From an uncultured Candidatus Saccharibacteria bacterium (GTDB lineage Bacteria; Patescibacteriota; WWE3; CAZQQZ01), in the NCBI GenBank assembly GCA_964595755.1, contig CAZQQZ010000003.1, positions 1 to 36,371 on the forward strand: a stretch of 36,371 nt of DNA. Direction: 5' to 3'. A program made the translations under genes and the position numbers. Numbering within the stretch: the first letter of the stretch is position 1; each line of letters opens with the position of its first letter. The notes under the pieces are model-generated. The model worked only from the letters and a program-made list of their open reading frames with translations, searched no databases and had not been told where the DNA came from. Shown here piece after piece: positions 1 to 36,371 of this stretch.

Positions 1-49
1 GATAATCGAGGTTTTAAAACAGGCCAATACTGTTATATTAAGTACGTCT

Positions 50-124
50 TGGCTCCGCGGACAGGGCTCGAACCTGTAACCTTGGCCTTAACAGGGCCCT
101 GCTCTACCATTGAGCTACCGCGGA
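50..124 (-). tRNA. tRNA-Asn(GTT)
   Basis: Reverse complement is TCCGCGGTAGCTCAATGGTAGAGCAGGGCCCTGTTAAGGCCAAGGTTACAGGTTCGAGCCCTGTCCGCGGAGCCA. It folds as a cloverleaf with anticodon loop CTGTTAA, T-loop GTTCGAG and encoded CCA. Confidence 0.97.
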
Positions 125-160
125 ATATTGTTTTTTGACAAATAATCTACCTTGATACCT
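104..160 (-). pseudogene. Probable C-terminal remnant of a GIY-YIG endonuclease gene reading into tRNA-Asn
   Basis: Minus-strand frame reads RYQGRLFVKKQYSAVAQW*, resembling the end of the intact GIY-YIG at 5947-6204 (KTSVGRRFLKKIFDCYSGIV*). It has the same position relative to its tRNA. Confidence 0.55.
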
Positions 161-180
161 TTATGTTTATGATTGTTCTT

Positions 181-240
181 CCATCGAGCTACCCGTCCGC
201 CACGGCTTCGCCGCAGGCGTGCCGGGCGGGCCGCGGAATA
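181..240 (-). repeat. Duplicated tRNA-Asn 5' end interrupted by a 39 bp GC-rich palindromic insert (192-230)
   Basis: 181-191 plus 231-240 (ccatcgagcta+ccgcggaata) matches 107-127 (ccattgagctaccgcggaata) at 20/21 positions. The insert reads CCCGCCCGG...GGCGGACGGG on the minus strand. Confidence 0.85.
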
Positions 241-315
241 CAGTGGGATTATATCATTTAGTCGCTTAACGTGCCAACCATTCATTTGGCGGTTTTTTGT
301 TATATTATAAACAGT

Positions 316-666
316 ATGGGAGTTGTTATTATTGATAATAAAATAACCAGAGAAAATGTTGCCATTGCTCGGGAAGAATATTCAAGCTACATTAAGATCA
401 CGGCGGACATTGTCCAGAAAATAATTGCCGTGGGCGGTCAATTTCACGCGGACGCAGAAGAAGTTTTGACTTCGAAATATGGGAGTGTATCCAAAAACAT
501 TTGGGGCGGTGGTTATAGCATCAAAAGGAAGGTTTTTGAAACAAACGCTTTATTAAACATCAAGCCTGGGATTAATGAGAGCTCGGAAATCTTGGATTCA
601 AACAAACGCAACGATTTTTTAAATCTGGTAAAAGAGAAATTATCAGAAATCGAAACGCTTATATGA
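316..666 (+). CDS. DUF5674-like protein
   Basis: Motif IAVGGQFHADAEEVL...NIWGG...NIKP resembles this CPR-common family. ATG at 316 follows a TATTATAAA -10-like sequence. Confidence 0.7.
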   Translation: MGVVIIDNKITRENVAIAREEYSSYIKITADIVQKIIAVGGQFHADAEEVLTSKYGSVSKNIWGGGYSIKRKVFETNALLNIKPGINESSEILDSNKRNDFLNLVKEKLSEIETLI

Positions 667-917
667 CTTACAAACCGACTTTAAAAGATGCGGCAGTCGA
701 TCTGCGACGGGCAATCTACGCCAGCTTTTCCAAGGACGGGTTTCAAGATGAAGAGGCAAAGATGTTTTTGGATAACGCCAGGAAAATAATTGTCCAGAAT
801 CCCATTTCCAACCTTGATTTTGAGAAGGCAGAAAGGGATTTTCAAAAGGAGTCACGAAATCTTGAAAGAAAAAGGGAGCATCTTTTGATGGCCTCGATTT
901 TTCTTCTTGACGGGTGA
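663..917 (+). CDS. Small helical hypothetical protein coupled to the DUF5674-like gene
   Basis: ATGA overlap with the upstream stop; 84 aa, helical and charged. Confidence 0.65.
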   Translation: MTYKPTLKDAAVDLRRAIYASFSKDGFQDEEAKMFLDNARKIIVQNPISNLDFEKAERDFQKESRNLERKREHLLMASIFLLDG

Positions 918-941
918 TTTTCGTCTGTTATAATATTTCCG

Positions 942-1136
942 ATGCCTAAAGTTTTGAAGTATTTTCTTCTCCTTCTTCCCATACTCGCGATCGGCGTTTT
1001 TCTCTTTCTTCTTTTAACTGGTAAGGGTGGTTGCACTTATGTTTTTGGTAGATGGGTAAGAATTCCTTTTCTCCAAAAGTACTCCTGCGGGACTTATTTG
1101 GAGAAGGGGGAGGAAGGTCAACAGCTTGATAATTGA
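942..1136 (+). CDS. Small membrane-anchored hypothetical protein
   Basis: N-terminal hydrophobic helix; TTGACG(907)...TATAAT(929) promoter ends 7 nt before the ATG. Confidence 0.6.
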   Translation: MPKVLKYFLLLLPILAIGVFLFLLLTGKGGCTYVFGRWVRIPFLQKYSCGTYLEKGEEGQQLDN

Positions 1137-1150
1137 AAATGGGTGGGGGC

Positions 1151-1179
1151 TTGCAATTTATGCCAAAGCGTGTTATAAT
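1151..1179 (+). promoter_or_regulatory. Sigma70-type promoter of the RRM gene
   Basis: TTGCAA-17 bp-TATAAT with an extended -10 TG. Confidence 0.75.
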
Positions 1180-1305
1180 GTATATGTTTCGATATTTCGG
1201 ATAGCTTTCTTTCGTTTCCAGATGGTTTCCTTTTTAGGTCCCCAGATGGCGTTTAAAGAAGCTTCCACACTAATTCTATGTTAGGAGGTGACACAATTTA
1301 ATAGC

Positions 1306-1572
1306 ATGAGCACCAAACTTTACGTAGGCAATCTTCCCTACAGCATGACCGACGACAAACTCGCCGAGTTGTTTGCTGAAGCGGGAGAAGTAGTTTCCGC
1401 AACGGTTATCACCGACAGAAACTCCGGCCGATCAAAGGGCTTTGGTTTTGTTGAGATGGCTTCCGAAGCGGACGCTAAGAAAGCAATTGAACTTATGAAC
1501 GGAAAAGATCTCGATGGCAGACCAGCAGTTGTTAATGAAGCTCGACCAAAAGAGCCACGAAATAACTTCTAA
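1306..1572 (+). CDS. RRM (RNP-1) RNA-binding protein
   Basis: RNP2 motif LYVGNL and RNP1 motif KGFGFVEM; AGGAGG upstream. Confidence 0.95.
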   Translation: MSTKLYVGNLPYSMTDDKLAELFAEAGEVVSATVITDRNSGRSKGFGFVEMASEADAKKAIELMNGKDLDGRPAVVNEARPKEPRNNF

Positions 1573-1596
1573 GCTTTCATTTGATTTATAGAAGAG

Positions 1597-1624
1597 CCCC
1601 CCACGCTCAGCGTGGGGGGTTTTT
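1597..1624 (+). terminator. Rho-independent terminator
   Basis: ccccccacgc-tca-gcgtgggggg followed by ttttt. Confidence 0.9.
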
Positions 1625-1645
1625 CGTTTTCTAGAGAGTTTTTTT

Positions 1646-1670
1646 GTAGAGGCGGAAAGGCCTCCTCTAC
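1646..1670. repeat. GTAG-type REP-like palindrome
   Basis: Intergenic gtagaggcgg-aaagg-cctcctctac with GTAG...CTAC ends. Confidence 0.4.
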
Positions 1671-1743
1671 GTGTGGTTTATTTAACAATTCAACAATTAT
1701 CATCAAATCCCAAAAACACAATCTGTGCTAGAATGTCTTTACT

Positions 1744-3237
1744 ATGAAGACCGTTCGCACTAGAGTCGCGCCATCCCCAACCGGATTTCCCCATGTCGGC
1801 ACATTGTACCAGGCCCTTTTTGATTTTGTCTGGGCCAAAAAAAATGAGGGTAAATTTATTTTAAGAATTGAAGATACAGACGCAAAAAGAGAAGTTGAGG
1901 GCGCCGAACAGGCAATTTTCGACGCTTTTTCGTGGGCGGGTTTAAATGCTGACGAGGGTCCTAATTCCGGAGGAGAATTTGGTCCTTATCGTCAATCGGA
2001 ACGTTTAACGCTCTATAAAAAATACGCGGAAGAACTAATCGAAAAAGGATTTGCCTATTACTGCTTTTGCGACGAGACCCGTCTCGAAACTCTTCGAAAG
2101 GAACAAGAGGCAAAAAAGCTTCCTCCCCGTTACGATAGATTTTGTCGCGATATAAATCCTCAAGAGGCCAAGAAGAGAGTGAAAGCAGGAGAAAAAGCCT
2201 GCATCCGCATGAAAATTCCGGATCACGAAAAGATAAAGGTGACGGATCTTATTCGCGGAGAGATTGAATTTGACAGCGATACCTTGGACGATCAAGTTAT
2301 TTTAAAGTCGGATGGTTTTCCCACTTATCATCTCGCCGTTGTCGTTGATGACCATTTGATGGAAATTTCTCATGCCATAAGGGGAGAAGAATGGCTACCA
2401 TCTGCTCCAAAGCATGTATTACTGTATCGATACATGAATTGGGTGCCGCCCGTTTTCGTTCACCTTCCAATTTTGAGAAATCCGGATCACTCAAAAATGT
2501 CAAAACGTCAGGGTCTCACCTCCGTTTTCTGGTATCGTGACGAAGGCTATCTCCCCGAAGCTCTTCTTAATTATCTTGCTTCCATCGTTTGGAATCATCC
2601 CGAGGGAAAAGAAATTTTTGGGATTCCTGATCTAATAAAATATTTCGAATTTAAAGATATGTCTTATGCTGCCCCCATTTTTGATTTGACTAAACTTGAG
2701 TGGATGAGTGGAGTCTACCTTCGCGGTTTTTCAGTGGAACAGTTCATTGATAAGATGGACGAATATCGAAATCGATTGGGCAAGCGAAATCTTTTGGAAA
2801 CTTTAGGAATGGAAAAACTTAGAAAGATTATTCCTTTAGTGCAAGAGCGGATTAAAAAACTTTCGGAATTTGGTCCTTCGGTGGATTTCTTCTTTGTTTC
2901 CCCTCACCCACTTTTGGTTAGATACGAATATTCACTTCAGGCCCGGTATTTGGACAAAATCCCGGAAATGCTTGATATGATGTTTGACCGATTTACGAAA
3001 TTATCCGATTTCTCCGCAGGTTCAATTCACAATTCGGTAAATGAAATTGTGACCGCGACGGGATGGAAAAAAGCCGATTTTTGCATGATGATGAGAATCG
3101 CAATTACCGGTAAAACAATATCTGCTCCCCTTTTTGAAAGTATGGAAATTATTGGGAGGGACGCTTCCTTTGAAAGACTTGGAAAAGCCAAAGAAGTGGT
3201 CATAGAACTTATTAAAGATGGACAGAGTCAAACGTAA
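1744..3237 (+). CDS. gltX: Glutamate--tRNA ligase
   Basis: RVAPSPTG, HVGT (HIGH equivalent), LRIEDTD, RGEEW and KMSKR motifs. Confidence 0.97.
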   Translation: MKTVRTRVAPSPTGFPHVGTLYQALFDFVWAKKNEGKFILRIEDTDAKREVEGAEQAIFDAFSWAGLNADEGPNSGGEFGPYRQSERLTLYKKYAEELIEKGFAYYCFCDETRLETLRKEQEAKKLPPRYDRFCRDINPQEAKKRVKAGEKACIRMKIPDHEKIKVTDLIRGEIEFDSDTLDDQVILKSDGFPTYHLAVVVDDHLMEISHAIRGEEWLPSAPKHVLLYRYMNWVPPVFVHLPILRNPDHSKMSKRQGLTSVFWYRDEGYLPEALLNYLASIVWNHPEGKEIFGIPDLIKYFEFKDMSYAAPIFDLTKLEWMSGVYLRGFSVEQFIDKMDEYRNRLGKRNLLETLGMEKLRKIIPLVQERIKKLSEFGPSVDFFFVSPHPLLVRYEYSLQARYLDKIPEMLDMMFDRFTKLSDFSAGSIHNSVNEIVTATGWKKADFCMMMRIAITGKTISAPLFESMEIIGRDASFERLGKAKEVVIELIKDGQSQT

Positions 3238-4222
3238 AAAATTTACCGGAACCAAAAAGAAGCTCCAAAAATCGGCCCCTTCTCCGAATCGCGGTTCATA
3301 TGAGAAGTTAAAAAAACACCTAATTAAAAGTAGAGACCTAGCAGGTAAAGATTTTCTTGAAAAACATCAAAAGACAATCAGCTGGCTAAAAACAAGAGGG
3401 GTGGACTTGGTAAATCTTTCCGAAAAAGGACTCCGGTTTGGAGCATCTGCTCTTCTTTTTACCGCTTTGGCCACCGGGTATGGGGTTGCCTCAATGATTC
3501 CCAGCAAAAAAGAGAGTAAACCTATTACAACAACCCTAGACGATCCGAAAGCGTTCTCCTATCGGACCTCCCTTGTAGCGCGATTAAGCCAATATTTTAA
3601 AAGCGCCACGGAGAAACCAAATGAAAAAACCAAGGAAGAGATAGCCAAAGAGCTTTCAAGTTCCTTTGAACTACCGATAGTTTCGGAAATTGATGGCTAC
3701 ATTCTGCCAGATTATCATGGGCTAACCGGTTACGAACAGCATCTTTTTCGCTACCCGGGAGACGCTGCTTTTAATCATGTGGAAACGGCGATTGAATGGG
3801 AAAAATACGGGGTAGAGGGAATCGCTCCGGCGACTGGCGCTTGGGGGTACTTTGCTCCTTCCAAAGAAGTGTTGACAGACGATTTAGTCCAAAAAGAAAA
3901 GTGGTATGCTGTTTGTCAAACATTTTTGATTCCTGGCTGGAATGAGAATTTGGCAAAATACGCAGAATGGTATAAATATCGTAAAGTAATTATGGTAAAT
4001 GTCAAAACGGGACAGACAGTTGTCTGCGCTTTGGGAGATTCCGGGCCGGCCACTTGGACGGGTAAAGTTTTTGGGGCCTCGCCGGAAGCGATGTGGTCAC
4101 TGGGATTGGGAACGGGTCCAAGAAAAGGAGAGGTTCTAATGTATTTTGTGGATGATCCAAAAGATAAAGTGCCTTTGGGTCCGATTCTGCCAAAAGAACT
4201 CGAAACAATTACGCGCGCTTAA
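3218..4222 (+). CDS. Membrane-anchored hypothetical protein with a possible RlpA-like double-psi barrel C-terminus
   Basis: Basic N-terminus and one TM helix. C-terminal VIMVNVKTGQTVVCALGDSGP...ASPEAMWSLG resembles the RlpA VxDxGP...LSxxA pattern. Confidence 0.6.
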   Translation: MDRVKRKKFTGTKKKLQKSAPSPNRGSYEKLKKHLIKSRDLAGKDFLEKHQKTISWLKTRGVDLVNLSEKGLRFGASALLFTALATGYGVASMIPSKKESKPITTTLDDPKAFSYRTSLVARLSQYFKSATEKPNEKTKEEIAKELSSSFELPIVSEIDGYILPDYHGLTGYEQHLFRYPGDAAFNHVETAIEWEKYGVEGIAPATGAWGYFAPSKEVLTDDLVQKEKWYAVCQTFLIPGWNENLAKYAEWYKYRKVIMVNVKTGQTVVCALGDSGPATWTGKVFGASPEAMWSLGLGTGPRKGEVLMYFVDDPKDKVPLGPILPKELETITRA

Positions 4223-4227
4223 ATAAT

Positions 4228-4548
4228 ATGAAAGTATTTTATGAATCTTTAATTGAATACTCCCGCGTTGACCGTCTCATATCTGGTCTGAACGAAGCGG
4301 AAAAGAATGAAATTTTGTCGTTAATCAAAGAAACCCTAACCTTAAGATTGATTGATTCCATTCTAGATAAACTTTCCCCCGCTTCCGAAGAACTATTTTG
4401 GGAACTTTTTCTGGAAGATGCCTCAAGCGAAGATATTCTTACCTTTCTTGAGGGAGAAGTTGCTGGAGCAAGGTTACTAATTACAGAAAAAGCGAAGGGA
4501 ATCCTAGATGAACTGGAGTCAGAAATTTTGGAAGAAGAAAAAGCCTAA
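4228..4548 (+). CDS. Acidic helical hypothetical protein
   Basis: 106 aa ORF starting 5 nt after the previous stop, on the same strand. Confidence 0.7.
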   Translation: MKVFYESLIEYSRVDRLISGLNEAEKNEILSLIKETLTLRLIDSILDKLSPASEELFWELFLEDASSEDILTFLEGEVAGARLLITEKAKGILDELESEILEEEKA

Positions 4549-5357
4549 TATCCCCCCACCGGCAGATACGCGTTCGTTTGAATATAAGATCTTGCCAACT
4601 CAAAATAGCATTTATCTTTGTCCAAAAACGGCAGGGATTCGCATATTTCTGGATCTGACGTTTCTTTGGCAACCTTAATCAAACACTCATCCATGGTCTT
4701 TTTACCCAACACCATTTCGCAAAGATATTTATCCCCTCTCGCAACTGCGATTTTCGCGTAACACTCGTTTCTTAGGTCCGTCGAAAGACTTTCACAATAA
4801 TCCGAACTCCTTGAAAGGACAGCCATACAATAAGTACTTTCTTCCCCTTGAATTTGACTGCAGGCTTTGGTATCTCTTCTGGCAAGGGCAGTGCAAAGAT
4901 CATTGTAGCTAATCTTTAACCCAGAAGCTTTAGAACAAAGTTCCGGTTTTTTGTATCCCACGGCGAAGTTGAAATAGCAGTCGTTCGGGTAGAGAGTGCC
5001 ATAATCGCAAAAAGAAGCGTCCTTTTTTGATTCCGCCAGCTTGTCGTAGCATCTTTTCTTACGGTTTAGCGATAATTTATCGCAGTATTTTTCATCTTGA
5101 AGGGAAAAGGCAAGGCATTCGTTTTTTAAAAAGGAAAGGGGAATTTTTTGGCAATAACTTGGATCACTGGAGGTTTCCGCAAGGCAGGTGGCTTGGTTTA
5201 CCGTAAGTTTTATTTGCTGACAATATGAGGCAACGGTTCTTTCTTCTTCCGTATCTGCCGTTTCAAAATTGATATTAATTTTTCCCCCAATAACGTATTT
5301 CTGGGTTACGAAGGCGAGTATTCCTGCAATTAGGGCTAGAAATATAAATTTTTTCAT
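4545..5357 (-). CDS. Secreted or anchored protein with Cys-rich helical repeats
   Basis: MKKFIFLAL signal or anchor, then ~25 aa repeats such as DPSYCQKI...NEC, DEKYCDKL, DKYLCEMV and DPEICESL. Confidence 0.8.
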   Translation of the reverse strand: MKKFIFLALIAGILAFVTQKYVIGGKININFETADTEEERTVASYCQQIKLTVNQATCLAETSSDPSYCQKIPLSFLKNECLAFSLQDEKYCDKLSLNRKKRCYDKLAESKKDASFCDYGTLYPNDCYFNFAVGYKKPELCSKASGLKISYNDLCTALARRDTKACSQIQGEESTYCMAVLSRSSDYCESLSTDLRNECYAKIAVARGDKYLCEMVLGKKTMDECLIKVAKETSDPEICESLPFLDKDKCYFELARSYIQTNAYLPVGGY

Positions 5358-5364
5358 TGGTGAT

Positions 5365-5619
5365 TTAATTATACACGCTTTGCCGATGTTCAATGGCAGA
5401 TATTCTAATAAGTCTCTCTTTTAGTAAAACTTCGTAGAGGATTCGATAAGGCCACGCCCGGGCCGATCGGAGATTTTTGAGTTCTCCCTCAAGTTTTTTA
5501 CCAGTTAAAGGATCATTTTTTATTTTTGCCACACCTAGAGCCGCCTTTTTTCTCTGCTCGTGGTTAAGTTTGCGAAATTGTTTAAGAGAGGGTCCTGTAA
5601 AGGGTATTTCAAACTTCAT
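5365..5619 (-). CDS. RelE/ParE-family toxin
   Basis: NDPLTGKKLEGELKNLRSARAWPYRILY...IEHRQSVY is a typical RelE pattern. Confidence 0.88.
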   Translation of the reverse strand: MKFEIPFTGPSLKQFRKLNHEQRKKAALGVAKIKNDPLTGKKLEGELKNLRSARAWPYRILYEVLLKERLIRISAIEHRQSVYN

Positions 5620-5821
5620 TTAAGAATTCTTCATAAGTAACAATTTTTCCCTTACGAAAATCTTCTGCACTTTCCCGAATAGTTTTCATGAGTTTTTTAT
5701 TAGATAAAATCTCCATTGTTTCTTCCCAAGAGTCCACTTCTTCAAGAATGGTGTAAAAATTTGACCGTGCTAGGCTGGCGGGAATTGTTTCCGGTAGTTT
5801 TTTGCTATAATAAACTTGCAT
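5609..5821 (-). CDS. Phd/YefM-family antitoxin, apparently internally deleted
   Basis: TIPASLARSNFYTILEEV N-terminus and WEETMEILSNKKLM C-terminus; overlaps the toxin start. The start codon is uncertain. Confidence 0.7.
   Translation of the reverse strand: MQVYYSKKLPETIPASLARSNFYTILEEVDSWEETMEILSNKKLMKTIRESAEDFRKGKIVTYEEFLNEV
5803..5811 (+). promoter_or_regulatory. Extended -10 element (TGcTATAAT) for the tRNA-Gln locus
   Basis: Located 10 nt upstream of the dead tRNA 5'-end copy at 5822. Confidence 0.6.
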
Positions 5822-5936
5822 TCGGGTGTCGCTTGTCTCGCCACATCTACCGATGTGGCGGATCTAATGGCCCGCCTCGACTCGCTCGCCTCGCGGAAGC
5901 TGGCGAAGCGAGCCGTCTCAGCGAGGCAGGTAGGAC
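5822..5936 (+). repeat. Degenerate copy of the tRNA-Gln 5' end with two palindromic inserts (5832-5862 and 5871-5930)
   Basis: Removing the inserts leaves TCGGGTGTCG+TCTAATGG+TAGGAC, versus the tRNA TCGGGAATCGTCTAATGGTAGGAC (22/24 identical). Confidence 0.85.
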
Positions 5937-5946
5937 CCATCTTTAC

Positions 5947-6204
5947 ATGTTTGAAGTCTATGTTCTAAAAAGTGAAAAGGCGAAGAAGAGTTATGTCGGA
6001 TCTACCAACGATATCCAACGAAGGCTGACTGAGCATAACTCTGGTAAGTGTTTTTATACCAAACGCTATTTACCTTGGAGATTGATTTACGAAGAAAGCT
6101 TTGAAGACGAAGGAGATGCTAGAAAAAGGGAGAATTATTTTAAGACGAGTGTTGGGAGAAGATTTCTTAAGAAAATATTTGATTGTTATTCGGGAATCGT
6201 CTAA
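5947..6204 (+). CDS. Small stand-alone GIY-YIG nuclease
   Basis: VYVLKS...SYVGST...RRLTEHNSG...YTKRYLPWRLIYEE...ARKRE. The last codons overlap the tRNA-Gln 5' end. Confidence 0.92.
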   Translation: MFEVYVLKSEKAKKSYVGSTNDIQRRLTEHNSGKCFYTKRYLPWRLIYEESFEDEGDARKRENYFKTSVGRRFLKKIFDCYSGIV

Positions 6205-6263
6205 TGGTAGGACACGTCCCTCTGGAGGACGGTATCTTGGTTCGAATCCAGGTTCCCGAGCCA
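6190..6263 (+). tRNA. tRNA-Gln(CTG)
   Basis: TCGGGAA/TTCCCGA acceptor stem, anticodon arm CGTCC-CTCTGGA-GGACG, T-loop GTTCGAAT and encoded CCA. Confidence 0.96.
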
Positions 6264-6337
6264 CACTTAGCGTGGCTAAAGTGCGCTAAAACGGGCACTC
6301 TATGCATATCGCGTGACTCCAGCTCGCTCACGAGGAG

Positions 6338-9300
6338 CTAGTTTTGTCTTTTAATAATTTTTCTGATTGTTTTCCAAATCAGGATAAAAAACGCCTTAAC
6401 CGCCCTCCTAAACAAAACCGCGATCGCTTTCAAAATCTCAATTATCTTTCCCCCCACTTTAGTTTTCCGGTAAGTAAATAGCAAAACGCTAATTACCAAA
6501 ATTACTATTCCACTAATAATAAAATGTATTCTTCCTCCAAAATAATTTGATTTTTTAACTTTATCTTTTTCATCAATGGTAATTTTTTACCAGTTGTAAT
6601 CGTTTCGGAAACCTTATCACTGGTGACTTTTACTTCCCCGTTCTCTACTGCCACCGAAATGGCATTCGTCTTATTTTCAACCACAAACTTGGTGTGAATG
6701 TTTTGGACAATAAAATATTCTGACTCTGCCAAAGTGCCGGCGATAAGTTGGCTAAGCTTTGATTGAAATAGGGGCAAGTCGTAGCGATCAAATTTAATCG
6801 CGTAAACCGTCATCGAAGACGTAAATTCAGCGGTGAGCTGACCCTTAAGAAGAACCGGCCGATGGCTATATTCTTTTGAAAAAATTGTCCCTTCCGTAAT
6901 ACTCAACGTGCCTGCCGGATTAAGATATTTTAGCCGTAAATTACTGTCAGCCCGATAAATTAACCCGGGGGTGAGCTGAGCAAAACTCAAATCACCAGCG
7001 GGAACAAAGGCATCTCCGCTGTAGCGAGAAAGGTTACTTGAAGTTTCCGTTCCCTCCTCTTTTGCGGTTTCGTCCGGTTTATATTCGGTTGAATAACTTC
7101 CCACCTGATAATACTTAAATTTCTTATGATTTAGAGCGCCGTAAAAAATTCCTTTGTCGTTGGCAGTTACAAAAACGGTGTCCTCGATCGTCCCTTTTTG
7201 AGATCCGGCAGGAGTTTTATCAATATTGTTATCAGTAAAAATCCTTATCACCCGGTGCGGTTCCGTTTCAGTAACGGTGGAATAAATTACATACTTTCCC
7301 CCGGGAGAGATTGATATATCAAGTTCGTCTCCTCGAGTAATTAAATCTTTTTCCCAAGCTTTACCACCACCGCTAAAAAGAAAGGCTTTCTCGACCATTA
7401 CAATTCCAATTTTACTGGCATCTTGGCTACTGTCAGCGGCCCGAGGAGTCCCGTTTATGTCTCCTAGATTAGAAATTACATTGTTGTTGATTGTGAATAC
7501 GCAGTAACCCCCTCCTTTGGGACATCCCGAAACGATGTTGTTCCCAACAGTAAAATGAAACCCTTGCTGGGCAGAGTAAGTCATCGGCGCTTCGCTATTT
7601 TCAGTCCCTTCAATGTCGTAACGGGTATATTGGTAAAGCCCTTTGTTTAAAAGCTGGAAAGGGTAAACGTAAAATCCATCGGGGGAAACCTCGCAAAGCT
7701 GGGCGCTACTTTGAGGATCGAGTTCTAAACTGCCGATACTGCCTCCCTGATTGTTAAAAAGCTGAAGTTTATTAGTTCCCTTACTTAAGCCAAAAATACC
7801 GGCGTGAACATAAAGAGCCGTCGTATTGCCATCATAAGAAGTATCAAGCGCTGCTTGTGAGTTACCATCGGTCGCCACTGTGGGAATTAACTTTCTCTGA
7901 TTTCCAGTTAAACTGTCCAAGAAATACAATTTTCCAGTATCAGGTTTATTGTTAGTGGTGTAATAAACTACTAGTTTTCCATCTTTACTGGCAACAATGT
8001 TTGATAAAATTTCCTTCCCCAAATCTTTCTCCCAAAGAAGTTCCGGCTCCTGAATCGTCAATCCACCATCTGACGAGCGGCCACCCATTTTTTCCATCGT
8101 AAACTGCAAGTCCTGATTATTAGGAACCGCATTAATATCTTGGCTAATGGTTTTATAGCCAGGAGCAGAGATCGTAAAAAGATATTTTCCCGGCTGCATT
8201 CCAGGAAGAGAAGTTTGATCACTTATTTCTTCATCAAATCGCCAATCTTGATTTGAAGCTATCACTCGGGCAGTTACAAAATTTCCGGCAGTATCTTTAA
8301 CAGTAACTGTAAATAGCACATCTTGATCTTTAAGAACAAAATTAACGTTATTAAAAGTTAAACTATCTTCCGCGCAAGGATCGTTGATGTTATCGATCTT
8401 TAAGACAACTTTTTTAGTTTCGTTTTGGGAAAAGTCTGGATGAGTTGCAGACAGCATCGCCGTTGCCAGTGTAGTAATGCCTTTGAGATGGTACCAACCA
8501 TAATCACCAACCGTTGCCGTTTCCCCTGTGCTTGCCGTAATCGTCGCCCCAACTACTTTCTTGCCTTTCAAGTCCTCAACTCTGCCATTAACACTACCGG
8601 ATAAAAGGGGCGAGGAAAAAGAATGATAGTCCGTTTTCCTTTGTCATCAAAAATCACTAAAGTATATTTTTTAGATCTTCCACAGTAGGTAGTTTTGGCA
8701 AACTCAGTCACATCAAGGAAAGTGCTGAAATTAACTTTATTTAACCCAACAACAATCTGGGAAGTTGAGTAAACTGGAGTTTTGGTTGAAGTGCCATCGT
8801 AATCGCCCTCATAAATTTTGACAAAGGCCTCCCCACTTTCCTCACCAGTGTTTTTGACGTCAAACTCCAACATAAAGTTATTAAGCTCGCCGGAAACTAA
8901 CTTTTGAGAAAACTTATCAATTTGAAAATGCGGTGGAGTCGGCAGTTTATCAATTGTTAAAACAAAAGTGTTGTTGCCCTCGCTTCTTTCCGTAATCATT
9001 TGGTTAGGATCAACATTGAAAATTACTTTGGTGAGTTCCCCATCGGGCGCGGTAAAGGGAATTGTTTTATACCAAATAGCGGGCACCTCATAATTGTCGG
9101 CATCTGATTTAAAACCTTGCAGATACTTAGCGAAGTTACTTTCCTCAATCAAGAAATCAGTCACGTAATCCTCCAAAGTTTTTGGCGGCCCGTTCCTAGC
9201 GCCCGCGTAAATTAGTTCAGAAATTGTTTCTTTGAATAACTGCCCTCCACCGGACACAAGACCATCTCGATTTCTGGTGTGACCCCAAGAAGCCTCCGCC

Positions 9301-9821
9301 CCAATATCCCGGGCGTAACCCCTGCCGTTGTTAACCACCTTGAAGGTCAAAGTCTTCGCGCTATCGTCATAAATTACCCCATGATAGTAAAAATTGCCAT
9401 AAGGATTCCCCACCGATATGTCCGGGGCGTAAAATTTTTGATCAAGCGCGCAGGTACTTCGGCAAGCCGCCAGTTGCGGGGCAATACAATTCTCAATCAA
9501 AGGTTTACAGGCAAACCAAGCCATAAAAACCGTTTCCATATTCTCTCCCTTTCTGATTGTGTCCGCAATTCCTTTGATAAATTTAATGTTGTCTCTGATC
9601 GAATTTCCCGTCCCCATCTTACAGACTTGCTGGAAAGTATCCCAACAATAATCCCCCTGCCAAACGAATTTATAGGAGGCGCATTGGCCATAACAAAGTT
9701 CTTCCGCGGGAGTGTAGGTAGTAGCCGCAAGGACTTTCCTTACCATTAACAGGCTAATAAAAGCTGCGGCGATAACGGAAACGAAAAGTAATATTTTTTT
9801 CACAAATAGGTGTTTCTTCAC
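6338..9821 (-). pseudogene. Large multidomain surface protein (~1160 aa) split by two frameshifts; signal peptide, CARDB-like, carboxypeptidase-regulatory-like/PEGA, beta-propeller, FecR-like, C-terminal TM
   Basis: ORFs 8568-9821 and 6505-8571 join if one base is added at ~8572-8643. One extra A in the A6 run at 6583-6588 extends the frame through a TM helix to a stop at 6338. Confidence 0.7.
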
Positions 9822-10402
9822 CAGCCAATTCCAGCCTTGCGGGTTTTGATAAAATCTCCGGTTTGGGGGTTAAGATCAACATAAAGGGTTTTATTTTCGC
9901 CAACCAAACATTTAACGGTCCATTTAGTGTCAAGATCAAAGAAAAACTCGTTTTCGATTACTTCCCCGCATTTTGGAATCGCTATCTTAGCCACTTCATC
10001 GCTATCAATCCAATTTTCAGGAACCGGAGTGGTCTTTTTCTTGTTGCTATCATCAGTTAGTTCCACTTTCCCCTCAACCACATTAACTTTGTAATTAGTG
10101 CCTTTTGCAGGCGAGTAAAAGATAATAAACCAAGTTCTTGAGGTACCATCAGGCTGCACGTTAACGGTGCTTAAATTGGCTAAGAAACAATCGGAGGAGA
10201 ACTTCTTGGCTTCGGCAAGGGCTACCTCGTAAGCCTTTCTGGCGGTTGACATTTTATTGCCAAAGATGGTTGAATCCTGGGATTGTTGGGAATTAGTTCC
10301 GCCTGTATCGGTAGTGGCGGGTTTATTCTTTGAAAGAAAAAACAGTCCTCCGGCAACGACGGCGACCAAGACTATCCCAAAAACAAGATAACTCTTTTTC
10401 AT
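9818..10402 (-). CDS. Membrane-anchored hypothetical protein
   Basis: N-terminal TM helix and Ser/Thr/Gln linker; 4 bp overlap with the next gene. Confidence 0.8.
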   Translation of the reverse strand: MKKSYLVFGIVLVAVVAGGLFFLSKNKPATTDTGGTNSQQSQDSTIFGNKMSTARKAYEVALAEAKKFSSDCFLANLSTVNVQPDGTSRTWFIIFYSPAKGTNYKVNVVEGKVELTDDSNKKKTTPVPENWIDSDEVAKIAIPKCGEVIENEFFFDLDTKWTVKCLVGENKTLYVDLNPQTGDFIKTRKAGIGW

Positions 10403-10441
10403 ATAACGACGGTATATATCAAATCAATTTATGTTTGTAGC

Positions 10442-10795
10442 TCAAAAAGAAAAATTTTCGTAACCGCCCGATTGACCATTAAGCCCGTTTAGGGTTTTGG
10501 TGTAGGTACTCATAAAACTTTTAAAAATCAGAAAAGAAATTATTATTGAAAGGACAGTCAAAACAATCGCAACTATCCCAATTTTTTTTGACTTATCGTC
10601 CCCTTGCTTTAGATATTTTATGGCAGGAATAAGACCAAAAGGAGGCAAAAATAAACTTAACAAATATACGGATATCTGTTTAAAAAGAGAAGTAGAAGCG
10701 TCTCCACCGACTATCTTGTAACCACAGACTGGACAGAAAAAATCCGTGGGACCGATGTTGTTTTTACATTTGGGACAGATCGATATTTGATCCAT
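10442..10795 (-). CDS. Zinc-ribbon membrane protein
   Basis: CPKC...FCPVCG followed by two TM helices. Likely start is MDQISIC, 6 nt after TATACT. Confidence 0.8.
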   Translation of the reverse strand: MDQISICPKCKNNIGPTDFFCPVCGYKIVGGDASTSLFKQISVYLLSLFLPPFGLIPAIKYLKQGDDKSKKIGIVAIVLTVLSIIISFLIFKSFMSTYTKTLNGLNGQSGGYENFSF

Positions 10796-10839
10796 AAATG
10801 AAGTATACATCAAAAAGATGTAGAACCTTAAACTGGTCA

Positions 10840-10868
10840 TTGACAAGTACTACAACTAGGTGCATTAT
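10840..10868 (+). promoter_or_regulatory. Sigma70-type promoter of the RHH gene
   Basis: TTGACA-17 bp-CATTAT with a TG just upstream of the -10; ATG 7 nt downstream. Inverted repeat tacatc-aaaaa-gatgta at 10806-10822 may be an operator. Confidence 0.6.
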
Positions 10869-10875
10869 GTGAAGT

Positions 10876-11064
10876 ATGACAACTAATAACGACAGGCAAC
10901 GAGTAACCCTGTTTCTTAACCCAGATCTGCTAAAACAAGCCAAAGCCCAAGCGGTGATAGAAGAATTCAGCCTAACATCATTAGTCGAAAGAGCTTTGGT
11001 TAAGTATTTACCTAAAGAAACAATTCTCAAAAAGGCCGACATTAGAATATCTCGTTATCATTGA
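10876..11064 (+). CDS. Ribbon-helix-helix (CopG-like) protein
   Basis: RVTLFL-NPDLLKQAKAQA-SLTSLVERALVKYL matches the RHH pattern. Confidence 0.8.
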   Translation: MTTNNDRQRVTLFLNPDLLKQAKAQAVIEEFSLTSLVERALVKYLPKETILKKADIRISRYH

Positions 11065-11079
11065 AAGGCGGTGAAAAAT

Positions 11080-11487
11080 ATGGCAGAAATTGTAAAAGAA
11101 ACTATTACCACAAATGAAGATAATACAAACAGCACTGCACCAACTACAGTAAAACCAGTTAAAATTCAAGCCAGCAGCGTCCAAACGGTTGAGTATTTAA
11201 TCTATTTCCTTTTCGGAACAATGGAAATACTCTTGGCATTCCGTCTTGTGCTTAAGTTGATGGGAGCAAGTACTGCAAGCGCCTTCGTTGGCCTAATCTA
11301 CGGTATAACCGGAATTTTCATTTTACCTTTTGAGGGAATATTCCGTCGAGGGTTTTCGGAAGGGTTGGAAACAACTTCCGTTCTTGAACCAGCAACCTTA
11401 GTCGCCATTATTGTTTACGCGGTAGTGGCTTGGGGAATTGTAAAGCTATTGCGAATACTTTCAGGCGAAAAACAGCCAACAGAATAA
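11080..11487 (+). CDS. YggT-family membrane protein
   Basis: RLVLKLMGA...FV.LIY.IT..FILPF.GIF pattern. Confidence 0.8.
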   Translation: MAEIVKETITTNEDNTNSTAPTTVKPVKIQASSVQTVEYLIYFLFGTMEILLAFRLVLKLMGASTASAFVGLIYGITGIFILPFEGIFRRGFSEGLETTSVLEPATLVAIIVYAVVAWGIVKLLRILSGEKQPTE

Positions 11488-11536
11488 TTCGGTTAGTTTG
11501 GATTACGAATAGCGTAAAAGAAAGAAGGTGAAAGGT

Positions 11537-11785
11537 ATGACTATCCTTTATTGGATTGTGTTTGGATTGATTGCCGGAAGTATCGCTAATTTCATTGCCC
11601 CTAGTTCTCAGGGAGGGATTTTAGGATCAATCATTCTGGGAATTATTGGGGCTGTGGTTGGTGGATATCTTGGTCAAAGATTTTTTGATGTCGGAGTTAC
11701 CGGATTTAACCTAACCTCTTTTATGGTAGCGGTCGCCGGATCATTGCTTGTTCTTTTTATAGGCAGGTTACTTATGAGAAGTTGA
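11537..11785 (+). CDS. GlsB/YeaQ/YmgE-family stress-response membrane protein
   Basis: WIVFGLIAG...LGIIGAVVGG...AVAGSLLVL pattern. Confidence 0.92.
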   Translation: MTILYWIVFGLIAGSIANFIAPSSQGGILGSIILGIIGAVVGGYLGQRFFDVGVTGFNLTSFMVAVAGSLLVLFIGRLLMRS

Positions 11786-11849
11786 TCTAGGAAAAACTTT
11801 CTTAAAAACGGAATAAAATTAAAGATTTTTGAAAAGGAGGGGAAAATAA

Positions 11850-12149
11850 ATGAAAGGATTTATTGAATTTATAAGAGGACAAGGAGTAATGGGACTCGCC
11901 GTTGGGTTTATTCTTGGCGGCGCCGTTTCAAAAGTAGTCGCTTCGCTCGTGAACGACATCATTAACCCTTTAATTGGAATTTTGCTGGGCGCGGCGGGAA
12001 ATCTTGATCAAGCCTATTTTAAAATTGGGGTAGCAAAGTTGATGTGGGGAAGTTTTATTAGTACCACAATAGACTTTATCATTATTGCTTTGGTTGTTTA
12101 TTTTGGGGTAAAGATCCTGAAACTAGATAGGCTAGACAAAAAAACTTAG
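11850..12149 (+). CDS. mscL: Large-conductance mechanosensitive channel (short form)
   Basis: FIEFI...LAVGFILGGA..KVVASLVNDIINP...GSFI...DFIIIA; AGGAGG RBS. Confidence 0.9.
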   Translation: MKGFIEFIRGQGVMGLAVGFILGGAVSKVVASLVNDIINPLIGILLGAAGNLDQAYFKIGVAKLMWGSFISTTIDFIIIALVVYFGVKILKLDRLDKKT

Positions 12150-12184
12150 GGTATTGCATTTATTAAAATTGTCGTTATACTTAA

Positions 12185-13738
12185 ATGGTGATGGTCAAAA
12201 AAGTAATCTTTCCCTTAATCTTGCTCTTCGTCTGCGTTTCTCTTTTTGGCGTCTTAAGTCCTTCCCGAACGGTCAAGGCAGAAAATTATGACCGCATTCC
12301 TGGGAAGGTACTTGTTAAGTTCCGAGCAGAAGCTTCTAACCAAGAGATCGACAGACAAATTAACACCTTTTCCGCAAAATTTAAAAGAAGGATGGATTCC
12401 ATTGACGTTTTTGTTTTTAAAGTCCCCACAGGAACTGAAGAAAGATTTTTGAAAACGCTTTCCAGAAACCCCTATGTTGAATATGCAGAACCAGACTACG
12501 TCGCCACCGCCCTCTTTGACCCAAATGACCCCTATTTTAGCAATCAATGGGGGTTAGAAAATACTGGCCGGGTAATCAGCGGGGTGGTCGGTAAGATTGA
12601 CGCGGATATCGATGGGCCAACTGCCTGGGATACCACTAAGGGCGGGGTAAAAGTTGCCATTCTGGACTGCGGTATTAATGAAAACCACCCAGATTTGGTC
12701 CTAAAAGTTGTTGATCACAAAGATTTTACCGGATCGACATCAGGAACTAATGATATCTACGGTCATGGGACGCATGTTGCTGGTATTGTGGCGGCAGAAA
12801 CCGATAATGGCATAGGGGTAGCGGGAGTTTGCCCAGACTGTTATTTACTTAATGGGAAAGTGTTGAACGATAACGGTTCCGGCGCCTACTCGTGGATAGC
12901 TAACGGTATAATTTGGGCAACCGATAATGGGGCTAAAGTTATAAATCTTAGCCTAGGCGGCGCGCAAAGGTCCACTACCTTGGAAAATGCCGTGAATTAC
13001 GCTTGGAATAAAGGGGTGGTTGTGGTGGCCGCTGCCGGAAACTCAAATAATTCTTCAAAAACATATCCTGCCGCATACACAAACGCCATTGCTGTAGCCG
13101 CTACTGATAATAAAGATCTTAGGGCATACTTTTCTAGTTATGGCGCAACCTGGGTAGATATCGCGGCCCCTGGAGTGTATGTCTTTTCTACTTGGAAAGA
13201 TACTACTAGCAACGCCAATCCCCAACCGGAATGCGACGGCGCTGACTGTTATAAATATGCTTCTGGTACTTCTATGTCGACCCCAATGGTAGCCGGCGTC
13301 GCCGGACTAATTTGGAAGTCTAGCTATGACCAATCGGCTTCCTCGGTAAGAACAAGAATGGAAACTACCGCCGACAAAATTGCCGGAACTGGAACTTATT
13401 GGTCGGCAGGGCGGGTTAACGCCGCCAATGCGGTATCGTTATCTACTTCCCCAACGGACACGGAATCACCAACAGTTTCTATAACCAGTCCTTTAGATGG
13501 AAGTTTTGTTTCCCGAGGTAAAAAAGTGACAATCTCCGCCACCGCAACTGACAACGTTGCCGTCAAGAAAGTTGAATTTTACATTAACGGCAAACTCCTA
13601 AGCACAGACGCAACCGAACCTTACGTCGCCTCTCGGCGGGTTCCATTCACAAGAGGCATTACCTATGAAATTATGGCAAAGGCATACGATACCTCGGAAA
13701 ATACTGCCCAAATGACCGTCTCCGTCACTTCTCGCTGA
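12185..13738 (+). CDS. Secreted subtilisin/thermitase-like S8 protease with a C-terminal Ig-like domain
   Basis: Catalytic motifs ILDCG, HGTHVAG, AAGN and GTSMSTP; signal peptide and propeptide; DTESPTVSITSP Ig-like tail. Confidence 0.95.
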   Translation: MVMVKKVIFPLILLFVCVSLFGVLSPSRTVKAENYDRIPGKVLVKFRAEASNQEIDRQINTFSAKFKRRMDSIDVFVFKVPTGTEERFLKTLSRNPYVEYAEPDYVATALFDPNDPYFSNQWGLENTGRVISGVVGKIDADIDGPTAWDTTKGGVKVAILDCGINENHPDLVLKVVDHKDFTGSTSGTNDIYGHGTHVAGIVAAETDNGIGVAGVCPDCYLLNGKVLNDNGSGAYSWIANGIIWATDNGAKVINLSLGGAQRSTTLENAVNYAWNKGVVVVAAAGNSNNSSKTYPAAYTNAIAVAATDNKDLRAYFSSYGATWVDIAAPGVYVFSTWKDTTSNANPQPECDGADCYKYASGTSMSTPMVAGVAGLIWKSSYDQSASSVRTRMETTADKIAGTGTYWSAGRVNAANAVSLSTSPTDTESPTVSITSPLDGSFVSRGKKVTISATATDNVAVKKVEFYINGKLLSTDATEPYVASRRVPFTRGITYEIMAKAYDTSENTAQMTVSVTSR

Positions 13739-13771
13739 TAATTTTTAGAATAAGTAAAAACGTATTCCAAA

Positions 13772-14677
13772 TCACCGGTTTTCCTCAAAGTATTCATACA
13801 CCGATTTTGATATTTTCGCTATCTGTTCTTCCGCTGCCAAGCGGTTATCGCTCTCCGACAAAACCGCAATTATGTAATCGCCTTTTTCGCCATAAACTAT
13901 CCCTGCGTCGTGGGAAAAAATACCAAGCTCGCCCGTCTTATGAGCAACGGTGACTTCTTCAGAAAGATATTTTGGTAATTTATGATTTAATAGTTGCCCT
14001 TTTAAAAGATTCAGCATTAATTTTGTGTTTTCCTGATTGGCCAGTTCTCCGTTATATAATTTTTCAAAAAACAAAGCTACGTCATAGGCAGTGGTTATTG
14101 GTGGCTCTCCAATAATTGATTCTTCTAAAAGATTATCTTTCAGGAAAGTTTGCACTATAGATAGACCTATTCTTTTAGCCAATAAAAGGGCGGCGTAGTT
14201 ATCTGAAATAGTGATCATCTTTGCCAAAGCATCCTCAACACTTAAAGTTATCGTCCCTTCAGTTAACTCGGCCACTTCCGAATCAATGTTAAAATCACGG
14301 TTAAGCTCCTCAACTTCTCGACTCAATACCTCATTCTTACTTAGTTTCCCTTCTTGAATTTGATTAAAAACCGTCGCCATCACCCAAAGCTTGTATAAAC
14401 TAGCCGCCTCAAATTTCATGTGTTCATTAGCAAAGCAACTTTCCCCGGTTTTAAGGTTCTTAACAACTATGCCATATTTTCCGTTAGCCCCCTTTATCTC
14501 TTTTTCAATCGCCTTTTTAAGACCTTCCGGCGAAGAATTTATTTCCGAAAAATGAGGGCTAATGAAACTTACGAAGGCTTCCGCAAGAGATTTTTGAGAA
14601 CCGGACTTTTTATAAACCGAAACTCCCGCGATAAGAAGGCAAAAGATAATTAAAACTATAATCTTTAATTTCATCAT
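13772..14677 (-). CDS. Class A beta-lactamase-like serine hydrolase
   Basis: SxxK (ASLYK), SDN and HKTG motifs; N-terminal anchor. Confidence 0.9.
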   Translation of the reverse strand: MMKLKIIVLIIFCLLIAGVSVYKKSGSQKSLAEAFVSFISPHFSEINSSPEGLKKAIEKEIKGANGKYGIVVKNLKTGESCFANEHMKFEAASLYKLWVMATVFNQIQEGKLSKNEVLSREVEELNRDFNIDSEVAELTEGTITLSVEDALAKMITISDNYAALLLAKRIGLSIVQTFLKDNLLEESIIGEPPITTAYDVALFFEKLYNGELANQENTKLMLNLLKGQLLNHKLPKYLSEEVTVAHKTGELGIFSHDAGIVYGEKGDYIIAVLSESDNRLAAEEQIAKISKSVYEYFEENR

Positions 14678-14750
14678 TAATAAATAAAAAACCAAAAAGA
14701 CATTCCTGTGTCACTTTATCACTTTCATTATAAATGGTATCCTCAAACGG

Positions 14751-15647
14751 ATGAATCATCTGCCACTCACCGTCTGTCTAGTTTTTGCCTTCACCTACCT
14801 TTGGATCGTGATTGAATTTGCCAAAAAACCAAAAAAACGAAGAAAAACCGCCATCGACGCCCTTATATTTACCATCATCATCGTTCTCCTTTTTCTCTTC
14901 GGTCCCCTTATCGCCATCTCCCCCATCAAACCAGGATACGAAACTAGAGTCGAAGGGACAATTACCATTATTTATCCAAACGCTTTCTCCCCCGAAGCCG
15001 ATCGCTTTTTGGAAACCACCAAAAAAGCTGAGCGTAATATGTACTCGATCTATCAAGAAACTTATCCCGTCAAAATCATCTGGGCAAAATCAAGCTTCGA
15101 CATGATGAGGTTTGTCGGGCGATCTCATGGCGGCGCGGCCGGGCTTGCGGCGATAGTAGTAAGCCCAGATCGAATGGATGAGGGGGTGCTCACCCACGAG
15201 CTTTCCCACCGCTATCTTCAACAAAAAGTGGGTAAACTTGGGATTTTCTTTCCTCGCTGGTTTGATGAAGGACTCGCCACTTATCTTGGCCATACTGATT
15301 CGATGGCAAAATACACAAGCGATGGGATAATAAGAGATGCTTTGCAAAAAGGTTTGTACCAAAAAGATTTAAGCTATTGGAATGGACTAATCGGTTATAT
15401 CCACTGGCTTCAGGATGTCCGGAAGCGTCCAATGGAAATTTACTCGCAGTCTTATTTTTTGATAAAATATCTGGCGGATACTTACGGGGAAGAAAAAATA
15501 AAAGCGCTCATCGGAGAATCCAAAAACGCCAATGGCTTCGACGAGGCATTTTTTAAGATTTATCAGCTTTCAACCGACGATTTTCACCAAAAGTTTCTCA
15601 AAGCATTTCAGGAAAGCCATCAAATGCAGAGTGCAACAAACCTATGA
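14751..15647 (+). CDS. Membrane-anchored MA-clan metallopeptidase
   Basis: HELSH and PRWFDEGLA motifs; two N-terminal TM helices. Confidence 0.85.
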   Translation: MNHLPLTVCLVFAFTYLWIVIEFAKKPKKRRKTAIDALIFTIIIVLLFLFGPLIAISPIKPGYETRVEGTITIIYPNAFSPEADRFLETTKKAERNMYSIYQETYPVKIIWAKSSFDMMRFVGRSHGGAAGLAAIVVSPDRMDEGVLTHELSHRYLQQKVGKLGIFFPRWFDEGLATYLGHTDSMAKYTSDGIIRDALQKGLYQKDLSYWNGLIGYIHWLQDVRKRPMEIYSQSYFLIKYLADTYGEEKIKALIGESKNANGFDEAFFKIYQLSTDDFHQKFLKAFQESHQMQSATNL

Positions 15648-17674
15648 AATCAAAACGCGTAATCATCTTTCTGAGCTTGCTTCTTTTCTTTCTAACTGCG
15701 AGAAGCGTCGCTTTCGCCGAAGACAAAATGGATTTTTCCCAACCTGATGGCGGAGGAATAATTCCAAAAATAGAAAAAACCGCTAACGATCCCATTTTAA
15801 GAGACGGCGGAGTTTACCCTATGTGGGGTCCCGTTTGCCAAAGATATACTTATCACACTACTTACCAAGATAAAGAAGGACGACCACCTAAATACGTGAG
15901 AATGTTTTTTAACGGAAAGTGGATTGATGTAGAAAAAGGAAATCCGAACGACAATGACTACAAAAAGGGCGTGCGTTACATCTACAAATTTGTCCCTAAC
16001 AAGCTTGGCTCCAACTTCTTCTTTTTCGAAGCCTCAAATGGACTGGGTAAAGCCAGGGAAGGAATTATTGATTCCCCGGGAAACGGGCCGGTGCTTTTTG
16101 AAGGTGATTTTTTAGATAACGAAATTTCCCTGATGGATTCAAAAACTGGGGAAAAAGTCTGGAAATTCCCTACCGGCAAAGAGTGGGTTGGCGGAGTTGC
16201 CTTATCTGATGATGGAAAATATCTGGCCGCCCAAACAACCAGTCATATCTACCTTTTTGATACTAAAAGCAACAAACCCTTGTGGGATTTTGGTAGCGGT
16301 GTCGCCGGAACCGTCGGTGGCGATGTTAAAGGCGGGGTGGCAATTTCAAGTGATGGTAACCGAATCTTCGCTTCTCTAGGCAATAATGTTTTTCTTTTTG
16401 AAAAAGATTCCAAAAAACCGATCTGGCAAGGGCAAAGCGGTAGCAACACCCCTTACAATGTCGCCATTTCCGCTGACGGAAAATATATGGCGGTGGCCAC
16501 CGCCGGAGATGAAACTAATCTAGAATCTAATCTTCTTATCTTGTGGAATGAAAAATCAGGTACTCCTCTCTGGCAATATCACGCCTCGGGAAATTTTCAC
16601 GATGTTTCTCTATCTGCTGACGGCAGCTTCCTTGCTGGAGCGACCGGCTGCCCCGATCGACGAGCGTACATTTTCTCGAAAAGTTCGAATAAGCCCTTAG
16701 TCAAGAGTGAGATGTTGACCTATGATTCCCCCGTTAACACTAGTGAAATTTCCGCGAATGGCGAGGTTGCCTATTTTTCCACCGATGGCGGTCCTCAATC
16801 TTCTGTCTTGGCTCTTTTTAGCAAAAACTCAAACTCTCCCATTTGGAAATTTGATGACGGAATAAATCGAGCCGCTAGGGCAATGAGAATTACTCCCAAC
16901 GGAGAGTTCGCCACCGTAACCAGCATGAAAGGGGATGTTTATTTACTCGAGAGAGGAAGTAACACACCGATTAAAAGTTTTAAAATCGAGGCAAGCACCG
17001 CCGCTCTTGATATTCCAGACGACGCTTCCTTTATCGCTGTCGGCGGAACGGACAATAAAGTTCACATTCTAAGTATATCCGCAAATGGGCAAAAAGAAGT
17101 GCTTTTCGACGAATACGTTCAAGACATCAGTGTTTCCGGAAACGGTCAATACATTGCTGCTGGAACAGGCGGTTCAGCATATTTTTTCGAAAGCTTCGCC
17201 GAAGAAAATAAGATTTTTCCTTGCGACAAAATTATCGAACCCTTACCTTTAGATCAGGCGCTTAAAGGGATGGGTCAAGGACAAAAAGACACTTCTCTAG
17301 GCGAAGGAAATACAAGTGCCTCTCTCAAAGAAACTTTCATCGCTACCGCTATCAAAAACACTTTCGTAAAAATCGGGCTTATTGGTTTCTTTGTATCGCT
17401 ACTACTCTTGGGAGTGTATCTATTAGTTATCAAATTTAACCTACTCAAAAAATATCGGGAACGGCTTCTGACGCGAAGAAAAATTATTCTGGTCGCCTTG
17501 CTTTCCTTGGCGGGCACGTTCGTGATTTTAACCATCGTTTCGGCCCTTTTTGCCGGAAAAAGCGCCAGCAAAACTAACGACGCCGACGATAATGTTTGTG
17601 GAAACTCCATTTGTGAACCAAACTTTGGAGAATCAAAAGAAACCTGCCCCAAGGATTGCGCTCCCTCAGAGTAA
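15644..17674 (+). CDS. WD40/PQQ-like beta-propeller surface protein with C-terminal TM helices and a Cys motif
   Basis: Repeated VAIS.DG.Y.A and PLW blades; two TM helices; terminal CGNSICEP..GESKETCPKDC. Confidence 0.85.
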   Translation: MKSKRVIIFLSLLLFFLTARSVAFAEDKMDFSQPDGGGIIPKIEKTANDPILRDGGVYPMWGPVCQRYTYHTTYQDKEGRPPKYVRMFFNGKWIDVEKGNPNDNDYKKGVRYIYKFVPNKLGSNFFFFEASNGLGKAREGIIDSPGNGPVLFEGDFLDNEISLMDSKTGEKVWKFPTGKEWVGGVALSDDGKYLAAQTTSHIYLFDTKSNKPLWDFGSGVAGTVGGDVKGGVAISSDGNRIFASLGNNVFLFEKDSKKPIWQGQSGSNTPYNVAISADGKYMAVATAGDETNLESNLLILWNEKSGTPLWQYHASGNFHDVSLSADGSFLAGATGCPDRRAYIFSKSSNKPLVKSEMLTYDSPVNTSEISANGEVAYFSTDGGPQSSVLALFSKNSNSPIWKFDDGINRAARAMRITPNGEFATVTSMKGDVYLLERGSNTPIKSFKIEASTAALDIPDDASFIAVGGTDNKVHILSISANGQKEVLFDEYVQDISVSGNGQYIAAGTGGSAYFFESFAEENKIFPCDKIIEPLPLDQALKGMGQGQKDTSLGEGNTSASLKETFIATAIKNTFVKIGLIGFFVSLLLLGVYLLVIKFNLLKKYRERLLTRRKIILVALLSLAGTFVILTIVSALFAGKSASKTNDADDNVCGNSICEPNFGESKETCPKDCAPSE

Positions 17675-17680
17675 AAAATA

Positions 17681-18421
17681 ATGAAACCTGAGCTTTCGAT
17701 AATCATTATTGATTACAAATCAAAAAACCTTTTACCTAACTGCCTCAGAGCAATTAAGGAAAACATCAAAATCCCTCACGAGGTAATTTTGGTAGATAAT
17801 AACGAAGAAAATCGAGGCTTCGCTAAAGGGGCGAATCTTGGTGCCAAAAAGGCAAAGGGAAAATTTCTCCTGTTTTTAAATCCTGATTGTCTGATTCAAA
17901 GTGGCGATTTTAGTAAACTGGTTGAATATTTAAACCAGCACCCTAAAACTGGAATAGTCGGTCTTAAGATGATTCTTAAAAATGGAGCGATCCAACCCTA
18001 TTCTTTCGGTAACAAATATTCACTCACACGAAGTATCCTTTCAAAGCTCGGGGCGGGAACATCTCCAAAAAACCTCACCCCCGATTGGGTATCCGGTGGA
18101 GCGATGATCGCTAGGAAAAATCTATTTGAAGCTATTGGCGGCTTTGACGAACAATTCTTTATGTACTTTGAGGACCAAGATCTTTGCTTAAGAGCCAAAA
18201 AGGTGGGTCACGAAATAGCGCTTTTTCCAGAAATCGTTGTTACTCACCTCGGCGGAGAACCAGCCACTGGTAGCACATATGGGGACGTTTGTGGTCAACA
18301 AAAAATGTATCGAGAATCACAAAAAAAATTCATCCAAAAACATTACGGAAAAGCCTACTCTCTCATCTTCAGAACTATAAGAGGTCTTTGGAAGATAGTT
18401 ATGCCCCACCCCTCATCCTAA
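17681..18421 (+). CDS. Glycosyltransferase family 2
   Basis: SIIII, VDN, NRGFA, FLNPD and FFMYFEDQDLC motifs. Confidence 0.93.
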   Translation: MKPELSIIIIDYKSKNLLPNCLRAIKENIKIPHEVILVDNNEENRGFAKGANLGAKKAKGKFLLFLNPDCLIQSGDFSKLVEYLNQHPKTGIVGLKMILKNGAIQPYSFGNKYSLTRSILSKLGAGTSPKNLTPDWVSGGAMIARKNLFEAIGGFDEQFFMYFEDQDLCLRAKKVGHEIALFPEIVVTHLGGEPATGSTYGDVCGQQKMYRESQKKFIQKHYGKAYSLIFRTIRGLWKIVMPHPSS

Positions 18422-19289
18422 AATAACCTAAAACCTCAATTGCTTTTAAAATGACCGTCGTCAGAATTTTGGGATATTTTGATTGGTAGTGCTTAGCATA
18501 GAATAGTTTCATCGCCTCGATCGAAGATGCCCGCATTTTATTTTTGGTCTCTTCGCTGGCCTTAGTAATATCTTGGGTCTCTTTTCTTAACCCGACGCTC
18601 GCGCCTTTATAATGAATCACCTCAAATTGAGGTAAATACATTATTTGCCAACCCGCACTCTTGACACGATAACAAAGGTCGATGTCTTCTCCGTAAACGA
18701 AAAAATCTTCGTCCCACCCGCCAATATCTTTGAAAATGTCTTTACGAGCAAACATATAATGCGAAATACAGGCATCAATTTCATGTGCCCGGGAAAGATC
18801 TTTGTAGCTTTGGTAATAACTTCCAAATAATTTTGATTTCGCAAATATTTTGTCTAGTTTTGAGAAATGAGTTAGAGCCGCCCAGGGGGTGGGAAAGCCG
18901 CGATGGGAATCCTTGTCTAAAGAACCATCTCTAAGCAAAATCCTGCAGGTGGCAATCCCGACTTTTAGATTTTTATCCATGTAATCAACCATTCCTTCCA
19001 AGGAACCACCTTTGGGAAATGCATCTGATCCCAAAAATAGTACATAACTTCCCTGTGCTTTTTCAAGAGCCAAGTTAGCCGCCTTAGCAATTCCGAGATT
19101 TTCCTTACTACGAATAAGAATAATTTTGGGAAAATCTTTCTCCACCATATCCGGCGCGCCATCAGAAGAATTATTATCAACGACAATTATTTCCGCCTCT
19201 TTCGGACTAATTTGGGAAAGGTTAGCTAAACAATCCCTAAGAATTTCGCAAGTATTGAAGTTCACAATAATTATCGAAAGATCGATCAT
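18399..19289 (-). CDS. Glycosyltransferase family 2
   Basis: DLSIIIVNFN, VVDNNSSD and FFVYGEDIDLC motifs. Likely start is MIDL, 7 nt after TATAAT. Confidence 0.93.
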   Translation of the reverse strand: MIDLSIIIVNFNTCEILRDCLANLSQISPKEAEIIVVDNNSSDGAPDMVEKDFPKIILIRSKENLGIAKAANLALEKAQGSYVLFLGSDAFPKGGSLEGMVDYMDKNLKVGIATCRILLRDGSLDKDSHRGFPTPWAALTHFSKLDKIFAKSKLFGSYYQSYKDLSRAHEIDACISHYMFARKDIFKDIGGWDEDFFVYGEDIDLCYRVKSAGWQIMYLPQFEVIHYKGASVGLRKETQDITKASEETKNKMRASSIEAMKLFYAKHYQSKYPKILTTVILKAIEVLGYFRMRGGA

Positions 19290-19328
19290 ACCTACCATTA
19301 TAGAACAAAAATGAGTAAGCTTGGGAAT

Positions 19329-20702
19329 TTACCTTGCGGGGAAGAGAAAACAGGCGGAATAACTAAAATAATTTATCGGAAAAGTGTAGTTGCCAAAGTT
19401 AACGCCAGTTTTCTTCTCTCCCGAGAGAATTTTAACCTTTTGACAAGTCGTTCCTTCTGGCAACGAACTACGCCAACCCCGAGGCAAAACCTCGCAAATA
19501 GAATAATCACCGGGGATAAGATTCGTAAATCGATATGCTCCTAAGTTAAATAAACCTTGTTTACCAGTAATTTGGCGTCTTTCCCCCGTATCTAGTTTCT
19601 GGTTATCATTTTCATCAACAAAAATCTTCACCCCATCAATTTTGTACTCCCCCCTAAACCAACCATCCCATATCCCATTTGCATTCATATCGTAAAATTT
19701 GAACCCAGAAATCAAACCCGGAGTTTGCTCTTCAATAAAACATACCGAATTGCATCCGTCTCCATCAGAAATATTTCCATCGTCGCACTGTTCCCCTCCA
19801 TTTATTAAAGTATCTCCACAATAAGGACCAGTAACCGTCACATTTTGGCAAACCGCGTTACAATACCCACAACTTTGACCGTAGAGGGGAAGACAAGCAA
19901 TTCCGTTTTGCTCCCTTTGGTCACACTGCTCTAACCCATTCAGCATTCCATCTCCACAGAAATCCGAAGAATGACATTCCTCCCAACCGTCACAAGTTTG
20001 ATTACAATTTGAAGTACCTTCATAATCGTCTGTCGTTAGGCAGGCTTGAAAATCTCCATCGCACACTTCGCTGCCGTTTGTAATTCCATCACCACAAGCG
20101 GGAGTTACCTCTAGACAAAGGGTGTGGGCGCCCAAATAATTAAAAGTGTCTATAGCATACCCATCCCACTCCAGGGCAGGATCAAACGCATCACTCCCTT
20201 CAACATCTCCCCCTCCGATCTCACATTTTCTAACCAAAGTACGATCTTGAGTCGTAGTTATACCAGTTCCCCAAGAAACCCCCGGATCATACCCAACTTG
20301 GCCAAACACATCTATAACATCCCCAACCGCATTCTTTAAAACCAGGGTGTCATCACCGTTAAAATTTAGATTGCCGGTTTGTAAATCACAAAGAGAAGAA
20401 ACGGAAAAACTGGTATGACAAACAACAAAAGTATCTCCCTGAGCAAGAGTGACTGAAGAAAGAGAGATGTTGGTGGGAGAAGTCCCTCCATTCGAGTACA
20501 ACTCGATCGAGAAGCCGCCTAAACTAACACCACCACTCGTCGGGTTGTAAATCTCCACTGCCTTATTATAAGAAGATCCTTCAATATATTCAGAGAAAAA
20601 AAGATCCGCAACCGGAGCAGCTCTAACCGGAGAAGTAAACAAAAAATACGATATAACAACAAATAGAACCAATAACATTATAAGGACGGGCAATTTCCTC
20701 AT
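19329..20702 (-). CDS. Secreted protein with a lamin-tail domain, Myxococcus-type Cys-rich repeats and an SdrD B-like domain
   Basis: FFSEYIEGSSYNKAVEIYN; repeated CGDG...E.CD units including CDDGNISDGDGC; ISGFKFYDMNANG. Confidence 0.85.
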   Translation of the reverse strand: MRKLPVLIMLLVLFVVISYFLFTSPVRAAPVADLFFSEYIEGSSYNKAVEIYNPTSGGVSLGGFSIELYSNGGTSPTNISLSSVTLAQGDTFVVCHTSFSVSSLCDLQTGNLNFNGDDTLVLKNAVGDVIDVFGQVGYDPGVSWGTGITTTQDRTLVRKCEIGGGDVEGSDAFDPALEWDGYAIDTFNYLGAHTLCLEVTPACGDGITNGSEVCDGDFQACLTTDDYEGTSNCNQTCDGWEECHSSDFCGDGMLNGLEQCDQREQNGIACLPLYGQSCGYCNAVCQNVTVTGPYCGDTLINGGEQCDDGNISDGDGCNSVCFIEEQTPGLISGFKFYDMNANGIWDGWFRGEYKIDGVKIFVDENDNQKLDTGERRQITGKQGLFNLGAYRFTNLIPGDYSICEVLPRGWRSSLPEGTTCQKVKILSGEKKTGVNFGNYTFPINYFSYSACFLFPAR

Positions 20703-20794
20703 AATAATTTTTCAAAATAGCGACCTCCAGGAACTATTCTAGACTTATGAAAAGCTCTGTCAAGTACTTCTTGAATATGATATATAATCAAGAT

Positions 20795-21400
20795 ATGAAA
20801 ACTAACAGACTTCTTCTTATACTGGCTGCGTTTGTTTTGGCAGGGGCGGGTATCTTTTTTTTAATAAAAAAAGAACCGATTCAAATTAAAGAAAGTAGCG
20901 AGGTTTCAGAATCTACAGAAATTGCCAACCCGGCCTCAGTCTACTGTGAAGAAAACGGCGGAAAAGTGAAAATTGTTACAAGCGATACTGGTAGTCAGAT
21001 GGGGATCTGCATTTTTGATAACGGCAGTAGCTGTGAAGAGTGGGCGTATTATAGAAAAGAATGCCAAAAGGATGATGGTAAAAGCAACCAAACTTATGAT
21101 GTCTCAAAAGAATTTGCCGAGATCAGGGAAGCAGCCGAAACCGAACTTGAGCTAGACACCACTACGATGAAAGTAGAAATAAGAAAATCGACGGGTAAAT
21201 ACGCTTCTGGGTCAGTTTCTCCTATTGAGGAAGGGGTAGGTGGTGGTTATCTATTTATGGCAAAAGTAAGTGGTGTTTGGAAAGTGGTTGCCGACGGAAA
21301 CGGCACAATCAGTTGTGAACAGCTCGAGCCTTATCCGGATTTCCCAACCGACATGATTCCAGAATGTATCGATACTGACGGAAATCCAATTCAAAGATAA
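20795..21400 (+). CDS. DUF333 (putative hemolysin) domain protein
   Basis: IANPASVYCEENGG...CIFDNGSSCEEWAYYRKEC; N-terminal TM; TATAAT 6 nt before the ATG. Confidence 0.85.
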   Translation: MKTNRLLLILAAFVLAGAGIFFLIKKEPIQIKESSEVSESTEIANPASVYCEENGGKVKIVTSDTGSQMGICIFDNGSSCEEWAYYRKECQKDDGKSNQTYDVSKEFAEIREAAETELELDTTTMKVEIRKSTGKYASGSVSPIEEGVGGGYLFMAKVSGVWKVVADGNGTISCEQLEPYPDFPTDMIPECIDTDGNPIQR

Positions 21401-21425
21401 ATACTAAAAATAGGAGACGATTTTT

Positions 21426-21545
21426 ATGTGTTCAACTTGCGGATATGCCTCAGATACGGCAACAGGCTGCTGTGGAAAGATGATGGAGAAGTGTTGTGGG
21501 TGCGGTTCTGGGGAACTTTCCAAGGATTGTTGCAAAAAAGAATAA
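21426..21545 (+). CDS. 39 aa Cys-rich, SEC-C-like metal-binding mini-protein (not in the ORF track)
   Basis: MCSTCGYASDTATGCCGKMMEKCCGCGSGELSKDCCKKE; AGGAG RBS at 21412-21416; terminator downstream. Confidence 0.75.
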   Translation: MCSTCGYASDTATGCCGKMMEKCCGCGSGELSKDCCKKE

Positions 21546-21562
21546 TTTCCGTCTTTGAAACC

Positions 21563-21592
21563 AAAACAACCACTTAAATTGGTGGTTGTTTT
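21563..21592. terminator. Bidirectional terminator
   Basis: aaaacaaccac-ttaaattg-gtggttgtttt between convergent genes. Confidence 0.8.
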
Positions 21593-21609
21593 GATTCTTA
21601 AAAAATAAA

Positions 21610-21993
21610 TTAAACATGATCGTGCTCATCTGCCATTGCTTCTTCTCGCGTCTTGTGAATCTTTCCCGCTGGATGATTCGCCGGACTGTAGATTGTATAA
21701 ATCTTAAGAGGCAATTCCGCAGAAGTGTTTATGATGTTATGCTCACTTCCCGCCGGAACAACTACCGCGGAACCGTCTTTTACCAGATACTCTTTCCCAT
21801 TAATAACTACTTTACCTTCACCAGACTCAAAGCGAAAAAACTGATCAACGTTAGAATGAGTTTCAACACCGATATCTTCGTTAGGAAGAAGTGACATCAA
21901 AACCAGCTGAAGGTGACTACCTGTAAAAAGCACCTCACGGAAATTTTCTCCCGCAAGAGTTAGTTCTTCAATATTTCCCACAAATTCTGACAT
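21610..21993 (-). CDS. Cupin-domain protein
   Basis: QLVLMSL...ETH..VDQFFRFESGEG...VPAGSEHNI...IYSPANHP; AGGAGGTGA RBS. Confidence 0.92.
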   Translation of the reverse strand: MSEFVGNIEELTLAGENFREVLFTGSHLQLVLMSLLPNEDIGVETHSNVDQFFRFESGEGKVVINGKEYLVKDGSAVVVPAGSEHNIINTSAELPLKIYTIYSPANHPAGKIHKTREEAMADEHDHV

Positions 21994-22222
21994 AAAAAAT
22001 CACCTCCTTAAGTAATTTATTTAATAGCAAAAATAGAGCAAAAAAACAACGAGTGCTCACTTATAAAAATAAAAATTGATCAACAACTAGCACTTAATAA
22101 AAATTAAAATCAAAATATAAAAGTATTGATATAACAATTTTATGTGCGATCGCATACTAATTTGTTATATTTGGGACTGAATAGTCCATCACATTTACAT
22201 TATTAACGTTGGGGTTGTTTTT

Positions 22223-22294
22223 TAGTACCGTAAATTGTACTACGGTACTAGTTTTCGTTTACCAAAAAAGATTACTTATTCGATTACGTAACCC
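22223..22294 (+). repeat. Composite palindromic site, copy 1 (subsite A 22223-22250, subsite B 22269-22294)
   Basis: TAGTACCGTAA-ATTGTA-CTACGGTACTA, 18 bp linker, AGATTACTTATTCGATTACGTAA. Confidence 0.9.
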
Positions 22295-22363
22295 CAACAT
22301 CCCCTCGAGAGAATATAGCAGAAAGAAAGGGAGTAAATATATCCCTTAGCCGTTCTTAAGAGG

Positions 22364-22789
22364 CTAGCTTCTTCTAAAAAAGGTCTTTTTTGCCTTCTTG
22401 GAAGCTCCGCTAGTAGGAGCTTTTTCAAAAAGGGAAACATCTCCCTTAAGCTTATCCTTAATCGGCTCAACCGCCTCTTTGACGGTATTCGCTAACCCAT
22501 CCTCATTAATCTCCGCCATTTTTACTTTCGCTTTTTTCACAAAATCCATCTCATTAACATCCTTCATCAAGGGATCCAGCACTTGCTCTTTTGCTTTATC
22601 AATCATCGGTTCCATTTCTTTGTAGACTTCCCCCGCTTTATTTTTTAGCTCTTTGGCTTTTTTCTTAAGTTTCGCTCGAGATACTTCTCCGGGGGCTGGG
22701 GCAAAAAGAATTCCCGCTACCGCGCCCGCCATCGCGCCAATTATCGCCCCCAGCAAAAAACTTTCTCCTGATGGTTTCTTATCAGACAT
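22364..22789 (-). CDS. YtxH-domain protein
   Basis: FLLGAIIGAMAGAVAGILFAPAPGEVSRAKLK. Confidence 0.88.
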   Translation of the reverse strand: MSDKKPSGESFLLGAIIGAMAGAVAGILFAPAPGEVSRAKLKKKAKELKNKAGEVYKEMEPMIDKAKEQVLDPLMKDVNEMDFVKKAKVKMAEINEDGLANTVKEAVEPIKDKLKGDVSLFEKAPTSGASKKAKKTFFRRS

Positions 22790-22800
22790 AGCTAAAATAA

Positions 22801-22830
22801 CTCAAAGCGCAAAACGCAAAACTCAAAGCG
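22801..22830. repeat. Intergenic heptamer tandem repeat
   Basis: ctcaaag-cgcaaaa-cgcaaaa-ctcaaag-cg. Confidence 0.7.
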
Positions 22831-22839
22831 ATAAACAGA

Positions 22840-23118
22840 TCATCCATCCTCCTCGTCTTCTTCAGAGGAGCTTCCTGCCAGTATTTTGAAGGCTTTAAAA
22901 GCTTTAACCGCACCGGTAAGGGCGGCAAAAATCCCCGCCGCATCCGCCACCGGTGTGGAAATCGCCGCCGTCATTTTATCAACATCATCCAAAATTTTAT
23001 TGGTTTTTTTAACCGTTTCCCGTACCTCTTTTAAAACGAGAATTATATAAACACCAACCATTAAAAGGTTTAGGGTAAGAAGAGTAATTATTAAAATTAG
23101 TAAAGTTGTATTGGCCAT
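22840..23118 (-). CDS. Small membrane protein (DUF948/YoxC-like)
   Basis: TM helix followed by a coiled coil; lies upstream of the YtxH gene, a common pairing. Confidence 0.7.
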   Translation of the reverse strand: MANTTLLILIITLLTLNLLMVGVYIILVLKEVRETVKKTNKILDDVDKMTAAISTPVADAAGIFAALTGAVKAFKAFKILAGSSSEEDEEDG

Positions 23119-23171
23119 GGGCAGTTTAAAAAATTAAGGCAGGTAAAGTATGCCTAAGAATAAAAACGTTG

Positions 23172-23576
23172 TCAAGGATTAGATTGGTCCACGGGACAAG
23201 TTTCCGTTTCATGAAAGCATTCTGTCCTCTTGTAGATTCCACACTTAACTTCGGTAACAATTCTTGCCCTACCTTTCGGACAATCATCACATTCCTCCCA
23301 AGAATCCCCCGCACAATGACCGTCCGGGCAACTCTCGCGTCCCAAGCAAAAAATCATTCCTGCAGGCGAGCTCCCCGCCCGGGATCTTAAATCTTGAGAT
23401 GTCATCGCTAACTTAACGGTAGCGATAACAGCCAGTGCCAAAAACAAGGTCGTTAAGACCTTGAAAACTCCTCCCGCGTCAGCCGCAAAAACAATTGGTT
23501 TCCAAGGAATGTCTTTCTTCTTTTCCTCTTCCGGTTTTTTTTCTTTTTTGTTTTTAAAAATGTTTCTTAAATCCAT
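23172..23576 (-). CDS. Hypothetical membrane protein with a Cys-rich C-terminus
   Basis: Lys-rich N-terminus, TM helix, QDLRSRA motif and 8 Cys. Confidence 0.7.
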   Translation of the reverse strand: MDLRNIFKNKKEKKPEEEKKKDIPWKPIVFAADAGGVFKVLTTLFLALAVIATVKLAMTSQDLRSRAGSSPAGMIFCLGRESCPDGHCAGDSWEECDDCPKGRARIVTEVKCGIYKRTECFHETETCPVDQSNP

Positions 23577-23602
23577 ATCTTTATCTAATTTATTTGATTT
23601 TC

Positions 23603-23630
23603 CAAGTACCCAGTACCAATTACTCAGTAC
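23603..23630. repeat. Heptamer tandem repeat overlapping a stop codon
   Basis: caagtac-ccagtac-caattac-tcagtac. Confidence 0.6.
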
Positions 23631-24339
23631 TCTTTTTAGTTGCGCTGGGACTCGCCGACCGAGTCGCTTCTCCAGCCACTACCGGCTCGGGTTTCTTCTC
23701 TTCCGGAAGAACAATCACCGTTCGGGAGAAGGAAGTTTCTTTGCCAAGTTTATTTTTGGCCTTAAAGTTTAGGACATTAATGCCTTTGGCTAAATCCAAA
23801 GTGACCGCGAAAATCCCCTGCTCCGAAACGGAAACCTCCTCCCCATTTAAAAATATTTCCGCTCCGCTATCGGTTTTACCTACCGCATTTAGGCGATACG
23901 AAGCGACGATCGCCCCGTCCACCGGGGAACTCACCTCAAGATTTGGATTCCTAGAAAAAGAGCGATATTGGTGAAGTATATACCCAAAAAAGGCAATCGT
24001 CAGAAAACCTATTAAAACCGCAAAAACGGCGCCGGGGGTAATCGCGAACTTAGGCACTAGCAAAGGATCAATAAATTTATTGACTTTGACACCGTCTTGA
24101 GGCAACTCCTGATAGTCTCTGCGCCAAAAAGCAAGCACTTTTTCCGGATCAAGCGAAAGGAAAGCAGCATAATTTTTTAAGAATCCCTTGATATAGACCG
24201 AAGAGGCAAAAACGGAGAAATCGCCCTTTTCTAAAGCTTCAATAAACCGAGGCTGAATTTTCGTCGCTTCAGACACTTGAAAGATAGTCAATCCTTTTTG
24301 AAGTCTCGCGCTTTCAAGAATCGATCCCACTTTTTGCAT
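23620..24339 (-). CDS. RodZ-like HTH membrane protein with a C-terminal Ig-like domain
   Basis: GSILESARLQKGLT...TKIQPRFIEALE...YIKGFLKNYA; TM helix; downstream of ftsK. Confidence 0.85.
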   Translation of the reverse strand: MQKVGSILESARLQKGLTIFQVSEATKIQPRFIEALEKGDFSVFASSVYIKGFLKNYAAFLSLDPEKVLAFWRRDYQELPQDGVKVNKFIDPLLVPKFAITPGAVFAVLIGFLTIAFFGYILHQYRSFSRNPNLEVSSPVDGAIVASYRLNAVGKTDSGAEIFLNGEEVSVSEQGIFAVTLDLAKGINVLNFKAKNKLGKETSFSRTVIVLPEEKKPEPVVAGEATRSASPSATKKSTE

Positions 24340-24369
24340 AACTTTAATTTACATCAAAAAAGGAAAAGT

Positions 24370-26499
24370 TTAAGAGGGTTTTTTGACACTCCTTGGTTTG
24401 CTCCCATCAGCAGGGCTCACAATTCCTCTTGCCTCAAGCTCATCCAAAAGTCTTGCCGCCCTGGCGTATCCTATTTGAAGCCTACGCTGCAAAAGTGAGG
24501 AAGATGCCCGATCATACTGACATATAATTTCTACCGCCTGATCAAAAAGAGGATCGTTTGACTTTGACCCCATCGGCTTTCCTCCTTCAGCCGGGGAAAG
24601 CTCGGTTACTTCCTCTTTGTAATCGGGCTTAATGTTTGATTTTTTCAAAAACTCCACCAACCCCATCCGTTCTTTTTCGGAAACGAATGCTCCCTGAAGC
24701 CTAATCGGACGAGAAGATTCCGGCGGAACAAAGAACATATCTCCCCGCCCAAGTAGCTTTTCCGCCCCCGCCTGATCAATAATCACCCGAGAATCCACTT
24801 GAGAAACAACATTAAAAGCAATTCGGCAGGGGATGTTGGCTTTAATCAATCCAGTAATAACATCGACGGAAGGCCGTTGGGTGGCAAGAACCAAGTGAAT
24901 TCCCGTTGCCCTAGACATTTGAGCAAGCCGGCAAACCGTCTTTTCAACCTCAACTGCGGCGGCCGACATCAAGTCTGCCAGTTCGTCCACCATAATCACA
25001 ATGTAAGGAAGCGCTTGAAATCCTGACATTTCATTGTAACCATCTATATCTCTGACCTTGGCATTTTCAAAAAGGCGGTAGCGGCGGGTCATTTCCGCAA
25101 GCGCCCATTTAAGAGAAGGGAGGGCCTTCATCGGATCAACAATTACCGGAGTTAGTAGATGCGGAATGTCGTTGTACAAAGGCAACTCAACTCTTTTCGG
25201 ATCGATCAATATAAATTTACATTCCGCCGGGGAGGCCCGAAAAAGAAGGCTGGTCATAAAAGAATGCAGAAGGATGGATTTACCGCTACCAGTCGCTCCC
25301 GCGACCAATATATGAGGCATTTTAGCGATATCGACCACCCAAGGAGTGCCTGAAACATCAAGCCCCAGAGCGACCGTCAGCTTCGACTTCATCTTTCTCA
25401 TCTGTTCCGAGGTCATCACGCTCTTAATGGTTACCAAGGCCGGCGAGAAATTAGGCACCTCTACCCCAATCAAGGATTTCCCTGGAATTGGGGCTTCAAT
25501 TCTAACGGAACCGGTAGGAGAAGCAAGCGCCATCGCCAAATCACTTTGAAGGTTGGTAATCTTGGTAATCTTCGTCCCCTGGGCTGATTCAAGGGCATAT
25601 TGGGTTACCGCCGGCCCCATATTTACCTCAACCACCTTCGCCTTAACCCCAAAAGAATCGAGAGTTTTTTCTATAATGGAAGCGTTTTTCTTGACATCCC
25701 CCCGATTGGCCGGAGGTCCCTGAATGTCAGATAGAAGATCAATCGAAGGATACTCCCAAACCTGATCGGAATAAGGCATGTTGGTAACGGTGTCTTCTCG
25801 AAGCGCTTCCTCTCGAATCTCCTTCCCGGTTTTGTTCGCTTCCGCGCTCACCGGTTCCGAAGGAGAGGCAATAATTTGAAAGGTCGGGGCCCCATTCCCC
25901 TCTGTTTTTTGGACCGATTCACCAACAACTACCTCCTCCGAGGAGGAATCTTTTTTGGAAAAAAGTTTTCCAAAAGAGGAAAAAATCTCCGGAATTTTTT
26001 TAATCGGGGTAAGCAACGTGACCAAAAAATCCACAAAGGAATCGAGGTTTGTATTGAAAGTAATTAAAAAAGAAGCGATCAAAAAGGTAAAGGTTGTAAG
26101 AAAAGCGCCCGGGGTGGAAACCGCCTCCCTTAAATTTTCACTGACGAACTTACCAGCAAGACCACCATCACGGCCGATAAGAGTTGAAAAAACTAAAATA
26201 GAAACGGATCCTAGAAAAATCCCGAAGAATACTCGAATCTGAATAAACTCTGATCTTATTTTATCAAAAATGATCAAACCAAGAAGAAGCACCAAGAGGG
26301 GAAAAAGGGGCGCACCAACCCCACCGAAGTAAAAAATCAGTTTCGCCTTTACGATTGAGTTTATATAGGCGGTAGGAAAAAAATAGGCGATCAAAGAGAG
26401 CCCGGAAACGAAAAAAAGGAATATCGCGGTAAGCGACTGCAAATTACCCTTCTTAAGTCTAAACTTAAACAATTTTTTGTGTCTGCCTCTTCTAGACAT
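24370..26499 (-). CDS. ftsK: DNA translocase FtsK/SpoIIIE
   Basis: N-terminal TM helices, Walker A GATGSGKS, VDELADLM, ATQRPS and gamma domain LQRRLQIGYARAARL. Confidence 0.97.
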   Translation of the reverse strand: MSRRGRHKKLFKFRLKKGNLQSLTAIFLFFVSGLSLIAYFFPTAYINSIVKAKLIFYFGGVGAPLFPLLVLLLGLIIFDKIRSEFIQIRVFFGIFLGSVSILVFSTLIGRDGGLAGKFVSENLREAVSTPGAFLTTFTFLIASFLITFNTNLDSFVDFLVTLLTPIKKIPEIFSSFGKLFSKKDSSSEEVVVGESVQKTEGNGAPTFQIIASPSEPVSAEANKTGKEIREEALREDTVTNMPYSDQVWEYPSIDLLSDIQGPPANRGDVKKNASIIEKTLDSFGVKAKVVEVNMGPAVTQYALESAQGTKITKITNLQSDLAMALASPTGSVRIEAPIPGKSLIGVEVPNFSPALVTIKSVMTSEQMRKMKSKLTVALGLDVSGTPWVVDIAKMPHILVAGATGSGKSILLHSFMTSLLFRASPAECKFILIDPKRVELPLYNDIPHLLTPVIVDPMKALPSLKWALAEMTRRYRLFENAKVRDIDGYNEMSGFQALPYIVIMVDELADLMSAAAVEVEKTVCRLAQMSRATGIHLVLATQRPSVDVITGLIKANIPCRIAFNVVSQVDSRVIIDQAGAEKLLGRGDMFFVPPESSRPIRLQGAFVSEKERMGLVEFLKKSNIKPDYKEEVTELSPAEGGKPMGSKSNDPLFDQAVEIICQYDRASSSLLQRRLQIGYARAARLLDELEARGIVSPADGSKPRSVKKPS

Positions 26500-26556
26500 G
26501 GAACTTTTTAAAATGAATCTCCCTAATAGTAGCACAAACTTAAGGGGTATTAATTT

Positions 26557-28278
26557 TTAAATCTCAATAATTTCGGAAACAATCAGAGGACGCCTTTCGA
26601 TTTCCCCGTAAAGAAATTCCAGCACCGCTTTCTCAATTTGCGATTTCATAAAAGGGTAATCTTTACCCTTCCCTATATGACGGGTAAAAGTATCCTTGGC
26701 GATTTTTGTCGTTTTATCCAAAAGCTCCCGAGACTCCTCTGGGTAAACGAATCCTCGAGTAATGATTTTTATATCGCTCAAAGAATTATTCGCTTTAGAA
26801 ATGGTAACAAAAAGAGCGATAAGTCCGTCGTTTGCAAGCATTTGCCGATCTCTTAAAATTGCCGGACCGATGCCCCCAACCTGAAGCCCATCGATATAAA
26901 TCTCGTTTGTTGGCACCTTCTCACCAAGAGTAACGCTCCCCTGCTTAAAAATGATTTCCTGACCCTCAAGAAGCTCTAAAATATTTTCTCTGGGAAACCC
27001 CATCTTCGCAATAAGTTCGGCGTAAGACCGCATATGTTTTGGCGTCCCTCCGATCGGGATAAAATATTTCGGGTGAACGATGGAGGCTAAAAGCTGGAGA
27101 TCTCCCTGAGAACCATGACCAGAAACATGCAAATTGTCTTGAATTTCCGAGTAGTAGACATCCGCCCCTTTGATAATAAGTTTATTGATTAAGTTATCGA
27201 CCTGATCAAAAATCCCCGGGATAGGGTCGGCCGAGAAAATGACCACCGCCCCTTTTTGAAGTTTAATATAACGGTTAGCATCGCTGGCCGCTTTAACCAA
27301 AGCGGAACCTGGCTGCCCGTAAGCGCCCGCGATAAGGTAAAGCACCTCAGAATCTCGAAACTTTCTCTTTTGATCATCTAAAATTAAACTCCCCTCGGGA
27401 ACGGATAGGTAACCGGTTCTCTGGGCAATTTCAATATTTTTGGCGATCGATTTTCCGATTGGAACTACCCTCCGACCATACTTCCTCGCTACTATGATCG
27501 CCTGATACATCCTGGAAATATTTGAGGAGATAGTCGTGATCAAAACCTGCTTACCTTTGGCTTTCCCGATGAGCGTATCGAATGTCGCCTCAATCTCACT
27601 TTCGGAAGTGGTAAATCCTGGAGAATTCGAACCAAGACAATCGGAAAGAAGGGCGAGTACGCCCCCTTTTGCAAGTTGAGACGCTCTGGCAATATCAAAA
27701 ACATGACCGATTACCGGAGAAAAATCAAATTTAAAATCGGCCACATGAAAAATCTTTCCCGCGCGAGTCTGAATGCAGTAACCAAGAGAATCGGGAATGG
27801 AGTGATTTACATAAAAAGGAGTAATCGTAAATTCACCAATATTAAAACTCCCAAGGTGCGGCTCAATCAAAAAAAGACGCGCCGATTTGAGCATATTCCG
27901 CTCCTCAAGCCGCGACTCAATAAAACCAAGAACAAGTTTGGTAGCGTAGATGGGCGCGCTTACTTGATCTAACAAATATGAAAGGGCCCCGATATGATCC
28001 TCATGACCGTGGGTAATCAAAATTCCCCTAATTTTTTCTTTCTTTTTGATCAAGTAACTGGTATCAGGAATTAAAATATCAACTCCCAATATCTCACTGC
28101 TTGGATATCCAATTCCGCAATCAACCACCAAAATATCGTCCTTTGTTTCATAAACATAGAGGTTTTTGGTGACATCCGTGGTTCCGCCAAGAGGAATAAT
28201 TTTTAAGGAATCTCCCAAAGAGGCAATAACCGGAGGCTTAGTATTTAAGTGTTCTCTATTATTTTGTAAAAACTTCAT
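26557..28278 (-). CDS. rnj: Ribonuclease J
   Basis: IIPLGG, THGHEDHIG, NHSIPD, DFKFD and HVSGH motifs. Confidence 0.95.
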   Translation of the reverse strand: MKFLQNNREHLNTKPPVIASLGDSLKIIPLGGTTDVTKNLYVYETKDDILVVDCGIGYPSSEILGVDILIPDTSYLIKKKEKIRGILITHGHEDHIGALSYLLDQVSAPIYATKLVLGFIESRLEERNMLKSARLFLIEPHLGSFNIGEFTITPFYVNHSIPDSLGYCIQTRAGKIFHVADFKFDFSPVIGHVFDIARASQLAKGGVLALLSDCLGSNSPGFTTSESEIEATFDTLIGKAKGKQVLITTISSNISRMYQAIIVARKYGRRVVPIGKSIAKNIEIAQRTGYLSVPEGSLILDDQKRKFRDSEVLYLIAGAYGQPGSALVKAASDANRYIKLQKGAVVIFSADPIPGIFDQVDNLINKLIIKGADVYYSEIQDNLHVSGHGSQGDLQLLASIVHPKYFIPIGGTPKHMRSYAELIAKMGFPRENILELLEGQEIIFKQGSVTLGEKVPTNEIYIDGLQVGGIGPAILRDRQMLANDGLIALFVTISKANNSLSDIKIITRGFVYPEESRELLDKTTKIAKDTFTRHIGKGKDYPFMKSQIEKAVLEFLYGEIERRPLIVSEIIEI

Positions 28279-28288
28279 TACGGGCAGT

Positions 28289-28909
28289 TTAACTAAACAT
28301 TAACAATTGTTTTTCATCCTTCTTTTTTGAAGGCGCTTGATCTTCAGGCTTAATTTCCCCGGAGATCACTTTTGGAATCCTCAAAAAATCCCTCCTTAAA
28401 ATCATCAAAACTTGGGTCGATCTAAGGGCGGCCGCTGGGTGGTAGATTGGATAAATTATATAACTACCAACTACCTTCGGCACCCCATGGTCTCTAGAGA
28501 TCTGGCCATTCTTGACAAAGTGATCCATCGCAAACTTTCCCAATGTCACAATCACTTTCGGATTAAGAACTTTTAACTGCTCCTCAAGATAAGGCTTACA
28601 GGAACGCAATTCGTCAACCATTGGCTGACGATTGTCTGGTGGGCGGCATTTTATCACGTTTCCAATCCAAACATCACTTCTTTTGAAATGGGTGGCATCC
28701 AGCAGTTCATCAAGAAGATCCCCGGCTCTCCCGCAAAAAGGAACCCCTCTCTCGTCCTCACTCGCCCCCGGCGCCTCCCCAACGAAAACTGCCTTCGCGT
28801 CAGTACTGCCAACCCCAGGAACGGGCTTATTGCGGGTGCGATACAACCTACATTCTTTGCATCTTCCCACTTGCTTTTCTATTTGAGCAAGTAATTCTCT
28901 TTTATCCAT
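28289..28909 (-). CDS. Uracil-DNA glycosylase family 4
   Basis: CxxCxL, VGEAPG, KCRPP and YHPAA motifs. Confidence 0.95.
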   Translation of the reverse strand: MDKRELLAQIEKQVGRCKECRLYRTRNKPVPGVGSTDAKAVFVGEAPGASEDERGVPFCGRAGDLLDELLDATHFKRSDVWIGNVIKCRPPDNRQPMVDELRSCKPYLEEQLKVLNPKVIVTLGKFAMDHFVKNGQISRDHGVPKVVGSYIIYPIYHPAAALRSTQVLMILRRDFLRIPKVISGEIKPEDQAPSKKKDEKQLLMFS

Positions 28910-28915
28910 TCTTGA

Positions 28916-29848
28916 TTAATATGTAATCTCGGTGCCGACCTTGACTCGAGAGATCAAAAAACCCTCCGCCGTCGCTAACGAGGCTAGGCTTTTTGAAAAA
29001 GAACTTAAACTTTCCGGTAAAAATTTATCAAGGAGGACCGCTTTTCCTTTTTTAACCCAAAGATAGGCCTGTCCTGATTGGGAAAGCCTTTGGCGGGATT
29101 CAGAAAAACCAAGGGTTTCTTTAAGGCTTAAAACTTCTCCCTCGGAAACCGATTTAATCTCGGAAACAAGAGCTTCCGAATCAGAGATAATTAAGTAGTC
29201 GTTAAAAGCGACTATTCGAATGCCGGGAAAATCCTCCTCTTTGAGGGTAGACAATTTTTCCGTGACAAATTCCGCGTTTTCTATTTTTGCGATCAGCCCC
29301 CACTCTTCCTCTCCCTCTCTTGTCTTTAAAAGAAGGACGTAATTTAGTTTTAAGAAACTGACCGCTTCATCAAGACCCAAGTTCACTTTTTCCTTAAATT
29401 GGCTAGGAAACTCTACCCCTAACCTTTCGATCAATAATTTTTCCGGATGAGTACTTTCAAAATAAAGATCTATGTCGGAAGGGGTAATCCCCGAAAAGAG
29501 ATTTATGTCTAAAGCCTCCTCCCCCATTGGAAAATACACATCTTTAACGGTAAGCTTTCTTTCATCCGGCAGAACTTCCGCGCTTTCTGACGCCTCTCCG
29601 GCAACACTTGGTTTATCCGAAGGAGAGGAGCTCTTCCGAAAAATAAAGTAAGCCCCACCCCCCAAAGCGGTAAAAAGAGCGAGGAAAAGAACTATTGAAA
29701 GAATCTTAAAGCTCGATTTTTTGGTTAAGCCCCCATCCGGCAAAATATCTTCCTCATTGGAAAAGAGTCTCTCGCCGCATTGATAGCAATACATGTACCT
29801 ATCAGAGGCGATCTTAGTTCCACATTTAGGGCAAGTAATCTCTTCCAT
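28916..29848 (-). CDS. Zinc-ribbon membrane-anchored hypothetical protein
   Basis: CPKCG...YCYQCG followed by a single TM helix. Confidence 0.8.
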   Translation of the reverse strand: MEEITCPKCGTKIASDRYMYCYQCGERLFSNEEDILPDGGLTKKSSFKILSIVLFLALFTALGGGAYFIFRKSSSPSDKPSVAGEASESAEVLPDERKLTVKDVYFPMGEEALDINLFSGITPSDIDLYFESTHPEKLLIERLGVEFPSQFKEKVNLGLDEAVSFLKLNYVLLLKTREGEEEWGLIAKIENAEFVTEKLSTLKEEDFPGIRIVAFNDYLIISDSEALVSEIKSVSEGEVLSLKETLGFSESRQRLSQSGQAYLWVKKGKAVLLDKFLPESLSSFSKSLASLATAEGFLISRVKVGTEITY

Positions 29849-29874
29849 AATTTGAGTATACCGAATTCGACAAG

Positions 29875-32136
29875 TTAACGATAGCTCCTTCCCTGGTAAT
29901 CAGGTCGCTTGTAAGAAGAGCCACCAAAACCACCACCTCGGCCGCCACGATCGCCACTACGACTATTATTGTACGGGCGTCTTGGTCGATTATAAGGAGA
30001 GTGATTAGTGAGGGACGGAGTGTTTTTATAATCCGCTTCCGTTGGTTTCGTTAGGGCTTTCATCGAAAGATTTACCCGTCCCATCGAGTCGATTTCAATC
30101 ACCTTAACTTTAACCGTATCTCCCTCTTTAACAACATCTCTTGGGCTTCGAACAAACCCATGAGCCATCTCGCTTACATGAACCAAACCCTCTTTGCCAG
30201 GCCAAAGCTCAACGAAAGCGCCAAAGTCCATTAGTCTTGTGACCGCACCCTCATATTCTTCACCGGGAACCGCTTCTTTTGTGAGAGTTTCGATTCGTTT
30301 TTTGGCAATTTCTAATCCCTTTGGGTCCTGACCGCAAATGCAAACGACACCATCATCGTCGATGTCAATTTCGGAGCCGGACTCTTCAATAATCTTTTTG
30401 ATTATCTTTCCGCCCGCCCCAATCACTTCCCCAATCTTCTTTGGATCGATCTTAAGGACGATAATCTTAGGCGCGTATTCTGAAAGGGATTTTCTCGGAC
30501 CGGCTAAAGCCTCCTCAATCTTTCCAAGGATAAACAGCCGACCTTCTTTTGACTGCTTCAAAACATCTTTGAAAACGGCGAGAGGAAGTCCTTTGGTAAG
30601 TTTTATATCCATTTGGATGGCGGTCACTCCGTCTCGAGTTCCCGTCATTTTATAATCCATAAACCCGTTCCAGTCTTCCACCCCAGCGATATCGGTTAAA
30701 ATCACATATTTTTCTTCGCTCTCATCGGTAATCAACCCAACGGCAACTCCCCCAACCGGCTTCTTGATCGGAACGCCCGCGTCCATTAACGCCAAGGTCG
30801 ATCCGCAAGTGGCCGCCATCGAGGAAGATCCATTTTGGGAAAGAATTTCGGAAACCACCCTAATCGTGTAAGGAAATTCTTCTTTGGAAGGAATCATTGG
30901 TTTAAGGGCGTTTTCTCCAAGCATCCCGTGGCCAATTTCCCTTCTTCCCGGAGATCTTAAAGGCGCGGTTTCTCCCAAAGAATAGGGGGCGCCGTTATAG
31001 TGATGAATATAACGTTTGGTTTCCTCCCCATACATATTTTCAATCAGAAGTTCAAGGGAGGTGGAACCCAAAGTAACGACCGTTAGCGATTGGGTAATTC
31101 CTCTTGTAAATAGAGCGCTCCCGTGAGTTCTTGGAAGAACTCCAATTTTGATATCAATCGGGCGGACCTCATCAAGTTTTCGGCCATCCGGTCGTTTCCC
31201 CTCCTCTAAAACAAATTTTCTTAAAACCTTTTTCTCCACCTGATTAAGAGCCATCGCCATTTTCGCTTTGGTGTATTTACCCTCGAACGTAGAAAAAACC
31301 CCGGCCTCCAAATCGCGGTAAGCATCCACCCAATCCACCTTTTCAAGCGGAGTAGCCATCATTTTCTTGAGGGTATCTTCGGACTCTTTGGTAATTTCGG
31401 CAAGCATTTCTTTATCCAAGGCGTGAGAAACATATTCATATTTCTTTGCCCCAACTTCTTTGGAAAATTCCTCGATCATATCTAAAATCGGTTTCATTTC
31501 GTTGACCGCGAATTCAACCGCGCTATATATAACACTCTCAGGAACATCGTTAGCGTGAGCCTCCATGGCAAGCACTCGATCGCGAATTCCGGAGATGATG
31601 ATATTTAGGTCAGCTCCCTCTAAATCACTATTAGTTGGGTTAAGAAGATATTTTCCGTCCTTATAGCCGACCCGAACGCTTCCGAAAGGCCCGTTAAAAG
31701 GGACATCAGAAGAAGTTAAAGCGGCGCTTGCGGCAATAAGCCCCAACATTTCCGCATCATTTTCTTTATCAACCGAAAGAACGGTAACAATCACTTGCAC
31801 CTCATCCATAAAATCTTTTGGAAAGAGTGGTCGAGCGGCGTGATCGATCAAACGACCAGAAATAGTCGACATTTCCGAGGGCATTCCCTCTCGCTTTACA
31901 AAACGAGAAGATTTAATAAAACCACCAGCGTAGAGCCTTTCTTCAAAATCCACTCGAAGCGGGAAAAAATCGGACTCAACTTTTGGCTCGTTGGCAACTA
32001 CCGTTGCCAAAACCATCGTGTCGCCATACCGCGCTATTACCGCCCGATTTGCCTGCATCGCAAAATAACCCGTTTCGAGGGTCAACTTTCGGCCACCAAA
32101 GTCAAGCTCTTTCTTGACTATCTTTTGTTTAGGCAT
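29875..32136 (-). CDS. pnp: Polyribonucleotide nucleotidyltransferase
   Basis: DFFPLRVD, RRE.GHG, SNGSSS-like SQNGSSSMA, KH (IGAGG) and S1 domains; follows rpsO. Confidence 0.97.
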   Translation of the reverse strand: MPKQKIVKKELDFGGRKLTLETGYFAMQANRAVIARYGDTMVLATVVANEPKVESDFFPLRVDFEERLYAGGFIKSSRFVKREGMPSEMSTISGRLIDHAARPLFPKDFMDEVQVIVTVLSVDKENDAEMLGLIAASAALTSSDVPFNGPFGSVRVGYKDGKYLLNPTNSDLEGADLNIIISGIRDRVLAMEAHANDVPESVIYSAVEFAVNEMKPILDMIEEFSKEVGAKKYEYVSHALDKEMLAEITKESEDTLKKMMATPLEKVDWVDAYRDLEAGVFSTFEGKYTKAKMAMALNQVEKKVLRKFVLEEGKRPDGRKLDEVRPIDIKIGVLPRTHGSALFTRGITQSLTVVTLGSTSLELLIENMYGEETKRYIHHYNGAPYSLGETAPLRSPGRREIGHGMLGENALKPMIPSKEEFPYTIRVVSEILSQNGSSSMAATCGSTLALMDAGVPIKKPVGGVAVGLITDESEEKYVILTDIAGVEDWNGFMDYKMTGTRDGVTAIQMDIKLTKGLPLAVFKDVLKQSKEGRLFILGKIEEALAGPRKSLSEYAPKIIVLKIDPKKIGEVIGAGGKIIKKIIEESGSEIDIDDDGVVCICGQDPKGLEIAKKRIETLTKEAVPGEEYEGAVTRLMDFGAFVELWPGKEGLVHVSEMAHGFVRSPRDVVKEGDTVKVKVIEIDSMGRVNLSMKALTKPTEADYKNTPSLTNHSPYNRPRRPYNNSRSGDRGGRGGGFGGSSYKRPDYQGRSYR

Positions 32137-32313
32137 AAAACGAATAGGAGGTTTTTGGCTTGAGGCGTGAATGAAGTAGTACCTTTTTGAAAAATGCTCT
32201 TTTTCAAAAAGATATCACCCCACTGCGCGCGGTCAAACCAACCAATCCTTTAACTTGAAAACATAAAATTTGCGAACGTCTTTTTGCGAGCGATAAGCCT
32301 CTTTCGCGAGCAA

Positions 32314-32342
32314 AAGAAGAAATACGCAACTTCAGTTGCGTA
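32314..32342 (-). terminator. Terminator-like hairpin after rpsO
   Basis: Minus strand tacgcaac-tgaa-gttgcgta followed by tttcttctt. Confidence 0.7.
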
Positions 32343-32347
32343 GAGCT

Positions 32348-32617
32348 TCACTTTTTGAGTCCCAATCCCTTTATTAAGGAGGCGTATCTCTCCACTCCCA
32401 CTTTCTTAAGATATTCCAAAAGCCTTCTTCTTTTATTAACCATTTTTAGAAGTCCACGTCTCGAATGAAAGTCTTTACGATGTTCTTTAAGGTGCTCGGA
32501 AAGATAATCGATTCTCTTGGTAAGAAGAGCCACCTGCACCTCAGGACTGCCGGTATCACCAGCGTGGGTGGCAAAGCTTTTTAGAATTTTCTCCTTATCG
32601 ACCTTTTCTAAAGACAC
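32348..32617 (-). CDS. rpsO: 30S ribosomal protein S15
   Basis: [13 protein letters not shown]...[13 protein letters not shown]; a GTG start at 32617 gives 89 aa. Confidence 0.96.
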
Positions 32618-32730
32618 TTTGAAATATAAAGAAGCGAAACTCGTAAACTTAAACAATGTAAAGCCTAGGAATTGCTCTTTAATAAACGCACTAACAATCG
32701 AACTAAGTCATTCTATCAAAAATTGGGAGA

Positions 32731-33333
32731 TTACGCAATCCCCGATAAACCAAGAAGTAAAGCCTTGGCAGTAATCGCGGAAGGGACAAGGTTTGCTCTA
32801 GAAAGCAAAGTAAACAAATTCGCGGAGTATCCTTGATTGGAAATATCGATTTGCAATTCGCCGAATGCTGGTTTATCCGCAAAAACTACCTTTTGGGAAG
32901 CAATAATCTCTTCTTTATATTCTGACAAAGCGGAGGGAATGGCATTAAGATCAGAGATTCCAAAAAGTACCCAAAGATCAAAGTTTGGAACGGTATATGA
33001 ATAACGGATGTTTTCCGGATTAAAATCTTTTGGAATTGGACTTAAAATTAGATTAAAAGCGCCATCTTCCGAGAAGTAGCGAACTTTCTCGATCGTTTCT
33101 GGGGTGTAATCAAAGGAAATCACCAAGTTCTTTTGCCCCGGTTCGTTTTGAAAAAAAGCCAGTTCCGCCGCTTCTTCAGGAACGTTGTCTTTAGCAATCA
33201 AAGTCACTTCCTTTCCCATCTCTTTGGCAACCAAAGAAAGAGCCGCTCCGGCAAAGTAGGCGTCCCTCGGAGCGCCGGAAGCAACAAGAATCGCAATCTT
33301 TTTGTTTTTGATTAAAGCTTCTTTAAAATCCAT
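32731..33333 (-). CDS. Degenerate DHH-phosphoesterase-like protein
   Basis: Resembles the N-terminal DHH fold with the NLVISFDY...VRY...FNLILSP insert seen in CPR homologues; no catalytic DHH motif is visible. Confidence 0.55.
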   Translation of the reverse strand: MDFKEALIKNKKIAILVASGAPRDAYFAGAALSLVAKEMGKEVTLIAKDNVPEEAAELAFFQNEPGQKNLVISFDYTPETIEKVRYFSEDGAFNLILSPIPKDFNPENIRYSYTVPNFDLWVLFGISDLNAIPSALSEYKEEIIASQKVVFADKPAFGELQIDISNQGYSANLFTLLSRANLVPSAITAKALLLGLSGIA

Positions 33334-33443
33334 AGGGAGAGATCCTGGGGGTTGATCGGGGGTATTATAGCAAAATTAGATTATTGTATCAATTAAATAA
33401 TCCAAAACTTCCTGCTGTTTAGATTGTCTGCCTCGTACCCAAC

Positions 33444-33470
33444 CATTAAGCAATCATTAAGGTATTTAAC
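33444..33470 (+). promoter_or_regulatory. Direct-repeat operator (OmpR/PhoB-like)
   Basis: cattaag at 33444 and 33455 (11 bp period) plus tttaac at 33465. Confidence 0.5.
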
Positions 33471-33510
33471 CTAAATTACAATCAGAAGTTATTAAAGGAG
33501 GTGAGAATCT

Positions 33511-33981
33511 ATGAAAAAAATAATCGCGCTTTCTGCGCTTGCGGTAGTCCTAGGAGCCGGACTGCTTAAGTCAGGCATTGTCTTTGCTCAAGGAAACGGA
33601 CAGGAGAGAATGAGCACCTTAGTCCAAAAAATTGCCGATAAATTTAATCTTAACAAAGACGAAGTTCAGGCAATTTTTGATGAAGATAAAGCCATTCGGG
33701 AAACCGAAATGAAAGCAGAAAGGGAGGCCCACCGAGCAGAGATGCAAACAAAATATGAGGAGCGGTTAACTCAAGATGTGACGTATGGAAAAATAACCGA
33801 GGAGCAAAGGAAGTTAATTCTTGCGAAACACAAGGAGATGGAAGCAAATAGAGAGACAAAAATGGAGGGAACTAGAACCGAGCTCGAAGCTTGGGCAAAG
33901 GAAAATGGGATCGATTCCAGTTACTTAATGGGAGGATTTGGAGGAAGGGGACGCGGTGGTATGGGAGGGTTTGGTAAATAA
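33511..33981 (+). CDS. Secreted helical hypothetical protein with a Gly-rich tail
   Basis: Signal peptide ending VFA; AAGGAGGTGA RBS; terminator downstream. Confidence 0.85.
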   Translation: MKKIIALSALAVVLGAGLLKSGIVFAQGNGQERMSTLVQKIADKFNLNKDEVQAIFDEDKAIRETEMKAEREAHRAEMQTKYEERLTQDVTYGKITEEQRKLILAKHKEMEANRETKMEGTRTELEAWAKENGIDSSYLMGGFGGRGRGGMGGFGK

Positions 33982-34017
33982 CAAATAGCGGCTACTTGGG
34001 CACCCAAACGCGCAAAG

Positions 34018-34044
34018 AGCAGTTCGATCTTCGGACTGCTTTTT
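34018..34044 (+). terminator. Rho-independent terminator
   Basis: agcagttcga-tct-tcggactgct followed by tttt. Confidence 0.8.
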
Positions 34045-34077
34045 GGTTGTAAGGAAGAGTAACTTGTAGGAAAATAT

Positions 34078-34147
34078 CAGTCCCGTAAACTGTACTACGG
34101 TACTATATTTTAATAATAAAAAGATTACTTATTCGATTACGTAATCT
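34078..34147 (+). repeat. Composite palindromic site, copy 2 (A 34078-34105, B 34122-34147)
   Basis: CAGTCCCGTAA-ACTGTA-CTACGGTACTA, 16 bp linker, AGATTACTTATTCGATTACGTAATCT. Confidence 0.9.
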
Positions 34148-35108
34148 CATAAACAACCCCACGGGTAGTGCCTAGCTTTCTAATTAAACTCGCTTTTTGA
34201 AGTGCTGAGAGATCATTATGGAGAGTGCTTTTTGGAACATTCAAAAATCTGCGGTAGATTTCATCAAAAGTGACTGACCTGTGATCTTTAATTAGTTCGA
34301 AGATTTCCTTCCGCCTAGGGAGAAGCCCGATTGAAGGCGAAATCTCCACTTTTTGAAGATCCTCCACCGCTTTTTGGGATTGAGTGGTAATTCCTTCCAA
34401 AAAAAACTCTACAAAATTCGTGATATCTCGTCCTTCATTACTTAGTAAATCGTAATAAGTTTCTCGATGTTCCCCCACATATTTTTCCAAAGAAACTAAA
34501 CCACGAAAGCCAAATCCTCCGCGATCTAAGATAAAAGAAGATAGTAAGCGTCCTACTCTCCCATTGCCGTCTTGAAAAGGATGAATTTTCTCAAAAGCAA
34601 AATGAAAAATGGCCGCTTTGATAGGTGTCGCCTCTTTTGAATTTCCGATGAAAAGAATCAAATCATTAAGCCTCTTTAACGCAACTAACGGAGGTGGGGC
34701 AAAATGTAGGACATTTCCAAATTGGTCAAAAACGGCCTCGCTCTCACTTCTAAATTTTCCCGCGAAAATCGATAGGTTCGCCATTACTATTTTGTGCAAG
34801 CGAAGAACTAAGATTTTGGAAATTATCTTTGGGGATCGACTCGATCTGACATAAATAAGAGCTTTAATGATATTTCTTATCTCCAAGCGAGCGCGACCTT
34901 TGCCGTTTCCTTCAATAGAAACCCCTTTAATAGTCAGGGGATTGCCCTCGATCCTTGCGGAATAAACCGCGCTCCCAAGTAAAGATTGCCGTCGCAGATT
35001 TTCCTCAATAGCCGCCACTTTGGGCAATCTTTCAATCAAGGCCTGAAGTATCGCGATTTCCTGCAAGAGTTTTTTAATTTTTTCCGTTTGTTTGTATGTA
35101 TATTCCAT
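34137..35108 (-). CDS. Fic-family protein with an N-terminal inhibitory helix and a C-terminal winged HTH
   Basis: HPFQDGNGRVGR catalytic motif, SARIEGN inhibitory motif and DeoR-like wHTH tail. Confidence 0.93.
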   Translation of the reverse strand: MEYTYKQTEKIKKLLQEIAILQALIERLPKVAAIEENLRRQSLLGSAVYSARIEGNPLTIKGVSIEGNGKGRARLEIRNIIKALIYVRSSRSPKIISKILVLRLHKIVMANLSIFAGKFRSESEAVFDQFGNVLHFAPPPLVALKRLNDLILFIGNSKEATPIKAAIFHFAFEKIHPFQDGNGRVGRLLSSFILDRGGFGFRGLVSLEKYVGEHRETYYDLLSNEGRDITNFVEFFLEGITTQSQKAVEDLQKVEISPSIGLLPRRKEIFELIKDHRSVTFDEIYRRFLNVPKSTLHNDLSALQKASLIRKLGTTRGVVYEIT

Positions 35109-35110
35109 TG

Positions 35111-35150
35111 TGGAAAGATATTAGAATATATTGGAAGATATTGGAAGATA
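35111..35150. repeat. Four 10 bp tandem repeats directly upstream of the Fic start
   Basis: tggaaagata/ttagaatata/ttggaagata/ttggaagata. Confidence 0.75.
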
Positions 35151-35176
35151 CTATAATAATATAGTAGAAAAATAAC

Positions 35177-35248
35177 CAATCCCGTAAACTGGATTACGGG
35201 ATTGATTTTTATTTACCAAAAAAGATTACTTATTCGATTACGTAATCC
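35177..35248 (+). repeat. Composite palindromic site, copy 3 (A 35177-35204, B 35223-35248)
   Basis: Perfect arms CAATCCCGTAA-ACTGGA-TTACGGGATTG, 18 bp linker, AGATTACTTATTCGATTACGTAATCC. Confidence 0.92.
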
Positions 35249-35359
35249 CAAATTACCTTCAAGTGCGCCTTTGAAGTGAATCCAAGCCATTTCCCACCCG
35301 ACAAATGCATTATACCCCCGCTGTTGACACAAGCAACCACATGGCGTATCAGTGAGTTA

Positions 35360-36217
35360 ATGCGCAAATCACTTAAATGGCTACTATTTTCGTCGCTCGT
35401 TATCCTTATTGCTACAACCATAGCCAATAAACCAGTAGATAAAAAACCGGAACCTGACAAAGACACACCGACGATAGTCCAAAAACCAAACGGGCCCGCC
35501 CCGAAAATAAAAGGAATTAACAAAAAAGTAGACCTCGACGAAAGCGAACCTCAAAAACAAGAGGCCGTGGAGATAGATACGACGACTAACTTAGAAATAA
35601 ACCAAGAAAGTACGTTTCTAGTCACCAAGGTTATTGACGGAGACACGATCAGTCTAAGCAATGGAGAAGTAGTTAGGTACATTGGAATAGACACTCCAGA
35701 AACAAAACATCCGAGCTTGCCAGTACAATGTTTTGGAGCGGAGGCGTCTAATAAAAATAAGAAATTGGTTGAGGGTAAAGCGGTGCGACTAGAAAAAGAC
35801 GTATCCGAGACCGATAAATACGGAAGGCTCCTTCGGTATGTTTGGATAGGCGACGTTTTTGTGAACGAGTATCTAGTCCAGCAAGGCTTCGCTCAAGTTT
35901 CTACTTATCCTCCGGATGTAAAATACAAAGACATATTTCTGCAAGCTCAAAAAGAAGCGCGGGAGGGCAACCTGGGTCTTTGGGGGACCTGCGGTGACTT
36001 TGGCACGCCCGTTACTCCCAAACCGGCGAAAACTTCAGTGCAAACACCCCTACCAATATCTGGCGAGTGGAATTGCTCCGGCAATACCTACAATTGCACT
36101 GATTTCTCTACTCACACGCAAGCACAATCGGCATTTGAATCGTGCGGAGGGGTAGGGAACGACATTCACCGTTTAGACGCAGATAAGGACGGGTTGGCTT
36201 GCGAAAACCTGCCTTAA
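35360..36217 (+). CDS. Thermonuclease (SNase) with a C-terminal Excalibur Ca-binding domain
   Basis: VIDGDT, VRYIGIDTPE, DKYGRLLRYV; YNCTDF...HRLDADKDGLACE; N-terminal anchor. Confidence 0.92.
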   Translation: MRKSLKWLLFSSLVILIATTIANKPVDKKPEPDKDTPTIVQKPNGPAPKIKGINKKVDLDESEPQKQEAVEIDTTTNLEINQESTFLVTKVIDGDTISLSNGEVVRYIGIDTPETKHPSLPVQCFGAEASNKNKKLVEGKAVRLEKDVSETDKYGRLLRYVWIGDVFVNEYLVQQGFAQVSTYPPDVKYKDIFLQAQKEAREGNLGLWGTCGDFGTPVTPKPAKTSVQTPLPISGEWNCSGNTYNCTDFSTHTQAQSAFESCGGVGNDIHRLDADKDGLACENLP

Positions 36218-36272
36218 GATATTCGCATAAAAACCGCAAGGGCGGAACTTGATAGGTTGCTACCAGTCAAAT

Positions 36273-36300
36273 TAATCTCGTAAACTGGATTACTGGATTA
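36273..36300 (+). repeat. Composite site, copy 4 (subsite A only)
   Basis: TAATCTCGTAA-ACTGGA-TTACTGGATTA; shares CGTAAACTGGATTAC with copy 3. Confidence 0.8.
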
Positions 36301-36371
36301 AGCAATTGTAAGATTATCTCCTTTTTGACCTTTTATACCGTATCTAAGCCATTCTGCACCCGACGGGTGTA

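Follow-up and report, generated by a model that had tools for sequence, protein, structure and literature searches.

How does a gene for an 85-amino-acid nuclease come to lie between a dead fragment and an intact copy of the same tRNA gene? The question is raised by a locus in a window of 36,371 nucleotides (the whole stretch of DNA that was analysed), which belongs to contig C3 of an assembly of 620,518 bases that is 94.6% complete. The answer favored here, at a probability of about 0.6, is that the locus is a minimal, integrase-free selfish cassette, in which an Slx1-type nuclease gene lies between two partial copies of its target tRNA and which would be addressed by homology.

Layout of the tRNA-Gln locus

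The cassette lies behind an extended -10 box of the form TGnTATAAT (TGCTATAAT; 5803..5811, plus strand), which is the predicted promoter of the original tRNA gene. The gap between the box and the tRNA remnant is 10 nt, and the box lies 9-11 nt before the intact tRNA-Val, -Lys, and -Pro genes of the same genome. By itself the box is not enriched genome-wide (44 found versus 47 expected), and it was absent from the output of a two-hexamer promoter scan, which demands a -35 hexamer. It sits inside the first codons of a divergent antitoxin-like ORF. Divergently from the cassette, at 5365-5821 of the minus strand, run this Phd-like antitoxin ORF (Pfam E 0.001, under the cut-off) and a ParE-type toxin ORF (E 1.2e-6). 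Since the antitoxin ATG abuts the first base of the remnant and its first codons hold the -10 box, the antitoxin's own promoter would lie in the remnant region.

The remnant consists of three plus-strand pieces separated by two inserts. The first piece (5822..5831) corresponds to tRNA-Gln positions 1-10, with two differences from the CTG gene and one from the TTG gene, while the second (5863..5870) and the third (5931..5936) match positions 11-18 and 19-24, respectively. Insert 1 (5832..5862) is a 31-nt GC-rich hairpin between tRNA positions 10 and 11, with a folding energy of -16.8 kcal/mol. Insert 2 (5871..5930) comprises 60 nt after the D-loop GG, made up of a 32-nt REP-like hairpin and a nested unit of 28 nt (5886-5913). 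No tRNA base is missing at either insert. Together, the three pieces showed 22/24 identity to the adjacent CTG gene and were nearer to the other tRNA-Gln of the genome (TTG, 23/24); the remnant may derive through a TTG-type allele or may simply have decayed. The match is not due to chance, because the gapped three-piece pattern matched the 620-kb genome at three sites only: the two real tRNA-Gln genes and the remnant itself. The locus did not pass the automated cognate-remnant score (2.9% of non-cognate tRNAs scored equally high), because the remnant carries two inserts.

The stand-alone GIY-YIG gene (5947..6204, plus strand; Pfam PF01541, E 1.3e-15) encodes 85 amino acids of the Slx1/UPF0213 type. 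Its last four codons and TAA stop are formed by positions 1-15 of an intact tRNA-Gln(CTG) (6190..6263, plus strand; ARAGORN and Rfam), the sole CTG isoacceptor found in the assembly. A 3' trailer hairpin (6258..6289, plus strand) was found by blastn also at tRNA-Gln(TTG) and at a third place on contig C5. The intact gene shares this hairpin and an unusual start with the other tRNA-Gln of the genome, and the shared hairpin suggests that the intact tRNA is of host type. On C5 (16108-16148), about 2 kb beyond tRNA-Gln(TTG), the 3' end of tRNA-Gln and its trailer hairpin occur once more, in the manner of an attachment-site scar. The leader of the cassette has a folding energy of -62.4 kcal/mol (z -3.3). 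In the window, only two tRNAs reached the Rfam gathering threshold, and no intron RNA core was found there. Box, remnant with two inserts, ORF, and 15-nt stop overlap all stand where a preliminary description of the locus had placed them.

The cassette is no assembly artefact of this genome, because contigs from two of four runs, possibly of the same site or campaign, cross it without a break (5300 to 6287 and 5300 to 6263). A joint skipping the cassette, an empty allele, or an excision joint was not found in the contigs of the four runs, from which rare variants are dropped.

The nuclease and its linkage to tRNA genes

The Pfam domain spans residues 4-69 of the 85, and the predicted model (pLDDT 92) consists of one minimal GIY-YIG domain, without auxiliary domain or DNA-binding extension. 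Residues Y5, Y16, G18, R26, H30, E62, and K66 are kept in 183-185 of 185 homologues, and the conserved Tyr, Tyr, Gly, Arg, His, and Glu are presumably the GIY-YIG catalytic residues. Past K66, no alignment column reaches 70% conservation, and a C-terminal Asn is not conserved. A sequence search of the PDB matched only the UPF0213 proteins 1ywl and 1zg2, which are assigned to the Slx1 lineage, apart from homing endonucleases, in the UPF0213 passages of PMC1564403. Foldseek placed UPF0213, HIGLE, and Slx1 structures at ranks 1-13, versus E 0.18 for I-TevI and E 0.96 for UvrC, and the model TIGR01453 of group I intron endonucleases scored 24.6 bits against a cut-off of 56.05. Judged by sequence and structural model, the protein is thus of the Slx1/UPF0213 type and not an I-TevI-type homing endonuclease, and the earlier proposal of homing in the I-TevI or SegB sense was not supported. 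Twelve homologue pairs point to purifying selection, with dN/dS values of 0.05-0.16 in six and saturated synonymous sites in the other six.

Homologues were detected in 34 of 41 genomes, with 112 matches outside this genome; among the genomes returned, no relative closer than class was available for this locus. The best-scoring 69 loci, holding 74 ORFs, were analyzed for their neighborhood. These analyses revealed that 55 of the 74 homologous ORFs in class relatives adjoin a tRNA or tmRNA gene on the same strand, whereas an opposite-strand tRNA was nearby in one. Thirty-three ORFs end at -45 to +60 of the start of a same-strand tRNA or contain that start, another 22 begin behind a tRNA or tmRNA at a distance of at most 250 nt, and 19 are unlinked to tRNA. 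The same two tests gave a background of 7 + 17 = 24 of 643 ORFs in the present genome. In a replication with 20 further loci, 16 lay within 275 nt of a tRNA, and a cognate remnant with a hairpin was read by eye in all seven cases in which the ORF precedes the tRNA. Outside the class group, the linkage is mostly in the order tRNA-then-ORF (Bacteroidota 10/12, Chloroflexota 10/11). A tRNA-free subclade of small GIY-YIG proteins also occurs in Patescibacteria (L062, L070, L073, L077-L086, and others); this subclade and the 19 unlinked ORFs speak against the cassette reading.

Fifty-eight non-redundant ORF-then-tRNA cases from all sources were available, and the layout recurs among them at tRNAs of 17 amino-acid types. 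In 36 of the 58, a remnant in the 200 nt upstream outscored every non-cognate tRNA of a 194-tRNA library, and the best-matching amino-acid type was the cognate one in 42. A REP-like hairpin stood just before the ORF in 35 of 58 cases, compared to 9 of 156 control windows. A hairpin occupies the register of insert 1 (10/11) at five further Gln loci (L031, L068, L133, L152, L153), and that of insert 2 (18/19, after the D-loop GG) is also occupied in Gln loci L036 and L107. Across the survey, the shortest remnants measure about 12 nt and the longest comprise almost the entire tRNA; hairpins interrupt them in the D-stem, D-loop, anticodon arm, or T-arm, and the fixed entry near the D-arm proposed earlier is therefore not supported. 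A fixed target-site duplication was likewise rejected, since remnant length varies. The ORF stop overlaps the tRNA in 25 of 58 cases, mostly at -10 (8) and -15 (7). A functional need for this overlap was rejected, because it is found in these 25 only and the conserved tRNA bases at -10 and -15 happen to spell TAG and TAA.

This genome encodes six such ORFs; for five, a same-strand tRNA lies no more than 100 nt away, and the remaining one is found about 500 nt behind the tmRNA. On contig C18 the layout recurs at tRNA-Pro, where the dead copy is near-complete, with a hairpin in place of its T-arm. The tRNA-Gly, -Arg, -Thr, and -Ser genes have hairpin-bearing dead 5' copies in front of them as well, but with no intervening ORF. 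In dead copies of tRNA-Gly (twice) and tRNA-Arg, the 32-nt core of insert 2 is found at the same register behind the D-loop GG with its orientation reversed, and to judge by these sequences this reversal suggests separate insertion events.

Duplicates without a nuclease were also found among relatives. Of 26 other tRNA-Gln loci, picked by tRNA likeness from 134 genomes, none had such a gene within 700 nt, which indicates low occupancy, and seven carried an ORF-less 5' duplicate within 130 nt upstream (by eye). ORF-less tRNA-Gln 5' duplicates were recorded at L250, L252, L254, L255, L256, L260, L261, and L268; in several the piece is repeated downstream in inverted form, and some are tandem; these duplicates are possibly a different or non-autonomous element. 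At L227 and L228, the part of the tRNA between D-loop and 3' end is repeated in tandem 3' of the intact tRNA-Gln, and every repeat carries a double hairpin.

These counts bear on the preliminary description in different ways. Its picture of an integrase-free, tRNA-targeting, and probably selfish cassette agrees with the 55 of 74 ORFs at tRNA or tmRNA genes and with the congeneric empty alleles described below, and the survey that it proposed did reveal enrichment at tRNA genes (55/74 versus 24/643), with upstream remnants that are usually cognate. It had named two observations that would speak against it. One of them, duplicates without the nuclease, was made at 7 of the 26 Gln loci and at four loci of this genome; the other, a lack of enrichment, was not.

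Empty alleles, lineage fidelity and hairpins

The empty alleles that had been suggested for comparison exist in congeners for Lys, Pro, Phe, Gly, and Gln, at six loci of relatives. In four filled/empty genome pairs, Lys(TTT) in G043/G019, Pro(TGG) in G027/G109, Phe in G131/G133, and Gly(CCC) in G111/G109 and G110, the remnant follows the same upstream sequence as the tRNA of the empty allele, and behind the ORF the intact copy begins anew at +1. Because the sequences upstream of the empty tRNA and of the remnant align, the remnant usually stands at the place of the original tRNA. At Gly(GCC) of G111, a cassette with a CCC-type remnant lies upstream of the resident leader and tRNA. For Gln(CTG), the intact gene of G007 is 97% identical to the empty allele of G017 and the remnant is another allele; about 570 extra bases in G007 hide the left boundary. 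Genome G022 holds the closest nuclease of the class (59%), and both of its tRNA-Gln genes share a D-arm type that is missing from the remnant. In the filled Gly locus L301 of G111, orthologous to the tRNA-Gly(CCC) of its congeners (L302, L303), the intact tRNA nevertheless reads GCC, and the hairpin of the remnant contains a GCC anticodon loop; an anticodon conversion by the cassette and an assembly chimera are both possible.

Across the empty/filled pairs, the intact copy showed 91-100% identity to the empty allele. Whole-tRNA replacement, which the preliminary description had considered for the present locus, was set aside, since the intact copy is host-type in the tested pairs (the pair G005/G015 is ambiguous) and, in this genome, shares its start and trailer hairpin with the other tRNA-Gln. 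The acceptor strand was identical between remnant and intact gene in 26 of 44 cases and belonged to a different allele in others, the 44 being those of the 58 that passed the score plus up to five named by hand, with about six misplaced, including this locus. Among Gln loci, the remnant had the acceptor strand of its own intact gene in 8 of 17, compared to 0.95 on shuffling. At one position, a Lys remnant has the base of the empty allele and the intact copy does not. From these alignments, the working tRNA appears to be host-type and the remnant mostly a copy of the local allele, sometimes carried in; this mixed origin is not fully explained by a single simple mechanism.

The number of nuclease copies per genome ranged from 0 to 8 among 134 genomes, with at least one match at E 1e-7 in 51. 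At tRNA-Gln(CTG), upstream gene and promoter are shared by the congeners G005 and G015, whose nucleases are only 33% identical, the G015 nuclease being 76% identical to a protein from another genus. The nearest neighbor of a nuclease was associated with the same tRNA type in 24 of 48 cases, compared to 7.1 on shuffling (0 of 5000 shuffles reached 24), and in 7 of 26 compared to 0.9 when Gln and Ser were left out; kin are not independent in this label test, and kinship inflates the result. A quick tree of 87 columns, with 90 of 181 forks open, was used only for Gln clades, and fidelity was taken from the nearest-neighbor test. As far as such comparisons go, related nucleases keep their tRNA type and unrelated ones hit one site independently.

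Fidelity of this kind is also what classical homing would produce, in which a nuclease with a defined recognition sequence would cleave the D-arm of the empty tRNA gene and repair would then bring in the ORF together with the whole tRNA of the donor. According to its abstract, SegB provides a precedent by cutting tRNA motifs (PMC2330249), and the remnants that differ from the adjacent tRNA, with the Lys remnant mentioned above, point in the same direction. Homing is nevertheless highly improbable: the protein has no DNA-binding domain and matches the I-TevI fold only at the E value given above, the position of the junction varies, and the intact copy is host-type in the tested pairs. Moreover, the whole tRNA gene persists in the filled allele, so that a sequence target would survive there.

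The purifying selection would also suit a gene useful to its host, kept under strong tRNA promoters to resolve cruciforms at the numerous palindromes, shield tRNA genes against integrating elements, or act on RNA, for which the duplication was merely the route of arrival. Slx1 broadly cuts branched DNA, as outlined in PMC6902002, and a TrmH fusion noted in PMC1564403 hints at RNA metabolism. The patchy distribution (51/134), the divergent multiple copies, and the independent replacement at one congener site fit selfish turnover better, and a host function is regarded as quite improbable.

Hairpin excess, defined as the count over a reversed-pattern control, correlated with nuclease number across the 134 genomes (rho 0.46; within-family permutation p 0.006), its median being 1, 1, 10, and 29 for 0, 1, 2-3, and at least 4 nuclease copies, respectively. 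The link lost significance when only the largest family was considered (rho 0.16, p 0.15) and when family means were compared (p 0.38). Y1 transposases, present in 62 of the 134 class genomes, also correlated with hairpin excess (rho 0.40); around the two of this genome's four Y1 genes that were examined, the hairpin pattern was not found. These transposases are a rival mover of the hairpins, which form a separate REP-like family. They are central to a reading of passive hitch-hiking, in which tRNA hot spots gather tandem duplications and REP-like hairpins moved by RAYT-like Y1 enzymes and the GIY-YIG genes are carried along or tolerated.

Several observations suit this reading. The present genome has four Y1_Tnp genes, and one Y1 transposase-like gene (C16:698-976) lies between tRNA-Tyr and tRNA-Trp; ORF-less duplicates exist; and hairpins of the same types are present in the RNase P RNA gene of this genome and in the variable arm of a tRNA-Leu. 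The RNase P RNA-like gene (C19:15005-15459, L321) measures 455 nt compared to a 367-position model, contains several hairpins, and falls below the Rfam cut-off, and the variable arm of tRNA-Leu(GAG) (C5:26955-27042) consists of one short hairpin unit, the gene still being called by ARAGORN. When each number was controlled for the other, however, the stronger partial correlation stayed with GIY-YIG number (0.32, compared to 0.22 for Y1). Genomes with at least two GIY-YIG genes and no Y1 match had a hairpin excess of 3-27 (n = 5), versus 0-12 in the reverse class (n = 7). A GTAG/CGTC-like tag, as REP tags are defined in the relevant part of PMC3733652, lay within 8 nt of only 4 of 35 hairpins. 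Hitch-hiking also leaves the strand polarity (55 versus 1 of 74), the tRNA-type fidelity, and the purifying selection unexplained, and is considered unlikely. Two tyrosine recombinase matches (PF00589) were located on C17 and C24, not in the cassette contig.

Proposed mechanism and known systems

If the locus is a selfish cassette, its Slx1-type product would be expected to cleave tRNA genes where their DNA is branched or forms hairpins, recognizing structure and not sequence, and host recombination would paste the cassette by tRNA homology. A domain of 85 residues leaves little space for recognizing a long site; the tRNA type is kept all the same, and the carried tRNA piece would therefore supply the address. 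A crossover inside that fragment could generate two partial tRNA copies around the ORF. At an essential gene, only products with a well-paired downstream tRNA would survive, which would leave the old promoter followed by a dead front copy and the ORF followed by a working tRNA. Such crossover and survival would explain why remnants are cognate and differ in length, and why both gene orders occur. The hairpins may enter at breaks made by the nuclease and thereby kill the front copy. A delivery vehicle is a further presumed step; with a single-protein query, no relatives were found in viral contigs, phages, or plasmids.

Expression may be coupled to the tRNA as well. One transcript would run from the tRNA promoter through remnant and ORF into the tRNA; use of this promoter, as predicted from the sequence, and the intact tRNA left behind are in line with what the preliminary description had suggested. 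An RNase P cut at tRNA +1 would free the tRNA and remove the stop of the ORF. As an RNase P RNA-like gene and tmRNA are present, the message would be left stop-less and nuclease output might be damped via tmRNA, a prediction that applies to fewer than half of the cases.

A wider proposal is put forward tentatively, namely that these cassettes are among the smallest autonomous bacterial mobile elements, in which a structure-selective Slx1-type nickase, lacking integrase, transposase, and DNA-binding domain, would find its site via a carried tRNA fragment, duplicate the tRNA on insertion, switch target by acquiring a new fragment, and drive GC-rich hairpins into tRNA genes and further genes of structured RNAs across Patescibacteria and other phyla. 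The analysis gives a testable role to the very large family of 80-amino-acid "GIY-YIG nuclease family proteins," which are mostly annotated as uncharacterized repair enzymes, and it explains the presence of many tRNA fragments and palindromes in reduced genomes. For annotation, it is a warning that tRNA remnants in such genomes are footprints of mobile DNA. If the mechanism is true, site-directed integration at essential single-copy genes would be possible with an 85-amino-acid protein and homology. New here are the comparison of empty and filled congeneric alleles, the Slx1 assignment, and the direct comparison with Y1 transposases. No description of the cassette layout was found in the openly accessible full-text literature that was searched, and the locus is a real member of an apparently undescribed class.

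The closest known proteins are the Slx1-like UPF0213 members (1ywl, 1zg2), which share with the cassette protein a minimal GIY-YIG domain without a conserved C-terminal Asn. In the passages of PMC1564403 that deal with them, they are predicted repair enzymes of mostly vertical descent, and tRNA linkage, multicopy spread, or flanking tRNA repeats are not mentioned. Phage T4 SegB is likewise encoded by a GIY-YIG gene in a tRNA region and spreads itself without intron or integrase; it recognizes a 27-bp site at a T-arm motif and moves the whole region between phages, and its abstract reports no partial tRNA duplication or hairpin (PMC2330249). Unlike SegB, the cassette protein is chromosomal and of the Slx1 lineage. 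I-TevI and SegB homing endonucleases carry C-terminal NUMOD modules, whereas the cassette protein ends after the catalytic domain; cognate empty alleles, as homing endonucleases have, were found at six loci of relatives.

Integrase islands also split a tRNA gene, leave a partial copy, and restore an intact tRNA. They have a fixed att core, usually at the tRNA 3' end, whereas the cassette has a 5' remnant that is variable and interrupted by hairpins, and the 85-amino-acid ORF alone, with no integrase, lies between the tRNA copies. REP/REPIN sequences with their RAYT, in the account of PMC3733652, resemble the cassette hairpins in being GC-rich, multicopy, nested palindromes correlated with a small nuclease-type gene. 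In contrast to them, the hairpins here mostly lack tags and lie inside tRNA remnants and structured-RNA genes, and the linked gene is a GIY-YIG gene. Group I and II introns interrupt a single tRNA and have an RNA core, whereas here the ORF is followed by a tRNA without interruption. Non-intron insertions in the rRNA genes of CPR bacteria contain GIY-YIG ORFs that were judged not to be spread by homing (PMC11270868); these ORFs belong to the same bacterial group and likewise place GIY-YIG in stable-RNA genes outside group I/II introns; the words "tRNA" and "hairpin" do not occur in the main text of that paper. The cassette would thus act like a free-standing homing nuclease with an island-like footprint, yet it departs from homing endonucleases, integrase islands, REP/RAYT systems, and introns in the features that define each of them.
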